Of a DNA stretch of 64,000 bases, positions 1 through 64,000 are shown in pieces. Below the pieces are notes generated by a model. That model ran no database searches. It saw nothing but the letters and a program-made list of their open reading frames with translations, and was not told the origin of the DNA. The DNA is from Capsulimonadaceae bacterium. Lineage in GTDB: Bacteria > Armatimonadota > Armatimonadia > Armatimonadales > Capsulimonadaceae. The position numbers were made by a program, and so were the translations under genes. Each line of letters begins with the position of its first letter. Positions within the stretch are counted from its first letter, which is position 1. The stretch spans positions 5,952,001 through 6,016,000 of the forward strand of contig OZ244065.1 in NCBI GenBank assembly GCA_965215505.1, written 5' to 3'.

Positions 1-75
1 CCGGTATTTGTTCTGTTATCGGCAATCGGCCCGGCGCGCTTTAGGCCCCTAACGAGCGCCCCCGCTGCCGCCATA

Positions 76-1113
76 ATGGGACACATGAAACAAGCGGACA
101 AACAGGCGGGCGCCTGGCGGAGGCCGAGGTCGCTGCGGCGCGCGTCGGCGCTGATACTCGGGCTGCTCTGTGCGGGCGGCGCGGCCCATGCCCAGATGCC
201 GACGGCGCAGGGGACGACCGTCGGGGAGCTGGACCTGGACCTGCGGGCGCGGATCGCCGCCGTCGGCCATTCGGGGGATGAGCTGCACGCGACCACGTTG
301 CGCCTGGGGACGGAACTGGGGCAGGGTGTCCGTTTCCGCACTTATGGGGCGGACCGGTACGGAACACTCGCCGCCCAGGAGGCGGTCGTGGAGAAGGAGT
401 GGGGCGGGAACGCGGGCCGCGCCCAGGCGGGCCTGGTCCGGCTGCCGTTCGGCATCTACGACCCGCGCGAAACCTACGCCTCGGGCCTGATCGACTACCC
501 GCTGGCGCGCGGCGACTATTACACCCACTCCGTGGACTGGGGGGTGCCGGGCGTGGCGTGGAGCGGTGGTCCGCCGCAGTTGCAGGTGGAGGCGGCGGGG
601 TTCAGCGGGCGCGGGACGGGGATCTGGGACAACCAATCGCTGGTCCGTGGGGTCGCGGCGCGGGCGCAGACCTATTCCGGGGGCGCGATCTTCGGACTCA
701 GCCGCTGGGACGGGGCGCTGCAAGACCCTACGGCGACGCCGGCCATCCAGTCCGTCCACATGACGGGTCTGGACCTGCGCTACACGAAGACCCAACTTCT
801 CGTCCGGGGCGAGTACCTGCTCGGGACTCTGGCTGGCGACCACATGAGCGGCTGGTATGCGGACGCCTACTACCGACTCCCAGGGCATGAGCATTGGAGC
901 CTGGTGGGCCGCCTGGAGCGCCTCAAGCCGGGGAGCGACTATGCCGAAAGCCGTCAGGTCACGCTGGGGGTGCGGTGGGTCGCGACGCGCGACTGGACCC
1001 TGGCGGCCAACTGGCGTCACAACAACGGGCGCGTCTACTCGCCCAACTGGAACCCAGCGGCCCCCAAAGGCGGCGATGTTTTACTGCAAGCCTACCGCCG
1101 CATCAACTGGTAA
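76..1113 (+). CDS. Exported protein, possible outer-membrane beta-barrel/porin-like
   Basis: Signal peptide (AAHA-Q), alternating beta-strand pattern, C-terminal Trp. Confidence 0.55.
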   Translation: MGHMKQADKQAGAWRRPRSLRRASALILGLLCAGGAAHAQMPTAQGTTVGELDLDLRARIAAVGHSGDELHATTLRLGTELGQGVRFRTYGADRYGTLAAQEAVVEKEWGGNAGRAQAGLVRLPFGIYDPRETYASGLIDYPLARGDYYTHSVDWGVPGVAWSGGPPQLQVEAAGFSGRGTGIWDNQSLVRGVAARAQTYSGGAIFGLSRWDGALQDPTATPAIQSVHMTGLDLRYTKTQLLVRGEYLLGTLAGDHMSGWYADAYYRLPGHEHWSLVGRLERLKPGSDYAESRQVTLGVRWVATRDWTLAANWRHNNGRVYSPNWNPAAPKGGDVLLQAYRRINW

Positions 1114-1125
1114 GGGGATGAACGC

Positions 1126-1170
1126 AAAAACGCCCCCGACAACAGCGTGTGCTGTCGCCGGGGGCGTTTT
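1126..1170. terminator. Bidirectional intrinsic terminator
   Basis: AAAAACGCCCCC...GGGGGCGTTTT hairpin between convergent CDS and tRNA. Confidence 0.75.
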
Positions 1171-1188
1171 CTGTTCAGGCGGCCTCAG

Positions 1189-1262
1189 CGGGGATGACGG
1201 GACTTGAACCCGCGGCCTCTGCCTTGACAGGGCAGCGCTCTAACCAATTGAGCTACACCCCC
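1189..1262 (-). tRNA. tRNA-Asp(GTC), CCA not encoded
   Basis: Reverse complement GGGGGTGTAGCTCAATTGGTTAGAGCG-CTGCC-CTGTCAA-GGCAG...GTTCAAGTCCCGTCATCCCCG forms a cloverleaf. Confidence 0.95.
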
Positions 1263-1287
1263 AGGGAATGCGGCCCGAACGTAGAAG

Positions 1288-1317
1288 AATATACCTCAAT
1301 CGGCGTGCGGGTGTCAA
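1288..1317 (-). promoter_or_regulatory. Sigma70-type promoter for tRNA-Asp
   Basis: TTGACA-N18-TATATT on minus strand. Confidence 0.6.
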
Positions 1318-1334
1318 GGGGCGTGGCGACTTTT

Positions 1335-2270
1335 TTAGGGAGGCGTCAGGAGCATCACGGCGCGGCGGACCGCCCCCTCGACCGGCGACTGGAGGGGCGG
1401 CGTCATCTCCGCGAGCGGGGCGAAGCGACGCAGGGAGCGGGTGAAGACGTCGGCCACGAAGTCGCCCGCGTTCCAAAGCCCGCCGATGGGGGCGACCGGG
1501 AACGGCGTCCCGGCATCGGCGAAGAGCCGCCTGGTGACGCCGTGGGCGAGGTGTGCCAGCGTCCCGCCCGCCCGCATCAGGATGGCGCGGGCGACGGCGT
1601 CGTCGTCTTCCTCGGCGGCGGCGGCGACGGTGCGGGCCAGCCCCGCGATCTTCACGCGGGTCAGCCCCCCGCCGTAGACGCCGGGGATCAACTCGGCAGG
1701 GTCGGACAGGCCCAGCCCTTCCAGGATGCGTCCGCTCAGGCTGGTCGGCTCGCCGGTGCCGTCGGCAGCATGCAGGACGGCGGCGAGGGCGGCGCGGCCC
1801 ACGCCGTAGCCGCTGCCGCCGTCATCAATGAGGTAGCCGTAGGCCCCGGCCTTGTGGCGTTCGCCCGCCGCGTTCTCGCCATACGCCGCCGAGCCGGTCC
1901 CCGCGATGACGATCACGCCCGGCCTGCCCCCGGTCGCCCCGGTCAAGGCGATGGCGTAGTCCGGCTCGACGGCGACACGGGCTTGGGGGAAAGCAGACAG
2001 AAGACCGGCCCGAAACTGGTCCCGGCGCAGTGTGAAGGATACGCCCGCGACGCCCGCGCAGAGGGCGGAAACATCGTCGCGGCCCTGTCCTGCTTCCCTC
2101 AGCGCCAGATCGGCCGCTGTTAGGGCCGTGGTCAGAGCCTCGGACGGCGGGACGGCGGCCAGGTTGCAGGCCCCCACTTGTCCCCGCCCGATGATCTCGC
2201 CCGACGAAGTGGCGGCGGCGACGCGGGTCTGCGTCCCGCCGCCGTCCAGCCCGAGGACGAGGCCGGTCAT
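1335..2270 (-). CDS. BadF/BadG/BcrA/BcrD-type ATPase (N-acetylglucosamine kinase-like)
   Basis: LGLDGGGTQT, IAGTGS, GYLIDDGGSG motifs; ATG at 2270 overlaps upstream stop. Confidence 0.85.
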   Translation of the reverse strand: MTGLVLGLDGGGTQTRVAAATSSGEIIGRGQVGACNLAAVPPSEALTTALTAADLALREAGQGRDDVSALCAGVAGVSFTLRRDQFRAGLLSAFPQARVAVEPDYAIALTGATGGRPGVIVIAGTGSAAYGENAAGERHKAGAYGYLIDDGGSGYGVGRAALAAVLHAADGTGEPTSLSGRILEGLGLSDPAELIPGVYGGGLTRVKIAGLARTVAAAAEEDDDAVARAILMRAGGTLAHLAHGVTRRLFADAGTPFPVAPIGGLWNAGDFVADVFTRSLRRFAPLAEMTPPLQSPVEGAVRRAVMLLTPP

Positions 2271-2896
2271 TCGGCCAGCCCTGCCAGATGGCTGGTGTCG
2301 TTCAGGAACAGGACGCGGCTGTCCCCCGGCTTGTGAAAGTCGAGGCGGCTCAGGGAGGCGTTGTCCAGGTGCAGGCACAGGAGGGTGGGGAGGGCGGCCT
2401 GCAAGGCTTCCAGGACCAGCGCGCGGCCGGACCCGCCGTGCCCGACCAGCAAGACGGTTTCTTCCGGGCCGGGGTGCGCGGCCAGGACGCGGCGCAGGAC
2501 GGTGGACAGCCGCTCCTGCACCTGCGGCCAGGTCTCGCCGCCGGGGACGAGGGCCTCAAGGTCGCGGGCGACATGATACCGGTGCCACAGGTCCGGGTAG
2601 TCCCGCTCCAGGTCGGCCTGGTTCAGCCCCTCCCAGTCCCCGAAGCCCTTCTCGCGCAACTCCGGCACCGTCTGGACCGTCAGCCCGTGCCGGGCGGCGG
2701 TCGGCGCGGCGGTCCGGGCGGCGCGGGACAGGTCGCTGGTGTAGACGGCGTTAAGGCGGGTGTGAGACAGCCGGGTCGCCAGCGCCTCGGCCTGCGCCAA
2801 GCCCTTCGCGCTGAGGGGGATGTCGGTCCAGCCTTGGACGCGGCGGATGGCGTTCCATTCGGTTTCGCCGTGGCGGGCCAGTAGAATACGGGTCAC
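2267..2896 (-). CDS. Histidine phosphatase (phosphoglycerate mutase family)
   Basis: LARHGET, SDLSRA, FGDWEG, VGHGG; GTG start inferred. Confidence 0.9.
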   Translation of the reverse strand: MTRILLARHGETEWNAIRRVQGWTDIPLSAKGLAQAEALATRLSHTRLNAVYTSDLSRAARTAAPTAARHGLTVQTVPELREKGFGDWEGLNQADLERDYPDLWHRYHVARDLEALVPGGETWPQVQERLSTVLRRVLAAHPGPEETVLLVGHGGSGRALVLEALQAALPTLLCLHLDNASLSRLDFHKPGDSRVLFLNDTSHLAGLAE

Positions 2897-2961
2897 GTTC
2901 GCTCCCTGTCGGTTTGCTGCGAGAAGTGTACCCGGCGGTGATGGAATTCTGATGCCCGCTG

Positions 2962-2990
2962 TTGACAAAACCCGCCGTATCTGCTACAAT
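2962..2990 (+). promoter_or_regulatory. Sigma70 promoter for tRNA-Pro
   Basis: TTGACA-N17-TACAAT. Confidence 0.8.
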
Positions 2991-3016
2991 GGTCCTGTCG
3001 GTGTTTGGAACCAGTC

Positions 3017-3093
3017 CGGGGTGTAGCACAGTTGGTTAGCGCGTGAAGCTGGGGGCTTCAAGGTCGCAGGTTCGAGTCCTGTCACCCCGACCA
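3017..3093 (+). tRNA. tRNA-Pro(GGG)
   Basis: CGGGGTG...TGAAG-CTGGGGG-CTTCA...GTTCGAGTCC...CACCCCGACCA. Confidence 0.95.
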
Positions 3094-3108
3094 TTTTCAG
3101 ACGACGGC

Positions 3109-3145
3109 AAAAGCGGCGAGAGGAATGCTCCTCTCGCCGCTTTTT
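3109..3145. terminator. Bidirectional intrinsic terminator
   Basis: AAAAGCGGCGAGAGGA-ATGC-TCCTCTCGCCGCTTTTT. Confidence 0.85.
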
Positions 3146-3161
3146 CGTGTCGGGTTCGGTG

Positions 3162-3548
3162 TCAGCCGCGCCTGACCTGGACATAGGGCGACTGCTGCTC
3201 GACGCGGCGCAGGCGCTCGTCCGTCCGCTCTAAAGTCTGGTCGAAGGACACGTCAAAAGAGGTGGCCGTGTCGCGGAGCTGGGCGAGCTGGGCGTTCAGC
3301 GCGGCGACCTCGGCGGCCAGCGCCCGAGGGTCCGTGCGCGGCAGGGGCAGCGGGCGGCCCAGCAGCAGGGAGGCCGCCTGGCGGCCGAGGGCGCGCGCGC
3401 CCGTCAGCAGCGCGGTCCATCCCCAGCCCAGGGCGGCGACAAGCAGGAGCAGGACCATCGGGAACGTGCTGAAATGGTTCTCACCCAGCCATAGATGGTC
3501 GATCAGCGCGCCGAGGCTGATCCAGAAAACGGCCCTCCAGGCTTTCAT
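3162..3548 (-). CDS. Hypothetical membrane protein with C-terminal coiled coil
   Basis: MKAWRAVFW start after AGGAG; two hydrophobic segments. Confidence 0.65.
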   Translation of the reverse strand: MKAWRAVFWISLGALIDHLWLGENHFSTFPMVLLLLVAALGWGWTALLTGARALGRQAASLLLGRPLPLPRTDPRALAAEVAALNAQLAQLRDTATSFDVSFDQTLERTDERLRRVEQQSPYVQVRRG

Positions 3549-3562
3549 GCGGACTCCTTCTT

Positions 3563-4240
3563 CTACGGTCGGGCGATGGCGGGGCCGCCCGACTGGGCGG
3601 GGGACGCGGCGGGGGCGCTGACCGGGTGGCAGGCGGTTTCGGCCCAGGTGCCGTTCCATTCCAGGCGTCGTGCGGCCAGCTTCGCCGTTTCCTTGCCTTC
3701 GAACCGCTCGATGATGGCGAGGGCGAGGTCAAGCCCCGCCGAGATGCCCCCGCACGACATGATCGTCTTGCCGCTGCTGACCACGCGGGAGCCTTTGACG
3801 ACTTTGATGGCCGGATACGCCTTCGCCATCGTCTCCAGGTGGGACGCATGGGTGGTGATCCGGTGGCCGTCGGCAAGGCCGGTCTTGGCGAGGATGTACG
3901 CGCCCGTACTGACCGAGGCGATCACCTCGGCCGAGTCGCTCGCTTTCCGCAGGAACTCCATCACATGAAGTGGCAGGTTCTCTTTGCGCGAGCCTGGCCC
4001 GCCGGGGATGATGATGATGTCGGCCTCGAAGGCTTCGGCCAGAGACTTGTCGGGCAGGATGCAGAGCTTGTGCGCGCACTGAACCGTCGCCCGCCGGTCC
4101 GCGACGGTCTGGACGTGGAACGCCGGTTTCTCGCTCCATCGCCCGTCCACGACGCGGCGGCAGGAGGCCAGCACCTCGTAAGGCCCGCAAAAGTCGAGTT
4201 CGTCCACCCCTTCATACAGCAGCACGTCCACAGTTCTCAT
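3563..4240 (-). CDS. DJ-1/PfpI family protein
   Basis: ELDFCGPYEV, IIIPGG, ASVSTGA (Ser at the usual Cys position), GGISAGLD. Confidence 0.85.
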   Translation of the reverse strand: MRTVDVLLYEGVDELDFCGPYEVLASCRRVVDGRWSEKPAFHVQTVADRRATVQCAHKLCILPDKSLAEAFEADIIIIPGGPGSRKENLPLHVMEFLRKASDSAEVIASVSTGAYILAKTGLADGHRITTHASHLETMAKAYPAIKVVKGSRVVSSGKTIMSCGGISAGLDLALAIIERFEGKETAKLAARRLEWNGTWAETACHPVSAPAASPAQSGGPAIARP

Positions 4241-4352
4241 CGTTGAATGCCTCTTGATGCCTTGCCGCGTCCCGCCGGAGCCGGTCAGACTCCGCCGGAT
4301 GCTGGTGAATACCGGACCTCGCCAGCAAGATCATCCCCTTCCAGCCTCGCCT

Positions 4353-5054
4353 TCAGCGCCAGAAACGCAGCAGGGACTCGAAGACCGCGCGGCCGTCGCC
4401 CGAGCCGAGGGCCGGGTCGGCGGCCCGCTCCGGGTGCGGCATCAGGCCGAGGACGTTAAAGCCCTCGTTGGCGATGCCGGCGATGTCGTCCCGCGAACCG
4501 TTCGGGTTCGCGCCGTCCGTCGGCACCCCATCCGCCATTTCTTCCGGGTGCGTGTACCGAAACAGGACCCGGTTCTTCGCCTTCAGCTCTTCGAGCGTGG
4601 CGTCGTCGCAGACGTACTTGCCCTCGCCGTGCGCGACGGGGACTTGCAATATCTGTCCCGCCGTGAGCGCGTTCGTGAAGGGCGTGTCCGTGTTCTCGGC
4701 GCGCAGGTGGACCTGCTTGCAGACGAACTTCTGGTTGTCGTTGCGGAGCAGCGCGCCCGGCAGCAAGTGGGACTCGCACAGCACCTGGAAGCCGTTGCAA
4801 ATGCCCAGGACCAGCCCGCCACCCGCCGCGAACTCCTGCGTGGCCGCCATGGCGGGCGCGAACCGCGCGATGGCCCCGCAGCGCAGATAGTCGCCATAGG
4901 AAAAGCCGCCCGGCACGACGACGCAGTCCACGCCCTTCAGGTCCGCGTCCTGGTGCCACAAATACTCGGTCGGCTGGCCCATGACGTCTTTAAGCGTGTG
5001 GTAGGCGTCCTGATCGCAGTTGGAGCCTGGAAATTTGATCACGCCGAATTTCAC
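4353..5054 (-). CDS. purQ: FGAM synthase glutaminase subunit
   Basis: [30 protein letters not shown]. Confidence 0.97.
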
Positions 5055-5290
5055 GCGACCACCTCATAGCGGTAGTCCTCGATGACCGGGTTCGCCAGCA
5101 GCTTGTCGCACATCTCGCGAATCTGCGTGTCCATCTCCGCCCCGTCCGCCACCGTCATCTCCACATACTTGCCGATCCGCACCTGCTCCACGCCGCCGTA
5201 GCCGAGCTGCTGCAAGGCCCCCTGGACCACCTTGCCCTGCGCGTCCAGCAGGGACGGCTTGAGCGTCACATAAACCTTGACCTGCACCAT
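5051..5290 (-). CDS. purS: FGAM synthase subunit PurS
   Basis: [25 protein letters not shown]. Confidence 0.95.
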
Positions 5291-5320
5291 TACTTCTCCC
5301 GTTCGTTTTTGCAAATTTCG

Positions 5321-5737
5321 TTATTTTTTGTACACCGTGTACGTCATTTCGGAGGCCACCCCACCTGATTTGTTCAGCAGGTGAATGACATGGGCGTGAA
5401 GTGTCGCGGTGTCCAGTGGCGTGTAATCATAGTTGACCAGCAGAATGTTCGACCGGCGTGGCTTCCACAGCTTTGCCGTAAAATGGGACACGCGACACCT
5501 GCCGGAGGCGACGACCGCCGCAACGGGAGGTGCCGGGCGTGTTCCTGACGTAGAGGGGGCGATGTGTTCCATGATGTGGTAAATGTGCCCGACTCGCCAT
5601 GGAAGGGGGGAGTAAGTCGTCATCCCCGACCATGGGAACAACGGCTGGCTCATTTGTGCCTCTAGCGGACGACAAAAACAAAATACCATCAGGATGACGG
5701 CTGCCCACCTAAGTCCGAATGTCTCCCTACTTCTCAT
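5321..5737 (-). CDS. Hypothetical secreted protein
   Basis: Signal peptide-like N-terminus; lower GC; ATGA overlap with upstream small ORF. Confidence 0.5.
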   Translation of the reverse strand: MRSRETFGLRWAAVILMVFCFCRPLEAQMSQPLFPWSGMTTYSPLPWRVGHIYHIMEHIAPSTSGTRPAPPVAAVVASGRCRVSHFTAKLWKPRRSNILLVNYDYTPLDTATLHAHVIHLLNKSGGVASEMTYTVYKK

Positions 5738-5898
5738 GCCTGCATCTCTGCAACGGCCGCTTTGTATTCGGAAATCGCTTCGCGAATGTTGTCCAGTGCC
5801 TCCTGCCTCGTCTCGCCCTGGGACCAGCAGCCCGGCAGAGCCGGACAGGAAACGCTGTAGCCTTCCTCTGATTTGAGCAGCATCACTCGGTAAAGCAT
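5734..5898 (-). CDS. Short HicB-like antitoxin-family protein, 54 aa (not in ORF track)
   Basis: MLYRVMLLKSEEGYSVSCPALPGCWSQGETRQEALDNIREAISEY matches the HicB N-terminal signature. Confidence 0.8.
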   Translation of the reverse strand: MLYRVMLLKSEEGYSVSCPALPGCWSQGETRQEALDNIREAISEYKAAVAEMQA

Positions 5899-5997
5899 GG
5901 CGACGACCTATCTTCCTTCATGGGGGCGTTCTATGCAACCACCTGTGCAGTCATTATACCATTGATTGCCAAGACGTGCCAGAGGCCGCTTGGTTCA

Positions 5998-7362
5998 TTA
6001 TTCCGGCTGGACGTGCCGGACGAGCTGGGCGGCCAGCCCGGTGTAAGTCGCGGGCGTCAGGCTGAGGAGGCGCTGCTTGTCGTCGTCAGGCAGGTCCAAA
6101 TCAGTGATGAAGGTTTGGATGCCTTCTTTGGTGATGCCCGCGCCGCGCGTCAGCTCCTTCAGCCGCTCGTAGGCGTCGGGGGTGCCGGCGCGGCGCATGA
6201 CCGTCTGGATCGGCTCGGCCAGCACCTCCCAGGCGTCCCCCAGGTCGCGCGCGATGGCGGCCGGGTTGACCTCTAAGACGCCCAGGCCGCGCAGGGTGGA
6301 CTGGAGGGCGACGTAGGAGTGGGCGACGGCAGCCCCGACGTTGCGGAGGGCGCTCGAATCGGTCAGGTCGCGCTGGAGCCGGGAGACCGGCAGCTTGGCG
6401 GCGAGGTGGGTCAGCAGGGCATTGGACACACCGAGATTGGCCTCAGAGTTCTCGAAGTTGATGGGGTTGACCTTGTGCGGCATGGTGGAGGAGCCGACCT
6501 CCCCGGCCACGGCCCGCTGCTTGAAGTAGGCCAGCGAGATGTAGGTCCAGACGTCCTGGTCGAAGCCCAGTGTGACCGTGTTGAAGCGGATCAGGGCGTG
6601 GGCCAGCTCCGCGATCCAGTCGTGCGACTCAATCTGGGTCGTCAGCGGATTGAACGTCAGCCCCAGATGCTCGACGAAGGCGCGTGACAGATCCTCCCAG
6701 GGCAAATCCGGGTAGGCAGCGGTGTGGGTGTGGAAGTTGCCGACCGTGCCGTTGAACTTGCCCAGATACTCGACCGCCTCGATCTGCCGGATTTGACGCC
6801 GCCAGCGGTGGACGAAGACGGCCATCTCCTTGCCCAAGGTGGTCGGGCTGGCGGGCTGGCCGTGGGTCCGGGCGAGGATGGCGACTCCGCGCGTGTCCTG
6901 GGCCAGCACGGCGACCCGGTCCACCATCCGGGCCGCCAGCGGCAGCCACCTCCCCCGAATCCCATTCTGGAGCATCAGGCCATAGGACAGGTTGTTGATG
7001 TCCTCCGAGGTGCAGCAGAAGTGGAGGAAGGGGATGACATCGGCAAGCGATGTCTCCCGCAGCCGCTCCTGCAAGTAATACTCGACGGCCTTGACGTCAT
7101 GGCGCGTGGTCTGCTCGATCTCCTTGACGCGGCCCGCCTGCGCCGGGTCAAACTGTGTGATGATGGCGCGCAGATAGCTTTGCTCCTCGCCGGAGAGTGG
7201 CCGGACGTCCGTGATGCCGGGCTGCTCGGCGAGGAACAGGAGCCACTCCACTTCCACCCGTACCCGGTACTTGATGAGGGCGTACTCAGAGAACTCGGAG
7301 GTCAGGTCCTCCGTCTGCGCCGCGTAGCGCCCGTCAACCGGTGAAATGGCCGTCACTGACAT
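5998..7362 (-). CDS. purB: Adenylosuccinate lyase
   Basis: ISPVDGRY, TSEDINN, RTHGQPA, GSSTMPHKVNP. Confidence 0.97.
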   Translation of the reverse strand: MSVTAISPVDGRYAAQTEDLTSEFSEYALIKYRVRVEVEWLLFLAEQPGITDVRPLSGEEQSYLRAIITQFDPAQAGRVKEIEQTTRHDVKAVEYYLQERLRETSLADVIPFLHFCCTSEDINNLSYGLMLQNGIRGRWLPLAARMVDRVAVLAQDTRGVAILARTHGQPASPTTLGKEMAVFVHRWRRQIRQIEAVEYLGKFNGTVGNFHTHTAAYPDLPWEDLSRAFVEHLGLTFNPLTTQIESHDWIAELAHALIRFNTVTLGFDQDVWTYISLAYFKQRAVAGEVGSSTMPHKVNPINFENSEANLGVSNALLTHLAAKLPVSRLQRDLTDSSALRNVGAAVAHSYVALQSTLRGLGVLEVNPAAIARDLGDAWEVLAEPIQTVMRRAGTPDAYERLKELTRGAGITKEGIQTFITDLDLPDDDKQRLLSLTPATYTGLAAQLVRHVQPE

Positions 7363-7612
7363 GTTCGATGTATCCTTTGCGTCTGCTAGGGCCTTATTAT
7401 ACCTCCGCCCCTCATCAGCCCGACCGACAAGACACTGCGGATTTCCCGTAGCGATGCTCACGGAAAATAGGCGAGAATTTAACCGAACTCTCACGTTGTT
7501 CCGCGCCAAACACTCAAACATACAGGTATAATTACCCGGTCAACCATGCAAGCATGGGCGGCGGAGCCGCACGGACGCGGCAGAAAAGCAGAAAGCCGGT
7601 GGGCAAGCAAGA

Positions 7613-8845
7613 ATGCCAGTGAAGAAGATCGGCCTGTTATTGGGCGATGAAACGGACTGGCCTGATGCCCTGGAAGCGATCCTGCGCCGCCTTCAGCCGC
7701 AGATTTCCTATGGAGGCGAAACTTGGCGCGTGGCGATGGAACGTGTCCGCCTCCGGCCCTTCGCGCTTGACCAGCCCGTCCCTTATGATGTCGTCCTGGA
7801 CCGCCTGAGCCACTGGCACTTCCAGCCCCGGCAGTGGCTCAAAAAGGCCGCGCTGGTGGATGACGCCTACCTGCTCAATAACCCTTTCACCTTCCAGTGC
7901 TTCGACAAACACGCCGCCTATGCCGCCATGCACCGGCTCGGGCTGCCGGTCCCGCAGACGTGGCTCCTCCCCGTGGCGGAGGGGGTCAACACCTACAAGT
8001 ACCGCGTCACCACGTCCCGCTATCAGGACCCCCCCGACCTGGCGGGGATCGGGGCGCGGACGGGTTATCCCCTTTATCTGAAGCCCTACGACGGCGCGGG
8101 CGGGCGAGACGTGAGCCGGGTGGACGGCGAAGACGCCTTAGCCCAATCGTATGCGGAGTCGGGGCAGGCGCTCCTGCTCGCTCAAGCCGGCGTGGGTCCG
8201 GGCGGGATGCTGCGGACGCTGGGCATCGGCCCGCAGGCCTTGACCGTGCGTTATGACATCGGGCAGCCGATGCACGCCCGCTACCGGCTGGACAGGCCGG
8301 ACGAGGCCGAGGCGCGGGAGGCGGGGCGGGTCATCAAAGTGATCAACGCCTTCTTCCTGTGGGACCTCAACACCTGCGAGACCATCTGGCAGGGCGGCCG
8401 GGGGTGGCTGATAGACTTCGCCAACGCCTGCCCGGACATGGCCCTGACGAGCCTGCACGCCTTCTTCCCCGGCGTCCTCAAATCCCTGCTGTCGTGGCTG
8501 GTCTACTGCGCCGTCACCGACCGCCCGATGCGGCTGATGCCCGACGCCGCGCCCTATTTTGCCGTCGCCGACTCGGCGCGCACCCCCGAGGAGAAGATGG
8601 ACGCCTACGAGAGATTGGCGGACGCCCACTTCACCACGGAAGCATTCCAAGACTTCTGCGCCACGCACCTGCAAGGTCTGGACGGGTGCGCCCGAAACTT
8701 CGCGCGGTCGGCGGAGTTCGACGCCATCCTGGTGCAGAAAGTTTGTTCCACATTCCCACATCACGAACAGGAGGGCTTCATCTCACATTACCGGCACCTG
8801 ATCCGAACCTGGGTCGAGGACGAAACTGGTGGCACAGACCACTGA
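7613..8845 (+). CDS. ATP-grasp (RimK/glutathione synthetase-like) protein
   Basis: LLNNPF, GLPVPQTW, YPLYLKPYDGAGG, IDFANACPD. Confidence 0.75.
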   Translation: MPVKKIGLLLGDETDWPDALEAILRRLQPQISYGGETWRVAMERVRLRPFALDQPVPYDVVLDRLSHWHFQPRQWLKKAALVDDAYLLNNPFTFQCFDKHAAYAAMHRLGLPVPQTWLLPVAEGVNTYKYRVTTSRYQDPPDLAGIGARTGYPLYLKPYDGAGGRDVSRVDGEDALAQSYAESGQALLLAQAGVGPGGMLRTLGIGPQALTVRYDIGQPMHARYRLDRPDEAEAREAGRVIKVINAFFLWDLNTCETIWQGGRGWLIDFANACPDMALTSLHAFFPGVLKSLLSWLVYCAVTDRPMRLMPDAAPYFAVADSARTPEEKMDAYERLADAHFTTEAFQDFCATHLQGLDGCARNFARSAEFDAILVQKVCSTFPHHEQEGFISHYRHLIRTWVEDETGGTDH

Positions 8846-8945
8846 AAGCGCATCCCGTCCCGACCACGTCCCGCATGGCACTTGCCATACACCCTGCAAT
8901 CATCGAGGCCGCCCATTGAAGGCGGCCCGTAAGGAGAAACACACC

Positions 8946-9641
8946 GTGGCCCAAACTTCTAACGGTTCCATCCCCGTTGATCTCGTCATCCTGATCGACA
9001 CCAGCGTTTCCATGAAAGACGAGGCCGTCGGCCTCAGCGCGGCGGCGGAGGCCGCCATCGAAGTCGCCAGCACCAAATGCCCATCCGACCTGCGCGTCAA
9101 GTGGCTCGGCCTGGAAGGCGTCTGGAAAGGCACCAGCTTTGACCAGAGCGTTCATGCCTACCTTGGCGGCGTCGGCGTCCCTGCGGACGCCCTCCGGGGC
9201 CGCAAGAAGGGCGAGGTGGCGGACGGCGGCGCGCAGGAGGACGGCGCGCGCAACATGGAGGACATCACGCACCACTTCGACTGGCGCGAGGGCGTGGCCC
9301 GCGCGATCTTCTACCTCAGCGACGAGGCGCTTGAAGGCGGCGGCGACATGATCACGCCGGAGCAGACGGCGGCGGGCGACAAGGCCATCGCGGCGGCCCA
9401 GGGGGGTGGGGTCACGGTACACACCTACTTCGGCACCACCAAGAGCCGCTACAAGGCCGACTTGCAGGCCGAGTTCGCCCGCGTCGCCCACGAGACGGGC
9501 GGGCACGCCTTCACGCAGCAGGACAGCATCGGCGGGTTCGCGCAGGTGCTGGAGAAGGTGATCTGCACCTCGCGCGTGGTCAAGGAGCCGGCGGCTCCGG
9601 GCGGCGGGTTCGCACCCGCTACCCACCAGCAGGAGATGTAA
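8946..9641 (+). CDS. von Willebrand A domain protein
   Basis: DLVILIDTSVSM MIDAS motif, ETGG; GTG after AAGGAG. Confidence 0.75.
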   Translation: MAQTSNGSIPVDLVILIDTSVSMKDEAVGLSAAAEAAIEVASTKCPSDLRVKWLGLEGVWKGTSFDQSVHAYLGGVGVPADALRGRKKGEVADGGAQEDGARNMEDITHHFDWREGVARAIFYLSDEALEGGGDMITPEQTAAGDKAIAAAQGGGVTVHTYFGTTKSRYKADLQAEFARVAHETGGHAFTQQDSIGGFAQVLEKVICTSRVVKEPAAPGGGFAPATHQQEM

Positions 9642-9733
9642 GTCGCCGACGGGCATGAAAAGCGGCCCGCCTTCCAAAAGAGGGCGGGCCGGGCACCCCG
9701 GCCCCCTGGACGCACGACACGCGAGGAGTTCAC

Positions 9734-11524
9734 ATGGCAGACCTGAAGTTCCGAATGACGCCGGCCCCGGAGGGGGCTGGCCTGACCTTCCTTCTCCTCC
9801 GGGACGGGGAGGAGGCGCTGTCGGCGGCGGGCGACTTCGTGGACCGGGACGCCTGCCTCGCCGCCATCCGTAAGGTCGCCGGGGCGCTGAACGATGACGA
9901 GCCGTTTTCGGTCCGCGCCGTGCCGGGGGGGCATGTCCTGGAACTGAGCGGGCCGGACGGGCAGACCCTGGCGCGCAGCCGGCCTCAAGGCGAGGAAGCG
10001 GCCGAAGCACTCCGGGATGCCTTGGGGGAAGCCGCGTCCGAGCAGGAGGAATACCAGATCGATCTGCCGCCGACGATGGGCGCGCGGGCCGTGACGGTGC
10101 CGGCGTCCTTCCAGACCGCCCGCATGATCTCCGCCGGTGACTACGATTTCGCCCGGCTTTCCTCCTCCGGCCTGACCGGATTCGAGTCCTTCCTGAACGA
10201 CCGCGACGGGCGGCACTATTTTCACTTCAACGACGCGCAGGGGGAGGCGCTGCTTTACAGCCGTGGGTTCGGCGATACCTCCCAGCGGAACAAGCGCCTG
10301 CGGGCGGTGATCGCGAGCGGCGAGGCCGAGCAGCGTTATGAGCGGCGGGAGGAGAACGGAAGCCATTTTTTCATCCTCAAAGGCCGCAACGGGCAGGAGA
10401 TCGCGCGGAGCCGCGCGTTCCTGACGTTGGGCGCGATGGAGGCGGCGCTGGCCTGGCTGTGTCTGGAGATGCCGCGTCAGGCGGAGCAGGCCGCAGCGCA
10501 GACGAAGGTCCGCAAGGGCGGCGGGAGCCGCAGGGGCCTCTTCAACCTCGCCCTGGCTTCCCTGACGGGCCTCGCGGGTTTCGAGATGCTTCGGGCTGCC
10601 GACCGGCGTCACTACTTCCTGTTCAACGGCGAGGATGGCCGCCCCCTCCTGTTCAGCCAGGGCTACAAGACCAGCGCAGGCCGCGATCAGGGCGTCCGGA
10701 GCCTGATCCGATTGGGCGCAAACCCTGCCCGTTATGAGGCCGCGCAGGAGAATGGGCAGCACTTTTTCGCCATCCGAGCGGGGAACCGCCAGGAAATCGC
10801 CCGAAGCGGAGACTTCGGCTCGGTGGAGGCCATGACGGCGGCCATGCGCCGACTCCAGGCCGGCATTCCGGCCCAGGCCGCTGCCTTCGGCGTCGCCGCC
10901 GAACTCCTGGAAACCTCCGCCGGCGAGAGCCTGATGATCCATGTTCCACGGGCAGAAGCGCTGGAGGAGGCCGCACATGCCCCGCTCATTGCAGGCGCTC
11001 CGCTTGTTGCGGGCGCGGTCGTCGGGGCCGCCGCGCCGGCCCTGCATGAAGCCGTGCCCATCGTCACTGAGCCTGTCCCGCCTCCGCTTCCGATCCCCGC
11101 TGTTCCCGCTCCGTCGCCCGTACTTCCGCCGCGACGCCCCGACGGTGTGGCCCGCTTCTGGCCCGTGCCCCTTGCGGTCCTGGCGCTGGCGTGTCTGGCT
11201 TGGGGACTGATCGGGCACCGCCCGAAGACCGTCGCCAGCGTCCTAAAGACCGTAGCGGCCCCGTCCCCCGTTCTGGCGTCGGCACTGCTCCCGTCCAGCG
11301 CCGTGACTGTCAGCGCGGGGCAGAAGGGGGTGTCGAAGCATCTTACATCCGCAGTACCGCAGGCACACGTGGCCCTTCTGCCTCCGTCCACAGTGCCGGT
11401 TTCGGCGGGAATCCGCCAAGCCGATGCCGTTGCACTCGCTCATGTTCCTTCTCGGCCCAAGCGGCGGAACAAGTGGTGGTCAAACTATGCCGCCACCTCC
11501 CGGCGTTATCATGGTGGGTCGTGA
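9734..11524 (+). CDS. Multi-DUF1508 (YegP-like) repeat protein with Pro-rich linker and C-terminal TM anchor
   Basis: Repeated F-x-L-x-x-x-NGQEIARS / G-x-x-LL-x-S-x-G units; TM FWPVPLAVLALACLAWGLIG. Confidence 0.7.
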   Translation: MADLKFRMTPAPEGAGLTFLLLRDGEEALSAAGDFVDRDACLAAIRKVAGALNDDEPFSVRAVPGGHVLELSGPDGQTLARSRPQGEEAAEALRDALGEAASEQEEYQIDLPPTMGARAVTVPASFQTARMISAGDYDFARLSSSGLTGFESFLNDRDGRHYFHFNDAQGEALLYSRGFGDTSQRNKRLRAVIASGEAEQRYERREENGSHFFILKGRNGQEIARSRAFLTLGAMEAALAWLCLEMPRQAEQAAAQTKVRKGGGSRRGLFNLALASLTGLAGFEMLRAADRRHYFLFNGEDGRPLLFSQGYKTSAGRDQGVRSLIRLGANPARYEAAQENGQHFFAIRAGNRQEIARSGDFGSVEAMTAAMRRLQAGIPAQAAAFGVAAELLETSAGESLMIHVPRAEALEEAAHAPLIAGAPLVAGAVVGAAAPALHEAVPIVTEPVPPPLPIPAVPAPSPVLPPRRPDGVARFWPVPLAVLALACLAWGLIGHRPKTVASVLKTVAAPSPVLASALLPSSAVTVSAGQKGVSKHLTSAVPQAHVALLPPSTVPVSAGIRQADAVALAHVPSRPKRRNKWWSNYAATSRRYHGGS

Positions 11525-11737
11525 TCCTCCGGCCCTGAGCTTCCCGCAAGGTAGGCCGGCTTTGGTACGCCTGCTGTTTTCCCCACCGTGTTCCTCTTCC
11601 TGCTTTCATCCACTTCCGCTTGACTGCCGAACAGGCTCAGCAAAAATCGGGTAGAGAAGCGGCCTCAAAACGCCGACATTCTTGTCAGGATTGAATGAAA
11701 CCCGGACGTTTCTAGCGGGCCGGAGGAAGAGACTCGC

Positions 11738-14233
11738 ATGAAGACCCAGACGCGGCTGCTTTGTATGGGGGCGGGCGGCATTTTGGCGACGGCACTCTCG
11801 CTCATCGGGATCGGGGCCTGGCAGAGCCGCGTGTTCACGACGCAGGCGCAGGCGGAGATCGGGCGGATGGTGGACGACGACCTCGACCATCTGGCGCGGA
11901 CGACCTACAGCATGATCCAGGCGCAGGACCAGGCTCTGCGGCTCCAGGTGGATTCCGACCTGAACGTGGCCACCCATGTACTCCAGAGCCACGGCGCGCT
12001 GCGCCTGTCCCAGAGCCGGGTCGCCTGGCAGGCGACGAACCAGTTCACAAAAGCCAAAACGGCGGTCACGCTGCCGGAAATGACCGTCGGCGGGCTGTGG
12101 CTGGGGCGGAACACCGAGATCAAGACCCCGACCCCGGTGGTGGACGAGGTCAAGGGGCTGACCGGCGCGACCGTCACCATCTTTCAGCGTATGGACTCAT
12201 CCGGCGGGCTGCTCCGGGTCGCCACCAACGTCCAGAAGCTCGACGGCAAGCGCGCCCTCGGCACCTTCATCCCCGCAGTGAACCCGGACGGCAAGCCAAA
12301 CCCCGTGGTCTCCTCAGTCCTCCACGGCAAGACCTACCGGGGCAACGCCTTCGTGGTCAACGCTTGGTACGTCTCCGATTACACGCCCCTGTTCAACGAC
12401 CGGCATGAGGTCGTGGGGGCGCTCTATGTCGGCATCAAGCAGGAGAGTGTCGCGTCGCTGCGTCAGGCGATCGTCGGCGCGCACATCGGCAAAACCGGCT
12501 ATATCTTCGCGCTGCGCGGGACCGGGGTGGACCGTGGCCAATATGTCATCTCCCGGAACGGCGCGCAGGACGGGCAGAATGCGTGGCAGACGAAAGACGC
12601 TTCGGGCCGGCTGATCACCCAGGAGATGATCGCTAAAGCGCTGGCGCTGGCTCCGGGAGACTCGGTCGGCACGCGCTATCTGTGGAAGGACGAGGGCGTG
12701 AACGCGCCGCACGAGAAAGTCGCCCGGCTGCTTTATTATGCGCCCTGGGACTGGGTGATCGGGGTCACCGCCGCACCCGAGGACTTCGGCGCGTTCCAGG
12801 CCAGGCTGGAAGCGGGCCGGAACCGGATGCTGGCGATCTTCGTCGGGATGGGCCTGCTCCTCGCCCTGCTCGGCGCGTTCGTCGCGTGGCGGTTCGCGCG
12901 CGGCCTGGCGGCCCGGCTGAACCGCATCGCCGCCGTGGCCGACGGGATCGCGGGCGGCGAGGTGGACCACAAGATCGCGGAAGACGGAGACGAGGAGATC
13001 GTCGCCCTGAACCATGCCCTGCGCCGTGCCGTCTCCTACCTCCGGGAGACGGCCGACGCAGCCATGGGCATCGCCGGGGGCGACCTGACGGTAATCGTCC
13101 GGCCGCGATCGGAGCGGGACGCGCTGGGACAGGCCTTCGCCGGCATGGTCGCGACTCTGCGCGGCCTGATCGGGAGCCTCTCGGAAAACGCCGCGACGGT
13201 CACGTCCGCTTCGAGAACGCTGGCGGCCACCAGCGGGCAGATCGGCGCGGCGGTGGAGCGTATCAGCGCCGCGCTCCAGGACGTGGCGCAGGCCGGCGCG
13301 TCGTCGGCCCGAGGTGCCGAGGAGGTGGCGCGCGGCAGCGGCGCGCAGACCCGCGCGGTTTCGGAGAGCGCCGCGCTGCTGAGGCAGCTCACCCGGACGA
13401 TCGGGGAGGCCGCCGGGGATGCCCGGTCCGCGACCGAGGCCACCGGGCGGGCGTCCGAGGTGGCCGCCTCGGGCGGCGAGACGGTCCGGCAGGCGGTGCT
13501 GGGCATGGAGACGATCCGGCACACCGTCTCCGAGGCGGCTGAGGTCATCGGGTCGCTCGGGACGGCCTCAGACCAGATCGGCGGTATCGTGGCGACCATC
13601 GACCAGATCGCCTCCCAGACCAACCTCCTGGCCCTGAATGCGGCCATTGAGGCGGCACGGGCGGGGGATGCGGGCCGGGGCTTCGCCGTGGTGGCCGACG
13701 AGGTGCGGAAGCTGGCGGAGCGGTCGAGCGCGGCGACGCGCGAGATCGGGTCGCTCATCGAGGACATCCAGGCGCGGACCCGTCTGGCGGTCGGGGCGAT
13801 GCAGGCGGGGACGCGCGAGGTGGCGGCCGGGATGGCCCTGTCGGAGCAGGCGGGGAGCGCCCTGGCGGAGATCCAGGCCACGGTCGCGGGCGTGTCGGCG
13901 CAGGTGCGGGCGATTGAGGCGGCTACGGCGCAGATGACGGCGGCCTCGGCGGCGGTATCGGCCTCCACCGCCGAGGTATCCGCCGTGGCGGAGGGCAGCA
14001 GCGCCGCCGCCGAGGGCATGAGCCAGGCGGCGGGGGAGGTGTCCGCCTCGCTATCCAGTGCGGCGGCCATGACGGCGCAGCAGCAGGGGGGCGTGGCGCA
14101 GGTCAGCGCCGCCGCCGCCGAGTTGCAGCAGATGGCCGAGCAGCTCAACTCGACGATCCGCCGGTTCCGTCTCGACGCGGACGGTGCGGCGGAGCCGGGC
14201 CGTGCGGCCCCGGCGCTCCAGAGGGCGGCCTGA
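11738..14233 (+). CDS. Methyl-accepting chemotaxis protein with Cache-type sensor and HAMP
   Basis: [38 protein letters not shown]; two TMs. Confidence 0.95.
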
Positions 14234-14249
14234 CGAAGCGCGACAGACC

Positions 14250-14945
14250 TCACTGCAATTTGACGAGCGGGGCGATCTTGGCGAACTTCTTGGGGCCGAT
14301 GCCGGTGACCATCATTAGGTCTTCCACCTTCTCGAACCGGCCCGCCGACTGGCGGTAGGCGAGGATGCGGCCCGCCATGCTGGGACCGACGCCGGGCAGG
14401 CGCTCCAAGTCCGTGTCGGTGGCCGTGTTCAGCGCGATCAACTCGCCCGAGTCTGCCGTGACCTTGCCGCCGCGCCCACCCCCATTCCCCTTCGCCGACT
14501 TTACCGCCGCGTGCGCTGTCGCCGGGGGAGTTGCGGAAGGCGTCAAGACCGGCGGCACGGCACCGCGCTTGGGGACGAAGACTTTCTCTTCGTCGGTCAC
14601 TTTCTCGGCGAGGTTTACGGCGTCCATGTCGGCCTCCCCGGTGGGGCCGCCGGCGGCGAGGATGGCCTGCATGACCCGGCTCCCCGGACGGAGCGCGTAG
14701 AGCGACGGTCGCCGGACCGCCCCAGCCACGTCCACATACACGAGGCCGGCGAGCTTGGGCGCGGTTTGGGGGGCTTGCGAGGGCGGTGTGACGGGTGGAG
14801 AGGCGGCATCGGTCGCCTCCGGCGGCTGTCTGATCGTGATGGGAGGCGGCGCGGCCTTGTGTCCTGCAAGCAGGACGAAGCCGCTGCCGAGCAGGCAGGC
14901 CAGGCAGACGATCAGCAGCGCGAGGCGGGTCCGGGCATCCTGCAT
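14250..14945 (-). CDS. comEA: Competence DNA-binding protein (SLBB + HhH)
   Basis: VDVAGAVRRP, LNTA...LPGVGP...VTGIG. Confidence 0.9.
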   Translation of the reverse strand: MQDARTRLALLIVCLACLLGSGFVLLAGHKAAPPPITIRQPPEATDAASPPVTPPSQAPQTAPKLAGLVYVDVAGAVRRPSLYALRPGSRVMQAILAAGGPTGEADMDAVNLAEKVTDEEKVFVPKRGAVPPVLTPSATPPATAHAAVKSAKGNGGGRGGKVTADSGELIALNTATDTDLERLPGVGPSMAGRILAYRQSAGRFEKVEDLMMVTGIGPKKFAKIAPLVKLQ

Positions 14946-15019
14946 GGTATTTCTTCCTTGATGGGGCTGGCGCAACTTTCCGGGGCGGCCGGTGTCTCAG
15001 TGGATAGGGAGACACTGAC

Positions 15020-15436
15020 ATGACGAAATTCACAGAAACGCAGACATTTCCAACCATCGCCTACGGTGTATTGGGCCTCTCGGCGGTCGCGGTCGTCTGG
15101 TCGGGACTGCTCTGGCCTGTCCTGCTGCTCGGCATGGCCTTCAATCTGCTCTGCCTGCGGACGACGGTGACGGAGGCGCAGGTGACCGTCCGCTTCGGTG
15201 CCCTGTTCCCGTTGTACCAGCGGAGCATCCCCAAAGCGGACATCGTCTCCTTTGAAGTGGTGACGTACTCGCCCATCGCCGACTACGGCGGCTGGGGCAT
15301 CAAGTGGGGGCGGGGCGGCCTTGCCCTGAACGCGCGCGGCAACCGGGGCGTCCGCCTGACGCTCCGGGATGGCCGCCGTGTCCTGGTCGGCTCGCAGCGG
15401 CCCGGAGAGCTGGCGGCGGCGCTTGGCACGGGTTAG
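15020..15436 (+). CDS. Small membrane protein (YGGWGI motif family)
   Basis: TM pair, YGGWGIK, LVGSQRPGEL. Confidence 0.7.
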   Translation: MTKFTETQTFPTIAYGVLGLSAVAVVWSGLLWPVLLLGMAFNLLCLRTTVTEAQVTVRFGALFPLYQRSIPKADIVSFEVVTYSPIADYGGWGIKWGRGGLALNARGNRGVRLTLRDGRRVLVGSQRPGELAAALGTG

Positions 15437-18042
15437 ATGACCACATTCACCAGCTTGCCGGGGACGACGATGACCTTCTTGGGCGCACCGCCGTTCAAAG
15501 CCTCGGCCACCTTCGGGCTGGCGAGGGCCAGCGCCTGTAAGGTGTCCTGGTCGGCGTCGGCGGGGGCGGTCATCTTGTCGCGCACCTTGCCGTTGACCTG
15601 GACGACGAGGGTGATCTCGTCCTTCTTGGCGACTTCCGGGTCCGCCTGCGGCCAGGAGTGCCGGTAAAGGAAGCCGGCCCGGCCCAGTCCCTCTGTCCAC
15701 AGCTCGTCGGCGAGGTGCGGGGCGAACGGGGCGAGGGCAAGAGTCAGGTACTCGACGGCTTCATCCAGGGCCGCCGAGCGCGCACCGGCCGGCAGGACGT
15801 TGGCGACCTCGTAAGCCATGTTGACCCATTCCATCAGCCCCGCGACTGCCGTGTTGAAGCGGAAGCTTTCCAGGTCGTCGGCGACCCGCAGCAGGGTCTG
15901 ATGCGTCTTGCGTCGCAGGTCCCGGTCTTTGCCGGAAGCCTCGCCCGCCGTGGCCCGCCAGTCCGGAGTCCAGCCCTCGCCCCACGACGCGACCAGGCGG
16001 TAGACGCGGGCAAGGAACTTGGATGATCCCCGGATGCCCTCCTCGCTCCATTGCACGGTCTCTTCAAAGGGGGCGACGAACATCTCGTAGACGCGCAGGC
16101 TGTCTGCACCGAACCGCTCGGCGGCCTCATCGGGTGTGACGACGTTGCCCGCCGACTTGGACATCTTGGCCCACCGGTAAGTGATCTCGGACGGTTCAAA
16201 GCGGGCCAGGTCTTCCGGCTTGACCGCCTTCCAGTCCTCGATCTTCTCCTCGGCTTCCTCCTCGCCTTCTTCACCTGCGGACGGCTTGCGGCCCGGCGTG
16301 TAGGCCAGCATCATGCCCTGGTTCCGCAGGCGGGTGAACGGCTCATCGAAGCCCAGCATCCCGGCATCAAACAGCACCTTGTTCCAGAAGCGGGCGTACA
16401 AGAGGTGCATGACCGCATGTTCCGCGCCGCCGACATAGGTGTCCACGGGCAGCCAGTAATCCACGGCCTCGCGCGAGAAGGGGGCCGCGTCGTCGTGCGG
16501 ATCGGCGAAGCGCAGGAAGTACCACGAGGAGCAGGCGAAGCCCGCCATCGTGTCCGTCTCGCGCCGGGCCGGCTCCCCGCAGATCGGGCAGTTCGTTTCG
16601 ACGAATTCCGCGATGCTCGCCAGCGGCCCCTCGCCCGTCCCGGTCGGCTGGTAATGCTCGACGGGCGGCAGGACGACCGGCAACTGGTCATCGGGAACCG
16701 GCACCTCGCCGTGCGTCGGGCAGTGGATGATCGGGATGGGGACGCCCCAATACCGCTGCCGCGAGAGCAGCCAGTCGCGGAATCGGTAGGTGACGACCGG
16801 CTTGCCTAAGCCATCCGCTTCCAGCCATTCGGCGACTTTTCGCACCGTTTCTTTGCTGTAGGCCAGCCCGTCGAACGGCCCCGAATGGACCAGGACGCCC
16901 TTGTCCGTGGTTGCCGCTGTCATCGTGTCGCCGTCAACCTCCTGCCCCGGCTCCTGATAGACGGGAACGATGGGCAGGCCGAACTTGCGGGCGAAGTCGA
17001 AGTCGCGCTGGTCGTGGGCGGGGACGGCCATGATCGCGCCGGTGCCGTAGCCCATCAGGACGTAGTCGGCGATCCAGACGGGGACAGGCTGCCCGTTGAC
17101 CGGGTTGGTGGCATACGCGCCCGTCCAGACGCCCGTCTTCTCGCGCCCCTCCGCCTGCCGGTCCATCTCCGTCTCGCGCCCCGCCCGCGCCGCATAAGCC
17201 GCCACGGCGTCGCTCTGCTCGGGGGTAGTCAGTGCAGCGACCAGGGGATGCTCGGGGGCGATGACCATGAAGGTCGCCCCCCAGAGCGTGTCCGGGCGCG
17301 TGGTGAAGACGGTGATCGTCTCGCCGCCCGCCTTGAAATGCACCTCCGCGCCCTCGCTCCGCCCGATCCACTTGCGCTGCTGCTGCTTGATGCCCTCGGA
17401 CCAGTCCAGCTTGTCCAGGTCGTTAATCAGGCGGTCGGCGTAGGCCGTGATCTTCAGATACCACTGCGGCATGGCCTTCTTTTCGACCTGCGTCCCGCAA
17501 CGCCAGCACCGGCCGTTGACGACCTCCTCGTTGGCGAGGACCGTCTTGTCCTGCGGGCACCAGTTGACGGGCGCGTTCTGCCGGTAGGCCAGGCCGCGCT
17601 TGTAGAGCAGCAGGAAGATCCACTGCGTCCACTTGTAGTAGGCGGGGTCACTGGAATTGACCTCCCGGTCCCAGTCATAGCCCATGCCGATGAGGTTCAT
17701 CTGCCGCTTGTAAGTGGCCGCGAACTCCGCCACCATCGGGCCGGGGTTGCGCTGCCGCTTGATGGCCTCGTTCTCGGCGGGCTGTCCGAAGGCGTCCCAG
17801 CCCATCGGGTGCAGGACGTTGAAGCCCTGCATCGCCTTCAGCCGCAGGAAGGCATCGGTAGGCGCGTAGTTCTTGAAGTGCCCCACCGACAGCCCCGCGC
17901 CGGAGGGGTAGGGGAAGAACTCCAACCCGTAGTACTTGGGCTTGGTAGGGTCCATTTCGGCGTGGTACAGGTCGGCCTCGGCCCACCGGGCCTGCCACTT
18001 CGCCTCGATCTCGCGGAAGTTATATTTCTCGTCCAACGCCAT
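15433..18042 (-). CDS. leuS: Leucine--tRNA ligase
   Basis: FPYPSG-LSVGH (HIGH-like), MGYGTGAIMAVPAHDQRD, KMSKS. Confidence 0.98.
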   Translation of the reverse strand: MALDEKYNFREIEAKWQARWAEADLYHAEMDPTKPKYYGLEFFPYPSGAGLSVGHFKNYAPTDAFLRLKAMQGFNVLHPMGWDAFGQPAENEAIKRQRNPGPMVAEFAATYKRQMNLIGMGYDWDREVNSSDPAYYKWTQWIFLLLYKRGLAYRQNAPVNWCPQDKTVLANEEVVNGRCWRCGTQVEKKAMPQWYLKITAYADRLINDLDKLDWSEGIKQQQRKWIGRSEGAEVHFKAGGETITVFTTRPDTLWGATFMVIAPEHPLVAALTTPEQSDAVAAYAARAGRETEMDRQAEGREKTGVWTGAYATNPVNGQPVPVWIADYVLMGYGTGAIMAVPAHDQRDFDFARKFGLPIVPVYQEPGQEVDGDTMTAATTDKGVLVHSGPFDGLAYSKETVRKVAEWLEADGLGKPVVTYRFRDWLLSRQRYWGVPIPIIHCPTHGEVPVPDDQLPVVLPPVEHYQPTGTGEGPLASIAEFVETNCPICGEPARRETDTMAGFACSSWYFLRFADPHDDAAPFSREAVDYWLPVDTYVGGAEHAVMHLLYARFWNKVLFDAGMLGFDEPFTRLRNQGMMLAYTPGRKPSAGEEGEEEAEEKIEDWKAVKPEDLARFEPSEITYRWAKMSKSAGNVVTPDEAAERFGADSLRVYEMFVAPFEETVQWSEEGIRGSSKFLARVYRLVASWGEGWTPDWRATAGEASGKDRDLRRKTHQTLLRVADDLESFRFNTAVAGLMEWVNMAYEVANVLPAGARSAALDEAVEYLTLALAPFAPHLADELWTEGLGRAGFLYRHSWPQADPEVAKKDEITLVVQVNGKVRDKMTAPADADQDTLQALALASPKVAEALNGGAPKKVIVVPGKLVNVVI

Positions 18043-18078
18043 TGTGTGTTCGTGCTCGGTTCCTGAGTTGTTGGCTTT

Positions 18079-18108
18079 AGTATACTAGTGGGAGAGGGGG
18101 ATAGTCAA
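18079..18108 (-). promoter_or_regulatory. Sigma70 promoter for leuS
   Basis: TTGACT-N18-TATACT on minus strand. Confidence 0.6.
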
Positions 18109-18161
18109 GGGTACGCATTTGGATGGTGCATTAATACTATATAAATAAATCTGAATTAGTA

Positions 18162-18190
18162 TTGACAAATAATTAAGCATCTAGTATAAT
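18162..18190 (+). promoter_or_regulatory. Perfect-consensus sigma70 promoter of the accessory cassette
   Basis: TTGACA-N17-TATAAT in an AT-rich block; ATAATTAA repeated at 18169 and 18186. Confidence 0.9.
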
Positions 18191-18235
18191 TAAAATACCA
18201 AACGTCAGGAGAACACTATAAACAACTATCTGGTC

Positions 18236-18712
18236 GTGCGACGCGAATATGATGACAATGACAATGTTGCTGAAACACATCCTGAGATGCGCGTGACGGA
18301 CGTTCCCGTGGGAACAACTCTGAAACAAATCAAGGAGGTGTTGACGCAATCAGGACATACTTACCAGTGGGGCCTGTACACGGTGCTTCCAGAAGAAGAG
18401 TGGTATCCCTTAAAGGATATGATAGACCCTCGCGAATACGGAGAACGAGCGGAGCGTCTTCTGTTTTATGAGATAGGCATGGATGTCATCAGCTATGAGG
18501 AGCTACTAGACAAACTCAACGATGAAAAGCGGGTCACCCTGCGCCTTCCTGTCGGCCTTCACTTCGCTCTCTCTCGCGCCTCAGGAGACATGACACTGAA
18601 CGCCTACTGCACCAAAACCCTGGCTGATGCAGTAGGGTACGGTGACCTACCAGAATTTGAAGCCCAGCGCCGGAAACCCGGTCGCCCCAAGAAGGTCCAG
18701 GACGGCGAATAA
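18236..18712 (+). CDS. Putative DNA-binding protein with HicB-type ribbon-helix-helix and AT-hook-like tail
   Basis: KRVTLRLPVGLHFALSRAS..TLNAY; RRKPGRPKK; start codon uncertain. Confidence 0.65.
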   Translation: MRREYDDNDNVAETHPEMRVTDVPVGTTLKQIKEVLTQSGHTYQWGLYTVLPEEEWYPLKDMIDPREYGERAERLLFYEIGMDVISYEELLDKLNDEKRVTLRLPVGLHFALSRASGDMTLNAYCTKTLADAVGYGDLPEFEAQRRKPGRPKKVQDGE

Positions 18713-18723
18713 AGGAGGCGGTC

Positions 18724-19221
18724 ATGAGCGAAGAAACACGCCCGCCTCTGCTCCAACTCGGGGGCGAAGAAGCCCTCAAAGCCTACGAAAAGGAATTCGG
18801 CCAACTGTACCAAAACCGCCGTGTCTACGACATCTTGGGAAACATCGTAGTCTTTCCGCCAGGTTCTTGCTGGCATATCTGCTTCAAGCGCGATGAAGAT
18901 GACCGCTCGGCACGCCGCCCGCGTAACATTTGGTCACAGGAGCGAGCCGAACGCATACCCTGGATCATGTCTGCACTCAATGACCCGCGAACAGAAATAA
19001 GGCCGGATAGGGAGATCGAGAACCGCCTCAACTACTTGTTCATAGTGGAGGCTGATCCCGAACACAACCTGACACAAGAATTCTACTGCGTGGTCGCAGA
19101 AAGGGATATAAGAGGCATAGTGGTTCTCGTGACAGCGTTCCCCATAGACCAAAAAGGCTGGGCTAACCGCCGTCGCGCTGGCAAAGCATTGTATCCCAAC
19201 GTGAAGAAGGGCGAGGCATAA
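18724..19221 (+). CDS. Putative PBECR (Barnase-EndoU-ColE5/D-RelE fold) nuclease toxin
   Basis: Strong AAGGAGG RBS; W-H-ICFK, ERAERIPWI..ALNDP, VVLVTAFP pattern resembles PBECR2-type proteins (by eye). Confidence 0.55.
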   Translation: MSEETRPPLLQLGGEEALKAYEKEFGQLYQNRRVYDILGNIVVFPPGSCWHICFKRDEDDRSARRPRNIWSQERAERIPWIMSALNDPRTEIRPDREIENRLNYLFIVEADPEHNLTQEFYCVVAERDIRGIVVLVTAFPIDQKGWANRRRAGKALYPNVKKGEA

Positions 19222-19242
19222 AGCCTCGCCCTTCTTCTTTTT
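19203..19242. terminator. Intrinsic terminator, probably bidirectional, overlapping the nuclease stop codon
   Basis: 15-bp perfect stem GAAGAAGGGCGAGGC-ATAAA-GCCTCGCCCTTCTTC followed by T-run. Confidence 0.85.
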
Positions 19243-19378
19243 CATTTATGGCCGTAGCAACCCGCCTGGCGGCTATGATCTTTGACGGATTTCTCCGCTT
19301 TCCGGCTCGAAGGCTATTCCAGTTTCCTAGAACCCCGGCTGCCCGACTGCCCCTGATGGGGTCTCCACGGATGGGCAA
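19203..19378 (-). ncRNA. Candidate structured non-coding RNA convergent on the nuclease gene
   Basis: TGCTATAAT extended -10 at 19383-19391 (minus); hairpins TTCTAG-GAAA-CTGGAA, CGGA-GAAA-TCCG, CCCC-ATCA-GGGG within TGCCC/GGGCA; ends at terminator. Confidence 0.5.
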
Positions 19379-19519
19379 TGTTATTATAGCACATTCTATG
19401 AACTTTCCTCATGTTCATTTTCCGAGACAGCTTCGTCCTCAGCATAGGCCGCTCGCTTGAAAGGATTTCCGCCGCCCGGCGGCGAACCTCTGGGCATCAA
19501 CCGCCGAGGAGGCTTTCTT

Positions 19520-20119
19520 ATGTCCATCTCCAATTCACTGCCGATAGTCCCGGAGGAGCCGGGCGATAAAGACCGCGCGGACCTCTGGGAGCGGCTGCGG
19601 ATGCACTACACGCACCCGAAAACGCCCGTCGTCAACGCCAATGAGGTCTACCAGCAGGGGTTAAGCCCGCTGGACAAGCTGGCGGCGGCCATCACCGACA
19701 AGGTCGGCTCGATGGGGTTCTTCCTACTCATCCTGACCTGGACCATCCTGTGGACGGGCTACAACATCCTCGCCTCGGAGGTGCCTGCCCTGCACTGGAA
19801 GTCGTTTGACCCGTTCCCGGCGTTCGTCGCGTACCTGCTGATCAGCAACGTCATCCAGATCCTGCTCATGCCCCTCATCATGGTGGGGCAGAACGTCCAG
19901 AGCCGGCACTCGGAGATCCGGGCGCAGCTTGATTTCGAGATCAACCAAAAGGCCGAGAAGGAGATCGTGGTCATCCTGAAGCATTTGGAACACAACACCG
20001 ACCTGATGATTCATTTGATGCGCCACCTCCAGTGCCAGGTCGCCGACGAAGACCTCCAGGCCATTGCGGCGGAACACGAGGCGGCGGTGAAGCTGGAGCA
20101 GAAGGAAGTGAAGGCTTAG
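19520..20119 (+). CDS. DUF1003-like membrane protein
   Basis: VGSMGFF, FDPFPAF, PLIMVGQN; GAGGAGG RBS. Confidence 0.8.
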   Translation: MSISNSLPIVPEEPGDKDRADLWERLRMHYTHPKTPVVNANEVYQQGLSPLDKLAAAITDKVGSMGFFLLILTWTILWTGYNILASEVPALHWKSFDPFPAFVAYLLISNVIQILLMPLIMVGQNVQSRHSEIRAQLDFEINQKAEKEIVVILKHLEHNTDLMIHLMRHLQCQVADEDLQAIAAEHEAAVKLEQKEVKA

Positions 20120-20223
20120 GTCGTGAAGGCGTGATACTCCGGGAATGCTATGCCTGCCGCGTTTCCTGCGGATGCCGCCGGGGAAAAAACGGCTGGCATT
20201 CCTACCAACGGAGGACACGGCGG

Positions 20224-21102
20224 ATGGCACAGTCATTTACGGCGACGGAGGCGGGGGCGCTGGCGAAGACGGCGGAGGGGGCGAAGCGGCTCGTCCTGGT
20301 GACGGGCGCGGCGGGGCGTATCGGGTCGTACTTCGCCGAACACGCGCGGGACAAGTACGCGCTGCGGCTGATGGTGCGGGGCGACGAAGAGGGGATAGAG
20401 CCCATCAGAGCCTTCGGCGAGGTGGTGGAGGCGGAGCTGGGCGACCTGGACCGGCTGAAGGAAGTTTGCGCGGGCGTGGACACCGTCGTCCACATGGCGG
20501 GCGATCCGGGGCCGTCGTCGCTGTGGCAGAGCCTGTTGGAAACCAACATCATCGGGACGTATAACATTTTCGCAGCGGCGAAGACGGCTAATGTGCGGCG
20601 CGTCATCTATGCCTCGTCCATCCACGCGGTTTCAGGCTACCCGCCCGACGTGCAGGTGAAGACGAGCGAGCCGGTCAACCCCGGCGACATCTACGGCGTT
20701 TCCAAGTGCTTCGGGGAGGCCCTGTGCCGGTACATGGCGGAGAAGGAAGGCGTCAGCGCCATCGCCCTGCGGATCGGGGCCTTCCAGCCGTTGGAGTCGG
20801 TGCAGGACGAAAAAGGAATCGGGATGCTGGACTCCTTCGTCTCGCACCGCGATTTGGACCAGCTCATCAATCGGTGTGTTGACGTGGAGAACGTCCAGTT
20901 CGCTGTCCTGCACGGCCTGAGCGACAACCGGTTCAAGCGGCTGGACATTTCCGACGCCCGCGAATTGGTCGGCTACGCGCCCCAGGACGACTCGACGGAG
21001 GAACTGCCGCCTGTGCGCGGTCTGCACCTGCGCGAGACAGTGACCACCGACAGCGGCATCGCGGACGGGGGGGAGTCGGGGATGCGCGCCGAGGTGGGCT
21101 GA
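20224..21102 (+). CDS. NAD-dependent epimerase/dehydratase (uronate dehydrogenase-like)
   Basis: VTGAAGRIG, ASSIHA, YGVSK, LRIG. Confidence 0.88.
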   Translation: MAQSFTATEAGALAKTAEGAKRLVLVTGAAGRIGSYFAEHARDKYALRLMVRGDEEGIEPIRAFGEVVEAELGDLDRLKEVCAGVDTVVHMAGDPGPSSLWQSLLETNIIGTYNIFAAAKTANVRRVIYASSIHAVSGYPPDVQVKTSEPVNPGDIYGVSKCFGEALCRYMAEKEGVSAIALRIGAFQPLESVQDEKGIGMLDSFVSHRDLDQLINRCVDVENVQFAVLHGLSDNRFKRLDISDARELVGYAPQDDSTEELPPVRGLHLRETVTTDSGIADGGESGMRAEVG

Positions 21103-21162
21103 GGGCCGCGTTTGCCTGCAATCGGGGGGCGGGTAAAACGGGGCATCAAGGAGAATGACACC

Positions 21163-21381
21163 GTGCAGCTAACCAAAGACACACCGGTCACCGAACCCGA
21201 GGAGACGCACCCGCAGGACCCGCATCAGACGGGCAGCGGCTCGTCCGACGCGCCCGGCGGCAAAGACGCCCCGGCCCACAGCGCCCTGGGCATGGGCCAC
21301 AGCGGGGGGGAATATCCCGCCCCGGACGCCTCTGCCGAACCGTCGAAGACAAAAGAGGAGGGTGCCAATGGGACAGGGTAG
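21163..21381 (+). CDS. Small hydrophilic hypothetical protein
   Basis: AAGGAG RBS and GTG; low complexity. Confidence 0.4.
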   Translation: MQLTKDTPVTEPEETHPQDPHQTGSGSSDAPGGKDAPAHSALGMGHSGGEYPAPDASAEPSKTKEEGANGTG

Positions 21382-21577
21382 CACAGGGCAGGTCGAGACG
21401 ACCGAGGCGGCAGGCGGCATCATCCCCAACACGACCACGGACGACACGACGACGGCGGGCGATCAGCTCCCCGCCGGGGACATAGACCCGGACAGCACCC
21501 GCTCGGCGGACGAGACGGGGCAGGGGGGCGACCCGACCGCCCCGGCGAAGAACAAGGCGCACCCGTGGAACGGGTGA
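21368..21577 (+). CDS. Small acidic, Thr-rich hypothetical protein
   Basis: GAGGAGG RBS before ATG. Confidence 0.45.
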   Translation: MGQGSTGQVETTEAAGGIIPNTTTDDTTTAGDQLPAGDIDPDSTRSADETGQGGDPTAPAKNKAHPWNG

Positions 21578-21620
21578 CTTAGGCCAGCGTGGGAACCGAA
21601 AGAGGGCGAAGATTGGAGAA

Positions 21621-21691
21621 AGGGCGAGGGAACCTCGCCCCTACACATGCATCATGTGCATGGCGTAGGGGCGGGATTCCCCCGCCCTCTT
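21621..21691. repeat. Pair of inverted REP-like palindromes (GTAGGGGCG..CGCCCT)
   Basis: Copies at 21621-21644 (minus) and 21665-21691 (plus). Confidence 0.75.
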
Positions 21692-21701
21692 TCCTATCGT
21701 C

Positions 21702-23042
21702 CTAGTTGGTGTTGACGCCCGCCACGATGTCGCCCTGGCTGTCTTGCATGACATACCGGCGCTGGTCGCTGCCGTCGGGGGGCGTCGGCGCGGGTTTTGT
21801 GCGGTCGAAGATCGCCGCCCCGCCGTCGTCCTTGCCGTCCGGGCCGACGCTGTAGAGGACATAGCCCGCGCCGGTGCGCTTGTAGCGCAGCGGCCCGGAC
21901 GCGGCGAACGGGTCGGCGGGGACGGACGGGAGATAAGCCGGCGTGAGCGCCGCCAGGCTGGCTGGGTATGCGCCGTGGTCCAGCCTGTAGGCGCGCAGGG
22001 CCAGCGTCACCAGCAGCAAAGCGTTCTCCGCGTCGGCCTTCGCCTCAATCAAACGCACTCCAGTAAAGGCCGGCAGCAGGAATTGGTCCACGGGGTCACT
22101 CGGCACTGTGGGGGCACTCGGGTGAGCCGCATAGGGCTTACGGGCATCGGTGATGGACTCGTCCATGTACCGGGTGTAGTTCGCCATGATGGTGCGCTTC
22201 CCCGACAAACGGCATCGCATCAGGAACGCTTGGGTCGGCAAAACATTGGAGGCATCCCCCGTGAAGGTCCCCATGTTGCCGGGCCAGCCCCGCTGCCGCA
22301 TCACTTCCAGCAGACCTGCCTGGCCCAACCATTCCTCCTCCTGGAGCGTGTCCGCATAAGGAACGTGAAGTGCCCGGATCTGCGTCAGGCGACGCGCCGC
22401 CGCCCGCGCCTGGGCGGCGTCCAGCCGGCCCGCCGACTTCCACGCCTGCCGCCGCCCGATGGCCTGGCAGGCGACCCCGACCAGCATGCCGATGAGCGGG
22501 CCGCCGCGCGGCATCGTCCCGCCCATCTGAACGGCGTCCAGGCTCGCGCCCATGGCCCCGCCCGCGTCGCCCTTCGCGGCGTCCACCTGCGCTTGCAGGG
22601 ACAAGAGCCGCGCCAGCCCACGGATCTTCTGGTAGTGCGGGAACGGGGCGCTGAACGACCGTGCCGGCACCTCCTGGTAGGAGTACTGGAAGCCGGCATG
22701 CAGGGTCTGGACGGCCCCGGCATTCTCCGCCACCAGCTTCTCCTTGTCCGCCAGTGAGTAGAAGTGCATGTCGCCGACCGGCTTGGTTGCCGGGTTCCAG
22801 GTGCCGACGGCGTTGCCGATCTTGCCGCCGTCCACGATGGCATTGGTCGCGGCGATGTAATAGTCGCGGGCGTTCGTCGCAGGCATGGCCGGTGTCGGGA
22901 CCGAAATGTCGGGGTTCCGGTCCAGGGCGCGGAACCAGAGGAATACGCCCATGGCGAGCGGCAGGACGAGGACGAGGAGGATCATCAGCAGTCTGTCGCC
23001 GGCGGACCAGGCGACTCGGGGGCGGCGGTTGCGGCTGTTCAT
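21702..23042 (-). CDS. Membrane-anchored hypothetical protein with GspG-like C-terminal motif (paralog A)
   Basis: N-terminal TM; YRLDHGAYP, DPF, LYSVGPDGKDDGG. Confidence 0.75.
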   Translation of the reverse strand: MNSRNRRPRVAWSAGDRLLMILLVLVLPLAMGVFLWFRALDRNPDISVPTPAMPATNARDYYIAATNAIVDGGKIGNAVGTWNPATKPVGDMHFYSLADKEKLVAENAGAVQTLHAGFQYSYQEVPARSFSAPFPHYQKIRGLARLLSLQAQVDAAKGDAGGAMGASLDAVQMGGTMPRGGPLIGMLVGVACQAIGRRQAWKSAGRLDAAQARAAARRLTQIRALHVPYADTLQEEEWLGQAGLLEVMRQRGWPGNMGTFTGDASNVLPTQAFLMRCRLSGKRTIMANYTRYMDESITDARKPYAAHPSAPTVPSDPVDQFLLPAFTGVRLIEAKADAENALLLVTLALRAYRLDHGAYPASLAALTPAYLPSVPADPFAASGPLRYKRTGAGYVLYSVGPDGKDDGGAAIFDRTKPAPTPPDGSDQRRYVMQDSQGDIVAGVNTN

Positions 23043-23126
23043 GTCGGTATAACGGGAAAGCGCGGCAATCGGTTCGGGGCGCGATATGAGACTTACAGAA
23101 CGGGTGACTGATGGGCCGGGGCTTTC

Positions 23127-24482
23127 CTAGTTGACGTTGACTCCCGCCACGATGTCGCCCACACTGTTCTCCTGCACCAGGCGGCGGCGATCGTACCCGT
23201 CAGCGGTGGTCGGGACGGGGAGCGCATGGTCGAAGATCGCCGCGCCGCCGTCGTCTTTGCCGTCCGGGCCGACGCTGTAGAGGACATAGCCTGCCCCCGC
23301 GCGCTTGTAGCGCAGCGGCCCGGACAGGGAGAATGGATCGGCGGGGATGGCTCTGATGTACCCCGGCGCGAGTGCGGTCAGCGTCGGCGGGTACGCGCCG
23401 TGATCCATTTTGTAGGCGCGCAGGGCCAGCGTGACCAGCAGCAAGGCGTTTTCCGTATCGGCCTTCACTTCGTCCAATCGGCCTGCGGATAAGATCGGGA
23501 CCAGGATCTGGTTGACGGGGTCAGTCGGCAGAGGCGGCGGCGCGGGATGGGTCGCGTAAGGCTGCCGGGCGTCGGCAATGCTCTGCTCCATGTAGCGGGT
23601 GAAGTTTGCCATGATCGTCCGCTTCCCCATCAGCCGGATGTGTGCCGCTATCGGCCAGCTCGACGCGGCCTGGTCCTGCTGCTGATCCGGTGCCATGGCG
23701 GTCAGCAGGTTGGCGGGCCAGTCGGGCTTACGCATCAGTTCCAGCAGGCTTCCCTGTACTTCCCATTCTTCCTCTTGCAGCGTGTCCGCGAAGGGTACAT
23801 GGCCCGCGCGGATGGTTTCCAGCCGCCGTGCCGCCGCCCGCGCCTGGGCGGCGTCCAGCCGGCCCGCCGACTTCCACGCCTGCCGCCGCCCGATGGCCTG
23901 GCAGGCGACCCCGACCAGCATGCCGATGAGCGGGCCGCCGCGCGGCATCGTCTCGCCCATCTGAACGGCGTCCAGGCTCGCGCCCATGGCCGCGCCCGCG
24001 TCGCCCTTCGCGGCGTCCACCTGCGCTTGCAGGGAGAGAAAGCGCGCCAGCGCCCGGATCTTCTGGTAGTGCGGGAAGCCGGCGCAGAAGGACCGGTACG
24101 GCGGCTCCTGATAGGGGTATTGGAAGCCAGCGTGGAGGGTCTTGATCGCCCCGACGTTTTCGGCCACGAGTTTCTCTTTATCTGCCGGCGAGTAGAAGTG
24201 ATTGTCGCCTGACGGTTTGGTCGCCGGGTTCCACCGCCCATTCGCGTATTCGATTTTGCCTTCGTCCACGATGACCTTGCTCGCGGCGATGTAATAGTCG
24301 CGGGCATTCGCCGTAGGCATGGTGGGCGTCGGGATGGCGGCGTCCGGGTTTTGGTTCAGGGCGCGGAACCACAGGAAAATACCCAGCGTCAACGGCAGGA
24401 CGAGGCCGAGGAGGAGCATCAGGAACTTGTCCCCGCGTGACCAAGGGATCTTCGGACGGGGGACTTTCGGGCTGCTGTTCAT
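23127..24482 (-). CDS. Membrane-anchored hypothetical protein with GspG-like C-terminal motif (paralog B)
   Basis: Collinear with paralog A; ATG at 24482 by analogy. Confidence 0.75.
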   Translation of the reverse strand: MNSSPKVPRPKIPWSRGDKFLMLLLGLVLPLTLGIFLWFRALNQNPDAAIPTPTMPTANARDYYIAASKVIVDEGKIEYANGRWNPATKPSGDNHFYSPADKEKLVAENVGAIKTLHAGFQYPYQEPPYRSFCAGFPHYQKIRALARFLSLQAQVDAAKGDAGAAMGASLDAVQMGETMPRGGPLIGMLVGVACQAIGRRQAWKSAGRLDAAQARAAARRLETIRAGHVPFADTLQEEEWEVQGSLLELMRKPDWPANLLTAMAPDQQQDQAASSWPIAAHIRLMGKRTIMANFTRYMEQSIADARQPYATHPAPPPLPTDPVNQILVPILSAGRLDEVKADTENALLLVTLALRAYKMDHGAYPPTLTALAPGYIRAIPADPFSLSGPLRYKRAGAGYVLYSVGPDGKDDGGAAIFDHALPVPTTADGYDRRRLVQENSVGDIVAGVNVN

Positions 24483-24531
24483 GCCTGTATAACGGAGGAA
24501 CACCGCAAATCGGTTCGGGTATACTAAGGGC

Positions 24532-25215
24532 ATGGTGCAAACGATTTCCGGTAAAGCGTATCGGGGTGCGACGCCCGACCCGGCCCAGGCGACGCGGGAG
24601 GCGATGAGGCTGGTCAAAGACGGCCGCCTGCCGCTCGTGGAGGTCTTCTACTCGCTGCAAGGCGAAGGGGGGCGCACTGGGCAGGCGACGGTCTTCGTGC
24701 GGTTCGCGGGCTGCAACCTAGCCTGCGAGTTCTGCGACACGGACTTCCGGGTCAACGCGACGTACACGGTGGGTGAGCTGGCCGAGGAGATCGGGCGCGT
24801 GGGCGGCGGGTGCCGCTGGGTCTGCTTCACGGGGGGCGAGCCGACGATCCACGACCTGCAAGGGCTGTGCGAAATGCTGCACGGGCGGGGTTACCGCCTG
24901 CAAATGGAGACGAACGGTACGCGGCCCCGGCCCGAGTGGGGGGTTGACCATGTGACCGTCTCGCCCAAGCAGCCGCAGGGCGGGCGTCTGCATCCGTGGT
25001 ATGAGGGGCACGCGGCGGAGTTCAAGTATGTGGTGGACGACGCGGCCGATCTGGCGCGCGCCCTGGACGGTGCCCGGCGGCACGGGCGGACGACGTTCGT
25101 ACAGCCGAACGCGCTCAACCCGGACGCCGTCGCCCTGTGCATCGAGGCCGTGAAGCAGCACCCGGAACGGCTGCGGCTGTCTTTGCAAACGCACAAGCTG
25201 CTCGAAATCCGTTAG
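24532..25215 (+). CDS. queE: 7-carboxy-7-deazaguanine synthase (radical SAM)
   Basis: EVFYSLQGEG, GCNLACEFCDT, TGGEP, ETNG, VSPK, SLQTHK; start may be 24604. Confidence 0.92.
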   Translation: MVQTISGKAYRGATPDPAQATREAMRLVKDGRLPLVEVFYSLQGEGGRTGQATVFVRFAGCNLACEFCDTDFRVNATYTVGELAEEIGRVGGGCRWVCFTGGEPTIHDLQGLCEMLHGRGYRLQMETNGTRPRPEWGVDHVTVSPKQPQGGRLHPWYEGHAAEFKYVVDDAADLARALDGARRHGRTTFVQPNALNPDAVALCIEAVKQHPERLRLSLQTHKLLEIR

Positions 25216-25280
25216 CCGTTTAGCGTCCTGCCGTTTAGTCGGCGTAGGCATGCGGGTAGAGTGGGGCGGGGGACAAGCCA

Positions 25281-25535
25281 ATGAAGAAGCGGAATATCGT
25301 GGTACTGCTGGCCGTCGTGGGGGCCGCCTACCTAGCGCTCAAGGGGAAGAAACAGGCTGAGGCCACGGCGGGTGCCGCCGGCGTGACGCCTTCGGCGACC
25401 GTCAGCGAGACGCCGATGGTGGAGCCGGTCGTTCATCTGGTCGAGGAGACGCTGCACCAGCATGAGGGCGAGGACAGCCCGATCGTTCACGCCTTCGAGG
25501 AGGCGCTGGAGGAGAAGGCAGGGCACGGAGCCTGA
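25281..25535 (+). CDS. Small membrane-anchored hypothetical protein
   Basis: MKKRN plus hydrophobic helix, acidic tail. Confidence 0.55.
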   Translation: MKKRNIVVLLAVVGAAYLALKGKKQAEATAGAAGVTPSATVSETPMVEPVVHLVEETLHQHEGEDSPIVHAFEEALEEKAGHGA

Positions 25536-25593
25536 CAGAAAGCCTGACAGAAAGCCTGACGGAAAAGAGGGCGGGGATAATCCCCGCCCTCTT
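25529..25593. repeat. 12-bp tandem repeat x3 (AGCCTGACAGAA) followed by REP-like/terminator hairpin
   Basis: Read directly; hairpin AAGAGGGCGGGGA-TAA-TCCCCGCCCTCTT. Confidence 0.75.
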
Positions 25594-25612
25594 GCCGTTC
25601 ATGACCGTGTGT

Positions 25613-26548
25613 TCAGGACTGTAAATAGTCGCGCAGGCGCTTTTTACGGGCGGCGGAGCGCAGCTTACGCAGGGCCTGGGACTCGATCTGGCGGACGCGC
25701 TCGCGGGAGATGTGCAGCTCGTCCCCGATCTGCTGCAAGACGCTCTTGTCGTCCTCGTCGAAGCCGAATCGCTTCCGCATGATGACCTTCTCGCGGTCGT
25801 CCAGCGTGTTCAGGATGGCCTCGATCTCGCCGCGCATCTCCTGGGCGATCAGCTCGTCCTGCGGGTTCGGGGCGTTGCGGTCCAGGACGAGGCTGCCAAG
25901 CGAGGTGCTGTCGTCGTCGCCGACCGTCATGTCCAGCGAAACCGGCTCCTGGGTCGTTTGCAGCAGGCTGTTCATCTTCTTCAGGGACAGGCCGGCGTGG
26001 TCGGCGATCTGTTCGACGGTCGGCTCCTGGCCCAAGACGCGGTGCAATTCGGCGCGGGACTTGTCTATCTTCCGCAGCGACTCGGAGATGTGCGCGGGCA
26101 GCCGGATGGCCTTGGCCTTGTTGTCAATGGCCCGGCCGATGGACTGGCGTATCCACTGGGTCGCGTAGGTGCTGAACCGGTAGCCCATGCGCGGGTCGAA
26201 CCGCTCCGTGGCCGTCATCAGGCCGATGGCGCCTTCCTGGATGAGATCCTCCATCGGGATGCCGCTCGCCAGATAGTTCTTGGCGATGGAGACGACCAGC
26301 CGCATGTTGGACTCGATCAGGCGCTCCTTCGCCGTGTTGTCCCCGTAACGCGCCTTGCGGGACAGAGATTTCTCCTCGGTCGCCGTCAGCAGCTTGGTGC
26401 GGGTCAGGCGGTTGATGTAGGAGGCGAGGTCGTCCGCGAACGACCCCATGACGGGCGCTTCCGGCGCGGGCGGGCGGCCCAACGCCGGGGTATCCCGCGC
26501 GTCGTCCTCGGGCACGCCGTTGAAAAAATGATCGGCTGTCGTGGTCAT
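25613..26548 (-). CDS. RpoD/SigA-family sigma-70 factor lacking region 1.1
   Basis: DLIQEG, FSTYATQWIRQ, IRLP, SRERVRQIE. Confidence 0.92.
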   Translation of the reverse strand: MTTTADHFFNGVPEDDARDTPALGRPPAPEAPVMGSFADDLASYINRLTRTKLLTATEEKSLSRKARYGDNTAKERLIESNMRLVVSIAKNYLASGIPMEDLIQEGAIGLMTATERFDPRMGYRFSTYATQWIRQSIGRAIDNKAKAIRLPAHISESLRKIDKSRAELHRVLGQEPTVEQIADHAGLSLKKMNSLLQTTQEPVSLDMTVGDDDSTSLGSLVLDRNAPNPQDELIAQEMRGEIEAILNTLDDREKVIMRKRFGFDEDDKSVLQQIGDELHISRERVRQIESQALRKLRSAARKKRLRDYLQS

Positions 26549-26745
26549 GCGTTGCTTGACTTCCACCGTAAAACAAAAAGCCGCGCCGCGTCTCCGTTGA
26601 CACATCCCTCTAGTTCGCCGTGTGCTGTCCATGTTCCTTCCCCATTTGTCCTCTAAGACTACCTGGATTTTTGGAGCGATTTTCGTCAACGCCCGCCGTT
26701 TCTGCTACAATGGGTTTGGAAGCCGACTCTGGAGAACCGCTTGAC

Positions 26746-28071
26746 ATGCCGACCCGGCTTGCCGCCGAGGCGATCACAATCCGATACGCGCCCGACTCGC
26801 CGCCCGTCCTGACGCAGTTCTCGCTCGACGTCCGGCCCGGCGTCTTCCTGGGCATCGTCGGGCCGAACGGCTCCGGCAAGTCCACCCTGGTCCGCGCCCT
26901 GTCCCGCGCTCTGCGGCCCGTGGCGGGGGCGGTGCTGCTGGACGAGGGCGACCTGTACTCAGGGACGTCCGCGCGCGAGGCGGCGCGGGCCATCGGCGTC
27001 GTGCCGCAGGAGACATCGGTTTCGCTCGACTTCACGGTCCGCGAGGTCGTGCGGATGGGCCGCGCCCCGCACCTGCCGCGCCGCCCGTTCGCCTCCGAAA
27101 CCGCCGAGGACGAAAGGATCGTGGCCGCCGCCATGCGTGACGCGCAGGTGGAAGGGCTGGCAGACCGGGCCGTCCCGACTCTGTCCGGGGGCGAGCGGCA
27201 GCGCGTCCTGTTCGCGCGCGCCCTGGCCCAGCAGCCCGGCGTGATCCTGCTGGATGAGCCGACCGCGCACCTGGACCTGCGCCACCAGACCGAGGCGCTG
27301 ACGCTGGCGCGGGACCTGGCGCACGGCGGCAAGGCGGTTTTGGCCGTGCTGCACGACGTCAACCTGGCCTCCGCCTACTGTGACATGCTGGTCCTGCTCG
27401 ACGCGGGCCGGATCGTCGCGCAGGGGCCGCCGGAGCAGGTCGTGACGGCGGAGAACTTGCAGGAGGTCTACGGGGCGCGCGTCTGGGTGCGCCGCCACCC
27501 CGCCTCGGGCCGGCCCCTGGTCCTGACCCTGCCCGAGATGATGGACCCGTCCGAAACCCCCGGCACCCTGCGCGTCCACGTCATTTGCGGCGGCGGCACG
27601 GGGACGGCCCTGCTGCTCGCCCTGCACGGCCGGGGCTGGGCGGTGACGGCGGCGGGCCTGAACGCGGGCGACACCGACGCCGAGGTGGCGGCGATGCTTG
27701 GCGTCTCGTTCGCCCGCGAGGCGTCCTTCTCGTCGCTCTCCCCCGAGGTTCTGCATGAAGCCGCGCGCCTGGCCCAACCGGCGGACGTGGTCCTGCTGAC
27801 GGACGTTCCTTTCGGCCGGGCGAACCTGGCGAACCTCGAAGCCGCCCTGGCCCTGCGCCGGGCGGGCAAGCCTGTCATCTGCCTGAACGGGCCGCCGGAC
27901 GACTTCAATGCCCGCGACTTCACCGGCGGCGCGGCGGGCGCGCTCTGGCGGGACCTGCTGGAGGCCGGGGCGGAAGCGGTCGGCACATCCGAAGTCGCAT
28001 TGTCACTGCTGGAAAGTTGGAACCGTCAGACACCGTCCTGTGAACGAGGCGGCTTGTCCCTAGACCGATAG
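26746..28071 (+). CDS. ABC transporter ATP-binding protein (cobalamin/heme/Fe-siderophore type) with C-terminal extension
   Basis: GPNGSGKST, LSGGERQR, LLDEPTAHLD; last ~15 codons lie inside the IS right end. Confidence 0.9.
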   Translation: MPTRLAAEAITIRYAPDSPPVLTQFSLDVRPGVFLGIVGPNGSGKSTLVRALSRALRPVAGAVLLDEGDLYSGTSAREAARAIGVVPQETSVSLDFTVREVVRMGRAPHLPRRPFASETAEDERIVAAAMRDAQVEGLADRAVPTLSGGERQRVLFARALAQQPGVILLDEPTAHLDLRHQTEALTLARDLAHGGKAVLAVLHDVNLASAYCDMLVLLDAGRIVAQGPPEQVVTAENLQEVYGARVWVRRHPASGRPLVLTLPEMMDPSETPGTLRVHVICGGGTGTALLLALHGRGWAVTAAGLNAGDTDAEVAAMLGVSFAREASFSSLSPEVLHEAARLAQPADVVLLTDVPFGRANLANLEAALALRRAGKPVICLNGPPDDFNARDFTGGAAGALWRDLLEAGAEAVGTSEVALSLLESWNRQTPSCERGGLSLDR

Positions 28072-29350
28072 CGAATGCACTTGGCAGTCGCGTGTCTGGG
28101 ACGATACGGCTTCTGACGGAGCCGCGTCGGAAGGTGAAGACCAACCGACAAGGTGTTTGTCACGGATATTGAGCGCGGCATTCTTGTCCGCATTGGCACG
28201 ATGACCACACGAGCGACAAACAAACAAACTTGGACTGGGACGGGCGGTTGCCTCGGTAGCTGTGACCGCAGGCGGCACACCGCTGGCTCGCATGGCGCGG
28301 GTCAATCCCGACCACGCGGCAACCCAGAGCTTCAGCCTTGTAGTCCAAGAACGAGCGGAGTTGGGCGAACGACCAGGAGTGAAGACGCCGTTTGGCCTCT
28401 CCTCTGCTGGCCTTCACCCGCGCCCTGATGTTCGTCAGGTTCTCTACTACGACGGTCATTCCCGCCGTGGTGCCGTCAAGGATGCTCTTCGAAAGCACAT
28501 GATCACAGTCGCGTCGGAATCGTTGCTCACGACCCGCGAGGCGTCGAAGGCGGCGTTTGGCCGACTTCGTGCCTTTCGACTGAAGTTTGCGCTTCAAGCG
28601 GAAGCGACGCTTGCTGACTTCCCGCCAGCGTTTCTTGCCGTGAAGCCTGCCATCGGAGGTGACGGCCGGGCGAGTCACGCCCAGATCAACGCCAAGAGCT
28701 GTGCCGTTGTCGGTGAACTCCATGTCCTCCAGTTTCAGGACGACGTGCAGGGTGAACCGCCCCTTGCGGTACATGAGGTCGGCAGTGGAGACACGATTTC
28801 CAGTCAATGCCGACGCATAGGCAGGAACGCAGAAAGCGACCTTTTGACGCCCCACGACGGTCGCGAGGTTGGCGAAACCCTTCTGCCAGTCCACAGAGAA
28901 CGAGTTGACGTTGTAGCGGGGCGGGCAGAGCGTGGACTGAGGGGTGTTGCCCTTCTTGCCCTTCCTCGCAAGTGCCATCGCAGACTTGACGGCCTCTGCT
29001 GCCTTTTGCCGCGCCTGAACGTGCAGGTCGGAGACAAGGGCGGGGTAAGCCGCCTTGCATTCTCGGTGGGTGAGGCGGTGCAAAGTGTAAGCATTTCCTT
29101 CGCGGAGCCGCCACCCTTGCGAGCAGACAGCATTGAACGACTGCGTGAACTGGCGAATCGTTTCCAGCAGGCTTTTGGCCTGCTCCGCTGTGGGGTTCAG
29201 AGACAACCGCAATGTTCTGTCCATGCTTCAGTTATACTATACAGCAGTACGGTTTTACAACACTTAAAAGGAGACGCGAGGTGGAATACGCCTTCGGCAG
29301 ATAGGAAGCAATCTTCCTGTCACCTAAAGGAGACTTTCCCATTGCTTGTT
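28025..29350 (-). mobile_element. IS200/IS605-family solo-tnpB element (IS1341-like)
   Basis: tnpB; right end ...GACAAGCCGCCTCGTTCACAGGACGGTGTCTGAC; left-end hairpin AAGCAAT...ATTGCTT at ~29309-29347; boundaries approximate. Confidence 0.75.
28060..29224 (-). pseudogene. tnpB: RNA-guided endonuclease TnpB, frameshifted in the Zn finger
   Basis: GVDLG, VVENL, HSWSF, SQRCAACG; FVCRSCGHRANADKNAALNI continues in another frame after (CAAA)3 at 28217-28228. Confidence 0.88.
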
Positions 29351-29353
29351 ATT

Positions 29354-30205
29354 ATGGAAGCCCTAATTGAACACACATTAGAGCCGGAGATCGCCGGACC
29401 CGCCCCGCGCCGGACGCGGCTGCCCCTGCGGCTGACACTCCTGCTGGCAGTCGCGATCCTGCTGCTGGGCGTGTTCGCCGCCGGCAGCGGGCGGGCCTTG
29501 TGGGAGGCAGCCCGGTTGAGCTGGCTGGCGGCGGCGGGGCATACTGTGACCGGCCGCATCGTCCGCGTCGCGACGGAGCCGTCCGAAGTCAAGGGACAGC
29601 CGCCGCGCCCGGTCGCCGTCCGGTATGCGGCTGACCTGGCCGGCCCCTCGGGGACCATCCACCGGGAGGGCTGGATCGGGCTGGGCACGCCCGCCGCGCC
29701 CGCCAATGGGGCCGTCGGGATCAATGGGCCGGGGCGGGCCGTCCCCAAGCCGACTTTCCCCGCGCCCGCCCTGCGCGCGGGCCAGCCGGTGCCGATTCGC
29801 TACGCCTCCTGGTTCGGCGGCGTCGCCTCCCAGCCCTGGGTGCCCGACCCGCGCGGGCGGGTCCTGACCCTGATCCTTTCCGGCAGCCTGGTCCTGCTGG
29901 TCAGCCTGCTCCTCCTGCGGCGGCTCCTGAGGTGGATCGGGGAGCGTCTGCACCTGCTGCGCCTGGGGACGGCGACGGTCGGGACGATCACGCACAAGCG
30001 GACCGAGGCCGAGGACATGGTGCGCTACTACCTCCGTTACGGCTACGCTTTTGGGCAGGGCGAGGAGCCGGGGAAGGGGCGGGAACACGAGGAGCAGGTC
30101 AGCATGGACCAGTGGAAGCTGTTCCACGTCGGCCAGCCGGTGACGGTGCTGTACGACCCGGACGAGCCGGAGCGGGTAGGGCTGTACGCGCTGATCCGGC
30201 ACTGA
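29354..30205 (+). CDS. DUF3592-like membrane protein
   Basis: Two TMs, GTATVGTI, VGQPVTVLYDPDEP. Confidence 0.65.
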   Translation: MEALIEHTLEPEIAGPAPRRTRLPLRLTLLLAVAILLLGVFAAGSGRALWEAARLSWLAAAGHTVTGRIVRVATEPSEVKGQPPRPVAVRYAADLAGPSGTIHREGWIGLGTPAAPANGAVGINGPGRAVPKPTFPAPALRAGQPVPIRYASWFGGVASQPWVPDPRGRVLTLILSGSLVLLVSLLLLRRLLRWIGERLHLLRLGTATVGTITHKRTEAEDMVRYYLRYGYAFGQGEEPGKGREHEEQVSMDQWKLFHVGQPVTVLYDPDEPERVGLYALIRH

Positions 30206-30279
30206 CCTACCCCCGGCGCAGCACTGGCTACCCGGAGGGCGAGCGCCGACCCCTCCCTGTTAGGGGAGGATAAAGAAAG

Positions 30280-30335
30280 AGGGCAGGGATACCCTGCCCC
30301 TTCGCATTGCATGTAGGGGCGGGTCCCCCCGCCCT
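30280..30335. repeat. REP-like palindrome pair
   Basis: AGGGCAGGG-ATA-CCCTGCCCC and GTAGGGGCGGG..CCCGCCCT. Confidence 0.65.
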
Positions 30336-30349
30336 TCCCATCCCCATCT

Positions 30350-31345
30350 TCAATTCGCGACGAAGCGGATCGTGAGGCTTTCGCCATGTTCTGAGGGGTG
30401 ACTGGTGACGAAGGCGTCATAGTCGGCATTGTTGTACCTGATGGGAAACATGCCCTCTTGCGGCACATCACTCCGGGTGATGTCCATCTCCGCCATGACC
30501 TTGATTTTGAAGGTCGTCGGCTCCTGAAGTGATTTCGGGAGTGGGAGGACTTGATCGGACAAGCCCTCGCCGCGTAGCTGAACACGCACCTGCCCGCCTT
30601 CAGGAAGGAATCGCATTTCGGTCGCTTTCGCCTCGATGGCCCACACCAGCAGGGAGTGCTGTAGGGCCTGGACCGGGTGATCGCGATAGAACGTCTCGCG
30701 CCCGGTGTCGGTGGCGACGGAGGCCAGCGCACCGGCGATGTCTCCATTCACGCGAGACACGAAAGCGTCATCCCGCGAAGGGCGAGACTCCGAAAGACTG
30801 TCGTTGACCATGGCAAGGATCCTCCCTTTCAACCGCTGTCGGCCCTGATTGAGCCGGCTCTTTACCGTCGTCATGGGCAGGCCGAGAAACTCGGCGATGT
30901 CCTGGTGTGACCGTTCCCCGAAATAAAAGAGCGTGATCACCTCCCGCTGGCCGGACGGCAGCGACTGGATGGCCCGGCCGACTTCTTCCTCGACCTGATG
31001 CCGCTGCGCGATCTCCTCTAAACCGGGCGTGGAGGCGGGCAGGTGTTCGGCGTGTTGGAGTGGAACCGTGTCCACACGCTTGTTCCGGGTCAGGCGGTCG
31101 CACTGCTTGAAGACGATCTTCCTGAACCAGACCGGGAAGGCCTCCGGCGCGCGCAGGCCAGGCAGTAGGCGATGCGCCTCCACGAACGCCTCTTGGGCGG
31201 CGTCCTGCCCCTCGTGGAAACTGCCCAGGACCGTCGCGGCGTAGGCAGCCGCGCGGTCCTGGAAGCGCCGGACGAGCCAGTTGAACGCTTCCAAATTTCC
31301 CGCCTGCGCCCGCCGCACCTGCCGCGCTGTTTCCTCATCGCTCAT
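30350..31345 (-). CDS. ECF sigma-70 factor with C-terminal PilB/GspE N2-like domain
   Basis: DAAQEAF, FPVWF, DIAEFLGLPMTTVKSRL; tail KIKVMAEMDITRSDVPQEG...PSEHGESLTIR. Confidence 0.85.
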   Translation of the reverse strand: MSDEETARQVRRAQAGNLEAFNWLVRRFQDRAAAYAATVLGSFHEGQDAAQEAFVEAHRLLPGLRAPEAFPVWFRKIVFKQCDRLTRNKRVDTVPLQHAEHLPASTPGLEEIAQRHQVEEEVGRAIQSLPSGQREVITLFYFGERSHQDIAEFLGLPMTTVKSRLNQGRQRLKGRILAMVNDSLSESRPSRDDAFVSRVNGDIAGALASVATDTGRETFYRDHPVQALQHSLLVWAIEAKATEMRFLPEGGQVRVQLRGEGLSDQVLPLPKSLQEPTTFKIKVMAEMDITRSDVPQEGMFPIRYNNADYDAFVTSHPSEHGESLTIRFVAN

Positions 31346-31471
31346 GTCAAATCGCTCATGTCAAATCGCTCATGTCAAATCGCTCATGTCAAATCGCTCA
31401 TGTCAAATCGCTCATGTCAAATCGCTCATGTCAAATCGCTCATGTCAAATCGCTCATGTCAAATCGCTCAT
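31337..31471. repeat. Perfect 14-bp tandem repeat, 9 full units plus 9 nt
   Basis: (ATCGCTCATGTCAA)9 ATCGCTCAT read directly. Confidence 0.97.
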
Positions 31472-31525
31472 ATCGAGTGGTGCCTACTGATAAGACCCGA
31501 GTTCGCGCGGAAAGGTTGAAACGAA

Positions 31526-31563
31526 TAAGCCCCCGCCTCTGGGCCAGAGGCGCGGGCGTTTTT
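31526..31563. terminator. Possible terminator hairpin downstream of K+ channel gene
   Basis: Imperfect GCCC..GCCTCTG-GGC-CAGAGGGC..GGGC stem flanked by AA/TTTTT. Confidence 0.45.
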
Positions 31564-31584
31564 GTTGACCTGTTCACCGGCGCG

Positions 31585-33288
31585 CTAGGCCGCGATGATC
31601 TCGCGCACGATGTCCGCAGGCCCGCAGAGGATCAGCTCGGTCCCGGCGGGGTGGGGCGGGGCGAGTTCCGAGGCGGCTTGCAGCGGACCACCCTTGAGGC
31701 GGAAGGCGAGCTGCCGGACGCCCGCCGCGCGCCACGAGTCCAGGAGGTCGGCGGTCAGCGGCGCGTCGGTCTGGTGGCGGCCGGCGAGGAAGGTCAGGCC
31801 GCCGAGGTGCAGGGGGCGCAGGGCCAGCTCATCGGTGGCCGCGCCGACGAACGCGCTGACGGCGGCCTCCGAGGCGGACAGGGCGCGGTCAATGGCGAAG
31901 GCGTGGGGGAGCTGCTCGGCCAGGGTGTCGTCGAAGATGCGCGCCACCGTCGTGATCTTCGGGTTCAGGCGCTTGGCATGGAGGCAGGCCTGGATGTTGG
32001 CGAGGTCGTCATTGGTGCAGGCCAGGAACGCGGCGGCGGACCCGGCGGCCACCCGCTCCAGGTTGTCCGGCAGCGAGGCGTCGCCCGTCAGCACCGGCGC
32101 GCGGTCGCGAAGGGACTCGGCAAAGCGCGGACGGGGCGCGAGGTCCAGCACGGCCACGTCCAGCCCCAGGTCACTAAACTGCCGGGCCACGCGGTAGCCC
32201 ACGTTGCCCAGGCCCGCGACGATGACGTGCCCGGTCAGGCCGCCCGCGCGGCGGCTCAGGGTTTCGTCCAGCCGTTCCGCCGTCGCCAGGGCGGCGAGGT
32301 AGGAAAAGACGATGCCGAGCAGCGCGCCGCCGATCAGCATCACGGCGCAGCCGTAGAGCTTCACCCAGTCGGGGGTGTCCTTGAGGCTGATGTCGCCGTA
32401 GCCGGTCGTGGTCGCCGTGGTGACGACGAAATAGAGGGCGTCCACGGGGCTGAGGCGCAGGGCATGGCGGAAGACGAAGACCGAGGCGACCAGCACGGCG
32501 GCGAGGACGGCCGCCGTGGGCAGCAGCCGGGTCGGCGTCGGCCGGCGGTGCCCGTGCGCCCTGGGCCGACGCTGCCAAAAGGGCCTCCGCGTCCGCCGCC
32601 ACCCCCGGTTGCGCGTGACGGCGCGCAGGACCGACTCGCGTGGGCCGCCGATCAGCAGCTCCTCGCCCACGGTCAGAGGCTCATCATCGGCGTTCCCGGG
32701 GACGGCGCTCCACTCCGCCTTCGGGCCGAGGCGTGCGAGGACTGCACAGCCGAAGCGGGCCTTGACCTCGGCTGCGGCCAGCCCGAGCAGGGGCGACCCG
32801 GCCCGGACCGTCAGCCGGCACAGGGGGACCTCGCCGTCCCCCAGCCGCAGGGTTTCCAGGACGGTGTCGCCGCAGGCGGCGGCGACGAAGGCGGGCGTGG
32901 CGAGGGCCGAGACGCTGTAGGCGCGGCGGACGTTCCAGCCCTGCTCCAGTTGGTCGGCGAGCAGGGGGTCGAAGGCGCGCAGGACGACCGGGACATCGGG
33001 GGCCACGTCGCGGGCCGCGACGGTGGCGTGCAGGTTCTTCAGGTCGCTCTCGGACAGGGCGAGCAGCGCGGTCGCCCCGGCCAGGCCCGCCGCGCGCAGC
33101 GTCTCGCCGGGAACTCCGGCCAGGGCATCCACCACCCGCACCCCGTCCCCGAGCAGGGGCAGCAGCGCGTCGGCTTCCCCGCCCAGTCGGATGACCGTCA
33201 CCTGCGCCCGGCCCGCCGCCATCGCCTGCGCCACGCGCACCGAGAGGCGGCACAGGCCCCAGATCACGAACCTTTCTCCGGACAGCAT
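31585..33288 (-). CDS. Potassium channel family protein with TrkA-N/TrkA-C (RCK) domains
   Basis: TTTGYGD selectivity filter; VIVAGLGNVG Rossmann motif. Confidence 0.9.
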   Translation of the reverse strand: MLSGERFVIWGLCRLSVRVAQAMAAGRAQVTVIRLGGEADALLPLLGDGVRVVDALAGVPGETLRAAGLAGATALLALSESDLKNLHATVAARDVAPDVPVVLRAFDPLLADQLEQGWNVRRAYSVSALATPAFVAAACGDTVLETLRLGDGEVPLCRLTVRAGSPLLGLAAAEVKARFGCAVLARLGPKAEWSAVPGNADDEPLTVGEELLIGGPRESVLRAVTRNRGWRRTRRPFWQRRPRAHGHRRPTPTRLLPTAAVLAAVLVASVFVFRHALRLSPVDALYFVVTTATTTGYGDISLKDTPDWVKLYGCAVMLIGGALLGIVFSYLAALATAERLDETLSRRAGGLTGHVIVAGLGNVGYRVARQFSDLGLDVAVLDLAPRPRFAESLRDRAPVLTGDASLPDNLERVAAGSAAAFLACTNDDLANIQACLHAKRLNPKITTVARIFDDTLAEQLPHAFAIDRALSASEAAVSAFVGAATDELALRPLHLGGLTFLAGRHQTDAPLTADLLDSWRAAGVRQLAFRLKGGPLQAASELAPPHPAGTELILCGPADIVREIIAA

Positions 33289-33429
33289 GGCGCTAAGTTG
33301 GCGTCCGCCTACTCTTTCTCCTGCCCGCGCGCCATATCGCTGTCCGATGTGCTACAATACCGTGTCACGGCGACTTCCTGCCGCGGAACATTTCCCTCGC
33401 GCCCGAGACGCGCCGAGAGAGGAGACCGG

Positions 33430-34065
33430 ATGGATGTCCTCGCCGTTCCGCCGCCAACGCATACTCCGGTTCACGCCGTCAAGATCGTCGCCCTGCTGGC
33501 CTCCGCGGGGGGGCTGAAGGCGATCAGCGCCGTGCTGGCCGCCCTGCCGCGCGACTTCCCCGTGCCCATCGTCATCGTCCAGCACCTCAGCCCGCGCCTG
33601 CCCAGCCTGATGGCGGACATCCTCTCGCGCCGGACCGCCCTGCCCGTCACGCAGGCGCGGGACGGCGAGGCGCTGCGGCCCGGCCACGTCTACCTCGCGC
33701 CGCCCGATCAGCACCTGCTCGTGACCGGGCAGCAAACGGTTTCCCTCACCCTGACCGAGAAAGTCCATCACGTCCGCCCGTCCGGGGACGTGCTGTTCGA
33801 GTCGGTCGCGGCCTGTTACGGCGCGGGGGCCGTCGTGGTCATCCTCACCGGCGGCGACGGCGACGGCGCGACGGGCCTGCTTGCGGTCAAGGACGCCGGC
33901 GGGCTGACCATCGCCCAGGACGAGGCCAGCAGCGAGTCGTTCTCCATGCCCCGCGCGGCCATCGAGACCGGCGGCGTGGACCACATCCTGGCGCTCGACG
34001 CCATCGCCCCGATGCTGCTGTCCCTGGTGGCGCCCGGCTACGCGCCGCGCACCTCAGCGATGTAG
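33430..34065 (+). CDS. cheB: Stand-alone CheB methylesterase domain protein
   Basis: ASAGG, IVQH, RPSGDVLF, LTGxxxDG, SMP; no receiver domain. Confidence 0.85.
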   Translation: MDVLAVPPPTHTPVHAVKIVALLASAGGLKAISAVLAALPRDFPVPIVIVQHLSPRLPSLMADILSRRTALPVTQARDGEALRPGHVYLAPPDQHLLVTGQQTVSLTLTEKVHHVRPSGDVLFESVAACYGAGAVVVILTGGDGDGATGLLAVKDAGGLTIAQDEASSESFSMPRAAIETGGVDHILALDAIAPMLLSLVAPGYAPRTSAM

Positions 34066-34658
34066 TAGGCGTTGAGGCGCGTCATCACCTCGTCGGAGGT
34101 GATCTCCAGAAGGTATTCGGGCACAAACACCAATCCTCCGTTTCTACACCTGTTGTCTATCTTGATCTGAAACGCAGTGACGCGCGGGAGTCGTTGCAGG
34201 TAGGACTTGTCTTTCATGACAATGACGATCATCCGGTATCTTGCGATGATGCGTGTTTTGAAGAAGCGGTTCGATATGAGACGGCGCTCGTCGGTCCAAA
34301 GATGCATCTTCTGGATTTCGTCCCAGGCGAGTTGACCGACCATGTAGCCGGACGCACGCGCCACGATGCCGGTTCTGTTGATGACAAGGGCCGGTTCGCC
34401 GAGTCGCAGACTTCGCCTTAAAGTGGAAAGGTAGCTGACGAGATAGGGGGTGCCCGCTATCAACACCCCAATCTCAAACAGACCCAGGAAACCCAGGATG
34501 CGGTTGGGCCAGCCCTTTGCCATCACAAAATCGAAGAAAGCCCAACCGAGAAAGGCTGTCATCGGAAGGAGGGCGACACACAGGACGGCATGGAGCACTA
34601 TCAGCCGGCTCAGTGCCTTCCGGTTATAAGCGATCTGTATCGCAGCATCTTCGGCCAC
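34038..34658 (-). CDS. Hypothetical membrane protein (paralog 1)
   Basis: Two TMs; GQLAWDEI and C-terminal MTRLNAxYIAE shared with neighbour. Confidence 0.65.
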   Translation of the reverse strand: MAEDAAIQIAYNRKALSRLIVLHAVLCVALLPMTAFLGWAFFDFVMAKGWPNRILGFLGLFEIGVLIAGTPYLVSYLSTLRRSLRLGEPALVINRTGIVARASGYMVGQLAWDEIQKMHLWTDERRLISNRFFKTRIIARYRMIVIVMKDKSYLQRLPRVTAFQIKIDNRCRNGGLVFVPEYLLEITSDEVMTRLNAYYIAEVRGA

Positions 34659-34751
34659 TCTGCACCTCCCGCTTCACCCCAATGCCTCTACTAGAACTCC
34701 GGCGCTTTCCGTCCCACCGCGTGCCGTCGTTACTGCTGCTTGTAGCCCCGG

Positions 34752-35345
34752 CTACGCCGCGCTTCTCATCTCTGCTATGTAAAAGGCGTTGAGGCGCGTC
34801 ATCAATTCGTCGGCGGTGACGGCAAGCGCCATCTCCGGGATGAACAGCCAGCGCCTGCGACCGGCGGCATACCACGGCCTACTCAGCGATTGGATGAGCT
34901 TTGGCTTGCCCCGCAGACAGCGTTGAAAGTCCACGCCATCCTTCAGCATCACCACAACTCCGCGCTGTTTGCTGATGACGGGCATTCTGTCCCACCAGCT
35001 GGCGAACAGCCGGATATCCAAGTCAGAGGGATACATCTTCTCGATCTCATCCCAAGCGAGCTGTCCGAGAGCGTATCCAGAGGCATTGTCCACAAGGCCC
35101 TTCTGATTGACACAAACGGCTTCGTCTGCTCGTTTCAGGCCACGCACGAGAACGCCCACCCACTGCATCGTTCCGAAGTAACTGGGCAAGAGCGCATAAA
35201 CTAGACCAAGAACAGCCCACTCAGCCCAGCCCCTCCCGGCGACATGGAACAGGGTCACGCCAAACACGATAGCGCCTAGAACGATTGCGCTGTAAACTGA
35301 CAGCCGCCGCCGCATTTTGGCCCGGTCAAAGTCAAAGGAAATCAC
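34752..35345 (-). CDS. Hypothetical membrane protein (paralog 2)
   Basis: Same motifs; GGAGG RBS and GTG. Confidence 0.65.
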   Translation of the reverse strand: MISFDFDRAKMRRRLSVYSAIVLGAIVFGVTLFHVAGRGWAEWAVLGLVYALLPSYFGTMQWVGVLVRGLKRADEAVCVNQKGLVDNASGYALGQLAWDEIEKMYPSDLDIRLFASWWDRMPVISKQRGVVVMLKDGVDFQRCLRGKPKLIQSLSRPWYAAGRRRWLFIPEMALAVTADELMTRLNAFYIAEMRSAA

Positions 35346-35373
35346 AGTCCCTCCACCTCTCCTGTGAGCAGGA

Positions 35374-36258
35374 TCATTTCATCCAGGCGTCTTTTTTTCT
35401 TTCTTCCGCGCTTCGCGTGTCCTTGTAGACGATCCGAACATCATGCCACTGTTCTTGCCCGGCGTTATAATCGCGCCAGATGTAGAGCGTATGACGGCCC
35501 GCCCATTGGATGCGGCCTATTCCTCCGAATTGGCTGCTTGCGGAGTTGGTGTGGAACAGATCAAGGACCGTATGCCGGGGGCGGACGATGACATCCGAGT
35601 AGTCACCGGCCGCGCCGGGGTTGACGTTGTGTATCACGGCGACATAAGCCCCGTCCGGGGATGGTGCCGGGTCGGATTGGGTCACCTCCGTGCCCATGCC
35701 CCGCGACCACGCTGCCCCGAGTAGATCGAACAGCCGGAAAGGCACGCCCAACGCAGCAAGCCATACCAGGACCACGATAACCTTTCTGGGAGCTAGGGGG
35801 CTGCCCGCGATTGGCACAGAAAAGAGGGGCTGCTGCCAGGCACGGGCAACAACAGTGGCCGCAAGATAGGACGCTGCCACCGCCAGGAGCGCAGGCAGGA
35901 AACCAGAAGCAGTAAAGCCGAACATCGCGAAGATGCCTCCCGCCGGTAGCAGGCTCCAAAGCAGACTGGACTTCACTGCGCCACCGGCTCTCGGGAGACA
36001 GGCACAGGTGAGTAGGCCCAGGAGCAGGCCCGTGGCGAGAAACGGCCAGTCGGGGCAGAGCGTGTTCCACGCGAGGGCCAGCAGGATGCTCCACAGTTCT
36101 TCAGGGTGCCGAAGATATTCCGGGCCACTGCTTTCCAAAAACCACAGCAGGCTGAATGAGTAGGCCCAGATGAGCGCGTAGGACACGACGCAGATGACCC
36201 ATTGGCGCATCAACGGCCATGCCTTCCCGGCTTGGACCGGACTGTCCTCCTGCATCAC
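35374..36258 (-). CDS. Multi-pass membrane hypothetical protein
   Basis: About 6 TMs plus extracytoplasmic SPDG..NPGA domain. Confidence 0.65.
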   Translation of the reverse strand: MMQEDSPVQAGKAWPLMRQWVICVVSYALIWAYSFSLLWFLESSGPEYLRHPEELWSILLALAWNTLCPDWPFLATGLLLGLLTCACLPRAGGAVKSSLLWSLLPAGGIFAMFGFTASGFLPALLAVAASYLAATVVARAWQQPLFSVPIAGSPLAPRKVIVVLVWLAALGVPFRLFDLLGAAWSRGMGTEVTQSDPAPSPDGAYVAVIHNVNPGAAGDYSDVIVRPRHTVLDLFHTNSASSQFGGIGRIQWAGRHTLYIWRDYNAGQEQWHDVRIVYKDTRSAEERKKDAWMK

Positions 36259-36265
36259 CTACTCC

Positions 36266-37174
36266 TCAAGTCACCGCCCCGACCAGCTCGTTCACGTCCT
36301 CGATCCCATTCTCCGCCAGATAAGCCTCGATTCCCGTCACTACGTCTGTCACCGCCGTCGGGTTCACGAAGGTCGCTGTGCCGACGGCGACCGCCGTCGC
36401 GCCGGCCAGCAGGAACTCGATGGCGTCGGTGGCGGACATGATGCCGCCCATGCCGATCAGCGGCACGTCCGGCAGGGCGCGATGCACCTGCCAGACGCAG
36501 CGCAGGGCGACGGGCTTGACGGCAGGGCCGCTCAGGCCGCCGGTGATGTTGGCGAGCCGGAACTTGCGCTTACGGACATCTATCGCCGTGCCGAGCAGGG
36601 TGTTGATGAGCGAAAGGCCGTCCGAGCCGGCCTCCACGGCGGCGCGGGCGATGGGGACCAGATCGGTGACATTGGGTGAGAGCTTGGTGATCAGCGTCAG
36701 GTCGGTGACTTTCCGAATCTCGCGGATGAGTTCGCCCGTTAAAGCCGGGTCCACGGCGAAGTCGCAGCCGTGCTTGACGTTGGGGCAGGAGATGTTGATT
36801 TCCAGGCCATGCACCCCGCCCACCGCCGTCAGCCGCTCGGCGAGATAGACATAGTCGGCGACCTCATAGCCGACGAGGTTGACGATGACCGGAACGTCGA
36901 ACTGCCGCAGGAAGGGCAGCTTTTCGGTGAGAAAATTGTCGATGCCGCCGTTTTGCAGGCCGATGGCGTTCAGTATCCCCGAAGGGGTCTCGACGATGCG
37001 CGGCGTCGGGTTGCCCAGGCGCGGCTCGCGCGACGTGCTCTTGACGACGCACGCTCCTATCTTGGTCAGGTCCACGATGCCGGCCATCTCATTGCCGAAG
37101 CCGAATGTCCCCGACCCCGTGACGACGGGGTTCCGCAGCGTCAGGCTGCCGATCTTGACGGACGTATTCACCAC
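36266..37174 (-). CDS. pyrD: Dihydroorotate dehydrogenase 1B catalytic subunit
   Basis: SGTFG, NAIGLQN, NISCPN, GGLSGPAVKP; start may be 37171. Confidence 0.96.
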   Translation of the reverse strand: MVNTSVKIGSLTLRNPVVTGSGTFGFGNEMAGIVDLTKIGACVVKSTSREPRLGNPTPRIVETPSGILNAIGLQNGGIDNFLTEKLPFLRQFDVPVIVNLVGYEVADYVYLAERLTAVGGVHGLEINISCPNVKHGCDFAVDPALTGELIREIRKVTDLTLITKLSPNVTDLVPIARAAVEAGSDGLSLINTLLGTAIDVRKRKFRLANITGGLSGPAVKPVALRCVWQVHRALPDVPLIGMGGIMSATDAIEFLLAGATAVAVGTATFVNPTAVTDVVTGIEAYLAENGIEDVNELVGAVT

Positions 37175-37962
37175 TTCACCTCCGACGCTTCAAAGACCGG
37201 CCCGTCCACGCAGCAGCGGACGCGGCGGCCGTCGGCGAGGTCCAGCACGCACCCCATGCAGACCCCGATGCCGCAAGGCATGGACACCTCGACGGACAAC
37301 TGGCAGGGGACGCCGAGCGACTTACAGAGGTCGCCGACCGCCCGCATCATCGGGGTCGGCCCGCAGCAGTAGACCGTGACCGGCCGGCCCGAACGCTCGC
37401 GCAGTACCGGCTCCAGGGCGTCCGTGACGCGCCCCGGCGTCCCGTGGGAGCCGTCCTCGGTCGCCGCCCGCGCGTCCACACCCGCCGCCATCAGTTCGGC
37501 CTCACACAGCAGGAGGTCTTTGCGGCGCGCGCCGATGATGAAAAGGATGTCGGAGGCGGCGTCAGCCGCTCGCAGTTCGCGGGTCAGAAAAACTAGTGGC
37601 GGGACGCCGTAGCCGCCGCCGACCATGATGTGGGCTGCGCCGGGGCGGTCGTCGGGCCGGAAGATGCGCCCGCCCAGCGGGCCGACTAGGTCCAGCACGT
37701 CGCCGGGGACCTTGCGCGCCATGCCCTGCGTCGTCGCGCCGACGATGGAATACAGCAGGCTGATCCGGCCCCGGTCGCGGTCCACGGTGTAGATGGAGAA
37801 GGGCTTGCGGAGCAGCGGGTCGGTCCGCTCCGCTGTGAGCGCATTGACGAAGTGGCCGGGCCGGGCCAGAGCGGCGAGGCCGGGTGCCTCGCATGTGATG
37901 ACCTTATGGTCCGCAATGATCACGTCGTTGGCGAGGATGGGGGCGAAGACTTGTTGAGGCAT
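37168..37962 (-). CDS. pyrK: Dihydroorotate dehydrogenase electron transfer subunit
   Basis: RKPFSI, GPLG, GGGYG, CGIGVCMGC..CVDGPVF. Confidence 0.94.
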   Translation of the reverse strand: MPQQVFAPILANDVIIADHKVITCEAPGLAALARPGHFVNALTAERTDPLLRKPFSIYTVDRDRGRISLLYSIVGATTQGMARKVPGDVLDLVGPLGGRIFRPDDRPGAAHIMVGGGYGVPPLVFLTRELRAADAASDILFIIGARRKDLLLCEAELMAAGVDARAATEDGSHGTPGRVTDALEPVLRERSGRPVTVYCCGPTPMMRAVGDLCKSLGVPCQLSVEVSMPCGIGVCMGCVLDLADGRRVRCCVDGPVFEASEVKW

Positions 37963-37974
37963 GAACAGAACTTC

Positions 37975-38682
37975 CTAAGCGGGGGGCGGGAGTGTCAGTA
38001 AAGAGACGGCCAGTGCATCGAACGTCTGGACGCGCGGGCAGTCGGCATCGGGGCGGCGGCTCGCGTGGTCAAATAGGAGGGCCGACATCCCCGCCGCCCG
38101 CGCGCCCGCGACATCCAGTTCGTACCAGTCGCCGACGTGCAGGGAGGTTTCGGGGGTGGCGTCCGCCTGGCGCAGTGCCTCTTGGAACAGGCGCGGGCTG
38201 GGCTTGGTGACGCCGACGATCTCGGACACGGCCAGGGCATCCAGCAGGGGCGCGATGCCTAGCTCGTCCAGCAGGGCAGGTAGGGTCGCCTCCCAGTCGG
38301 AGATCGCGCCGAGGGTGAAGCCGCACCGCCGGAGTTCCCGTAGCAGGGCCAATGCGTCCGGGTGAAGGTAGCGGCTGAATGGGACGGCGGCGAACGCCAC
38401 GCCGAATGCCTGCCACTCTTCGTCGCCGAGAGGCGGGCAGCCGAGCGCCCGCCAGATGCGGGACACGGTCTCGCGCAGGGAGTCGGGGGCGTCCCAGAGG
38501 ACACCCGCGACGTAGCGGCCCACTGCATACGCCTCGCCGACGCGAAAGGCCGCAGGCAGATGCGCCTCCTCTAAGGAAAAGCCGCTCTGCCGCGCCGCCA
38601 GCGCCAGCCGCGTCAGCAGCGGCGGGTCGTCATAGACAAGCGTGTCTCCGATGTCGAAGAAGATGGCCTTGATGGGTGACAC
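37975..38682 (-). CDS. HAD-superfamily hydrolase
   Basis: FFDIGDTL, KP, HVGD..LDV. Confidence 0.88.
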   Translation of the reverse strand: MSPIKAIFFDIGDTLVYDDPPLLTRLALAARQSGFSLEEAHLPAAFRVGEAYAVGRYVAGVLWDAPDSLRETVSRIWRALGCPPLGDEEWQAFGVAFAAVPFSRYLHPDALALLRELRRCGFTLGAISDWEATLPALLDELGIAPLLDALAVSEIVGVTKPSPRLFQEALRQADATPETSLHVGDWYELDVAGARAAGMSALLFDHASRRPDADCPRVQTFDALAVSLLTLPPPA

Positions 38683-38709
38683 TAGGCCATTATACCAGAC
38701 GCCCGCCGT

Positions 38710-39003
38710 CTACTTAGTCGCCTGCTTGATGTTTTCTTCCACGGGGTCGAAGAACCCGCCCGTTACGTTCAGCCGTCCCTGCATCTCGCGCGAGACGACG
38801 GCCCAGTCCGCCTCATCCAGACGGCCCCGCAGCGACTCGCCGAGAGCGCGGCTGTCGGGCGGCTGGGGCGCGTCCAGCAGGGCGGCGACCCGGTCGCGCA
38901 GCAGGGTCGGCTCTTGCAGCAGCTCGGCATCCAGGGGCGAGGTGCCGAAGTCCGATTCGGCATAGTTCAGGTACTCGATGACGTCTTCAGTGGTCTGGTT
39001 CAT
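38710..39003 (-). CDS. Hypothetical acidic protein
   Basis: GC3-rich ORF in operon context. Confidence 0.55.
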   Translation of the reverse strand: MNQTTEDVIEYLNYAESDFGTSPLDAELLQEPTLLRDRVAALLDAPQPPDSRALGESLRGRLDEADWAVVSREMQGRLNVTGGFFDPVEENIKQATK

Positions 39004-39042
39004 GCGTGGTCTTTACCTACGCCGCGCCGCCCGCCAAACCTG

Positions 39043-40113
39043 CTAGGCCGGGGGCAGCTTGCGGAGCAAGGTGATCCGCCCGATGGGCACCCACTCGGCG
39101 ATCAGGATGTCGCCGTTGTGCAGGAAGTTCGCGGCGTGGGGGTGGATGAACTTGCCGGGGAGGAACGCCGAGCGCGGGGCGTCCCGCAGGCCGGCCGGGT
39201 AGCCGTCGCCGAGGGAGGCCACGACGCGGTTTTCCTTGTCCAAGATCGTCAGGACGCTGTCGAGGTCCGGCACCAGCATCTCGTCCCCGCGCAGCTTGAA
39301 GTGGCAGGGCTGCCGCATCCCGGCCGTGACGACCGAGCGGGGCTTGCCGTCGAGCGTGAAGTATTGCAGGCGGTGGTTCGCCCGGTCCGCCACGACCAGG
39401 GCCGGCTCGCCCAGCCTGTCATCCACCCACAGCCCGTGGGGCGTGTGCAGCTTGCCAGGCTGCGTGCCCGCGCCGCCGAAGGTGCGGACGTACTCGGCCT
39501 GCGCCGAGTACTGGTGTATAAAGCTCGACCCGTAGCCGTCCGCGACGTAGAACCCGCCGTCCGGTCCGAAGGCGACGTTGGTCGGCACGAACGGGCGGCC
39601 GTCCTTGTAGACGTTCGCCTCGGCGGGCGTCCCCTTCTGCCACACGACCTTCCCGTCCAAAGTCGTCTTGGTCACGGTCTTGTGGGCGGTGTCGCAGTGG
39701 TACAGGAACTCCTGCCTGCCCTCTTTCCGCAAGTCCAGCCCGTGCCCGCCGCCCCGGAACTGCTCGCCCCACGACGTCAGGAACTTGCCGCCCTTGTCGA
39801 AGACCACGATGGCATGGCCGACCGGGCTGCTCGGGTGGACGGTGTGCGCGATGTAGATGCGCCCCCGCGCGTCCTGCGCGATGCCCTGCGTGTCCCCCCA
39901 CTGGATGGAGGGCGGGGGCGTCAGCCAGTCCGGCACCCACTCGTACCGGTGCGCGCCCCGGCCCAAGACGAGCGGGCCGGCCCCATCCCCTTTGCCCAGA
40001 GCGTCCGCAAGCGATGCGCCCGTCAGGGACAGGCCCGCCGCCGTGAGAATGCTCCGCGTTAGGAACTGCCGCCGCGTCGTTGCCGTCGCTGATCGCTCTT
40101 CTTCCTGGTTCAT
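39043..40113 (-). CDS. Tat-exported NHL-repeat beta-propeller protein
   Basis: TRRQFL twin-Arg; VADGYG, PHGL, VADRANHRLQ. Confidence 0.85.
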   Translation of the reverse strand: MNQEEERSATATTRRQFLTRSILTAAGLSLTGASLADALGKGDGAGPLVLGRGAHRYEWVPDWLTPPPSIQWGDTQGIAQDARGRIYIAHTVHPSSPVGHAIVVFDKGGKFLTSWGEQFRGGGHGLDLRKEGRQEFLYHCDTAHKTVTKTTLDGKVVWQKGTPAEANVYKDGRPFVPTNVAFGPDGGFYVADGYGSSFIHQYSAQAEYVRTFGGAGTQPGKLHTPHGLWVDDRLGEPALVVADRANHRLQYFTLDGKPRSVVTAGMRQPCHFKLRGDEMLVPDLDSVLTILDKENRVVASLGDGYPAGLRDAPRSAFLPGKFIHPHAANFLHNGDILIAEWVPIGRITLLRKLPPA

Positions 40114-40141
40114 TGCCTGCCTCTTTCTGCCGCGAGGGACT

Positions 40142-40786
40142 TCACCCGTGGTCCGCGTCCGTGTGCGAGAGGGCCGCCGCGATGGCCGCCCGCACCCCGG
40201 CCGTCATCAGGTCCAGCGGCAGCGAGGCCTGGTGCATCCTGTCCTCCGAGATCACCTGCTCCGAAGACAGCGGAAGGTGGATGAACCCGGCCCGGTAGCG
40301 CATGTCCCACTGCGCCGCGTAGTGCAGGGCGTTGTAGAGGATGTGGTTGCAGGCATACGCCCCCGCGTACCCGTGCGCCCGCGCCGGGACGCCCGCCGCG
40401 CGGATTGCGGCGGCGATGCGCTCGGCGTCAACGGTCGCGAACAGCCCGGCTATCCCGTCCGCGATGATGGCCGACTGCGGCAGGTTGGGCGCGACGGGTT
40501 TGTTCGGGTCCACATCCCCTGCGAAGCGCAGGTTGACCGCGAACCGCTCCACCTCCAGGCAGGCCGCGCCCGCCGCCAGCCCCAGCGACAGCACGAGCGT
40601 CGGGCCGTGGTCGGCGATGGCCGCCGTGAGTTGGTCGGCGTCCTCGCCCATCCGCACCGGCAGCGTCAGGCCGACGACGGCCGCGCCGCCGACCGTCTCG
40701 CCGTGCAGACGCTCGGCGATCTGCTGGGAGGGGTTCATCTTGGAGTCGCCGAAGGGGGCGAAGCCGGTCAGGAGTACGGTCGTCAT
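40142..40786 (-). CDS. pcp: Pyroglutamyl-peptidase I
   Basis: LTGFAPFG, NPS, ER, AGAYACN, GFIHLP. Confidence 0.92.
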   Translation of the reverse strand: MTTVLLTGFAPFGDSKMNPSQQIAERLHGETVGGAAVVGLTLPVRMGEDADQLTAAIADHGPTLVLSLGLAAGAACLEVERFAVNLRFAGDVDPNKPVAPNLPQSAIIADGIAGLFATVDAERIAAAIRAAGVPARAHGYAGAYACNHILYNALHYAAQWDMRYRAGFIHLPLSSEQVISEDRMHQASLPLDLMTAGVRAAIAAALSHTDADHG

Positions 40787-40797
40787 CAGATTCCTCC

Positions 40798-41613
40798 TCA
40801 AATTCCCTTTTGCTGCGGGATGTGCCCTTGGAGCCAGGCCCGCTCCCGCGTGTAGACGGGCGGCGTGACCGGCTGCCAGACGCGGCGCTCGACGCCCGTC
40901 GCCGTCCGCGTCTCGCCGGTCCGCTTGTCTACATAGTCCCTGTCTTCAACGACCAGGCCGCGGACTATGCAGCGGCCCCGCTTGAAGCCGCCGGGCATGT
41001 CGTTCCAGTTGATGCCGCATTCCTGCCACAGCATCTCCTGCATCTCGTCCGACGTCTTCCCTTGCAGCCGCTCATGCGGGAGGTGCGCCTGCGCGGTCAT
41101 GGAGACCGAGTTGCGCGTCGCGTCCTGCTGACGCCAGATGAAGTAGTTCTCCACCTCACCCGCATCGGGGATCGTGAACGCGCGGCTGTCGAAGTAGGCG
41201 GTCGGTCCCCCGCGCAGGTCTGCCCCCTCCTGACCGTCAAGGAGCCGCTGCCAGCGGGCCGCGTTGAAATGCGCCGTGGCGATGGAGGCGGAGATCGAGG
41301 TCAGCTTTTGCAGGTTTCCGTCGAACCACGCCTGCGTGTGGCTGTCGGCGAAGTCCGTCAGCAGCAGGCTGATCTCGTCCGACTGGATGTAGGCGATCTG
41401 CGCCCCCTCGATCTGCCGGCAGAGGGCAGCCGCCGTCATGTCCATGTCTTCCATCAGGGGCGCGTCGAAGGGCCGGGCGCAGTCCTTCGTGTAGGAGTGG
41501 AACGCCTTGCCGTCAATGCGGAGGATGGTATAGGTCCGCCGGGGCAGCAGGAAGCGCGTCCGGTCCTCGTAGTGGCCCTTCATCCGGTCGCCGAGGGAGT
41601 CTTTTTGAGCCAT
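40798..41613 (-). CDS. tRNA(His) guanylyltransferase Thg1-like protein
   Basis: RIDGKAFH, QSDEISL, FDG..QK, FDSR, YFIWRQQDATRN. Confidence 0.92.
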   Translation of the reverse strand: MAQKDSLGDRMKGHYEDRTRFLLPRRTYTILRIDGKAFHSYTKDCARPFDAPLMEDMDMTAAALCRQIEGAQIAYIQSDEISLLLTDFADSHTQAWFDGNLQKLTSISASIATAHFNAARWQRLLDGQEGADLRGGPTAYFDSRAFTIPDAGEVENYFIWRQQDATRNSVSMTAQAHLPHERLQGKTSDEMQEMLWQECGINWNDMPGGFKRGRCIVRGLVVEDRDYVDKRTGETRTATGVERRVWQPVTPPVYTRERAWLQGHIPQQKGI

Positions 41614-42170
41614 CGTAGCACATCCATAAGCCGAGCGAAGCCGAGTGGTTGAAAACCACTCGCTAGGAGAAGCGTCCTGCGGACGTAGGAGGTGAGGCGG
41701 GTGCTAGGCGTTTGTTCGCCTGGCACTTCTTCGTCTGGCACTTCTTCGTCTGGCACTTCTTCGTCTGCCTCCTCCCATTCGCCCCAGAGTGGACCCTGAG
41801 AATGATGGCGCTCTTGGTTTTCCGCGTAGCGAACTACTTTGCTGAGTAGCGGGCGGCAGAGGCTGAACACGCCGTAGCCGTCCTGCCAGCGGAAGTATGG
41901 AGTCCGCTTGGTCAGGTCGTTCACGAGGGCCGACGAACTTCCTTTGACTTGTTTCACCAGTTGTGCCGCACAAACTGTTGCCGGTGTGCGGACCACCAGA
42001 TGGATGTGGTCGGGCATCCCGCCGAGGGCAAGGACGTGGCATCCCAGATGTTTTGCCTGCATCTCGAGAAAGGGGTATAGCCGCTCCCGGATTGCAGGCG
42101 TGATGAGCGGTTGCCGTTCCCTCGTCGCCCACACCAGATGTAAATAGATCTCCGATTTGCTCCGCCTCAT
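41580..42170 (-). CDS. tnpA: IS200-type/REP-associated Y1 (HUH) tyrosine transposase
   Basis: HLVWAT, MPDHIHL (HUH), KGSSS, WQDGY, YAENQERHH. Confidence 0.9.
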   Translation of the reverse strand: MRRSKSEIYLHLVWATRERQPLITPAIRERLYPFLEMQAKHLGCHVLALGGMPDHIHLVVRTPATVCAAQLVKQVKGSSSALVNDLTKRTPYFRWQDGYGVFSLCRPLLSKVVRYAENQERHHSQGPLWGEWEEADEEVPDEEVPDEEVPGEQTPSTRLTSYVRRTLLLASGFQPLGFARLMDVLRWLKKTPSATG

Positions 42171-42248
42171 GTCGCAACCTCCTTGCCTTAACGTCCGAAG
42201 GACGCTTCTCCTAGCGAGTGGTTTTCAACCACTCGGCTTCGCTCGGCT
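41629..42248. mobile_element. tnpA element bounded by 58-bp inverted repeats (57/58 identical) with internal hairpins
   Basis: 41629-41686 is the reverse complement of 42191-42248; each holds CGAGTGGTT-GA-AAACCACTCG and CGTCC-NNC-GGACG hairpins. Confidence 0.8.
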
Positions 42249-42265
42249 CCTCTTCGCCTTTCCTC

Positions 42266-43849
42266 CTACTCCAGCCCCTCTTCCGCCCACTCCACCGCCC
42301 GCGTCAGGGCGCGCATCTTGGCGAGCGTCTCCCTATACTCGTACTCCGGCACCGAGTCGGCGACGACGCCGCCCGCCGCCTGGACGTAGATCGTGCCCTC
42401 TTTGACCAGGGCGGTGCGAATCGTGATTGCCGTGTCCATGTCGCCGCTGAAGGAGAAGTACCCGATGCCGCCGCCGTAGTGGCCGCGCCGGGTCGGCTCC
42501 AGTTCCTCGATGATCTCCATCGTCCGCACCTTCGGGGCACCCGTCAGGGTCCCCGCCGGGAAGGAGGCGCGCAGCACGTCGAATTGGTCCAGGCCGTCCC
42601 GCAGAGTTCCCGTCACCTCGGAGACGATGTGCATGACGTGCGAGTATTTCTCGATCACCATCAGCTCATCAACGCTGACCGTGCCGTACTTGGCGACCCG
42701 GCCGATGTCGTTGCGGGCGAGGTCCACCAGCATGATGTGTTCCGCCCGCTCCTTCTCGTCGGCCAAGAGGTCGGCAGCGATGGCGTCATCCTCGGCGGGT
42801 GTCGCGCCGCGCCCGTGCCGCGACCCGGCGATGGGCCGGACGGTGATCTTGCCCCCGCGCTCGCCGACCAGGATTTCGGGCGACGCGCCGACCAGCTTGG
42901 TGTCCCCGAAGTCCAGATAGAACATGTACGGCGACGGGTTGATGGAGCGCAGGGCACGGTAGACGTCGAACGGGTCGGCGTGGAGCGTCTTGGACAACCG
43001 CTGCCCGATCTGCGCCTGGAACGTGTCCCCCGCCGTGATATATTCCTTGGCCCGCAGCACGGCGGCCTTGTAGTCCGCCTCGGTGCGGTTCGGGACAAAG
43101 GCCCCCCCCGCCCCCAATTCTGGGGGTGCCGGAGAAGATGCAGCCGTAGGAGCGCCGCTTGCCGCGCCCTCTTCTTTAGTATCCTCTCCTAATCCGGCAC
43201 CCCCAGAATTGGGGGCGGGGGGGGCCGCCCGTAGCCGCCCCAACAGCTCTCCCACCTTCAGGGCCGCCGCGTCATAGGCCGCGCCAGGATCCTCACCCGG
43301 CGCGATGCGGGCATTGCACAGCGCCAAAATCTTGTGCTTGACGTTGTCGAAGATCAGCAGCGCGTCGGTGAACAGGAAGATGCAGTCGTCAAGCCCCAGG
43401 TCGTCCGTCGCCAAAACCGGCAGCTTCTCGAAGAAGCGCACCGTGTCGTAGCCGATCATGCCGACCGCGCCGCCGACGAACGGCGGCAGCTCCGGGCTGG
43501 AGACGTAGGTATACCGGCCCAGCAATTCCTTCAGAACGTGCAGGGGGTCGCGCTCGCCCGCCTTTAACGTCAGCGTCTCGGTTTGATCGCCCTCGGTGAT
43601 CGTCGCCGTGTCCCCCTTGGAGCGGAAGACCATGAACGGGTCAGTGCCCAAAAACGAGTAGCGTGCCAGCCGCTCGCCGCCCTCCACGCTTTCCAGCAGG
43701 AACGAGTTCGGCCGGCCGCCGGCGACCTTGCGGAAGGCCGAGACCGGCGTCTCCATGTCCGCCAGCGCCTCGCGCCAGACGGGGATGAGGTTGCCCTGCT
43801 TGGCTTTCTCAATAAACTGGTCACGGGTCGGCGATGTCATCGTTGGCAT
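42266..43849 (-). CDS. trpE: Anthranilate synthase component I
   Basis: LLESVEGG, NPSPYM, ASPE, PIAG, KERAEHIMLVDLARND, FPAGTLTGAPK. Confidence 0.96.
   Translation of the reverse strand: MPTMTSPTRDQFIEKAKQGNLIPVWREALADMETPVSAFRKVAGGRPNSFLLESVEGGERLARYSFLGTDPFMVFRSKGDTATITEGDQTETLTLKAGERDPLHVLKELLGRYTYVSSPELPPFVGGAVGMIGYDTVRFFEKLPVLATDDLGLDDCIFLFTDALLIFDNVKHKILALCNARIAPGEDPGAAYDAAALKVGELLGRLRAAPPAPNSGGAGLGEDTKEEGAASGAPTAASSPAPPELGAGGAFVPNRTEADYKAAVLRAKEYITAGDTFQAQIGQRLSKTLHADPFDVYRALRSINPSPYMFYLDFGDTKLVGASPEILVGERGGKITVRPIAGSRHGRGATPAEDDAIAADLLADEKERAEHIMLVDLARNDIGRVAKYGTVSVDELMVIEKYSHVMHIVSEVTGTLRDGLDQFDVLRASFPAGTLTGAPKVRTMEIIEELEPTRRGHYGGGIGYFSFSGDMDTAITIRTALVKEGTIYVQAAGGVVADSVPEYEYRETLAKMRALTRAVEWAEEGLE
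43100..43226. repeat. Palindromic element inside trpE (34-bp perfect inverted arms plus nested REP)
   Basis: 43100-43133 is the reverse complement of 43193-43226; GTAGGAGCG..CGCCCTCTT at 43146-43173. Confidence 0.9.
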
Positions 43850-43888
43850 GGAGTATACCTCAGTCGGTGTGGGCGGACGCGGGCAAGC

Positions 43889-43938
43889 AAAAGAGGGCCG
43901 GGACGTCCTGATGATTCAGGAAACGCCCCGGCCCTCTT
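43889..43938 (-). terminator. trp attenuator terminator
   Basis: AAGAGGGCCGGG...CCCGGCCCTCTTTT on minus strand between leader and trpE. Confidence 0.85.
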
Positions 43939-43976
43939 GAGATAGTGGTTTGCAGCAGCAAGCCGACAAAAGGCGA

Positions 43977-44042
43977 TCAGCGTTCCCCGTCGAAATGGGA
44001 GCGCCACCACCAGGAAGTCAGGCTGTCACTGCCGAGTTGCAT
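43977..44042 (-). CDS. trpL: trp leader peptide MQLGSDSLTSWWWRSHFDGER
   Basis: Three tandem TGG codons, between a promoter and the terminator preceding trpE. Confidence 0.9.
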   Translation of the reverse strand: MQLGSDSLTSWWWRSHFDGER

Positions 44043-44051
44043 GATGTCCAC

Positions 44052-44080
44052 AGTATACAGGTTGCGAAAATGTTTGTCAA
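44052..44080 (-). promoter_or_regulatory. Sigma70 promoter of trpL-trpE
   Basis: TTGACA-N17-TATACT. Confidence 0.88.
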
Positions 44081-44601
44081 CCCTGCCCGGTCATTTCGGG
44101 CGGGAGCGGGACGGCGTCGCCGCCGGGGATGGGGGAGACGCTGTCCACCCAGAGATAGTAGTACTGGCGCGAGACGAACACCCAGGCGTCGCCCCGCCGC
44201 TCCAGTACGTCCTCGTACAGCGCCACGTTGTTGTAGCCGTGCCCGTCCTTGCGCCGGGCGAATTCGGTGGACGGTGCTGTGGCCGTCGCCCGATCGCCGT
44301 CCAGGGTGATGACGGCCCGGAGCGTGGTGCGGAAGAAGAACTCGTTCATGTCGTTGAACTGCTGCTGCGCGGCCAGGATCTGGTCCATCCCCTGCGCGCG
44401 CAGGGGCGCGATGTTCTTCGACCCGTCCGGGTTGAATTGGCCGATCTCCCAGACGCCCTCCGGCGACCAGAGGGCGCGCATGGCCGCCTTGTCGCGCCGC
44501 AGGATTGCGTCGTCGAAGCGGGCCATCAGGCCCAGGATGGCGTTCTCGTCCAGTACCCGCCGCAGGGCGGTCGTCAGGTCTTCGCCTCTTATGCCTGCCA
44601 T
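44077..44601 (-). CDS. SnoaL/NTF2-like family protein
   Basis: ARFDDAI..D, LWSPEGVW, YEDVL.R....W.F..R. Confidence 0.8.
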   Translation of the reverse strand: MAGIRGEDLTTALRRVLDENAILGLMARFDDAILRRDKAAMRALWSPEGVWEIGQFNPDGSKNIAPLRAQGMDQILAAQQQFNDMNEFFFRTTLRAVITLDGDRATATAPSTEFARRKDGHGYNNVALYEDVLERRGDAWVFVSRQYYYLWVDSVSPIPGGDAVPLPPEMTGQG

Positions 44602-44610
44602 GCCGTTCTC

Positions 44611-45237
44611 CTAGCCCTTCCCCGCCTGCGCGATGTCACCCAGGAATCCGTACAAGCCCATGTGCTTGCCGAATACGTCCTGGTTAATGGCCTGAGTCCA
44701 TGGCTCGGACTCGCTGTTCTTGAGTTCCGCGACCACCGAGATCCAGTTGGTCGGGATCACGCCCGCTTGGGTCAGACGCAGGAAGGTGGCGAACTCGGCG
44801 GCGGGACTCCATGTGCCCGAGGCGTCAATGACGGCGTACACATCGTAGCCGGCCCTGACGGCGGACAGGGCCGGGAATAGTAGGCAGACGTCGGTCGTGA
44901 TGGCCGCCATGATCAGCTTCTTCCGGCCCGTCGCCTCTACCGCCTGGCGCGAAGCGTCATCGTTCCAAAGGTTGATTGGAGACCGGTCAATGGGCGTGAT
45001 GTCCGGAAAAAGCCCCCGCAGCTCGGGGATGGTCGGGCCGTTCGGCCCATGGGCCGAACTGGTGGTGAGGACAGTCGGCAGCTTAAGCGCTTGGGCCGTC
45101 TTCGCCAGGGCGAGGACGTTGTTCCTGAGCGTCTGCTGGTCCATGCTCTGCACCCCCAGGAACAGGCCCGCCTGGTGGTCGATCAGGAGCACGGCGCAGT
45201 TATCCGGGGTGAGCGATTCATACAGGCTGTCGTTCAT
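44611..45237 (-). CDS. Isochorismatase-family hydrolase (YcaC-like)
   Basis: LLIDHQ, GPNGP, TDVC, DASG. Confidence 0.88.
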   Translation of the reverse strand: MNDSLYESLTPDNCAVLLIDHQAGLFLGVQSMDQQTLRNNVLALAKTAQALKLPTVLTTSSAHGPNGPTIPELRGLFPDITPIDRSPINLWNDDASRQAVEATGRKKLIMAAITTDVCLLFPALSAVRAGYDVYAVIDASGTWSPAAEFATFLRLTQAGVIPTNWISVVAELKNSESEPWTQAINQDVFGKHMGLYGFLGDIAQAGKG

Positions 45238-45656
45238 CGGTGTGTCTCCTCTTCCTCATCTTTTTCCTCATCTTTTTCCTCATCTTTGATCTTCTTCAGC
45301 AGGGCCGCACCGCTGTTCAGCGGCCCCAGGCTCTGGACGACCGAGGCGAGTTCGGCCACTTTGTGCAGCTCCCCCCAGGTCGCACCGGCCCGGCGGGCGG
45401 CGAGGGCGTGGAACTGGGCGGCGGGCGACTCCTGGGCCAGCAGCATACCGAAGATCACGAGGTTGGTGGTCTTGACGTCAAAGATGTCCGAGACGAAGGC
45501 GTGGGCGCGGGCCTGCTCGGACAGGCGCAGCGCTTCGGGGTCTACCGCCCCACTAAAGGCGAACTTGGCGGCGGGCAGCGGCGGAACCATCCCGAATAGG
45601 GCGGCGTAGCTGTCGTGGAACGCGGCCAAATCCGGGGGCAGATCGGCATCAGGCAT
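45234..45656 (-). CDS. Carboxymuconolactone decarboxylase/AhpD-like protein
   Basis: FDVKT..LV.FG, FHALAARRAGATWGEL; C-terminal (KDEE)3 from a 12-bp repeat. Confidence 0.7.
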   Translation of the reverse strand: MPDADLPPDLAAFHDSYAALFGMVPPLPAAKFAFSGAVDPEALRLSEQARAHAFVSDIFDVKTTNLVIFGMLLAQESPAAQFHALAARRAGATWGELHKVAELASVVQSLGPLNSGAALLKKIKDEEKDEEKDEEEETHR

Positions 45657-45740
45657 GATATATCTGTCTCCTGTGAAGGAGTATGGCCGGGGGAAGGGCG
45701 GCAGCGTTATCAAAAAATTGCTGTCGCGCAGAAAGCGGCG

Positions 45741-46577
45741 TCAGGAGGCCGCCGCGCGGGCATAGGCACCGGGGGAGACGCCTACCAGGCGCTTGAAGTG
45801 CCAGCCGAAGTGGCTGGGGCCGTAAAACCCCGACTCAAAGGCGACATCGCAGGGTGCCAGGCCGCGCGCCAGCAGTGACTTGGCCCGGTCGATCCGTACC
45901 TGCGTCTGGTAGGAATGCGGAGGCAGGCCGAACTCGCGGTGGAAGGCGCGGCAGAAGTGGGACGGGCTGAGGCCGGCGAGGCGGGCCAGCGCGTCCAGAG
46001 TCAGGTCCTCGGCATAGTGAGCGTGCAAATAGTCGCGGGCTGCCGCTAGGGAGCGAGCATCCGGGAGGGACGGGGCGGCTGGCGGGCGGTTCGGGGCGTG
46101 GCGCCCAATCATCTGGGTCAGCACCAGGAGCAGCAGACTATCCTGCTCCAAACGCGGGGCGGGACCGGTCAGGCATCGCCAGAGCTGCCGGAACCGCCCG
46201 GCTAAGGCGGTGTCATTCAAGACGGGCGCGGCGAAGAACGGCTCCGCGACCAGCCGCGCTGTCCGGTCCGCCGCCATCAAGCGCATCGCCTCGGGCGGAA
46301 CATATAAGACATGAAAGACGCTCGGGGCAGGACTGACCAGCAGGTCGGGACTGGAATGCACCTCGCCGGGGTGCAGGACGCTGAGGAGTCCGGCCGGCGC
46401 GGCGTGACTGCCCCCCCGGTAGAAGTGGCGGCACGGGTCGGTCAGCGAGAGGCTGACCTGATACTCCTCGTGGACGTGCCTCGGCAGTGCCCGCGAGAAG
46501 TCCGGCGCAAGGGTATAGCGCTCCAGCAGCAGTGTCTCAAAACGCCGCGCCTCGCACTGGACTGGGGGAGGTGCCAT
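45741..46577 (-). CDS. AraC-family transcriptional regulator
   Basis: HVHEEY cupin; LSPSHFCRAF, GFYGPSHF..FKR. Confidence 0.92.
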   Translation of the reverse strand: MAPPPVQCEARRFETLLLERYTLAPDFSRALPRHVHEEYQVSLSLTDPCRHFYRGGSHAAPAGLLSVLHPGEVHSSPDLLVSPAPSVFHVLYVPPEAMRLMAADRTARLVAEPFFAAPVLNDTALAGRFRQLWRCLTGPAPRLEQDSLLLLVLTQMIGRHAPNRPPAAPSLPDARSLAAARDYLHAHYAEDLTLDALARLAGLSPSHFCRAFHREFGLPPHSYQTQVRIDRAKSLLARGLAPCDVAFESGFYGPSHFGWHFKRLVGVSPGAYARAAAS

Positions 46578-46625
46578 GCTTCCTTCTTCCACGCATCGGC
46601 AGGGCGTAAACTTTGCAAGCCCACG

Positions 46626-47333
46626 CTAAGAAATTCGGTAAATGCCACCCCGAAGCTGCGGGAACCAGTCCGGGCGGTAGGAGGCGGGGCGGGCGGTGAA
46701 CACCTCGCCGGAGGGCAGCGCGACGGCGCTCAGGAAGCCGCCCATGCCGCAGCCGGTGTCCACGCCGATGTACTGCTTCGTCCGCGCGAACATGACTTTG
46801 GGGAACGGGGTGTGGCCGCGCACGACGGTCTGCTTCCACCACGGCTGACCCTCGCCTTTGACTTTGCCCCAGCGCAAGGCACCCGTGGACTGCATCGGGA
46901 GCGGCAAGGCAAGGTCCCACCCGGCGTGTGTGAAGATGTATTTGTCGGTGATGTAGAAGGGCAGGGTCCAGGGATGAAGCTGGGCGTACAGGTGCAGGTG
47001 GGGCAGGGGCAGGGAGTTCGGGTCGCCCGGCGCGAGTGCGTACCCGGCACGGTCGTAGGAGTCGAGCGTGGCCTGACCATTCAGGCTGGCCAGCGTCGCG
47101 ATGTCGCCTTCCTCCAGGAAGAGCAGCATGGCCTCCTCGTGGTTGCCCTGGATGAAGACCCTAGGGCAGCGGTCGAAGGCGACGATCTGCTCGATGCAGT
47201 CGAATGGGTCCAGCCCACGGTTGATGACGTCGCCGAGGAAGACCACGAGGTCGGAGGGCTGAACGGGCAGCTTTGCCAGAAGTTCGCGCAGCGCCCCCGC
47301 CTCCCCGTGAACGTCGCCGACGGCGTAGATCAC
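46626..47333 (-). CDS. Metallophosphoesterase (PPP/ApaH-like)
   Basis: GDVHG, LGDVINRG, GNHE, HAG, GHT, VDTG. Confidence 0.9.
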   Translation of the reverse strand: MIYAVGDVHGEAGALRELLAKLPVQPSDLVVFLGDVINRGLDPFDCIEQIVAFDRCPRVFIQGNHEEAMLLFLEEGDIATLASLNGQATLDSYDRAGYALAPGDPNSLPLPHLHLYAQLHPWTLPFYITDKYIFTHAGWDLALPLPMQSTGALRWGKVKGEGQPWWKQTVVRGHTPFPKVMFARTKQYIGVDTGCGMGGFLSAVALPSGEVFTARPASYRPDWFPQLRGGIYRIS

Positions 47334-48109
47334 GCCGCGTCCCCGATGTAGGGGCGGACGACCTCGCGCATCTGGTCGAGCGACTGCCACTCGTCGCCGG
47401 GGCTGTCGTAGATCAGGATGTGCGGCCCCGCAAAGCCCGCGTCTTTGCAGATGTCCAGGCAGCGCACGAAGTCCTCACGGTTCATCTGGCCCGGCGTCGG
47501 GAAACTCGCCTTGGCGTGCGTACATTCGGCCATGGGCGCGATCTTCGGCAGGTCGGTATACTTGCGCTCACCCGGCCAGTTTCCGAAGTCCAGTTTCAGG
47601 CCGACTCGCCCCCCCATGTCTTCCAGCAGGGTGACGACCTCGGCGGGCTTGTCCAGCAGCGCGTGCCAGTTTTCCACCACGACCCGGATGCCGTGCGCGT
47701 CGGCGTGGGCCAAAACTTCTTCCAAACCCGCTTCGCTGACGGCCAGCGCCTCCGCGCTCGGCGCGGCGTCCCCGGCGATGACCCGGACGCGCCTGCCGCC
47801 GCAGGCGGCGGCGACCTCGATCCAGTGCTGCATCATGGCGACCACCTTGGCCCGCTCGGCGGGGTCCGGGTGAGTCAGGTCGCCGGTGTCAATCAGCAGC
47901 GTGTAGAACTCGACGTGGGCCGCTTCCAGGGCCGCTTTGAACTCGGCGAGGTAGCCGGGGACGGTGCTGGGGAAGTGGAAGTGGCAGACCTCCAGCTTGG
48001 ACAGCCCGTGCGCGGCGGCCTGGGCGGGGATGTTCAGAAGAGGCGTGCCTGCCGTGATGGACTTGTTCAGGCTCCAGGTGGAGACGCCGAGGCGGGGGTG
48101 GAGTGACAC
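47330..48109 (-). CDS. Sugar phosphate isomerase/epimerase TIM-barrel protein
   Basis: VENWH, LDFGN, HAK. Confidence 0.8.
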   Translation of the reverse strand: MSLHPRLGVSTWSLNKSITAGTPLLNIPAQAAAHGLSKLEVCHFHFPSTVPGYLAEFKAALEAAHVEFYTLLIDTGDLTHPDPAERAKVVAMMQHWIEVAAACGGRRVRVIAGDAAPSAEALAVSEAGLEEVLAHADAHGIRVVVENWHALLDKPAEVVTLLEDMGGRVGLKLDFGNWPGERKYTDLPKIAPMAECTHAKASFPTPGQMNREDFVRCLDICKDAGFAGPHILIYDSPGDEWQSLDQMREVVRPYIGDAA

Positions 48110-48151
48110 GGAGATATTGACCTTTCTGAAAGCGGCGGAGGCGGGCGCTCC

Positions 48152-48880
48152 TCACGCACGGGTGATCTGCCGGGCATATGTTTTCTGTTCTCTGACCGGC
48201 GGGCCGTGGTAGGGTTTGAACGTGACGGAGACGGTCAGGCGGTGTTGCAGGGGGTGGCCCGCGAAGTACCCCGCCCGCTGCCAGTCGGGCGGGTCGCCCG
48301 GCACGTCGGCCTCGGACAGCAGTTCATCCTCAAGGAGCACTTCCCGGCCGACCGCCGCCGGGGCACTGCTGGGGCCGATCTCTTCAACCGCCCCCGCCGG
48401 CCCATGCCGGAACGTGAGCGTCTGGTCTATCGCGATCGTGCCCGAATCGGTCGCGGCTTCGATGTGATACGTCACCGCCCGCTTCCTGATCGGCAGGCCC
48501 TGCGCCTCCAGGATCGTCTTGACCCGCGCGTCTTCGTCTTTGTCCAGACGGTAGGCCAGGGGGATCGTCTGCGGCCAGGCGTCGCGCCGCTGGTAGATGA
48601 AGTCGTACCCCTTGCGGTCCAGGAAGAAGGTGAGGTGCATCTCCAGAGGCGGAGACTGGGGTGGGACGGTGATCTGGTAGCGGTGCCAGAGATGTTCCGG
48701 CGTTGCGTCCATGTCCGGCACTTCCTGCACATGGACCAGGGCGTCGGCAGGGGCCTGCGCCTCTGCCGGGGTTCCGACCGTCAGGCGCGGGAGGGTGCGG
48801 TGTCGCCCGGCCTGGGAGAACAGCAGCAGACCCGCCCCGGCAGCGCAGGCAGAAACTACCGCGATATCACGCGTGTTCAT
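48152..48880 (-). CDS. Hypothetical membrane-anchored/exported protein
   Basis: GGAGG RBS, N-terminal hydrophobic segment. Confidence 0.55.
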   Translation of the reverse strand: MNTRDIAVVSACAAGAGLLLFSQAGRHRTLPRLTVGTPAEAQAPADALVHVQEVPDMDATPEHLWHRYQITVPPQSPPLEMHLTFFLDRKGYDFIYQRRDAWPQTIPLAYRLDKDEDARVKTILEAQGLPIRKRAVTYHIEAATDSGTIAIDQTLTFRHGPAGAVEEIGPSSAPAAVGREVLLEDELLSEADVPGDPPDWQRAGYFAGHPLQHRLTVSVTFKPYHGPPVREQKTYARQITRA

Positions 48881-48943
48881 CCAGGGCCTCCAGTCTGAGT
48901 GAAAGAAGGGATTGGGGCGGGGATGGCCCCGCCCCGGCGGCGG

Positions 48944-49927
48944 CTACTTGCCCTTGCTCTCCGCGTGTGCGCGCACCGACTCAAGCTGGCCCGCCGACCC
49001 TAGGTACTCCGAGCGGCTGACGATGAATTTGGCGTACTCGGCGATGAAGACCTTTCCGGGCGAGCGCAGGTCGAAGTCCTCGGGCTTGTCCTGGAAGAAC
49101 TCGCGGTGGACCCGCGTCCAGACCAGCCGGCCGTCCGTGTCGATGTTGACCTTGCAGACGCCGAGCTTTGCGGCGGGCAAATACTGGTCGGCGTCCACGC
49201 CCTTCGCGCCTTCCTTCAGCTTGCCGCCCGCCGCGTTGATGCGGGCCACCTCGTCCTGCGGGACCGAGGACGACCCGTGCATGACGAGCGGGAAGCCGGG
49301 GAGCTGCTCCTGGATGGCCTTGATCCGGTCGAAGTGAAGGCCCTGGCCGCCTGAGAACTTGTAGGCCCCGTGGGAGGTCCCGATGGCGCAGGCAAGGCTG
49401 TCGCAGCCGGACTGGGCGACGAACTCTTTTGCCTCGAACGGGTCCGTCAGGAGCGCGTTCTTCTCATCCACGGCGATGTCTTCCTCCACGCCGCCCAGCA
49501 TGCCTAGTTCCGCCTCGACGCTGAGGCCTTTCGCGTGGGCCGCGTCCACGACACGCTTGGTGATGGCGACGTTCTCTTCAAACGGGTCGTGGGAGGCGTC
49601 GATCATCACGCTCGAATAGAAGCCGCTCTCGATGCACTCCATGCAGGTCTTCTCGTCGCCGTGATCCAGATGCACCGCGAAGACCGCTTCCGGGTAGATC
49701 TCGTCGCAGGCCCGGATGATCGCTTCCAGCATCCGCTTGTCGGTGTAGGAGCGCGCGCCCTTGGAAATCTGGATGATGAAGGGCGATTTGGCGTCTATGC
49801 TGCCCCGGAACAGGCCCAAGGCCTGCTCGGCGTTGTTGATATTATACGCCCCGACGGCGTACTTGCCGTAGGCGTGCTCGAACAGCGTCTTGGTGGTCAC
49901 GATCATGGGCTTGTGGTTGCTCCTCAT
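48944..49927 (-). CDS. fba: Class II fructose-bisphosphate aldolase
   Basis: HLDHG, SVMIDAS, VEAELG, GTSHGAYK, HGSS, KVNIDTD; start may be 49906. Confidence 0.95.
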   Translation of the reverse strand: MRSNHKPMIVTTKTLFEHAYGKYAVGAYNINNAEQALGLFRGSIDAKSPFIIQISKGARSYTDKRMLEAIIRACDEIYPEAVFAVHLDHGDEKTCMECIESGFYSSVMIDASHDPFEENVAITKRVVDAAHAKGLSVEAELGMLGGVEEDIAVDEKNALLTDPFEAKEFVAQSGCDSLACAIGTSHGAYKFSGGQGLHFDRIKAIQEQLPGFPLVMHGSSSVPQDEVARINAAGGKLKEGAKGVDADQYLPAAKLGVCKVNIDTDGRLVWTRVHREFFQDKPEDFDLRSPGKVFIAEYAKFIVSRSEYLGSAGQLESVRAHAESKGK

Positions 49928-50064
49928 CAAAGGTCTTTGAATGTCGCCCCGATTATACCCCAGGCAAACAAGGAATCCGCCCCGCCGGCGTTGAATGCTC
50001 CCCTGCACGGCGGCGCCGCCCTGACTCCACACTGACTCTCTCGCCGAAGGAAGTTGCCGCCTCC

Positions 50065-51558
50065 ATGACACTCACCGCCCTGTCACCGCTGCGCCGCCTG
50101 CTGCTGTCTCTCTGCCTGCTGGGATTGATCTGTGCCGCCGTCGCCCACGCCCAGGCGCCGGTCCTCGCCGTCACCGCTGCCGCCGGCCCGCCGTTCACCA
50201 CCGAGGCCGCCGCCCGCGCGGCGGAGAGCGGCTCTTGGCTCCTGCGCGGGCGCTCCCTCCTGGGCCTGTTCGTCTTCGCCGCCGTCGCCTGGGGCGTCGG
50301 GCGGCTTCGCGGGGCGCGTACCACGCCGCCCCTGCGGCTGATCCTATGGGGCTTCGCCATCCAGTTCGTCTTCGCCGCGTTGGTGCTGAAGACGGCCCCC
50401 GGTGAAGCCGGCTTCGCCGCCGTCAGCGCGGGCGTCAAGCATCTCCTAGACTTCACCAAGGAAGGCGCGAGCTTCGTCTTCGGCGACCTCGCCCTGGGCA
50501 ACAACATCCCCGTCGGGATGCCCCTGGGCGACCCGGCGATGGGGCCGGTCCTGCACCCGGCGGCCTACGCGCACGTCGGCGGCTACTTCGCCTTCTACGT
50601 CCTGCCGACCATCGTCTTCTTCTGCGCCCTGACCACGCTGCTCTACTACTCCGGAATCATGCAGTGGGTCATCCAGGGGATGGCCTGGGTCATGCAGAAG
50701 TCCATGGGCACGTCCGGGGCCGAGACACTGGCGGCGGCCACCAACATCTTCGTCGGCCAGACGGAAGCGCCGCTGATGGTCAAGCCGTTCCTCGCGAACG
50801 CCACCAATTCGGAGCTGATGGCGATGATGACGGCGGGCTTCGCCAACATCGCTTCGGGCGTCCTCGCCGCCTACGCCGCCATGCTCTCCGGCTTCTTCCC
50901 CGACGCGGCCGGCCACCTGCTGGCCGCCTCGCTCCTGTCCGCCCCGTCGTCGCTGGTCGTCGCCAAGCTGATCCTGCCCGAAACCCGGACGCCCGAGACG
51001 GCCGGGAGCGTCAAGATTAAGGTCACGCGCACCGACGTCAACGCCGTGGACGCGCTCACGCGCGGCGCTTTGGAAGGCTTGCAGCTCGCGCTCAATGTCG
51101 GGGCCGTCTTGATCGTCTTCGTCGCCATGATCGCCCTGCTGAACGCCGTCCTCGGGTGGGCCGGCCACTTCTTCGGCTATCCTGCCCTGTCGTTCCAGCA
51201 AATACTCGGCTGGATCGCAACCCCCTTCGCCTGGATGACCGGGATGCCCTGGCACGACGCCCAGCAGGTCGGCCCCTTGCTGGGCATAAAAACGGCCGTG
51301 AACGAGTTCGTCGCCTACCTCCAGATGTCCCAGACGCTGGGGACGAACCCGCACTTCATCACCCCGCGCTCCGCCGTCATCGCCATCTACGCCCTCTGCG
51401 GCTTCGCCAACTTCTCCAGCGTCGCCATCCAAGTCGGCGGCATCAGCGGCATGGCCCCGACCCGCCGCTCCGACCTCTCCCGGCTGGGGATGGTCGCCAT
51501 GTTCGGCGGTGCCCTGTCCTCCCTCATGGCCGCCTGCGTCGTCGGCGTTTTGCTGTGA
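50065..51558 (+). CDS. CNT/NupC-family nucleoside transporter
   Basis: FVFG, NIFVGQTEAP, NEFVAY, LCGFANFSS. Confidence 0.93.
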   Translation: MTLTALSPLRRLLLSLCLLGLICAAVAHAQAPVLAVTAAAGPPFTTEAAARAAESGSWLLRGRSLLGLFVFAAVAWGVGRLRGARTTPPLRLILWGFAIQFVFAALVLKTAPGEAGFAAVSAGVKHLLDFTKEGASFVFGDLALGNNIPVGMPLGDPAMGPVLHPAAYAHVGGYFAFYVLPTIVFFCALTTLLYYSGIMQWVIQGMAWVMQKSMGTSGAETLAAATNIFVGQTEAPLMVKPFLANATNSELMAMMTAGFANIASGVLAAYAAMLSGFFPDAAGHLLAASLLSAPSSLVVAKLILPETRTPETAGSVKIKVTRTDVNAVDALTRGALEGLQLALNVGAVLIVFVAMIALLNAVLGWAGHFFGYPALSFQQILGWIATPFAWMTGMPWHDAQQVGPLLGIKTAVNEFVAYLQMSQTLGTNPHFITPRSAVIAIYALCGFANFSSVAIQVGGISGMAPTRRSDLSRLGMVAMFGGALSSLMAACVVGVLL

Positions 51559-51603
51559 TTCGTGCCATAATAGGGGTGCCGCGACAAACCGGAGCAGAAC
51601 GCC

Positions 51604-52183
51604 ATGGATGAAGACCGGGTTCGGGGCGAACTAAATGCCGTGAAGGAAGCCGTAGAGCAGTTGACCGGCCTGCGCTCCCGGTGGAGCGGGAACGTGATCC
51701 TGCTGGCCCCGCCGGAGATCGTGGCGCTGAAAGGCACGCTCGTTTCCGCCGAAAAACGGTGGGCCTGTGACGTGCTGGTGAGTACAGCCATCGTCAGCTC
51801 CCCCCTGCGATGGCGGACGTATGCCCACGAGATGCTCCATTCCGTGTCCGTGGGGCTTAACGAGGCCGACCTCGGCCGCTTCCGGGGTTGGGAGGAGGGC
51901 GTCGTTGAGCAAACGCAGCGCCTCCTCCGCGAGAGGGTTTTGGGCCTCGTCGGCGCGGATACGCCGGAGGCCGCATTTTTTGACGGGGACCGGACGTGGA
52001 GACTCAACCACTATATCAAGGCCCTTGAAGAACTCCGCTTGTTCCTGGGGGCGGAGTCGGAGGCCCACTTCTTGCGCCTCCTCTGGACGCCCCCTGAACG
52101 TGCGCCTCGCGTTCGTCAGGTCACTCAGGCCCGAACCGGACTTCCATCGCCTGTTCGCCTACACGGTGGGCAGGCTGCGCTAG
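51604..52183 (+). pseudogene. HExxH zincin-like hypothetical protein, probably frameshifted at a C5 run
   Basis: YAHEMLHS..EEGVVE; removing one C at 52090-52094 gives WTPLNVRLAFVR...RLR* ending before next gene. Confidence 0.5.
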
Positions 52184-52208
52184 TCGGAACAACCAAAAGG
52201 TGTCACGC

Positions 52209-52484
52209 ATGGCAATCATTTATCGCTATGACTTCCCGCCGCACGTCCTCGCGGAGCGCGAGAAGGTGTTCCAGGAGATCGAAGACCTCCTCCTGCTGAG
52301 GACGGTCGCCGCCGCCGACAAAGCGGTCGCGCTGCACCTCGAGTGGGTGCTGAAGCATCGGGATGATTACATGGCCCTTGACTACGGCAGTGACATCTGC
52401 CGTCTGCGTGACGCAATCGTAGCCGTAGCGCCGCTTCCGGCCGACCTCTGGGATGCTGAAGACAATTTTGCGGCCGTTGGCTAG
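52209..52484 (+). CDS. Small hypothetical protein
   Basis: AAAGGTG RBS-like and ATG; helical, acidic. Confidence 0.55.
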   Translation: MAIIYRYDFPPHVLAEREKVFQEIEDLLLLRTVAAADKAVALHLEWVLKHRDDYMALDYGSDICRLRDAIVAVAPLPADLWDAEDNFAAVG

Positions 52485-52524
52485 TTTCCCTCCGACATCC
52501 GACCGAAAAGGACCCTCACGACAC

Positions 52525-53472
52525 ATGCGCCTCAAACTCGCAAGCCTTCTTTCTGCCGCCGCCCTGCTTCTCCTCACCGGCTGCGGCAACCACGACGCGG
52601 CCGGAACCGGCGGGGCACCGTCCGCAGTGCCGTCCGCGCCGCTCAAGGTCGGCATCATCCCGTTCGAGGATGTGGATGCCATCACGAAAGCGTTCCAGCC
52701 GTACTCAACTTATCTGGGCAAGAAGAGCGGCCGGCCCGACGGGCAGGTGTTCGTCACCCCCTCCTATGCCGGCGTGCTGCAAGCCTTGCAGGCCGACCAG
52801 ATAGACTGCGCCTACCTCAACCCGCTTTCCTATGTGCTGGCGACCCAGCAGTTCGCGAATACGCCGGAAAAGCTGGTCCCCATCTCGATGCCCTACTTCC
52901 ACCACAGCCTGACCTACAAGGGCGTCATCTTCGTGCGGGCCGACTCGGGCATCAACTCGCTCAAGGACCTCAAAGGCAGGAGCTTCGCCTTCGGCGACCG
53001 GACCTCCACGTCCAGCTTCCTGTACCCGGCGGGGATGCTCAAGAAGGCCGGCATTGACCCGGAGAAGGACCTGAAGCCGGTCAACATCAGCGGAACGGCG
53101 GGCGTGCTGGCCGTCTTCAACAAGCAGGTTGACGCGGGCGCGATCTACGAGACGGGCATCCAGCAGGCCTTCACCGATCCGGCGACAAAGAAGGTGGATC
53201 AGGCCAAAGTAAGCCAGTTCAAGATCATCGCGACCACCGACCCCATCCCGAACGGCATGTTCGTGGCGCGCGGGAACCTGGACCCGGCGACGCTGGACAA
53301 GCTGAAGGCCGCGCTGGCGAACATCAACACCGACCCCGACGGGCAGGCCGCCCTGAAGGTGATCCCCTGGGACAAGATCGTGCCCGCCGACGACTCGATC
53401 TTCAATCCCGTGCGCGAGAACGCTCAGATTTTCGGCCTGGACATCAAGGCGCTGGACGAGAAGAAGAAGTAG
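52525..53472 (+). CDS. phnD: Phosphonate/phosphite ABC substrate-binding lipoprotein
   Basis: LTGC lipobox, FGDRTSTSS.LYP, TDPIPN. Confidence 0.88.
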   Translation: MRLKLASLLSAAALLLLTGCGNHDAAGTGGAPSAVPSAPLKVGIIPFEDVDAITKAFQPYSTYLGKKSGRPDGQVFVTPSYAGVLQALQADQIDCAYLNPLSYVLATQQFANTPEKLVPISMPYFHHSLTYKGVIFVRADSGINSLKDLKGRSFAFGDRTSTSSFLYPAGMLKKAGIDPEKDLKPVNISGTAGVLAVFNKQVDAGAIYETGIQQAFTDPATKKVDQAKVSQFKIIATTDPIPNGMFVARGNLDPATLDKLKAALANINTDPDGQAALKVIPWDKIVPADDSIFNPVRENAQIFGLDIKALDEKKK

Positions 53473-53478
53473 CCTCTC

Positions 53479-54240
53479 ATGCCCGATGTCATTGCCATTG
53501 ACAGCCTGACCCACTCGTACAAGGTGGGCGTCCCCGTCCTGCGCGGCGTGGACCTGCACGTCGCGCCGGGCGAGATCGTGGGGCTGATCGGCCTGTCCGG
53601 GGCGGGCAAGAGCACCCTGCTGCGCTGCATCAACGGCCTGGTGCGGCCCACCGGCGGGGCCTGCGTCGTGCTGGGAACGCCGGTCGAGTCGCTGGCGGAG
53701 GGGCAGATGCGCCTGCTGCGGCGGCGGATCGGGATGATCTTCCAGGAGTTCAACCTGATGGAGCGGCTGACGGTGCAGAAGAACGTCCTGATCGGGCGGC
53801 TCGGCTACACGCCCACGCTGCCTTCCTGCCTGCACCGCTTTTCCGCCGCCGACGTGCGCCTGGCGCGCGAGTGTCTGGCGCAGGTGGGGCTGGAGGGGCT
53901 GGAAATGCGCCGCGTCCGCGACCTGTCCGGCGGCCAGAAGCAGCGCGTCGCCATCGCTAGGACGATGGCGCAGGGCGCGGAGATCATCCTGGCGGACGAG
54001 GCGACGGCGAACCTCGACGTGCTGACCAAGGACGACATCATGGCCCTGCTCCGGGACCTGGCGCGGGAGCGGAACAGGACTCTGATTTTGTCCATGCACG
54101 ACCTGCCGCTCGCCAAGCGCTACTGTACGCGCATCGTCGGCCTGAAGCAGGGCCGGATCACCTTCGACGCCGCCCCCGATGCCCTGAGCGATGACGCCAT
54201 CGCCGATGTCCTGGAGCGGTCGCCGCATGTCTTCGCTTAA
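53479..54240 (+). CDS. phnC: Phosphonate ABC ATP-binding protein
   Basis: GLSGAGKST, IFQEFNL, LSGGQKQRVAIAR. Confidence 0.88.
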   Translation: MPDVIAIDSLTHSYKVGVPVLRGVDLHVAPGEIVGLIGLSGAGKSTLLRCINGLVRPTGGACVVLGTPVESLAEGQMRLLRRRIGMIFQEFNLMERLTVQKNVLIGRLGYTPTLPSCLHRFSAADVRLARECLAQVGLEGLEMRRVRDLSGGQKQRVAIARTMAQGAEIILADEATANLDVLTKDDIMALLRDLARERNRTLILSMHDLPLAKRYCTRIVGLKQGRITFDAAPDALSDDAIADVLERSPHVFA

Positions 54241-55024
54241 GCCCGTGTTCGCCGCCGCGGGCCGCCTGCTGCTGGCGCTCGCCGTCCTGGCCCTGATCGT
54301 CTGGGCCTTCATTGGCCTGCAATTCGACTTCACCCACTTCCGCACCGGCGTCCGGTCCGGCGCGGAGTACGTCGGGCGCATGTTCCCGCGCAAGGGCGCG
54401 GACTGGCGGTACGACCTTGCCCTGGGGCGCGACCTCTGGGCGCCCTTCCTGACCACGGTGCAGATGGCGATCGTCGGCACGACCCTGGGCGCGCTCCTGG
54501 CGTTCCCGTTCTCGTTCCTGGCCGCCCGGACCGGTGCCGTCCCGCGGCCCCTGAGCGCCCTGATCAAGACCTATCTGAACGTCTCGCGGGCCGTGCCGAC
54601 CATCATTTACGCCCTCATCGTCGTCTCGGCCATTGGGCTGGGGCCGTCGGCAGGCGCGCTGGCGATCTCGTTCGTCACCTTCGTCTCGCTCGCCAAGCTG
54701 TGGGCGGAGAGCCTGGAGTCGGTCGCCGCCGGGCCGATCGAGGCCGTGCGCGCGGCGGGTGGCAACGCCGCCCAGGTCTTCGTGTTCGGGATGCTCCCGC
54801 AGGTCTTCCCGTCGTTCCTGTCCACGACGCTCTACTCGCTGGAGTTCAACCTGAAGGACTCTTTCATCGTTGGAATCGTCGGCGCGGGCGGGCTGGGCTT
54901 CCAGCTCTACAACGCCATCAACCTGTTCAAGCTGCTGGATGCCGGGGTGATCGTGGCCCTGCTGATCGTCCTCGTCAACCTGGTGGATTACCTGTCGTAC
55001 CGGGTGCGCCTCGTCTTCTCGTGA
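54227..55024 (+). CDS. phnE: Phosphonate ABC permease
   Basis: GPSAG.LA, KLWAESLE, EAVRAAG, GIVGAGGLG. Confidence 0.88.
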   Translation: MSSLKPVFAAAGRLLLALAVLALIVWAFIGLQFDFTHFRTGVRSGAEYVGRMFPRKGADWRYDLALGRDLWAPFLTTVQMAIVGTTLGALLAFPFSFLAARTGAVPRPLSALIKTYLNVSRAVPTIIYALIVVSAIGLGPSAGALAISFVTFVSLAKLWAESLESVAAGPIEAVRAAGGNAAQVFVFGMLPQVFPSFLSTTLYSLEFNLKDSFIVGIVGAGGLGFQLYNAINLFKLLDAGVIVALLIVLVNLVDYLSYRVRLVFS

Positions 55025-55046
55025 CGCTCTTAGAGAGCCGGGATCA

Positions 55047-55616
55047 ATGGACCGAACCAAAAACACGCTCGCTGTCCTGTTCGTCGCCGCCGCCTTCGGG
55101 CTGCTGTTCTTCAGCGTCCGGACGTCCAAAATCGCCGACCAGACCTCGCGCGGGCTGATCGCCGCCGGAGACGCCAAGCCCGCCGTTGACTTCACGCTGC
55201 CGGTCGCCGCGACGGGCCGCCCGCTGCGGCTGGCGAACGCCGAGAAGGCCGGGCCGGTCGTGCTGGACTTCTGGGCGACCTGGTGCGCGCCGTGTCAGGC
55301 GGAACTGCCGCACCTCGAAACGCTGTCGCGCAAGTACAAGGGCCGCGTCGCGTTCTACGGCGTGGATTCCAGCGACACGCCGCACATCATCATGGCCTTC
55401 ACAAGCCAGAGCGGCTTGACCTTCCCCACGCTCAGTGATCCCAATCACTCCGTCTCGTTCCTCTACGGCGCGGACTCCATCCCCCTGCTGGTCGTCGTCG
55501 ACGGCAAAGGGCGCGCGCGCTCGGTCGTCAACGGCTACGACCCCAATGAGAACGTCGAGGTTTCACTCTCCAAAACACTAGACGCCCTGCTGGCCGAACA
55601 AAGGAAAACCCCATGA
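55047..55616 (+). CDS. TlpA/ResA-like thiol-disulfide oxidoreductase
   Basis: TM anchor, DFWATWCAPC. Confidence 0.9.
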   Translation: MDRTKNTLAVLFVAAAFGLLFFSVRTSKIADQTSRGLIAAGDAKPAVDFTLPVAATGRPLRLANAEKAGPVVLDFWATWCAPCQAELPHLETLSRKYKGRVAFYGVDSSDTPHIIMAFTSQSGLTFPTLSDPNHSVSFLYGADSIPLLVVVDGKGRARSVVNGYDPNENVEVSLSKTLDALLAEQRKTP

Positions 55617-56728
55617 CAAAGCAGACCTGCCTCCCCGCCTTCGCCCTGCTGGCACTGGCCGTACCTGCCATTGCTCAGACTCCCGCCGCACCCCTGACGC
55701 CGCCCGCCGTGCTGGGCGCGGCCAAGACGATCCAGTTCACGGCCACCCAAGTAATGGGGCCGGGGGACACTCCCGTCAGAGTCTCCGTCGCTTCTCTGGC
55801 ACAGCCGAACAAGGCGTTCATCCAGGACACCGTCGCCAAGTCAAATACACTTTCCACGGTGTATGCCTCCGACGGCAAGACCCAGACCGAGTACAACCGG
55901 CCTCGCAGCCGCTACACCACGTCCGGCGCTGCCGCTCGTCTCGCCGATCTGAACTCCGGCACGCTCGCCCTCTCTGTCCTGACGGACTTCCTCACCCCCG
56001 AATCGTTCGCCAAGTTCCACCATGCCACGAGTGATGCCGCCGGTGTCTACCGGATGCCGCTGGGGAAGCAGGGGGCGAGAACCATCGAGGAAGTCCTGGC
56101 GCTCGACCAGGCGACGGGACTGCCCGCCTCCATTTCCATCTTCATCAAGCCGAGCAAGACGCCCGAGGTGCCGGCGGAGCGCATCCTGTTCACCGACTGG
56201 AAGCTGGACGCGCCCATTGATGACGCCAAGTTCGCCTATGCGCCGCCCGCGACGGCCACCCTCTACAGCCCGCCGAAGCTGCTGGCAAACGGGACGCCGG
56301 CACCGGACTTCACCGCGAACGACAAGGACGGCCACCCGGTCAAGCTCTCCGACTACAAGGGGAAGACCGTCGTGCTGGACTTCTGGGCGACCTGGTGCGG
56401 CCCGTGCCAGATGTCCCTGCCGCACACCACGGCCGTCGCCAAGCAGTATGCCGACAAGGGCGTGACCGTCCTGGCCGTCAACGTCTGGGACAAGCCCGAG
56501 TTGTTTCAGGCCTGGCTGCCCAAGCACCCGCAGTACGGCGGCCTCAACTTCCTGATTGACCCGGCCAAAGACGACGCCAAAGGCATCGCGACGGGCCTCT
56601 ACGGCGTGTCCGGCATCCCGACGCAGTACGTCATCGGGAAGGACGGCCGGGTCGTCAAGAGCATCGTCGGCTACGAGGAAGGCGGCACTGCGCTCGAAGA
56701 CGCCTTGAAGGCGGCGGGTGCCTCGTAG
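55613..56728 (+). CDS. Exported LolA-like domain + TlpA redoxin protein
   Basis: Signal peptide, SDGKT, FAYAPP, DFWATWCGPC. Confidence 0.85.
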   Translation: MTKQTCLPAFALLALAVPAIAQTPAAPLTPPAVLGAAKTIQFTATQVMGPGDTPVRVSVASLAQPNKAFIQDTVAKSNTLSTVYASDGKTQTEYNRPRSRYTTSGAAARLADLNSGTLALSVLTDFLTPESFAKFHHATSDAAGVYRMPLGKQGARTIEEVLALDQATGLPASISIFIKPSKTPEVPAERILFTDWKLDAPIDDAKFAYAPPATATLYSPPKLLANGTPAPDFTANDKDGHPVKLSDYKGKTVVLDFWATWCGPCQMSLPHTTAVAKQYADKGVTVLAVNVWDKPELFQAWLPKHPQYGGLNFLIDPAKDDAKGIATGLYGVSGIPTQYVIGKDGRVVKSIVGYEEGGTALEDALKAAGAS

Positions 56729-56800
56729 ACCGTTCCTCTCGTAGACCGTTTATGCCGCGCCGCCGCCGGGTAACTAGGACCTGGAATACGGAGGGTCATC

Positions 56801-57220
56801 ATGTCTCACGATCAAGCGACGAAACAGGCTTTCGAGCATACGGCGAAGATGGAGAAGCAGGCACGCGAAGAAGCGCGCGAGGAAGACGCGCTGAACGCGG
56901 CGGTCCTGAAGGCGGACAACCACACGGGCCAGCAGGGGATGATGCCGGTGGGCGGCGGACTCATCGAGGGGACGGAGATCAAGCAACTCCGCGACATGCT
57001 GCCCGACTGGCACAAGGACGAGCTGCGGCGGCTCCTGATCGTCTCCCCCGGAACGCGGCTGGCGCAGGGCGACATCTACTGCGACCTGCGGTTCAAGGAG
57101 CGGGGTGAGCTGGTCGCGCACGGCGAGGAAGAAGTCCATGAGGAGCTTCTGGTGCCGAAAAAGGCCGTGGATTACGAGATCTGGAACAAGCTGCTCGGCA
57201 AGCCGAACCTGGCGGGATGA
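56801..57220 (+). CDS. Hypothetical protein
   Basis: GGAGG RBS; GTRL.QG..Y.DL, VPK..VDY..WN.L. Confidence 0.65.
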   Translation: MSHDQATKQAFEHTAKMEKQAREEAREEDALNAAVLKADNHTGQQGMMPVGGGLIEGTEIKQLRDMLPDWHKDELRRLLIVSPGTRLAQGDIYCDLRFKERGELVAHGEEEVHEELLVPKKAVDYEIWNKLLGKPNLAG

Positions 57221-57222
57221 CT

Positions 57223-57250
57223 GTAGGGGCGCGATTCATCGCGCCCTCTT
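57223..57250 (+). repeat. REP-like palindrome
   Basis: GTAGGGGCGCGAT-TC-ATCGCGCCCTCTT. Confidence 0.75.
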
Positions 57251-57255
57251 TCCCA

Positions 57256-58272
57256 TCAAAAGGCAAGAGCCTCCGGCTCCGCTTCAATCGCGGCGTCGGG
57301 GGCTTTTTCCATGTCTATCAGGTAGCGGGCCGTCATCTTGCGGGCCGCCTCGGCGACGGCGGCCCGCAGCGGGACGGGTTCGATGACTTCGGCCTGCGCG
57401 CCGAAGGACAGCACCCAGTAGAGCATTTCCTCGTAGCCATGGACGGTCACGCGGAAGAGCAGGCTGCCGTCGGGCTGCTTCTCGATCTTTTGGGTGGTGT
57501 GCCACTGCCCCCCGGCGATCCAGCCGGCCACCTCCCGGTCGAAATGGATGACCACCTCGGTCGGCTCCCCGCCCGCCTGCAACTGCCAGCCGCGACTCAG
57601 CCACTCGGCCAGATCGAAGTCCTTGGGGTACTGAAATCGGGCATCCTCGTTGACGCGCAGCCACTTGATTCGGTCCAGGCCGAAGGTGCGGATGCCCGAG
57701 CGCAGGTGGCAGTAGCCGACCAGATACCAGGCCCCGATCTTGTAGGTCAGCCCATAGGGGTCCACGCGCCGCTTGGTCGGTTCGGGCCGGTTCCGGGAGA
57801 GGTAAGTAATGTCTACAGGGTGGTGGCGCATGATGGCCGACTGCAAATCCTGGTAGATGACGGCGGAAAAGTCCCGGACGACCGGCAGGCCGATGGAAAC
57901 GCGCTCGTCCGACTTCTTGATCTCGGAGGCGATGCGCCGGGGCAGGATGAGGTCGATCTTCTTCAGGGCGGACGCCAGAGCGCCCTTGTAGGCCGCCCCA
58001 GCTTGGTTGGCGAAGCTGGTCCCGGCCAGCCGCAGGGCGAGGGCTTCGGGGGGCGTGAAGGAGGTCGGCAGGAACTTCATTTCGGCCAGCCCGAACTTGC
58101 CGTCCTTGCGCTTGACCTGTCCCCACTGCCGCAGGACGGCGATGTCCCGCTCGATGGTGGCGCGGGACACGTCGAACTTCTTTTCCAGTTCGGCGGCGTC
58201 CCAGGTGTACGGCTCCCGGTCAATCAGTTGGAGGATCTGGATCAGCCTTGAGAATTGTTCTTCGAGTGTCAT
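57256..58272 (-). CDS. HTH-WYL-WCX transcriptional regulator (YafY/PafBC-like)
   Basis: VSRATIERDI, RRVDPYGL, WYLVGYC, RTFGLDRI, WVLSFG..AEVIEP. Confidence 0.93.
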   Translation of the reverse strand: MTLEEQFSRLIQILQLIDREPYTWDAAELEKKFDVSRATIERDIAVLRQWGQVKRKDGKFGLAEMKFLPTSFTPPEALALRLAGTSFANQAGAAYKGALASALKKIDLILPRRIASEIKKSDERVSIGLPVVRDFSAVIYQDLQSAIMRHHPVDITYLSRNRPEPTKRRVDPYGLTYKIGAWYLVGYCHLRSGIRTFGLDRIKWLRVNEDARFQYPKDFDLAEWLSRGWQLQAGGEPTEVVIHFDREVAGWIAGGQWHTTQKIEKQPDGSLLFRVTVHGYEEMLYWVLSFGAQAEVIEPVPLRAAVAEAARKMTARYLIDMEKAPDAAIEAEPEALAF

Positions 58273-58342
58273 GATGCGTCAGCGGACCCATAGCGAACCC
58301 GCCCAGGAGCTTACCTGTGGCGGGCGTCACTTCCTTCCCCCC

Positions 58343-60115
58343 TCATCTCTCGTTCAGCAGGTGGGCCTCGCCGCCCGGCGAGATCGTGTAGCGGAGTTTC
58401 GTGACCTCATGTTCGGGGTCCCAATCTTCCATGCGGTCGTTCGTGACCAGGGGCGCTCCCAGCAGTTTGGCCGCCCGCAGCAGCACCTCATCCGCCTGGG
58501 TGCCGGCATCCACCAGCAGGAGTTCCGAGTTGTCGCGCAGGCCGCGCAGGGCGGCCGGTTCGTCAATGGAATAGGGCAGGTTGGCGTCGGCGTACAGGAC
58601 GACCGGGAAGAAGCCGCGCGCCCACAGTGCGCGCCGCACGGCCCGCAGGTGGCGCAGGCGCGGCTGACCGTGGACCAGCGATTCCTGGTCGAACCAGGCG
58701 ACGTTGCTGCCGTCCACCACGGCCGGCCCGCGCGGCGTCCGGCGCAACGGGATGAGGCGGGCGGGGTCGTCCGAGGCGGCCTGTTCCAGCGCGGCCCAGA
58801 TGCGGGCGTGGCCGGCGGGGTCGGCGGCTCCCAGGGCAACCAGGGCGGAGCGGACGGCGTCCACGAGCGCCCCGCCGCGATCTACGGCCTCGATGACCGA
58901 GCGCGCGGTCGCTGTCAGGCCCGGTTCCAGTCTCATCGCCAGTTTCAGCGGCAGAGGGTCGTCCGGCCCGAGCGCGCCGGGCGGCGGCATCAGGACGGGG
59001 GCCAGCGGCGTCTGCGTCACGATGATGTTCGCCAGCCAGCCGTGTGCGTAGGGGTCCGCCCCGCGCAGCTTGGACAGCAGAAGACGGCCCGCCTCGACGC
59101 CCGCCGCGTCGGCGGGCGAGAGCGCAGACAAATACTGCCGGGCCTCGGCCTCCGCCCCCTCGGGGCGTGCCACCAGCCGCAGCAGGCGTCGCAGGGTTTC
59201 GGCGGCGGCAACCGTCTCCTGCCGCGTGATCTCGACGCCCAGCAGGCGACGGGCATAGGCGGCGGCGGAACGGAGGTCCTTTTTGCCCTCCATCGCCCGG
59301 CTCGCGATGTCCAGGGCGTCGGCGTCGTCCGCATCCGCCTTCAGCACGTCCTCGGCCAGCGCCAGCGCCACATCATGTTTGCCCTTGTCCAGCAGGTGCC
59401 GCGCCGCCGTCAGCCACGGAGAAACGGTGGGGACCGCCCCGGCCGAGGCGGCGCGCGTGGAACGGGCGGGCAAGGAAGGCGGCGGCGAGACTTTGTCCTC
59501 ACTGAGCGCCTTCAGCAGCCGCGTCTCCGTCTGCTCCGCGCGCGCCACCTGACGCTCCAGGCGGCTGATCCGGTCCGCCTGCTTTTTGGCGAGGGCGAGC
59601 GACTCGTCGCGCCCCGCCTCCGCCGCTCTCCTGGCCTTCAGTGCCGCTTCTGTTTCCGCCTGAGCCATCCCAAGGGCCTGCCGCGCCTCGTCGCGCTCCC
59701 GCCGCCGCTGGTCCCGCTCGGCACGGACGGCGGCCACCGCGTCCGGCTTATCGGGAGTCGGGGACGCTCGGGGTGGGGTGGGGGGCGTCTTCGGGGGGGC
59801 GGGCGCGGGTGCAGGCTCCACCTCGGCGATCTCGCGCAGCTTGTCGGCCAGCGCGGCGTCCTTCACGGCGGCGAGGACGAGCCGGGTGCGGACGAGGGGA
59901 TTGGCATAGCCCTTGGCGTCCGTGCGGAAGCCGAGAAAAGCCTGGCTGACGCCGAATCCGTGGTCCGGGTCTTTGAGCAGGGCGAGGACGGCGGCGGGCC
60001 GGACGCGGGAAAGCCAGCCCCGCACCGTGGCCGCGTCGAGCGGTTCCGCTTCGGGTTCGGCGGTTTCAGCCTTCGCCGGCTCCGGGTCGTTTGCGACCGG
60101 GGCGTCCTCTTCCAT
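58343..60115 (-). CDS. Coiled-coil/TPR protein with C-terminal NYN/PIN (Zc3h12a-like) RNase domain
   Basis: VVDGSNVA, ADA, ADEVLL, VTNDRM.DW. Confidence 0.8.
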   Translation of the reverse strand: MEEDAPVANDPEPAKAETAEPEAEPLDAATVRGWLSRVRPAAVLALLKDPDHGFGVSQAFLGFRTDAKGYANPLVRTRLVLAAVKDAALADKLREIAEVEPAPAPAPPKTPPTPPRASPTPDKPDAVAAVRAERDQRRRERDEARQALGMAQAETEAALKARRAAEAGRDESLALAKKQADRISRLERQVARAEQTETRLLKALSEDKVSPPPSLPARSTRAASAGAVPTVSPWLTAARHLLDKGKHDVALALAEDVLKADADDADALDIASRAMEGKKDLRSAAAYARRLLGVEITRQETVAAAETLRRLLRLVARPEGAEAEARQYLSALSPADAAGVEAGRLLLSKLRGADPYAHGWLANIIVTQTPLAPVLMPPPGALGPDDPLPLKLAMRLEPGLTATARSVIEAVDRGGALVDAVRSALVALGAADPAGHARIWAALEQAASDDPARLIPLRRTPRGPAVVDGSNVAWFDQESLVHGQPRLRHLRAVRRALWARGFFPVVLYADANLPYSIDEPAALRGLRDNSELLLVDAGTQADEVLLRAAKLLGAPLVTNDRMEDWDPEHEVTKLRYTISPGGEAHLLNER

Positions 60116-60118
60116 GGC

Positions 60119-61231
60119 TCAGGCCGCCCCTGCCAGGACGGGCAGGGGCCGCTCGGCGGGCCGCCGCCGGGTCGCCTCGGTCACGAGCTGCCCGCAGGCG
60201 GCGGCGATCTGTTTCCCGCGCTCCTTGCGCTGGGTCACGGTGATGCCGGCGTCCTCCAGTATCTTGCGGAAGGCAAAGATGCGCGAGGACTCGGGCCGCC
60301 CGAACGGCTCCGCCACGGACGTCGGGTTGTAGGGGATGACGTTCACCGCCGCCCCCATCCCCTTGATCAGCCGGGCCAGCTCGCGGGCGTGTTCCGGCTC
60401 ATCGTTGACATTGCGCAGCAGGACATACTCAAAGGTCAGCCGCCGCCCCGTGTGTTCGGCGTAGCCCCGGCAGGCCGTCATCAGCCGATCCAAGGGGTAG
60501 GTCTTGTTAACGGGGACCAGACGTGTCCGCAGAACGTCGTTCGGCGCGTGGAGCGACACGGCCAGGGTGAGCTGCAAGTTTTCGGCGGCCAGCTTCTCGA
60601 TGTTCGGGACGATGCCGACCGTGGACAGCGTGATGTGGCGCATGGCGATCCCGCACTCGGCGTTTAGGATTTTGATCGCCTTCAGCACGGCGTCGTAGTT
60701 CAGCAGCGGCTCGCCCATGCCCATCAGAACGATGTGGCTGATGCGGCGCGCTGACAGAGACTGGAGCAGAAGGTACTGAGACACGATCTCGCCCGCCGAA
60801 AGGTTGCGCGTCAACCCCTGCGTCCCCGTCGCGCAGAAGGCGCAGGCCATCGGGCAGCCCGCCTGCGTCGAGAGGCACACCGAGACGCGCTTCTCGTCGG
60901 GCAGCAGGACGCACTCGATGGGGTGCCCGCCCTTCGTCAGCTTCGCCAGGGCCTTCACCGTGCCGTCGCGCGGGTCTTCCTGCTTCTGCGTCAGTGCGAG
61001 GGGCGGCCCGGCGAAGTGTTCCGTCAGGGCACCCCGCGCGCTCCGAGGCAGGTCGGTCATGGCGGCGAAGTCCGCCGCAAACCCGCCGCCCTCTTCGGGC
61101 ATGGGGCGGCGGTACAGCCATTCGGCCACCTGCGACCCCCGGTACGCCGGCAGGCCCGCCGCCTCGGCCACGAGGGCGCGGATTTCTTCCGTCGTGTGCC
61201 CGATCAAACTCTCAAATTGATGTTCTACCAC
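60119..61231 (-). CDS. rlmN: 23S rRNA m2A2503 methyltransferase
   Basis: CLSTQAGCPMACAFCATG, MGMGEP, SLHAP, AACGQL; start approximate. Confidence 0.96.
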   Translation of the reverse strand: MVEHQFESLIGHTTEEIRALVAEAAGLPAYRGSQVAEWLYRRPMPEEGGGFAADFAAMTDLPRSARGALTEHFAGPPLALTQKQEDPRDGTVKALAKLTKGGHPIECVLLPDEKRVSVCLSTQAGCPMACAFCATGTQGLTRNLSAGEIVSQYLLLQSLSARRISHIVLMGMGEPLLNYDAVLKAIKILNAECGIAMRHITLSTVGIVPNIEKLAAENLQLTLAVSLHAPNDVLRTRLVPVNKTYPLDRLMTACRGYAEHTGRRLTFEYVLLRNVNDEPEHARELARLIKGMGAAVNVIPYNPTSVAEPFGRPESSRIFAFRKILEDAGITVTQRKERGKQIAAACGQLVTEATRRRPAERPLPVLAGAA

Positions 61232-61296
61232 ACCTGAGAGTATACCCGGAATGGGAGTCGGCGTCAACGAGCGGTCGGAGCGGACAGATCCGAACA

Positions 61297-61323
61297 TACA
61301 GAAACGGCGGATTCTCCCGATAA
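61297..61323 (+). promoter_or_regulatory. Sigma28 (FliA/WhiG)-like promoter
   Basis: TACAGAAA-N11-CCCGATAA, mirrored at 63564. Confidence 0.65.
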
Positions 61324-61330
61324 TACTGCC

Positions 61331-61774
61331 ATGATGGGAATGCCATTACTTGATCTAATGAAGGATGATCGCGGGCAAGAACGGACGTTCAAGCGTTACC
61401 GCGTCAATCTCCCCCTGTTCGTCCATGAGAACGCCGGGAGGGCCGCCGTGCCGGGTCTGGCACACAACATCAGTCTGAGTGGCATCGGCTTCGTCTGCCT
61501 GGAACACTTCGAGCCTGAGGCCATGGTCGAACTCGAGATCACGCTTGAGGCTCGGGCTTATCTCCTGCTCGCGCGCGTCTGCCGGTGCCGCCGGCTCGAT
61601 CTGCCCGGCGACCTGCTGTACCACTACGGGACACAGTTCGTGCGGACCGAGGCCGTCCTGCGGTTCATCCCCGAGGCCGCCGAGTTCCTGCTCGCTCAGG
61701 GCGGCGACCGGCGGACGGTCCGGGTCCCCGGCAGCACGCCCAGCCGGACGCCCGCCACGTCCCCGGTCGGGTAG
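61331..61774 (+). CDS. PilZ domain protein
   Basis: RTFKR (RxxxR), NISLSG. Confidence 0.82.
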   Translation: MMGMPLLDLMKDDRGQERTFKRYRVNLPLFVHENAGRAAVPGLAHNISLSGIGFVCLEHFEPEAMVELEITLEARAYLLLARVCRCRRLDLPGDLLYHYGTQFVRTEAVLRFIPEAAEFLLAQGGDRRTVRVPGSTPSRTPATSPVG

Positions 61775-63519
61775 CAGCCCATCTTCAAGGCCGGGCTGGC
61801 GGCGGGAACGCGGAAGTCGCTGGTCACATAATCCCCGAAGGTGAACGCGCCCACTGTGCTGCCCTGCTCCAGCCCCAGGTCGTTGCGGACGGCGGCCAGT
61901 GTGTCGTACTGCTTGTTCCGCCGCCAGGCCGCCCCCCAATGGAACAGAGCCGGCCCGTCGGGGTTGGAGTAAAAGTTGTCCGCGAACGTCAGCCGCAGAG
62001 TCTCCAAGGACAGCCCCATCGGCTGGCCTTTGGCGTCCTTCGCGACGTAATCCCCGGCCAGGTTCTGCGCCGCCTGCCCGGCATCGGCCTTCTTCCCCTG
62101 CCTCGCCCGCGGCCAGTGGCGCTCGTCGCCCACGTCGAACCACCCCCACGTCTGCGCGTCCCGGTTGCCCGCGATGACGTTGTGCCGGATGACCTCGTCG
62201 TGGTTCCAGACTGCCTCCTCGGGCGTGCCCGGCTTCGCGCCCCGGCGCGGCGTCGTCCGCCCCTGTTCGCGAAAGTCAAAGCCTTCCCTGTTGGCAACCA
62301 GCAGGTTGCGCTCGATGACGCAGCCCGGCGACGAGGACAGGCAGATGCCCGCCTGCGCCCCCCAACCGCCCGGCGTGTCCGCCAGGCCGTTGCCTACGAT
62401 CACGTTGTCGTGGGCGCGAAGGCCGAATGAGATCTCGTAGAAGATGCCCGCATCCTCGTTGCCCGAAATCAGGCAGCGGCTCACCTCGGCGTCCTCGTTG
62501 CCGATGTCGAACCAGACGCCCGCGCCCCGGTTCTCCAGGATGCGGCAGTGGTCCAGGACGGGGTGGCGCGACAGCACGATCTTCAGCCCGCCCGCCTCCC
62601 AGCCCCGGCTGAAGTCTTTCGTGTTGTTGTTGCGGACCAGGCAGTCCGTCAGCCGCAGCCGGTCCGCGCCGCCCGCGCCGAAGCCGAGCTGGCCGTTGTC
62701 CTGGAAGGCACAGCGCTCCACGGTGATGTCGGGGGCGACGAACGAGGCCCCGCTGCCGTTGGTGCGCTCGGCCGTGCAGTCCTGGACCACGTCGTGACGC
62801 CCCGCAAACCGGATCGCCCCCTGCTGGGCGGCATTGGCGGCGTACCGGAACCTGACCCCGCGCAGCGAGACGTAATTCCCCTTGCATTCCCACAAGACGG
62901 CGCGCGTGGACGCCTCTGTGGGCACGGCGTTCAGGTCCTCGCCGCCCGCGCTCCAGGCGTACAGCCGCTTCCCGTCCAGGTCGGCGAAGAAGTCCCCCCG
63001 GCCCAGGGCCTCCCGGCGCAGGACCTGGTGCAGCATGTAGTTCCTGACAAAGACCTGCTCGGCCCGCCCGATCAGCAGGTGGTAGTCGTCGTCCGGGTGC
63101 GTGTGCGCCGGCCCGCCGAGGAACGTGTAGGGCCAGGGGACGCTATAGACCGCATCCGGGCCGGGTTCCTTCCGCCACCCCGTCAGCCGGTCCGCGCCTG
63201 TGACGACCACGTTCGCGGCGGGCGCGGCCTCAAACCGAATGGGCCTGGCCGCTGTCCCATCCATCCCGACGGTGACGCTCTCCCGATAGACCCCCGCGTG
63301 GATCAGCACCGTGTCGCCAGGCTTGACCGACTGCGCCGCCGCGCCGATGGTGCGGAACTGATGGTCCCCATCAACAGCCGGGAGCGGGGCGGGGGCGACG
63401 TGGAAGACGCGCCCCCGCCCCGCGCCCAGTACGCCCGGTTGTAAGCTGAAAAGGCCGAAAACGGCTGCCAGGAGCGGCGCGGCGGCGCGGCGGATCATTC
63501 CCGCTGCTAATTTGTTCAT
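61696..63519 (-). CDS. Exported right-handed parallel beta-helix protein
   Basis: Signal peptide, FRTI..AA, PGDTV..HAGVYRE, repeated N-x-G motifs. Confidence 0.85.
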   Translation of the reverse strand: MNKLAAGMIRRAAAPLLAAVFGLFSLQPGVLGAGRGRVFHVAPAPLPAVDGDHQFRTIGAAAQSVKPGDTVLIHAGVYRESVTVGMDGTAARPIRFEAAPAANVVVTGADRLTGWRKEPGPDAVYSVPWPYTFLGGPAHTHPDDDYHLLIGRAEQVFVRNYMLHQVLRREALGRGDFFADLDGKRLYAWSAGGEDLNAVPTEASTRAVLWECKGNYVSLRGVRFRYAANAAQQGAIRFAGRHDVVQDCTAERTNGSGASFVAPDITVERCAFQDNGQLGFGAGGADRLRLTDCLVRNNNTKDFSRGWEAGGLKIVLSRHPVLDHCRILENRGAGVWFDIGNEDAEVSRCLISGNEDAGIFYEISFGLRAHDNVIVGNGLADTPGGWGAQAGICLSSSPGCVIERNLLVANREGFDFREQGRTTPRRGAKPGTPEEAVWNHDEVIRHNVIAGNRDAQTWGWFDVGDERHWPRARQGKKADAGQAAQNLAGDYVAKDAKGQPMGLSLETLRLTFADNFYSNPDGPALFHWGAAWRRNKQYDTLAAVRNDLGLEQGSTVGAFTFGDYVTSDFRVPAASPALKMGCYPTGDVAGVRLGVLPGTRTVRRSPP

Positions 63520-63563
63520 GATGCACTCGTTATAGCATAAGCAGGCACAGAAACTCAGCGGCG

Positions 63564-63590
63564 TACAGAAACGGCTCGGCCTGCCGATAA
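63564..63590 (+). promoter_or_regulatory. Sigma28 (FliA/WhiG)-like promoter
   Basis: TACAGAAA-N11-GCCGATAA. Confidence 0.7.
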
Positions 63591-63597
63591 TGACGGC

Positions 63598-64000
63598 ATG
63601 ACACTGTCACTCAGCGAAGCCCTGACGGAGCGGTCCGGCCAGCGGCGGGCCTTCCAGCGATACCCCGTGAGCCTGACGGTCCTGGTGCAGCCGGCCCCGG
63701 AAAACGGCGTCCTGCGCCGCCGGGGGGTGACGACCGCCCTCGTGACGAACGCCAGCCTGTCCGGCCTGGTCTTCGTCTCCAACCGCCCGCACCCGCCCGG
63801 CTCCCTGGTCGAGATCCAGATCAGCCTCGGCGCGCACGTCCACCGCGTCCGGGCCATCGTCCGCCGCAGCCAGATCCTGACTCTGCCGGGGCGTCGGGCG
63901 TTTGAATGCGCCGCCCAGCTCGTGCGGGGCGAGGAAGTGACGCGGTTCATCCCCGCCCTGGCCCGGCACCTGTATCAGCACCGGCTCGGCCGGGACACTC
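63598..64000 (+). CDS. Second PilZ domain protein, runs off the window (not in ORF track)
   Basis: MTLSLSEALTERSGQRRAFQRYPVSL...NASLSG; paralogous to 61331. Confidence 0.8.
   Translation, partial: MTLSLSEALTERSGQRRAFQRYPVSLTVLVQPAPENGVLRRRGVTTALVTNASLSGLVFVSNRPHPPGSLVEIQISLGAHVHRVRAIVRRSQILTLPGRRAFECAAQLVRGEEVTRFIPALARHLYQHRLGRDT

Follow-up and report, generated by a model that had tools for sequence, protein, structure and literature searches.

The window, a stretch of 64,000 nucleotides from a Capsulimonadaceae bacterium (assembly GCA_965215505.1, contig OZ244065.1, positions 5,952,001 to 6,016,000 of the forward strand), carries a low-GC inserted block with leuS on one side and a DUF1003 gene on the other. 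Across positions 18000-19500, GC content was 0.41-0.56, compared with 0.62-0.71 in the flanks. Two close relatives (G011 and G022) aligned to the window up to 18109 and resumed at 19434/19440, with just ~166-196 nt between the aligned flanks and the 1.3-kb block absent; the limits of the block were set at 18110..19433 because the alignment breaks there. An AT-richer island of about 1.3 kb beside leuS had been described in an earlier sequence-only reading of this DNA, and the drop in GC content agreed with that description. The leuS gene has a conserved promoter of its own directly upstream (TTGACT-18-TATACT, 18108..18079). The features of the block are as follows.

18110..19433, unstranded: low-GC inserted block, holding ORF1, ORF2, the putative common terminator, and the RNA gene with its promoter
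18134..18187, unstranded: inverted repeat ATACTATAT / ATCTAGTAT, with 9-nt arms that are 89% complementary
18162..18190, plus strand: promoter of the ORF1-ORF2 operon, TTGACA-17-TATAAT
18236..18712, plus strand: ORF1, 158 aa from GTG 18236, a HicB-related RHH protein with a C-terminal AT-hook
18524..18640, plus strand: RHH-like segment, residues 97-135 of ORF1, made up of EKRVTLRLP and two subsequent helices, placed from conserved residues and the structure model
18671..18694, plus strand: AT-hook RKPGRPKK of ORF1 (residues 146-153), placed from family conservation
18724..19221, plus strand: ORF2, 165 aa, a predicted BECR-fold endoribonuclease related to PBECR2 and to PADLOC PDC-M04B
19203..19237, unstranded: 15-bp GC-rich hairpin common to both convergent transcripts, with the ORF2 TAA stop codon in its loop
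19250..19378, minus strand: structured RNA core, 129 nt, with covariance-model matches of 144.9 and 145.1 bits
19391..19383, minus strand: extended -10 TGCTATAAT of the RNA gene, with a poor -35 and hence unlisted by the consensus promoter scan

The two proteins of the operon

The operon promoter, earlier called perfect, matched the consensus at 12 of 12 positions, and a promoter scan of the region returned 2 promoter-like sites, compared with 0.9 +/- 1.0 in shuffles. The two ORFs, also correctly read as tightly linked, are separated by a gap of 11 nt. The inverted repeat brackets the -35 and overlaps the -10, and it could serve the RHH/AT-hook protein as an operator. Two alternatives to the GTG start of ORF1 were noted; the collection copy of the window protein (P0052) is 141 aa long, corresponding to ATG 18287, and ORF1 homologues begin at a position matching ATA 18218 of the window.

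The description of ORF1 as an RHH/AT-hook protein was supported by its family. Residues E97, K98, R99, T101, L102, R103, P105 and H109 were invariant in 26 ORF1-family sequences, which share a conserved KRxTLRLP strand and, after it, two helices, placed by the structure model at residues 106-116 and 121-133. The AT-hook RRKPGRPKK was almost invariant, with P148 and G149 identical throughout and R146, K147, R150, P151, K152 and K153 at least 90% conserved. The Pfam HicB family (PF05534) was matched by 7 of 26 ORF1 relatives (best 4.9e-6). The window ORF1 matched no Pfam family at E<=1 and gave no credible PHROG match (phrog_14660 alone, E=0.18), and none of the PADLOC models was matched by ORF1 or its 25 relatives (0/26). 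A Foldseek search with the whole ORF1 model (pTM 0.49) returned nothing meaningful (best E=1.0). Complex prediction for ORF1 and ORF2 gave no answer (score 0.00), which counts neither for nor against binding. Lying upstream in the same operon, ORF1 would most likely repress the very strong operon promoter through its predicted DNA binding, and it may bind the predicted toxin as well, which would make the window copy tripartite.

ORF2 had been called a PBECR-like nuclease by eye, and sequence and structure comparisons strengthened this call. The PBECR2 family (PF18810) matched ORF2 with E=1.2e-4 and 22.8 bits, below the gathering cut-off of 27.1 bits, and matched 13 of 27 ORF2 relatives at E<=0.01 (best 1.1e-5). 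The structure model of ORF2 was confident (pLDDT 90.5), with a helix at residues 48-53 and strands at 91-94, 101-108, 119-127 and 133-141. Nearly all of its best structural matches in the VIA-align wide search were BECR toxins, headed by 7vd7_A (Z 6.3), BrnT (5.2), colicin D (4.9), CdiA-CT (4.8) and RelE (4.8), Z values of 4-6.3 being middling and in a range where, as the tool itself cautions, no more than a common arrangement may be shared. A Foldseek search of the model against the PDB gave weak rows only (best E=0.027). H51, in the helix, was invariant in 27 of 27 ORF2-family sequences, and T137, in strand 133-141, was at least 90% conserved. The passages on PBECR and colicin D in Iyer et al. 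2017 (PMC5512222) describe a His in a helix together with a Ser/Thr in strand 4, and H51 and T137 of ORF2 are arranged in this manner. PADLOC PDC-M04B was matched by ORF2 (E=7.3e-9) and by all 27 aligned relatives (best 1.7e-12). ORF2 is thus predicted, from its model and conserved residues, to be a BECR-fold endoribonuclease. The protein family is rare, with 249 cluster representatives among 1.84 billion.

The convergent RNA gene

The ~175 nt that follow ORF2, earlier read as lacking a credible coding sequence, held no conserved coding sequence, and homologous stretches varied by hairpin-sized indels and compensatory base changes. The structured RNA lies in this stretch. In the numbering used here, RNA position p is window coordinate 19379-p, and the seven helices of the model, all on the minus strand, are as follows.

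RNA 3-6/35-38: helix Pa, a pseudoknot
RNA 9-14/122-127: helix Pb, the long-range closing stem
RNA 18-21/26-29: helix Pc
RNA 40-42/113-115: helix Pf
RNA 47-52/57-62: helix Pd, with a GNRA loop
RNA 75-77/107-109: helix Pg
RNA 81-85/90-94: helix Pe

RNAalifold, applied to a plain MAFFT alignment of 11 sequences, returned 29 pairs, with compensatory changes in 14. In 21 sequences, 97.7% of the cells of the seven-helix model were paired and 21 of 31 pairs had changed on both sides. None of 500 shuffles equalled the model on any measure, and 34-50% of cells were paired in slid controls; shuffle statistics, for this alignment and the next, are inflated since the RNA sequences are related to one another. 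In 28 sequences from two phyla, 96.8% of the pair cells were paired and 25 of 31 pairs carried compensatory changes (0/500 shuffles; slid controls 37-46%); most of the helices were already part of the model to which alignments A5 and A7 had been fitted, and Pa, Pf and Pg were absent from model R1, the source of A5, as Pa was from model R2, the source of A7. The convergent structured RNA suggested earlier was thus upheld, and it covaries. Two earlier pairings, a helix at 41-43/115-117 and the RNAalifold pairing 53-58/112-117, were replaced by better-supported registers. The junction nucleotides were highly conserved, beyond what the helices need.

The minus strand was identified as the RNA strand because of its G-U pairs (55 of 613 cells in the 21-sequence alignment), which would be C-A mismatches on the plus strand, and because the -10 box lies on the minus strand. 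The claim of an opposite-strand promoter was upheld by this extended -10, as 13 of 28 homologous loci have a TANNNT box at the identical spacing of 4 nt ahead of RNA position 1, and two further loci had CATAAT or CATAAC at that position. Ten more loci have such a box displaced upstream by 11-40 nt (by 24-40 nt in nine), and several of these boxes stand behind an additional 5' hairpin. Transcription of the RNA would start near 19376-19378, judging from the position of the box. Searches of Rfam 15 with the window gave sub-threshold matches only, on the terminator hairpin, and those with six other loci gave one sub-threshold match and none at the gathering score. By these sequence comparisons, the RNA represents what we consider a previously undescribed, well-supported folded RNA family. 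In viral contigs, where a phage origin of the RNA was sought, none of 69 pattern matches passed model R1 at E<=0.1.

Fifteen base pairs were counted in the hairpin that had been noticed over the second stop codon. In every homologous locus that was read, the hairpin sits between ORF2 and the RNA, and several loci have A-runs before it and T-runs after it, like bidirectional terminators. ORF2 transcription putatively ends at it, as does that of the RNA in most loci. In the window, TTTTTCATTT comes next after the hairpin, and on the minus strand a weak U-run (CUUCUUCACGUU) follows; termination of the RNA at the window hairpin is assumed.

This arrangement raises the question of a type I-like antisense action, in which the RNA would act on the ORF2 mRNA, the transcripts overlapping at the terminator, or beyond it with read-through, and the duplex leading to mRNA decay or transcriptional interference. 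The convergence of the genes on one hairpin and its likeness to bidirectional terminators favour this explanation, as does the window hairpin covering the last ORF2 codons along with the stop codon. However, the conserved 129-nt core with its seven covarying helices lies wholly outside the overlap, and an antisense RNA would not need this core. Furthermore, the ribosome-binding region of ORF2 was unconserved and showed no conserved complementarity to the RNA, and ORF2 is a soluble RNase-like protein of 165 aa rather than a small hydrophobic peptide. We consider an antisense action improbable. Pairing of the RNA with the ORF2 ribosome-binding site itself was tried as a candidate and rejected, as GGCGG stands opposite GCCGCC in the window but the site was unconserved in other loci.

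Linkage of the RNA and ORF2 among genomes

The RNA is linked to ORF2 across two phyla, Armatimonadota and Planctomycetota. It was convergent to ORF2 in 22 of the 25 distinct loci found through ORF2, a count in which the Planctomycetota share is 8 of 9 additional loci. Two held-out loci, L004 (48.8 bits) and L005 (34.9 bits), also gave model R1 matches to the RNA beside ORF2. A fresh set of 121 Planctomycetota genomes held ORF2 in nine, and in these genomes model R2 matched directly downstream of ORF2, in convergent orientation, at 9 of 10 ORF2 loci. The DNA downstream of ORF2 was 72-87% identical between loci whose ORF2 proteins were just 50-63% identical. The three ORF2 copies without the RNA were a truncated gene (L009), a pseudogene (L116) and a distant relative with 28% identity (L012/L013); no intact close relative of ORF2 without the RNA was present among the 25 loci. 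ORF2 and the RNA stayed together away from leuS too, and in one locus (L008) ORF2 lies directly after ispH.

ORF1 was distributed differently. Its profile matched 6 of 26 ORF2 loci, leaving 20 without ORF1, and it found no ORF1 in the Planctomycetota ORF2 loci. The conserved unit is accordingly the RNase and the RNA, with the RHH protein as an addition of one clade, because ORF2 is accompanied by the RNA in 22 of 25 loci and by ORF1 in 6 of 26. The three-part cassette put forward by the sequence-only reading held for two of its parts, as the RNase and the RNA were conserved together, while the RHH protein fell outside the core. The conserved downstream RNA that it had named as a check on ORF2 homologues was found, in both phyla.

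The RNA also occurred by itself. Among the 18 loci found through the RNA, 11 lacked ORF2, and 4 of these 11 orphan RNAs were truncated or internally deleted; one orphan had lost the -10 box and one had lost a helix strand. Three orphans (G016, G004, G018:C135) look intact and keep the -10 box, so the RNA may have a function independent of ORF2. An RNA antitoxin fits this pattern because orphan RNAs occur and often decay and no intact close ORF2 relative lacks the RNA.

Ten loci have the RNA upstream of leuS and oriented like it, with varied cargo or none between the two. Its neighbours beside leuS in the genus include a 186-aa two-TM protein (ORF-X), a 95-aa two-TM ORF and a 256-aa ORF, for none of which Pfam and PADLOC gave anything below E=0.05. 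The spread of the RNA is thus partly positional, as this leuS-side locus with varied neighbours indicates. ORF-X was considered as a second partner of the RNA and set aside, as it is the usual leuS neighbour in the genus, also without the RNA (model R2 found the RNA at 0 of 16 such leuS loci), and the association was judged positional. A role of the RNA as a leuS leader was likewise rejected; leuS has its own promoter, the RNA its own putative terminator, and the RNA also occurs far from leuS.

From these loci, ORF1-ORF2 could be taken for an ordinary type II pair and the RNA for an independent small RNA gene that marks a leuS-side hotspot, the adjacency being positional. The varied or missing cargo beside leuS and the RNA loci without ORF2 agree with this explanation, as do the resemblance of ORF1 to an RHH antitoxin and the operon's own promoter. 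On the other hand, the ORF2-RNA pair is also kept outside the leuS locus and likewise in a second phylum, which yielded no ORF1, and in G000 the RNA lies in the same insertion/deletion block as ORF1-ORF2. An ordinary type II pair would also leave most toxin genes without an antidote, given that 20 of 26 ORF2 loci lack ORF1. This explanation is very unlikely in our judgement.

Alternatively, the element could act at the DNA level, perhaps as a recombination site that folds as a single strand, in the manner of integron attC, and swaps neighbouring cargo genes. Close relatives carry different cargo between leuS and the element, half-copies of the element were present in G008 and G021, and the long-range stem Pb closes it. 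However, its own genome holds a single copy and no array of copies was seen, and there was no integrase in the ORF lists read around the element. A conserved -10 box lies just upstream and a putative terminator just downstream on the folding strand, and GNRA tetraloops and a pseudoknot are typical of RNA. Action as DNA is therefore extremely unlikely.

Proposed mechanism and comparison with known systems

We tentatively propose, with confidence a little short of even, that the RNA is an antitoxin that folds into a specific shape, binds the ORF2 protein and holds it inactive, by analogy with type III systems but with different parts. The core would consist of the BECR-fold endoribonuclease and a convergent pseudoknotted RNA of ~130-190 nt, transcribed from a promoter of its own; both transcripts would end at one common terminator hairpin. 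If synthesis of the RNA stopped or the RNA decayed, for example upon phage infection or once the locus is lost, the RNase would be set free, and RNA of the cell or of the phage would be cut. The HicB-related RHH/AT-hook ORF1 has been added upstream in the operon in the window clade. The block as a whole could be a small accessory toxin-antitoxin-like module, a suggestion that we hold at just under an even chance.

The same linkage allows the RNA to be a substrate, cofactor or sensor of the RNase, within a ribonucleoprotein that needs the RNA, where it would be processed by ORF2, target it or activate it in defence. A near-obligate pairing of gene and RNA (22/25 loci) and junction nucleotides conserved beyond helix needs are consistent with such a role, and 27 of 27 ORF2 relatives match the PADLOC defence-candidate model PDC-M04B. 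However, PDC-M04 is a candidate system only and the ORF1 family matches no PADLOC model (0/26). In addition, orphan RNAs persist and the RNA-less ORF2 is broken in two of three cases and distant in the third, which a protective RNA fits better. We regard such a role as unlikely. Less likely again is a folded RNA that serves as sensor or cofactor of the BECR nuclease in a ribonucleoprotein, deciding when or what the nuclease cuts, with the HicB-like repressor as a second layer of control in the window clade. If this were true, Armatimonadota and Planctomycetota would possess an RNA-dependent defence module of a new kind, and intact orphan RNAs would be kept for an activity of their own.

As to the proteins, ORF1 resembles HicB/RHH antitoxins (PF05534) in its predicted N-terminal beta-beta-beta-alpha domain, in the strand-helix-helix DNA-binding region that comes after it, and in its place upstream of the predicted toxin, in one operon with a strong promoter flanked by an inverted repeat. 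It differs in that the window ORF1 has no Pfam match and its partner is no HicA-type toxin, and in its almost invariant C-terminal AT-hook and its absence from most ORF2 loci. The layout had been read as fitting neither standard type II nor standard type III, and for type II this was justified, since a protein antitoxin gene accompanies ORF2 in 6 of 26 loci, the window included, and is thus not always adjacent. The PADLOC system PDC-M04 (PADLOC-DB v2.0.0) is similar in that ORF2 and its 27 relatives match PDC-M04B; it differs in that the A and B components were not found together, as no PADLOC model matches the 26 proteins of the ORF1 family. Our literature search found no paper naming PDC-M04.

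Likeness to PBECR2 and colicin D-like BECR RNases, as presented in the passages of PMC5512222 that concern them, lies in the helix followed by four strands, with H51 in the helix and T137 in the last strand. ORF2 differs from PBECR2 in scoring below the Pfam cut-off, in an extra N-terminal helix of ~30 residues and in being a solo 165-aa chromosomal gene rather than a phage polyvalent or MuF-fused protein; its context was not that of phage or conjugative elements (polyvalent protein, MuF or portal fusion). The PBECR passages and section 19 of PMC5512222 mention no RNA partner of PBECR. Similarly, no BECR toxin with an RNA partner was found in the titles and abstract starts of the literature on PBECR/BECR antitoxins and convergent type III systems.

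The orientation of the RNA gene invites comparison with type I systems. In B. subtilis, txpA/RatA and bsrG/SR4 are type I systems with convergent antitoxin RNAs over the 3' end of the toxin mRNA. The RNA gene here is likewise convergent with the predicted toxin gene, and the transcripts would meet at their 3' ends. The overlap in the window, however, is limited to the 35-nt terminator hairpin, with the conserved part of the RNA outside it, and the protein is a 165-aa RNase-like protein rather than a small membrane peptide. ORF2 and the RNA thus lack the marks of type I, a small hydrophobic toxin and an RNA antisense to its mRNA.

Type III toxin-antitoxin systems (ToxIN, CptIN, TenpIN) combine an endoribonuclease toxin with an adjacent structured, pseudoknotted RNA, with a terminator between them. 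The locus is similar in having a predicted endoribonuclease and an adjoining, dedicated pseudoknotted RNA gene with a putative terminator between, and the same logic of inhibition is proposed here by analogy with these systems (PMC6275071). It differs in having no tandem repeats (Tandem Repeats Finder returned two trivial 15-19-nt rows), the RNA being a single unit of 129-190 nt. Whereas the type III RNA lies upstream in the same operon, the RNA here is downstream and convergent with its own promoter, and a predicted BECR fold takes the place of the ToxN/AbiQ fold. The layout is therefore outside standard type III as well, in keeping with the earlier reading: there is no repeat array, and a single copy of the RNA, downstream of ORF2 and convergent to it, has a -10 box of its own.

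To our knowledge, RNA antitoxins acting on the toxin protein are known from only three related families, all with repeat arrays and ToxN-like toxins. If the proposed antitoxin role is true, the module would contribute another solution, present in two little-studied phyla, in which a BECR-fold RNase is combined with one large pseudoknotted RNA that has a promoter of its own. The new RNA family can be modelled and searched for, and the rare ORF2 protein family gains a testable partner. If the proposed roles hold, the window clade would provide one natural variant, in which RNA control and protein control act on a single toxin.

The low-GC block beside leuS

To the right of leuS, the GC content fell from 0.62-0.71 to 0.41-0.56, bearing out the AT-richer island of about 1.3 kb described in the sequence-only reading; the perfect promoter, the two tightly linked reading frames and the hairpin over the second stop codon were also present as described there.

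Features of the block and its flanks (window positions)
15433..18042, minus strand: leuS
18108..18079, minus strand: leuS promoter-like site TTGACT-18-TATACT, directly upstream of leuS
18162..18190: perfect operon promoter, TTGACA-17-TATAAT
18236..18712: ORF1, RHH/AT-hook protein gene
18724..19221: ORF2, predicted BECR-fold RNase gene
19203..19237: hairpin of 15 pairs, ORF2 stop codon in the loop, T-run after it
about 175 nt after the hairpin: no conserved reading frame
open from 19457, ATG 19521, end 20119: DUF1003 gene (E=1.5e-22)

The leuS promoter-like site sits within a spacer rich in C and G (TTGACTATCCCCC…GTATACT) and recurred upstream of leuS in genomes G016, G013, G011 and G022. The last two, close relatives with leuS N-termini 93-94% identical to that of the window, matched the window up to 18109 and resumed at 19434/19440, and no more than about 166-196 nt separated the two matching parts. 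Therefore, 18110..19433 represented one insertion/deletion unit that included the non-coding stretch. Of the RNA described below, G011 retained just the -10 box and some 16 nt at the 5' end (locus L121, 1267-1434), indicating a deletion derivative and not an empty site. In G022 (L122, 785-981), the first ~43 codons of a gene for a 186-aa two-TM protein were joined to the RNA -10 region. At this locus, the two close relatives of the window's genome carry deletions that differ from each other.

ORF1 of the window had no match in Pfam or PADLOC, and its sole PHROG match was not credible (E=0.18). Common to its 25 aligned relatives was an invariant EKRxTLRLPxxLH strand-helix motif followed by a second helix, and the family ended in a near-invariant C-terminal AT-hook, FEAQRRKPGRPKKVQ; Pfam HicB was matched by 7 of the 26 members. 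These features supported the RHH/AT-hook identity proposed for ORF1. Its model had three N-terminal strands and a helix, then helices 106-116 and 121-133. An inverted repeat that we infer to be the operator bracketed the -35 of the operon promoter and overlapped its -10. In more than 10 cases the longest contigs were equally long for ORF1 and ORF2 relatives, which suggests that the two share contigs. ORF1 homologues started M-K/E-D/N-Y/F-L-V-V, and the window had ATA at 18218 where they had ATG (…ATA AAC AAC TAT CTG GTC GTG…), with AGGAGA 4 nt before it and the frame open from 18194. The start may be this rare ATA, GTG 18236, or ATG 18287, the last because the collection's copy of the window protein (P0052) had 141 aa.

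Pfam PBECR2 matched ORF2 at 22.8 bits (E=1.2e-4), below the cut-off of 27.1, and 13 of its 27 aligned relatives also matched that family. ORF2 and all 27 were matched by PDC-M04B, a candidate model of PADLOC. The AlphaFold model was confident (pLDDT 90.5, pTM 0.86). Foldseek returned weak rows only, and an independent structural alignment against 48,161 chains placed BECR-fold toxins almost exclusively at the top: the Salmonella toxin 7vd7_A (Z 6.3), BrnT (5.2), colicin D (4.9) and CdiA-CT (4.8), together with RelE, YafQ, YoeB, HigB and ParE. The Z values are middling, and the weight of the result rests on the consistency of the list. H51, in a helix, was invariant, and T137, in the last strand, was at least 90% conserved; in the model, this placement corresponds to the active-site arrangement of PBECR and colicin D described by Iyer et al. 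(PMC5512222). Profile match, predicted fold and conserved residues all sustained the PBECR assignment, originally made by eye. The family was rare: among 1.84 billion cluster representatives, 249 matched at E<=0.001 and 101 at E<=1e-10. At five loci (L010, L011, L025, L114, L105) the ORF2 homologue was split over two reading frames, which may reflect either pseudogene formation by frameshift or a faulty assembly; in L010, L011 and L105 the RNA beside it still scored well.

A structured RNA convergent to ORF2

The first clue to the RNA was provided by ORF2 homologues annotated as reading through the stop codon, with tails that were the same peptides as those of window 19248-19380. In 12 related loci, the downstream DNA was 72-87% identical to the window, whereas the ORF2 proteins were only 50-63% identical. 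An RNAalifold consensus from a MAFFT alignment of 11 copies had compensatory changes in 14 of 29 pairs, and seven helices were defined after more copies had been collected.

Helices of the RNA (minus strand; position 1 = 19378, position 129 = 19250)
Pa, 3-6 / 35-38: a pseudoknot, as it crosses Pb
Pb, 9-14 / 122-127: long-range closing stem
Pc, 18-21 / 26-29: length differs between copies
Pf, 40-42 / 113-115
Pd, 47-52 / 57-62: GNRA loop
Pg, 75-77 / 107-109
Pe, 81-85 / 90-94: missing in one clade, larger in others

Standard pairs occupied 97.7% of pair cells in 21 sequences and 96.8% in 28 sequences from two phyla, in alignments that were fitted to models of most helices (Pa, Pf and Pg lay outside the model behind the first count, Pa outside that behind the second). 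Both sides had changed in 21 and 25 of the 31 pairs, respectively. No shuffle out of 500 attained any pairing measure in either set, a test inflated by kinship among the sequences, and sliding the partners by 1-3 columns left paired cells at 34-50% and 37-46%. The stretch in which the sequence-only reading saw no credible coding sequence was thus a structured RNA, and the covarying element that it anticipated downstream of ORF2 homologues was found. A search of the region and of six other loci against Rfam 15 yielded no family match, with sub-threshold hits on the terminator only. Among these, hits to ar35, an alphaproteobacterial sRNA (window 19117-19240 (+), 25.9 bits; L022 1375-1496 (+), 33.7; gathering score 45), covered the 3' end of the convergent ORF and the shared hairpin, and were probably terminator-driven.

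G-U pairs made up 55 of 613 cells in the 21-sequence count and would be C-A mismatches on the plus strand. The -10 box, TGCTATAAT at 19391..19383 (minus strand), had a TANNNT counterpart at the same distance from the RNA in 13 of 28 copies, and CATAAT or CATAAC in 2; in 10 copies a -10-type box lay 11-40 nt further upstream (24-40 nt in nine), several behind an extra 5' hairpin. The G-U cells and the conserved box therefore indicated that the RNA is encoded on the minus strand, in agreement with the opposite-strand promoter predicted for this stretch.

Linkage to ORF2 and persistence without it

In two loci outside its seed, one in an Isosphaeraceae (Planctomycetota) genome and one in a Chthonomonadaceae genome, the 11-copy model detected the RNA next to ORF2. 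A search of that Planctomycetota genome's order located ORF2 in 9 of 121 genomes (10 loci), with the RNA directly downstream and convergent in nine (weakest match 20.9 bits); the tenth was an ORF2 pseudogene with two stop codons. Across the 25 distinct loci found via ORF2, the RNA was present at E<=0.01 in 22, two weakly, so most homologues did have the conserved downstream RNA whose lack would have counted against the proposed cassette. The other three comprised a truncated ORF2 (L009), the pseudogene with two stop codons (L116) and the sole intact copy, a distant relative of 28% identity (L012/L013). The ORF1 profile matched only 6 of 26 ORF2 loci and none from Planctomycetota, and in L008 ORF2 directly followed ispH, leaving no small gene upstream of it. 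It is ORF2, and not ORF1, that the RNA accompanies. Of the three-part cassette originally proposed, the pairing of nuclease and RNA held, and ORF1 as a fixed part did not. The RNA survey took in some 500 genomes and a few metagenome contigs. One contig, L003, labelled as a Janthinobacterium lividum MAG, had tblastn/blastn statistics equal to those of L014/L028 (G018), from the window's Armatimonadota genus; the two therefore look like the same sequence, and the public label looks wrong.

The RNA was present in 12 of 24 genomes of the genus, with one copy in the window's own genome; at the level of the order it occurred in 15 of 71 genomes, and in a sample of the phylum in 6 of 151. ORF2 was present in 5 of the 24 genomes of the genus. 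ORF2 accompanied 7 of 18 RNA loci and was absent from 11. Four of these 11 orphans had been truncated or had lost internal sequence (G013, the second G008 copy, G021, G003), G012 lacked the -10 box, G035 lacked the 3' strand of Pa, and three seemed intact (G016, G004, G018:C135). The RNA may have activity of its own without ORF2. In G021 (L032, 1495-1629), the 5' half and promoter ran straight into a same-strand ORF (MLNDQDLSALIADLESDRVERTES…); with its 3' half replaced, the remnant would serve as the 5' leader of that ORF. The second G008 copy (L026, 1501-1620) comprised the 3' half and terminator only. It was convergent with the gene of a 187-aa protein related to the two-TM protein, and lay far from both leuS and the copy that this genome has beside ORF2.

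In 10 loci the RNA lay upstream of leuS in the same orientation, with varying content between.

Content between RNA terminator and leuS promoter
ORF1 and ORF2: G000 (RNA in the same block), G018, L006, L010
186-aa two-TM protein: G005, G004
95-aa two-TM ORF: G016
256-aa ORF on the RNA's strand: G012
nothing: G027, G013

The 186-aa protein was considered as an RNA partner and rejected. It is the usual divergent neighbour of leuS in the genus, and the RNA model found no RNA at 16 leuS loci, so the protein also occurs without it and the association was read as positional. In the simplest history, this lineage acquired the ORF1-ORF2-RNA module at a site beside leuS, several descendants then lost or swapped the protein genes, and the leftover RNA genes slowly decay. 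Between the 186-aa gene stop and the RNA terminator (RNA on the minus strand) lay an imperfect inverted repeat of considerable length, each arm spanning ~45-50 nt, GAACCATGC…GGCTACC… / …GGTAGCC…GCATGGTTC, at ~1255-1455 in L027 (G004) and ~1290-1450 in L030 (G005); L033 had one arm only. Short GC-rich palindromes of the type CCCCCATTATTGGGGG, which look like REP-type elements, occurred in G016 and G013 close to the RNA or to leuS (L022 1700-1900, L024 1670-1810).

Proposed mechanism and comparison with known systems

The conserved unit has two parts, a BECR RNase gene and a convergent structured RNA gene, joined by a shared hairpin. Intact close ORF2 relatives were always found with the RNA, the RNA tolerated loss of ORF2, and most loci were without a protein partner; these patterns suggest that the RNA is the antidote and the RNase the toxin. 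The RNA would inhibit the ORF2 protein by direct binding, a type III-like mode to which we give nearly even chances. The convergent layout with its shared hairpin could instead suggest antisense control of ORF2. However, the conserved pseudoknotted core lay outside the stretch that the two transcripts would share, and the search for conserved complementarity to the ORF2 mRNA found none, so direct binding was favoured and antisense control appears quite improbable. A cofactor or sensor role of the RNA is unlikely, if slightly less so. In the window's clade, ORF1 would probably repress the consensus operon promoter, and may add protein-level neutralisation to inhibition by the RNA.

The module brings a new RNA family, well supported by covariation. 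A literature search, based mostly on titles and the openings of abstracts, turned up no BECR toxin described together with an RNA partner and no paper on PDC-M04. By analogy, the proposed module would work like a type III system; however, no tandem-repeat array was found at the RNA, the RNA does not precede the toxin in a common transcript, and the toxin has another fold. It is not type I, because ORF2, the predicted toxin, is no small hydrophobic peptide and extended antisense overlap is lacking. Nor is it plain type II, since ORF1 was missing from 20 of 26 ORF2 loci. The layout, as the sequence-only reading had judged, fits neither standard type II nor type III.

Follow-up and report, generated by a model that had tools for sequence, protein, structure and literature searches.

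The locus examined here lies in a window of 64,000 nucleotides (the whole stretch of DNA that was analysed) and places a short minus-strand unit tail to tail with the gene of a predicted RNase, which raises the question of whether this unit is a genuine RNA gene and, if so, what its product may do beside such an enzyme. To judge from the sequences compared, the unit is a real and previously undescribed gene for a non-coding structured RNA of ~175 nt, probably transcribed independently, that represents a new family hosted by soil bacteria of the phylum Armatimonadota. The predicted transcript (19200..19377, minus strand) consists of a conserved core of 128 nt (19377-19250), a short A-rich spacer and a terminator, its two ends (19377 and ~19200) being placed from the positions of promoter and terminator. 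Relatives share 72-91% identity with the core and are matched by the covariance model at 100-153 bits. The sequence-only reading that singled out the unit had not recognised a known RNA family in it, and Rfam bears this out: no Rfam 15 family reaches its gathering threshold, the whole window yielding only two tRNA matches, positions 19000-19700 yielding 20 matches at E up to 10 that are all sub-gathering and all on the terminator hairpin, and seven RNA loci yielding no match at E up to 0.01. Nor is this a housekeeping RNA, given that SRP RNA, RNase P RNA and tmRNA each have an above-cut-off match at another place in the genome; 6S RNA (RF00013) gave no match anywhere in the genome, with a model that detects only 5 of 14 controls, and the RNA is not rod-shaped. 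A protein-coding reading was rejected, for every frame is interrupted in at least one of the 14 copies and substitutions are spread 23/27/27 over the codon positions, with no periodicity.

The signals that would delimit the transcript are conserved to different degrees. An extended -10 element (TGCTATAAT, 19383..19391, minus strand) sits 5 nt upstream of the first helix, where it had been proposed, and manual reading of the flanking sequences finds in 16 of 19 loci a -10-like hexamer separated from the first helix by 5-6 nt, and in 11 of 19 the TG of the extended form; a strict two-hexamer promoter scan found none at the window locus. The terminator hairpin, which is bidirectional and common to the RNA and nuclease genes (19203..19237, both strands, 15 pairs), extends over the stop and the six final codons of the plus-strand ORF ending at 19221, so that the 3' end of the RNA is indeed antisense to the nuclease gene. 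At this position each locus has its own hairpin of unlike sequence, a 10- to 12-bp hairpin with 4 or more T among the 10 bases after it being present in 17 of 19 loci; the hairpin of the proposed terminator is confirmed, but the T-run of the window locus lies on the plus strand (TTTTTCATTT) and not on the RNA strand, where just 4 of the 10 tail bases are T. Upstream of the -10 box, the palindrome ATGAAC-N9-GTTCAT (19398..19418, both strands) has the letters and position previously given for it, and 40 of 1000 shuffles contain one as good. Four other loci carry palindromes of differing sequence at the same place (6 to 76 of 1000 shuffles as good) and 12 of the 17 loci tested carry none; all five palindrome-bearing loci, the window included, are nuclease-linked. 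The palindrome is at most a candidate operator.

The fold itself is established by comparison. Seven helices make up the 128-nt core: the closing helix P1, the 5'-terminal helix Pa, which is knotted with P1, the further long-range helices Px and Py, and the hairpins P2, P3 and P4, all on the minus strand. Pa pairs UGCCC (19373..19377) with GGGCA (19340..19344) and P1 pairs CCGUGG (19365..19370) with CUACGG (19252..19257) to close the whole core, the two crossing in a pseudoknot (alignment columns 1-5 with 34-38 for Pa, 8-13 with 121-126 for P1) in which both helices covary: Pa is paired in 98.6% of cells, its pair 3-36 being C-G in 10 sequences, U-A in 3 and U-G in 1, and P1 has compensatory changes in 3 of its 6 pairs as well as one invariant G-U (14/14). 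Among the hairpins, whose loops are mostly of the GNRA type in a manual reading of the alignment, P2 (CCCC-AUCA-GGGG, 19350..19361) is paired in 100% of cells with 2 of 4 pairs compensated and is longer in L026, L056, L059 and L041; P3 (UUCUAG-GAAA-CUGGAA, 19317..19332) includes a U-G pair and is compensated in 4 of 6 pairs; and P4 (GCGGA-GAAA-UCCGU, 19285..19298) is absent in L024, L057 and L030. Px joins GCCGGG (19334..19339) to CCAGGC (19264..19269) and is paired in 83% of cells, with G.A at the fourth pair in 12 of 14 sequences. With changed letters, it is fully paired by Watson-Crick or wobble pairs in L041, L030, L024 and L191, the last being a later find, unused in deriving the fold, in which 5 of 5 pairs form and 3 are changed on both sides (manual reading). 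Py, finally, joins CGG (19302..19304) to CCG (19270..19272) and is paired in 100% of cells, C-G having become U-A in L019.

Taken over the window and 13 relatives, this fold pairs 96.0% of 475 cells, as against 31-46% in controls whose partners were shifted by 1-3 columns, and 14 of its 35 pairs are changed on both sides, as against 2-5 in the same controls, a score reached by 0 of 500 shuffles; since the 14 sequences of the covariation alignment come mostly from one genus, these counts overstate the number of independent events. RNAalifold recovered P1, P2, P3 and P4 unaided. G-U pairs occupy 41 of the 475 cells, one of them invariant, and therefore, as the covariation also indicates, the earlier assignment of the RNA to the minus strand is right. 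Four of the five stems then proposed (TGCCC/GGGCA, CCCC-ATCA-GGGG, TTCTAG-GAAA-CTGGAA and CGGA-GAAA-TCCG) lie where they were placed and are kept with compensatory changes in the 14 sequences, whereas the fifth, TAGC..GCTA, has to be abandoned, with 71% of cells paired, 0 of 4 pairs compensated and letters that belong to other helices; three helices (CCGUGG/CUACGG, GCCGGG/CCAGGC and CGG/CCG) and the pseudoknot had been missed. Of the expectation that the RNA should fold better than its shuffles, the part concerning single-sequence energy fails, the core (19246-19378) having a z of -1.27 with 23 of 200 shuffles folding as well, whereas comparison of the 14 sequences supports the fold; the z of -4.8 obtained for the whole unit by single-sequence folding is due to the terminator that it includes. 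A local hairpin drawn by RNAalifold at columns 105-118 (94% paired, 0 compensated) was rejected, being no better than shuffles and lost in L026, L059 and L191.

The order of the strands (Pa 5', P1 5', hairpin, Pa 3', inner domain, P1 3') is that of HDV-like ribozymes, and in L041, L056 and perhaps L026 a ~30-nt leader precedes Pa that could be cleaved off, but the likeness to these nested double pseudoknots is one of topology only. No HDV-type family matches at E up to 10, and a conserved catalytic C, a P1.1 helix and an Rfam match are all lacking; in particular, the strand that joins to P1 3' (columns 115-120, GGGUUG or variants) is without a conserved C, and the loop of P2 is variable, so that there is no P1.1-type pairing. 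In 15-16 of 19 loci, moreover, the predicted start coincides with the first base of Pa, so that there is usually no 5' leader to cleave. A self-cleaving ribozyme is a most improbable identity for the RNA.

The RNA is rare, being found in 11 of 23 genomes of the genus, 16 of 71 of the order and 6 of 151 of the phylum sample, and its linkage to the nuclease gene, which the sequence-only reading did not see, was traced from the protein side. Each intact close relative of the nuclease gene (12 loci) is accompanied by the RNA, which is convergent with it in 12 of 12 linked loci, the core ending 22-91 nt past the stop codon. By source, a protein search of genome contigs gave the RNA at 5 of 5 nuclease loci, and one of the phylum (19 loci) gave it at the 5 strong matches and at the G103 locus and found it absent at the other 12, all weak; among the nuclease loci of metagenomes, 5 of 11 have the RNA, all of them within the 6 with E <=1e-37, and in the sixth of these, which is RNA-less, the nuclease gene is cut at residue 115. 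No other conserved protein gene is present in 8 of the 12 linked loci, whose settings vary (leuS, ispH-like and peptidase neighbours), as do the linked RNAs, which occur with P4, without P4 and with long inserts; in L041 and L060 the nuclease gene lies in two frames and the RNA is intact.

In 12 of 24 RNA loci there is no nuclease gene, and since several of these orphan copies look intact (six or seven: L015, L016, L019, L028, L020, L021 and perhaps L191), the RNA may work in its own right or may counter nucleases whose genes lie elsewhere. Others are decaying: a core helix is lost in 5 of 11 orphan copies as against 0 of 12 linked ones (Fisher p 0.014, with kin that are not independent). Within the genus the RNA lies upstream of leuS in 9 loci, the cargo between them being the gene A/nuclease pair described below, a 186-aa protein or a 256-aa protein. 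The 186-aa protein, which stands beside several orphan RNAs, was considered as a relative of the nuclease and rejected (hhalign probability 0.07; no family match).

That leuS is on the RNA strand, downstream, in these 9 loci and comes as near as ~230 nt (L021) is what a cis-acting leuS leader, T-box-like or another attenuator, would have to recommend it, but this possibility is close to refuted: two opposite-strand genes separate the RNA from leuS in the window, the synteny is confined to close relatives, no leuS lies within the fetched flanks of 8 nuclease-linked loci, and no T-box or leader family matches even at E up to 10. The same surroundings, together with the nuclease-less half of the loci and the orphans that keep every helix, would suit a small RNA that acts independently in some cellular role and was brought close to the nuclease by shared mobility or by a variable hot spot upstream of leuS. 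This is distinctly improbable, in that the 8 loci away from leuS, among unrelated neighbours, still pair the RNA with the nuclease gene, every intact close homologue of the nuclease has the RNA, its occurrence within the genus is patchy and orphans decay, and RNA and nuclease gene form, with gene A, a low-GC island (18050..19450, both strands; 41-56% GC vs 62-72% in the flanks). An integration site was also considered and dismissed, with no integrase recognised among the ORFs listed in the fetched flanks and an RNA that moves with the nuclease gene and not with its surroundings. On viral contigs, the nuclease protein query found 0 relatives, a loose RNA pattern gave 120 stretches, of which 80 were scanned with the model (best 17.7 bits, E 0.058, not real), and a tighter pattern gave one stretch of 9 bits, likewise not real; among plasmids, the window's nuclease was unmatched.

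The partner protein (18724..19221, plus strand; 165 aa) is predicted to adopt the RelE/colicin D (BECR) fold and to be an RNase akin to PDC-M04B and PBECR2. The PADLOC model PDC-M04B (PDLC04359) matches it with E 7.3e-9, for a model that is without a curated cut-off and with which no match in the window's own genome reached 1e-10, and Pfam PBECR2 (PF18810) matches with E 1.2e-4 at 22.8 bits, below the cut-off of 27.1; a precomputed PF18810 match exists in 4 of 91 homologue clusters. Its AlphaFold2 model has a pLDDT of 91, and the best match in a wide VIA-align search is the RelE/ParE-type toxin 7vd7_A (Z 6.3, rmsd 3.7, 88 aligned), followed by BrnT (Z 5.4) and the colicin D tRNase (Z 5.3); the top 22 rows are all RelE, ParE, BrnT, colicin D or CdiA-CT toxins, with Z from 6.3 to 3.6, values of 6.3 or less being in the range that, according to the tool, may mean a common arrangement only. 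Foldseek against the PDB gave no match to the nuclease at E up to 0.001. His51, in helix 48-53 of the model, and Thr137 are each at least 90% conserved in 55 sequences and would correspond to the PBECR site as described in the cited part of PMC5512222. The protein thus modelled looks like an active RNase.

Gene A (18236..18712, plus strand), upstream of the nuclease gene, occurs at no more than 5 of the 13 nuclease loci and encodes a 158-aa protein whose C-terminus is ribbon-helix-helix/HicB-like; it has no Pfam or PADLOC match, Pfam HicB reaching E 0.012, below cut-off, on its L014 homologue, and it was discarded as a PDC-M04A, to which it is unrelated (hhalign probability 0.09). Canonical relatives of the nuclease have a DUF3800 partner gene, PDC-M04B being the protein that accompanies DUF3800 nucleases in a candidate defence system. 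PADLOC lists PDC-M04 as a defence candidate, and a type I restriction operon on a Phyllobacterium plasmid contains it; a literature search did not find the name 'PDC-M04' and found 'PBECR2' in one paper.

The explanation that we favour, with a probability of roughly 0.4, is that the RNA acts as an antitoxin or controller of the neighbouring RelE/colicin D-fold nuclease, a reading whose basis is the linkage of the two genes. We infer that the RNA is transcribed, that the protein is toxic and that the two make contact. Transcription would begin at the extended -10 promoter, with the first base of Pa, and would end at the hairpin terminator common to the convergent nuclease gene; the product would be the RNA half of a small mobile module, with a PDC-M04B-related RNase as the protein half, and would bind the nuclease and neutralise or gate it after translation, so that the module may behave as an addiction or abortive-infection cassette. 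The 8 of 12 linked loci in which the nuclease has no other conserved partner speak for the RNA as controller, as does the decay of orphan RNAs (5/11 vs 0/12). Speaking against it, half of the RNA loci (12 of 24) are without the nuclease gene, the RHH/HicB-like product of gene A could be the real antitoxin in 5 loci, the nuclease gene is broken across frames in L041 and L060 despite an intact RNA, known type III antitoxins are same-strand tandem repeats and this RNA a single opposite-strand unit, and the protein matches are modest (Pfam below cut-off, Z <=6.3).

An analogy in favour of the controller is provided by the canonical DUF3800 + PDC-M04B modules, since all 5 of those examined have a convergent small RNA gene after gene B. 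This ~75-nt RNA of two hairpins, which follows gene B immediately and has its own -10 box and terminator, shares with the present one its place, its orientation and a partner protein from the same wider family; it differs in being smaller and simpler, in having no likeness of sequence or structure to it, and in the DUF3800 gene that is there.

The tail-to-tail arrangement in 12 of 12 linked loci may also be read as control at the RNA level, as in type I systems, by antisense pairing or by transcriptional interference through the shared 3' hairpin, and the terminator of the window is antisense to the last 19 nt of the nuclease coding sequence. In canonical PDC-M04 modules, moreover, the plus-strand hairpins are without T-runs (manual reading), so that the mRNA of gene B could run on across the small RNA gene. 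We nevertheless consider such control quite unlikely: the overlap comprises the terminator only and elsewhere the hairpin lies wholly past the stop codon (gaps of 22-91 nt), a conserved pseudoknotted core is unnecessary for antisense action, and the core against the 5' region of the nuclease mRNA gives a z of -0.9 to +1.4 in 12 of 12 loci, in what is a crude duplex test with mononucleotide shuffles. Bidirectional terminators are, besides, common among unrelated convergent genes. The type I pairs txpA/RatA and bsrG/SR4 are convergent and overlap at their 3' ends, as here, but their toxins are small hydrophobic peptides and their overlaps run to ~100 nt or more, as opposed to a 165-aa soluble RNase fold, a terminator-only overlap and a conserved tertiary-type RNA fold.

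The linkage that argues for an antitoxin or controller argues equally for an RNA needed by the nuclease as cofactor, guide or sensor, in a ribonucleoprotein in which RNA activates or aims the enzyme, for instance in phage defence. An elaborate fold with conserved junction letters and GNRA-type loops would be in keeping with such a role, and so would the listing of PDC-M04 as a PADLOC defence candidate, with its copy in a restriction operon of the Phyllobacterium plasmid. The central segment of the RNA, furthermore, has two mutually exclusive sets of partners with similar computed energies (-36.4 vs -39.6 kcal/mol for its own sequence), as expected of a switch. The second set, here called fold B, comprises a long arm found by RNAalifold (columns 32-46 with 64-77; 94% paired, 3 compensated pairs) together with the local hairpin mentioned above, and the arm is a possible alternative fold; in divergent members, though, fold B forms ~10-13 of 16 pairs, compared with 13 of 14 for fold A, the pseudoknotted one with Pa, Px and Py (manual reading). 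Because fold B fails in those members and in L191, the switch may be an artefact. A partnerless RelE-like RNase would, in addition, still require protection unless it were inert alone, and the cofactor role appears, on balance, unlikely.

If the RNA is an antitoxin or controller, the closest functional parallels are the type III systems (ToxIN, CptIN, TenpIN and AvcID), in which, according to the cited parts of PMC13682666, PMC5772629, PMC8860590 and PMC10511110, a toxin that is usually an endoRNase is neutralised by the direct binding of a pseudoknotted RNA encoded next to it, and which are mobile and tied to phage defence. In the present RNA, Tandem Repeats Finder found only an 8-nt unit (2.4 copies, score 31) and no repeat array. 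ToxI-type antitoxins are encoded as tandem repeats ahead of their toxin gene, in the same orientation, and are excised by the toxin itself, in contrast to the present RNA, a single ~130-nt unit that lies on the other strand and has a promoter there; AvcI is a single non-repeated small RNA. The folds are different as well, the nuclease being RelE/colicin D-like and not of the ToxN/AbiQ type, and its binding of the RNA is putative.

A second parallel is found in the DUF3800-I to -XI, drum and skipping-rope RNAs, which the cited part of Weinberg et al. 2017 (PMC5737381) describes as structured, of a complexity like that of riboswitches or ribozymes, and of unknown function, often followed by a Rho-independent terminator and rarely located in 5' UTRs. 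As far as that part of the source goes, many unrelated folds there apparently serve the same kind of gene, which is one point of likeness; another is that the window's nuclease is related to PDC-M04B, whose gene comes after the DUF3800 gene in canonical modules. The differences are that no DUF3800 gene is apparent at the 12 linked loci in the Pfam, PADLOC and tblastn searches made of them, the partner being a BECR-fold protein, and that the RNA matches none of those motifs in Rfam, motifs II-XI being compared only as far as Rfam contains them; the entries identified as such are RF02969 (DUF3800-I) and RF02968 (DUF3800-IX). The DUF3800-I model gave no match in the 151 phylum genomes, where controls were likewise undetected. 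It is conceivable, if doubtful, that convergent structured RNAs are a general and overlooked third component of DUF3800/PDC-M04-type modules, of which this RNA would be the first to be paired with a RelE/colicin D-fold protein alone.

RNAs with so complex a structure are uncommon and, as a rule, point to interesting biochemistry, and those associated with DUF3800 have, in the cited part of PMC5737381, been without a functional hypothesis since 2017. The present locus reduces the matter to two parts, an RNA and a RelE/colicin D-fold RNase, without any other conserved partner in 8 loci, so that the question of whether the RNA neutralises, aims or senses for the nuclease is directly testable; its compact pseudoknotted fold also makes a good target for structure determination. 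Should the RNA prove to be an antitoxin, RNA-mediated control of the type III kind would extend to the largest superfamily of toxin RNases. Were convergent RNAs indeed a third component of these modules, this one would be the first RNA antitoxin or RNA gate for an RNase of the RelE superfamily, possibly a bistable one, with a central strand that has two exclusive sets of partners, and the DUF3800-associated motifs of 2017 would gain both a named protein partner and a testable function.

The minus strand of the window carries, from about 19377 to about 19200, an RNA gene with a conserved pseudoknotted fold, promoter-like and terminator elements, and a tight two-way linkage to a gene encoding a RelE/colicin D-fold protein (plus-strand ORF 18724..19221, 165 aa). 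Comparative support that this RNA represents a real, new structured family is strong; its transcription and its contact with the neighboring protein are inferred from this arrangement, the most economical reading being that the RNA would bind the nuclease and keep it in check, much as a type III antitoxin would.

The fold of the core (19377-19250, 128 nt) was counted on A5, an alignment of the 14 members without large inserts, with helix columns numbered by alignment A1 (A5 has one additional column, i.e. +1 after column 87). Compensatory changes occur in every helix: Pa (columns 1-5 with 34-38; 1 of 5 pairs), P1 (8-13 with 121-126; 3 of 6), P2 (17-20 with 25-28; 2 of 4), Px (39-44 with 109-114; 2 of 6), P3 (46-51 with 56-61; 4 of 6), Py (74-76 with 106-108; 1 of 3) and P4 (80-84 with 89-93; 1 of 5). 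Because Pa crosses P1, the core is pseudoknotted. Standard pairs fill 96.0% of cells across the 14 sequences, as opposed to 31-46% when the partners are slid by 1-3 columns, and 14 of 35 pairs change on both sides, compared with 2-5 in the slid controls; none of 500 shuffles did as well in the percentage of paired cells or in covariation score, and RNAalifold recovered P1, P2, P3 and P4 unaided from the first 10 sequences. The fourth pair of Px is G.A in 12 of the 14 sequences. In L041, L030 and L024 this helix pairs throughout with other letters, and in L026 it retains 5 of 6 pairs; in L191, a locus found later and outside the fold derivation, 5 of 5 pairs are kept, three of them changed on both sides (read by eye). 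P4 is absent from L024, L057 and L030, and long inserts occupy P2, P3 or P4 in L026, L056, L059 and L041. The TAGC/GCTA stem that the sequence-only reading had proposed finds no support, with 71% of cells paired and zero compensation.

RNAalifold also offers an alternative consisting of a long arm (columns 32-37 with 72-77 and 41-46 with 64-70; 94% paired, three compensated pairs) and a local hairpin (columns 105-118; no compensated pair). The two folds are mutually exclusive, and for most sequences their computed energies come out similar, at about -36.4 against -39.6 kcal/mol in the window's own sequence. Divergent members accommodate some 10-13 of the 16 alternative pairs as against 13 of 14 pseudoknotted ones, and the alternative is also the worse of the two in L191 (read by eye); we regard the pseudoknotted fold as the one shared by the family. 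The central strand (window 19332-19346) has exclusive partner sets at 19301-19314 and 19264-19272, both of which covary somewhat and have similar computed energies, and may reflect either a bistable RNA (a switch) or an alignment artefact.

Every element listed by the sequence-only reading is present at the minus-strand coordinates it gave: an extended -10 box, TGCTATAAT, at 19391-19383, a TGCCC/GGGCA stem around CCCC-ATCA-GGGG, two GAAA-loop hairpins, a terminator hairpin of 15 pairs (19203-19237) and the palindrome ATGAAC-N9-GTTCAT (19418-19398), which it had put forward as a possible operator. A strict scan requiring both hexamers found no promoter. A -10-like hexamer ends 5-6 nt ahead of the first helix in 16 of 19 loci (flanks read by eye), the exceptions being L019, which has none, and L041 and L056, where it lies about 30 nt upstream; the extended -10 TG occurs in 11 of the 19. 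A hairpin of 10-12 bp followed by at least 4 T per 10 bases ends 17 of the 19, with sequences that vary between loci. The window's terminator has a poor tail on the RNA strand (4 T in 10), its T-run serving the plus-strand gene, whose end it overlaps; antisense control via this shared 3' end is a rival to the antitoxin-like reading. G-U pairs occur in 41 of the 475 helix cells, and one G-U pair, in P1, is invariant; they argue for the minus strand because they would become A.C mismatches on the opposite strand. Divergent from the RNA promoter lies a DUF1003 membrane protein gene (19520-20119, plus; Pfam E 1.1e-22), and the 130-nt intergenic space, which contains the palindrome, must accommodate both promoters.

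The case for the RNA is not established by single-sequence folding. Compared with shuffled controls, the sequence with its terminator gives z -4.83 for the minus and -4.08 for the plus strand, and the 133-nt core alone z -1.27 for the minus strand, with 23 of 200 shuffles equally good, and +0.04 for the plus strand. A protein-coding reading was rejected: neither strand has a frame that stays open across all 14 sequences (the best, on the strand opposite to the RNA, is open in 11 of 14), intact members of 127, 128 and 129 nt differ by single-base indels, and substitutions fall 23/27/27 over the three codon positions (p 0.81), i.e. without codon periodicity. As the sequence-only reading had anticipated, the RNA is no recognized family: at gathering thresholds the Rfam 15 matches in the window are two tRNAs only, the 20 matches in 19000-19700 at E up to 10 all lie far under gathering and are built on the terminator hairpin, and seven homologous RNA loci gave no match at E up to 0.01. 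The genome encodes its SRP RNA, RNase P RNA and tmRNA at other places; 6S RNA (RF00013) was not found in its 6.18 Mb, by a model that detects 6S in just 5 of 14 control genomes, and neither the shape of the RNA nor its patchy distribution fits 6S.

The RNA is single-copy in its own genome, and its relatives are assigned to Armatimonadota (Capsulimonadaceae-type MAGs). Including the metagenomic copies, the set comprises 24 loci. BLAST found matches in 10 of 23 genomes of the genus, 0 of 1 from one other genus of the family and 0 of 16 from a second family. Covariance model R1 detected it in 14 of 39 genomes of the family (3 of 10 genera) and 15 of 71 of the order, and model R2 in 16 of 71 of the order, here identical with the class (5 of 22 genera), and in 6 of 151 of a phylum sample, all from the home family or a single genome of another family (G103).

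Conversely, the RNA accompanies close homologues of the nuclease gene. It is present at 5 of 5 genome-contig loci with such a homologue; in a phylum-wide protein search (401 genomes, 19 loci) at five strong matches and the G103 locus (E 3.7e-17), and absent from 12 weak-match loci; and at 5 of 11 metagenome loci, all of which fall within the six that reach E 1e-37 or better; the remaining one of these six, L058, has its nuclease gene cut at residue 115 by unrelated DNA. Both genes occur together at 12 distinct loci, convergent in all, with 22-91 nt between nuclease stop and RNA core end; in L041 and L060 the nuclease gene reads in two frames. At 4 of the 12 the nuclease gene is preceded by gene A, whose product has an RHH/HicB-like C-terminus; the other eight lack a conserved companion and have mutually unrelated neighbors. 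Gene A, the nuclease gene and the RNA together make up an island of 1.4 kb in the window, whose GC content of 41-56% compares with 62-72% on either side. The protein encoded by gene A (18236-18712, plus) closes with an RHH/HicB-like segment and, behind it, a basic tail resembling an AT-hook; its homologues in L014, L055 and L058 (214-230 aa) have an additional middle region, and it occurs at only 5 of 13 nuclease loci.

Twelve loci carry the RNA but no nuclease gene. Most of them are from the home genus and lie upstream of leuS, with a 186-aa or 256-aa gene in the position of the nuclease; a leuS leader and an independent small RNA are rival readings. Yet a core helix has been lost in 5 of the 11 orphans then known (L022, L023, L025, L027 and L029) versus 0 of 12 linked copies (Fisher p 0.014, with kin not independent). 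In L025 (= L007, genome G021) the RNA breaks off after about 84 nt (columns ~85 onward) and an ORF continues from there, therefore pointing to an insertion or rearrangement inside the RNA gene. The 186-aa protein (L020:1830-2387, minus), of no known family, has homologues in L023, L027, L028 and L029 and a remnant in L016, and proved unrelated to the nuclease. An orphan copy in another genus (L191:2377-2516, minus; G054:C1:5876-6015) has neither nuclease gene nor leuS within 2.4 kb, and no clear promoter or terminator was seen there.

The 18724..19221 product is a predicted RelE/colicin D-fold nuclease whose activity and toxicity are likewise inferred. It matches Pfam PBECR2 under the cut-off (E 1.2e-4; 22.8 bits against 27.1) and PADLOC PDC-M04B (E 7.3e-9), with no NCBIfam match. 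Foldseek returned no significant match for an AlphaFold2 model from a 55-sequence alignment (pLDDT 91), whereas the top 22 rows of a wide VIA-align search were RelE/ParE-type toxins, BrnT, colicin D tRNase and CdiA-CT toxins, a uniform list with Z values modest by VIA-align's own note (7vd7_A, the best, Z 6.3, rmsd 3.7, 88 aligned; BrnT Z 5.4; colicin D Z 5.3). His51, which lies in a helix, and Thr137 each show conservation of at least 90% in that alignment, the pattern given for the PBECR active site by Iyer et al. (PMC5512222). The family is small: a limit of E 0.001 yields 91 clusters, none of them named.

Canonical PDC-M04 modules of the same phylum (L043, L047, L049 and L190) have gene A, a DUF3800 gene by Pfam in 3 of 3 tested, directly ahead of gene B. 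Just past gene B, on the opposite strand, all four carry a two-hairpin RNA gene of about 75 nt with its own TATAAT box and terminator (L043:1328-1420, L047:1895-1990, L049:1920-2012 and L190:1918-2006, all minus; in L190 the promoter reads TTGACA-16-TATAAT), and the same is true of a module that lies within a type I restriction operon on a Phyllobacterium plasmid (L192:2470-2560, minus). Their terminal hairpin preserves pairing through both-side change; none of these five RNAs matched Rfam, and they may correspond to one of the motifs DUF3800-II to -XI. A reverse-transcriptase/DnaG-like DRT match (PADLOC, E 4.6e-12; L047:2380-3282, minus) adjoins the module of genome G149 and points to a defence island. 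Weinberg et al. 2017 (PMC5737381) described, next to DUF3800 genes, 11 RNA motifs unrelated to one another, as well as drum and skipping-rope. Such RNAs often end in a terminator, are associated with a neighboring gene on one strand or the other and are of unknown function; self-cleavage was not seen in them. A 2026 preprint shows a DUF3800-TPR protein to be an RNase with the RNase H fold; its passages on DUF3800 do not mention ncRNAs. The window RNA is therefore a new structure of the same enigmatic kind, albeit with a BECR-fold protein as partner and no DUF3800 gene.

The RNA falls outside the type III families known so far, from which it differs in having no repeats and lying on the opposite strand; the fold of type III toxins also differs from that of the nuclease. 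An activating or sensing RNA cofactor would be a rival to the antitoxin-like role, and a ribozyme a further one. In the nuclease gene, this RNA family has an informative genetic partner, and with it a proposed function, which would be to hold that nuclease in check.

Follow-up and report, generated by a model that had tools for sequence, protein, structure and literature searches.

Why should the translation start of a bacterial sigma factor gene be preceded by nine head-to-tail copies of itself, and what would such an array do to the gene behind it? The locus lies in a 64,000-nucleotide stretch of the genome of a Capsulimonadaceae bacterium (Armatimonadota), here called the window, and its features are collected in Table 1. 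Tandem Repeats Finder reports one array at 31337-31471, with a period of 14, 9.6 copies, 100% matches, no indels and a score of 270. When up to two mismatches were allowed, the unit ATGAGCGATTTGAC was matched nine times in the window; 9/9 matches are perfect, contiguous and on the minus strand, whereas chance gives a mean of 0.24 and 0/100 shuffles reached nine. On that strand each unit reads ATG AGC GAT TTG ACA TGA (MSDLT*), with the TGA sharing bases with the following ATG, and the resulting 4-nt ATGA stop/start overlap is present at all nine junctions, with the mini-ORFs co-directional with the sigma gene. The chain of nine coupled mini-ORFs described in an earlier sequence-only reading is thus exact, as is its observation that every one of the nine junctions spells TTGACA. 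The unit is made up of the first 9 bases of the sigma gene and the 5 bases preceding them. All three minus-strand reading frames through the array are closed and all three plus-strand frames are open.

Table 1. Features of the sigma factor locus (positions within the window)
Feature	Position	Strand	Basis or remark
ECF-type sigma factor gene, 331 aa	30350-31345	minus	Pfam, NCBIfam
Partial tenth unit ATGAGCGAT: start codon and codons 2-3 of the sigma gene	31337-31345	minus	Sequence; alignment of orthologue N-termini
Whole array: nine full units and the partial tenth	31337-31471	minus	Tandem Repeats Finder; sequence
Nine perfect 14-bp units ATGAGCGATTTGAC	31346-31471	minus	Contiguous mini-ORFs MSDLT*
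Degenerate 'zeroth' unit TCGATATGAGCGAT, 12/14 matching	31476-31463	minus	Sequence
Head of the predicted 5' leader, 19 nt from motif to first ATG; predicted transcription start site (TSS) inside	31472-31490	minus	Sequence; place relative to motif
Two-box promoter-like motif CAACCTTT-N12-GGGTCTTA	31491-31518	minus	Conserved in 6/6 orthologous loci
Terminator-like hairpin and T-run ending the K+ channel gene	31528-31545	minus	Sole terminator-like site found
K+ channel gene (TrkA_N, Ion_trans_2)	31585-33288	minus	Pfam

The array is confined to this one place. Across all 6,177,771 bp of the genome the exact unit is found nine times, every one at the sigma-gene array, and outside it 0 exact and 2 one-mismatch copies were found across 6.18 Mb, so that there is no dispersed family. 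Identical head-to-tail units, as in a simple-sequence-repeat contingency locus, are present. The unit has a GC content of 43% compared with 66.5% for the genome, and each mini-ORF ends in minor codons (TTG, 6.5% of Leu; ACA, 5.5% of Thr) that are served by one tRNA gene apiece. Every unit also contains GAUUU, which presumably resembles the preference of RNase E, and an RNase E/G homologue is encoded in the genome.

The gene behind the array encodes an ECF sigma factor, a sigma factor of the stress type, as the sequence-only reading had proposed for its ECF class. The tenth ATG, at 31345, opens its reading frame, and the protein matches Sigma70_r2 (residues 24-90) and Sigma70_r4_2 (120-172) in Pfam and TIGR02937 in NCBIfam, the latter with 65.3 bits against a cut-off of 42.9. 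Matches to regions r2, r4 and r4_2 were found and none to r3 at E <= 0.001, as is characteristic of the ECF type. The C-terminal domain appears to resemble the N2 part of PilB/GspE ATPases: residues 222-329 match Pfam T2SSE at profile positions 5-112 of 370, and residues 182-329 align to positions 138-286 of PilB TIGR02538 with a score under the family cut-off. No co-transcribed anti-sigma factor was found among the immediate neighbours, which are a K+ channel gene with its terminator upstream and a convergent DUF3592 gene downstream. The terminator-like hairpin is predicted to separate the channel gene from the sigma transcription unit.

Orthologues of the sigma gene are present in 6/24 genomes of the genus, and comparison of these six loci places the array. 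All six proteins begin at the position aligned with the tenth ATG, in agreement with the earlier proposal that this ATG is the true start. Upstream, CAACCT[TC]T-N12-GGGTCT[TC]A is found at 6/6 loci while spacer and flanks vary, and the strict two-box motif occurs only once in the genome, at the sigma locus. We infer from this conservation a candidate ECF-type promoter of the sigma gene and the TSS that goes with it, and the gene is possibly autoregulated through the motif. Because the motif ends 19 nt before the first ATG, the array is predicted to lie within the mRNA leader, between promoter-like motif and start codon. A TSS at the final ATG, which the sequence-only reading had named as fatal to its proposal, is argued against by the same motif, which is conserved at all six loci and stands upstream of the array.

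The array is missing from the other five orthologous loci among the 24 genomes. At 77% identity, the nearest orthologue carries a diverged pair of units (TTGACACGAGCGAT, TTGATATGAACACT), and ACG takes the place of the upstream ATG. None of the orthologues has mini-ORFs and the leader peptide is not conserved. Metagenome contigs yielded eight stretches with a degenerate form of the junction pattern, 0 of them encoding the sigma factor, and positions 31200-31650 have 0 matches in Rfam at E <= 1. Leader-peptide attenuation was considered and rejected, as the mini-ORFs occur in no orthologue, the leader is unstructured, no terminator-like site was found between array and gene, and Rfam has no match.

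We evaluated the predicted leader for folding and translation signals. Its minimum free energy is -34.3 kcal/mol compared with -45.9 +/- 3.5 kcal/mol in shuffles (z = +3.35), making it less structured than 200/200 shuffled sequences in the folding prediction, and it forms no long stable hairpin of the hmw type, an RNase III target. The predicted openness of the true start falls from 0.52 to 0.42 across 0-15 units, which is no strong effect of copy number. The 16S 3' end carries CCTCCTTTC, and Shine-Dalgarno (SD) cores precede ~50% of the 3,804 predicted genes, peaking at -13 to -10. Of such a signal the ATGs of the mini-ORFs retain only GAG at -12 to -10, which each unit supplies to the next AUG. 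The upstream context is identical for ATGs 2 to 10. Because of this shared context and the unstructured RNA, the first ATG need not be the point of ribosome entry, contrary to the earlier view that nine reinitiations would be required. Coupling at ATGA overlaps has been shown for native gene pairs, and removal of the SD in 4/5 E. coli gene pairs lowered reinitiation by 60-90% or abolished it (PMC6728339). Since loss of the SD cuts reinitiation in these pairs, a relay across nine steps may be inefficient.

Sequencing runs bear on the copy number. The data for the locus come from four runs, all of them contigs built from 31-letter words, which break inside a 14-bp repeat and cannot count its copies. 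In run X1, flank contigs enter the array by 30 nt from each side with 0 differences, and the repeat's own short contigs have a word depth of 90-101 compared with 12-14 in the flanks. The ratio of ~7.2, close to the 7.5 expected of a 135-nt periodic stretch, fits ~9.4 copies; X1 is perhaps the same sample as the genome assembly and serves as a check of the method, not as an independent sample. In run X3 the repeat words are ~10x deeper than the flanks, a ratio that weakly suggests, from word depth only, ~12 copies. A single depth-2 contig of run X2 links 31351 to 31478 and omits 126 nt, or nine units, a weak indication given its recovery at min_likeness 90 from mixed strains. Gaps without coverage at 31381-31592 and 31270-31458 (X3, X4) are uninterpretable in contigs built from words. 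Instability of copy number is plausible for the sigma-gene array, and the runs point weakly to it at the locus itself.

The array belongs to a numerous class. With a period of 7-40, at least 3.5 copies and at least 95% match in Tandem Repeats Finder, the 6.18-Mb genome contains 97 such arrays, 63 of them perfect. Fully intergenic are 56/97, compared with 8.8 expected by random placement (maximum 20 in 500 trials), and periods other than 3n are nearly absent from coding sequence (4/42). The intergenic arrays track intergenic length with no 5' bias. Arrays containing a predicted start number 7 against 8.4 +/- 2.8 expected and those containing a gene end 8 against 8.1 +/- 2.7, with gene starts taken from a rough custom gene caller. 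Among the 61 genes whose start faces an array within 300 bp, no functional theme was seen in a descriptive survey that carries no genome-wide baseline: 8/61 are regulators or signalling proteins, and the remainder include housekeeping genes of the glyA, proB, plsY and lpxD type, hydrolases and transposases, while 18/59 have no Pfam family. Only two units are shared among the 97 arrays, both within repeated IS-like DNA. One 15-bp unit is present at 4.4 copies in one IS-like paralogue and at 7.4 in another whose flanks are otherwise identical, a change of copy number within the class. Sampling of the relatives G013 and G016 gave 3 and 5 arrays of this kind per 400 kb, and near-perfect short arrays occur at ~8-16 per Mb in this genome and the two relatives. 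Missing mismatch repair was rejected as the source of so many arrays, as MutS (3 matches) and MutL (1) are present. A full-text literature search returned no relevant paper on tandem repeats in Armatimonadetes.

A second out-of-frame start-codon array, of 11 bp x 6, lies on a gene for a Cache-HAMP-GGDEF-HD-GYP protein and forms the same ATGA chain; it is absent in 5/5 orthologues of that gene. Both out-of-frame start-codon arrays have a period of 3n+2 with ATGA (chance ~0.05), a pattern compatible with design as much as with a survivorship filter.

The explanation that we hold somewhat more probable than all others together is that the array is a young, lineage-specific slippage repeat that is tolerated, with a modest, copy-number-dependent change in sigma translation as the expected effect. 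Because the unit copies the gene's own start at one locus, the array is best read as a local slippage product and not as an inserted element. Replication slippage would have amplified the translation-start region of the sigma gene (5 nt of leader plus ATG AGC GAT), with two older 14-bp direct repeats, imperfect in sequence, as the probable seed, in what would be the transcribed 5' leader, 3' of the conserved ECF-type promoter. The array may have persisted through doing little harm. Each extra AUG would open an ORF of just 5 codons, closed by a stop that overlaps the following AUG (AUGA), and as every mini-ORF ends in this way no ribosome would enter the sigma ORF in a wrong frame. On termination, ribosomes would be freed exactly at the next start, where termination-reinitiation could hand them on, and the last copy would restore the native start context. 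Of the possible changes in sigma translation a reduction seems likelier, with initiation at decoy starts and crowding of ribosomes as its causes. That the mini-ORFs are translated, that reinitiation takes place and that expression is affected at all are steps that we infer from this arrangement. Copy number is probably unstable and sigma dosage may vary between lineages; an effect of the one on the other is plausible. The chance-rate overlap with gene starts and the neighbours of every gene kind favour a tolerated by-product of slippage. Against this explanation, the genes on which the two out-of-frame start-codon arrays lie are both regulatory, one for a sigma factor and the other for a c-di-GMP enzyme; at n = 2 this could hint at selection.

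Such selection is the core of the alternative that survives best, an adaptive contingency locus in which slippage alters the number of mini-ORFs, sigma translation shifts stepwise and selection keeps the heritable, reversible variation of the regulon. The perfection of the units implies fast turnover, an array of the same class differs between identical paralogues, the word-depth ratios (~9.4 copies in X1, ~12 in X3) and the X2 contig that skips nine units point weakly the same way, and the gene encodes a regulator whose promoter is probably under positive feedback. There is precedent in hmw1A, whose expression goes down in inverse proportion as a 7-bp repeat transcribed in the 5'-UTR lengthens (PMC12721329). 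However, the array is retained by no orthologue, the predicted folding at the start site is nearly independent of copy number, the leader has no stable hairpin of the hmw kind, and the genome's arrays overlap starts at the chance rate without 5' bias or functional theme. We regard this alternative as unlikely, and the selected 'rheostat' of the sequence-only reading loses ground with it, as the array is one of 97 with unrelated units. Its widest form is a shade more doubtful still: a hypermutable relay in which nine AUGA-coupled pentapeptide mini-genes would set the ribosome supply to an autoregulated ECF sigma start and give a free-living soil bacterium heritable, reversible classes of regulon dosage, the 11-bp x 6 array would be the same device, and the perfect 11-25-bp arrays throughout the genus would form a contingency system outside host-adapted pathogens.

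The AU-richer unit within a GC-rich genome, the leader less structured than every shuffle and the GAG placed where SD cores peak could instead point to ribosome capture, the leader being an unstructured standby site or antenna at which loading at any of ten AUGs and a 5'-to-3' ATGA relay raise sigma translation and compensate for the lack of a proper SD. Ribosome 'delivery' by coupled short upstream ORFs, MIRUs included, is indeed proposed in the review PMC12548453. However, where a good SD is lacking, reinitiation usually proceeds inefficiently (PMC6728339). Ribosomes on units 14 nt apart must also occlude one another, the mini-ORFs end in the minor codons TTG and ACA, and such a leader is superfluous in orthologues that have real SDs, and we judge this reading improbable. 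A site acting at the DNA level, with the TTGACA at all nine junctions as a row of -35 hexamers titrating RNA polymerase or with the array bound by a regulator like iterons, is very improbable: the hexamers lack a -10 partner, with 0 sigma-70-like sites (-35 plus -10) on either strand of 31200-31700, so that the promoter or RNA polymerase decoy suggested earlier finds no footing; moreover, the unit is found nowhere else in the genome, the other 96 arrays have unrelated units, the 14-bp spacing would be out of phase with the DNA helix, and orthologues lack the array. Assemblies err easily in tandem repeats and the best-matching run is possibly the source sample, but an artefact hiding a true genome with one or two units, the case that the sequence-only reading had itself raised against the repeat, is scarcely credible when word-built contigs stop 30 nt inside the array from both flanks (0 differences in X1), repeat words reach ~7x (ratio ~7.2, X1) and ~10x (X3) the flank depth, and dozens of perfect arrays like it exist across this single-contig genome and two relatives.

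Several known systems share features with the array. MIRU units are much longer than 14 bp, and the mini-ORF of the array, unlike theirs, has only 5 codons; MIRUs are also a dispersed, apparently mobile family, whereas the unit here is a copy of its own gene start at one locus. The MIRU-type VNTRs of mycobacteria (PMC12548453) are, like the array, tandem gene-directed units at a gene start in which the stop of a small ORF overlaps the next start at -4 nt, and they are thought to be tolerated because coupling leaves expression of the downstream gene largely intact (Supply et al. 1997, cited there). Tolerance through coupling is likewise what we propose for the array. The (ATCTTTC)n repeat of hmw1A in Haemophilus influenzae, a graded phase-variation 'rheostat' in which more copies mean less expression (PMC12721329), is comparable as a perfect short tandem repeat in a transcribed 5' leader (predicted here). 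Its unit is 7 bp compared with 14, and it acts via a long hairpin cut by RNase III, whereas the array leader is less structured than shuffles and carries start and stop codons.

Overlapping gene pairs (ATGA or TGATG) show the same 4-nt stop/start overlap, which the array repeats nine-fold; the coupled pairs, however, are real genes with the SD usually inside the upstream gene, while the upstream ORFs of the array are 5-codon copies of the start with a GAG remnant. Toxic or regulatory minigenes, such as those of the lambda bar type and AGA-ending ones of 3-8 codons, are similar as very short ORFs ending in minor codons, but neither toxicity nor tRNA sequestration is indicated for the array mini-ORFs. 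Peptidyl-tRNA drop-off is the route by which short minigenes inhibit, and its effect grows as they get shorter (PMC2490762). TAACTGA heptamer arrays, which in Beggiatoaceae, Cyanobacteria and Bacteroidetes are intergenic and closely precede start codons, have been suggested to play a role in translation (PMC4679880). They resemble this genome's arrays as many intergenic direct repeats near start codons, with stop codons, but they repeat one common unit at 169 sites, whereas in the Armatimonadota genome nearly every array has its own unit. Within the limited literature collection searched, no paper described start codons repeated in tandem ahead of a sigma factor.

The sigma-gene array is at present a well-documented curiosity with a proposed mechanism. 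The locus is nevertheless a compact natural test object for how far and with what efficiency a terminating ribosome restarts at an overlapping AUG without a real SD, up to nine serial times. It also indicates that a start-codon region amplified by slippage can survive if its period is 3n+2 and ATGA opens the gene, a rule that would account for the recurrence of such 'mini-gene staircases'. Repeat-based phase variation is known mainly in host-adapted pathogens; if copy number does tune this sigma factor, it would extend to a soil lineage of the Armatimonadota.

The array comprises nine perfect, contiguous 14-bp units followed by a partial tenth that opens a 331-codon ORF. Tandem Repeats Finder (TRF) gave a period of 14, 9.6 copies, 100% matches and no indels. 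With up to two mismatches allowed, the unit matched nine times in the window, each time perfectly (chance mean 0.24; nine reached in 0 of 100 shuffles), and no exact copy lies outside the array in the 6,177,771-bp genome. As the sequence-only reading had decoded it, the unit reads ATG AGC GAT TTG ACA TGA from each ATG, with TG common to the stop and the ATG that follows. No minus-strand frame stays open through the array; the three plus-strand frames do, though only as shadow frames. The 14 nt preceding the first full TTGACATGAGCGAT unit form a degenerate zeroth copy, TCGATATGAGCGAT, identical at 12 of 14 positions. The GC content of the unit is 43%, compared with 66.5% for the genome.

We checked that the array is not an assembly artefact using contigs from sequencing runs, accepted at a minimum likeness lowered to 90. 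Contigs of run X1, assembled from 31-letter words and possibly from the source sample of the assembly, enter the array 30 nt from each flank with 0 differences. Word depth is 100.7 and 90 in the 37-nt contigs made of the repeat itself and 14.3 and 12.1 in the flanking ones, a ratio of ~7.2 where 7.5 is predicted for a 135-nt periodic stretch, with depth available as one figure per contig. The array is therefore real. In X3, another sample of the same study, the ratio of 137.9/14.0 = 9.9 would weakly imply ~12 copies, and in X2, a mixed-strain run from a different study, one depth-2 contig joins 31351 to 31478, omitting 126 nt or nine units. This ratio and this junction are the sole, weak hints of length variation at the sigma locus.

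The ORF encodes an ECF-type sigma factor, with Pfam Sigma70_r2 at residues 24-90, Sigma70_r4_2 at 120-172 and a score above the cut-off for NCBIfam TIGR02937. Its C-terminal 110-150 residues (about 182-329) resemble the N-terminal part (N2) of PilB/GspE secretion/pilus ATPases, aligning to positions 5-112 of 370 in the Pfam T2SSE profile and to PilB positions 138-286; this domain could serve the protein as an integral regulatory extension. Similar matches occur in Poribacteria and Blastocatellia MAGs, and a protein language-model atlas holds a 51-member cluster of ECF sigma factors of about 357 aa, commonest in Armatimonadota. The terminator-like hairpin upstream and the convergent DUF3592 gene downstream leave the sigma gene on its own, with no anti-sigma gene among its immediate neighbours. 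A TnpB/IS605 OrfB-like gene lies 1.1 kb downstream, and a full-length sigma-70 gene 4 kb away.

Full-length orthologues are present in 6 of 24 genomes of the genus (E <= 1e-60; identities 77, 57, 52, 49 and 48%). The tenth ATG, proposed earlier as the true start, is confirmed as such because all six proteins begin at the aligned position. The motif CAACCT[TC]T-N12-GGGTCT[TC]A is present at all six loci while spacer and flanks vary, and this conserved two-box pattern looks like a promoter footprint; its first box containing AAC and its second GTC, it resembles ECF promoters. Its strict form occurs once in the genome, with 19 nt between its end and the first ATG, which places the predicted transcription start at about 31482-31488 and would put the entire array within the mRNA leader. 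The array is absent at all five other orthologous loci. The closest relative carries TTGACACGAGCGAT then TTGATATGAACACT, two diverged units with the upstream ATG replaced by ACG, so a two-unit state is older than the split, and the expansion to ten belongs to this lineage only. The suggestion that each TTGACA is a promoter element or polymerase decoy fails, as no -35/-10 pair was found on either strand in 31200-31700, the hexamers 16-18 nt past each TTGACA being AGCGAT, GCGATT and CGATTT.

Table. Features of the sigma locus and of related arrays. Five-digit positions refer to the window; C1 coordinates are those of the genome under study (G000), in which L069:2524-2589 lies about 0.6 kb before the window start.
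Feature	Coordinates	Strand	Basis
Nine identical units ATGAGCGATTTGAC	31471-31346	minus	sequence
ATGAGCGAT after the nine units, opening of the 331-codon ORF	31345-31337 (ORF 30350-31345)	minus	sequence
Terminator-like hairpin ending the K+ channel gene	31545-31528		
K+ channel gene, upstream of the sigma gene	31585-33288		
TnpB/IS605 OrfB-like gene (Cas12f1-like TNB domain)	28160-29224	minus	
Full-length sigma-70 gene (regions 2, 3 and 4)	25613-26566	minus	
Six copies of 11-bp CAGGCAATGAA before the Cache-HAMP-GGDEF-HD-GYP gene	L069:2524-2589 = G000:C1:5951323-5951388		
Example arrays	G000:C1:4999143-4999707, 4437798-4438154, 3624245-3624438		
IS-like paralogue arrays of GCCGGGCCAGGCACT	G000:C1:1825783-1825848, 4041353-4041463		
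Arrays containing the GGGCGAAC...GTTCGCCC palindrome or lying near it	G000:C1:2897061-2897157, 3516114-3516221, 3036698-3036766, 5730504-5730555		
Block of four adjoining arrays	G000:C1:4998433-4999898		

Folding of the 191-nt leader gave -34.3 kcal/mol, compared with -45.9 +/- 3.5 in shuffles, and 200 of 200 shuffles fold at least equally well; the leader region matches no Rfam family. The 16S rRNA has the 3' end CCTCCTTTC. Of 3,804 predicted genes, 50% have a four-letter SD core ahead of the start, against 16% for a control window, and these cores are most frequent at -13 to -10. Before ATGs 2-10 the sole SD-like remnant is GAG at -12 to -10, and before the first ATG there is none; AGGAG precedes the start in two orthologues (genomes G004 and G014). 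Minor codons make up three of the four sense positions that follow ATG (GAT, 13% of Asp; TTG, 6.5% of Leu; ACA, 5.5% of Thr), and tRNA Leu-CAA and Thr-UGU have one gene each. For computed leaders of 0-15 units, the mean unpaired probability near the true start changes little (0.52 with no unit, 0.63 with one, 0.42 with at least five), so any copy-number effect would stem from ribosome traffic rather than structure.

Arrays of this class (TRF, whole genome: period 7-40, >=3.5 copies, >=95% match) number 97, of which 63 are perfect, with periods mainly 12-19 and units of 11-36 bp. Copy number reaches 47 for a 12-mer and 21 for a 17-mer. With gene calls from our own codon-usage caller (5,075 genes, 86% coding), 56 arrays are fully intergenic (8.8 under random placement; maximum 20 in 500 trials), 14 cross a gene end and 27 lie within genes. 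Only 4 of 42 arrays with a non-3n period are within called genes, three of them copies of one IS-like gene. Arrays in intergenic DNA track intergenic length (observed/expected by length: divergent 9/14.7, tandem 53/42.6, convergent 5/9.7), and those in tandem spacers are scattered from 0.06 to 0.96 of the distance to the next start. Predicted starts are contained in 7 arrays (8.4 +/- 2.8 expected) and gene ends in 8 (8.1 +/- 2.7). For 61 genes the start faces an array no more than 300 bp away; eight of these encode regulators or signalling proteins (response regulator, AsnC, HTH, PP2C, HDOD, TfoX, ECF sigma factor, GGDEF-HD-GYP); among the rest are SHMT, glutamate kinase, PlsY, LpxD, hydrolases, flagellin and transposases, and 18 of 59 scanned have no Pfam family. 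The overall pattern is that of a general mutational process under a purifying-selection filter and not of a targeted regulatory device. It is length-unstable, since GCCGGGCCAGGCACT, a 15-bp unit, is present in 4.4 and 7.4 copies in two IS-like (DDE transposase) paralogues whose flanks are otherwise the same, and it is genus-wide: 400-kb samples of two other genomes, G013 and G016, hold 3 and 5 arrays (7 of 8 perfect), against 9 in a comparable 600-kb sample of G000. Mismatch-repair genes were found in the genome.

Several further arrays were observed. Another 480-nt gene has three copies, each with a 25-bp x 4.0 array. One ~1.5-kb block is nearly all four adjoining arrays (18 bp x 11.6, 18 bp x 15.9, 12 bp x 47.1 and 15 bp x 10.9), which our gene caller called as a candidate 535-codon ORF of repeated tetra- to hexapeptides. 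The GGGCGAAC...GTTCGCCC palindromic element has 1,005 half-sites in the genome and lies in or <=60 bp from 10 of the 97 arrays; some units are composed of it, suggesting that a REP-like hairpin seeds arrays.

A second start-codon array lies in an operon spacer about 32 kb from the sigma array, ~0.6 kb before the window start. Its mini-ORFs read ATG AAC AGG CAA TGA with ATGA overlaps, the sixth ATG is the conserved gene start, and the array is absent from all five orthologues of the Cache-HAMP-GGDEF-HD-GYP gene. This array and the sigma array are the only out-of-frame ones among the 97 to hold a start codon, and both are 3n+2 with genes beginning ATGA. The chance of this is ~0.05, given A after ATG in 44% of genes, which hints (n=2) that only self-closing start arrays survive. 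Another four to five arrays at starts, with periods of 15 or 18, simply repeat an N-terminal peptide in frame.

Related systems are described in the literature. When a gene is coupled to a short ORF upstream, that ORF can ‘deliver’ a ribosome to it, and MIRU insertion at start codons leaves an internal ORF in -4 nt coupling, ‘with minimal impact on expression’ (PMC12548453). ATGA/TGATG overlaps give coupling, and SD removal lowered reinitiation by 60-90% or abolished it in four of five E. coli pairs (PMC6728339). Expression of hmw1A is inversely proportional to the length of a transcribed 7-bp repeat, via a hairpin and RNase III (PMC12721329); inhibition by minigenes with hungry codons at their end grows as they get shorter (PMC2490762); and intergenic heptamer arrays adjoin start codons genome-wide (PMC4679880). 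The sigma array resembles MIRU-type coupled repeats, but its unit is not dispersed, and it resembles 5'-UTR repeat rheostats, but its leader lacks a hairpin; it belongs to neither family.

The sigma array is most likely a young, slippage-made VNTR that copies the gene's own start region within the leader, and it would be tolerated because every decoy AUG closes on the following AUG. The observation and literal decoding in the sequence-only reading stand. Copy number may plausibly influence sigma dosage; the statistics of the 97 arrays show no sign of selection for such an effect. The chief value of the sigma array is as a natural substrate to test serial reinitiation.
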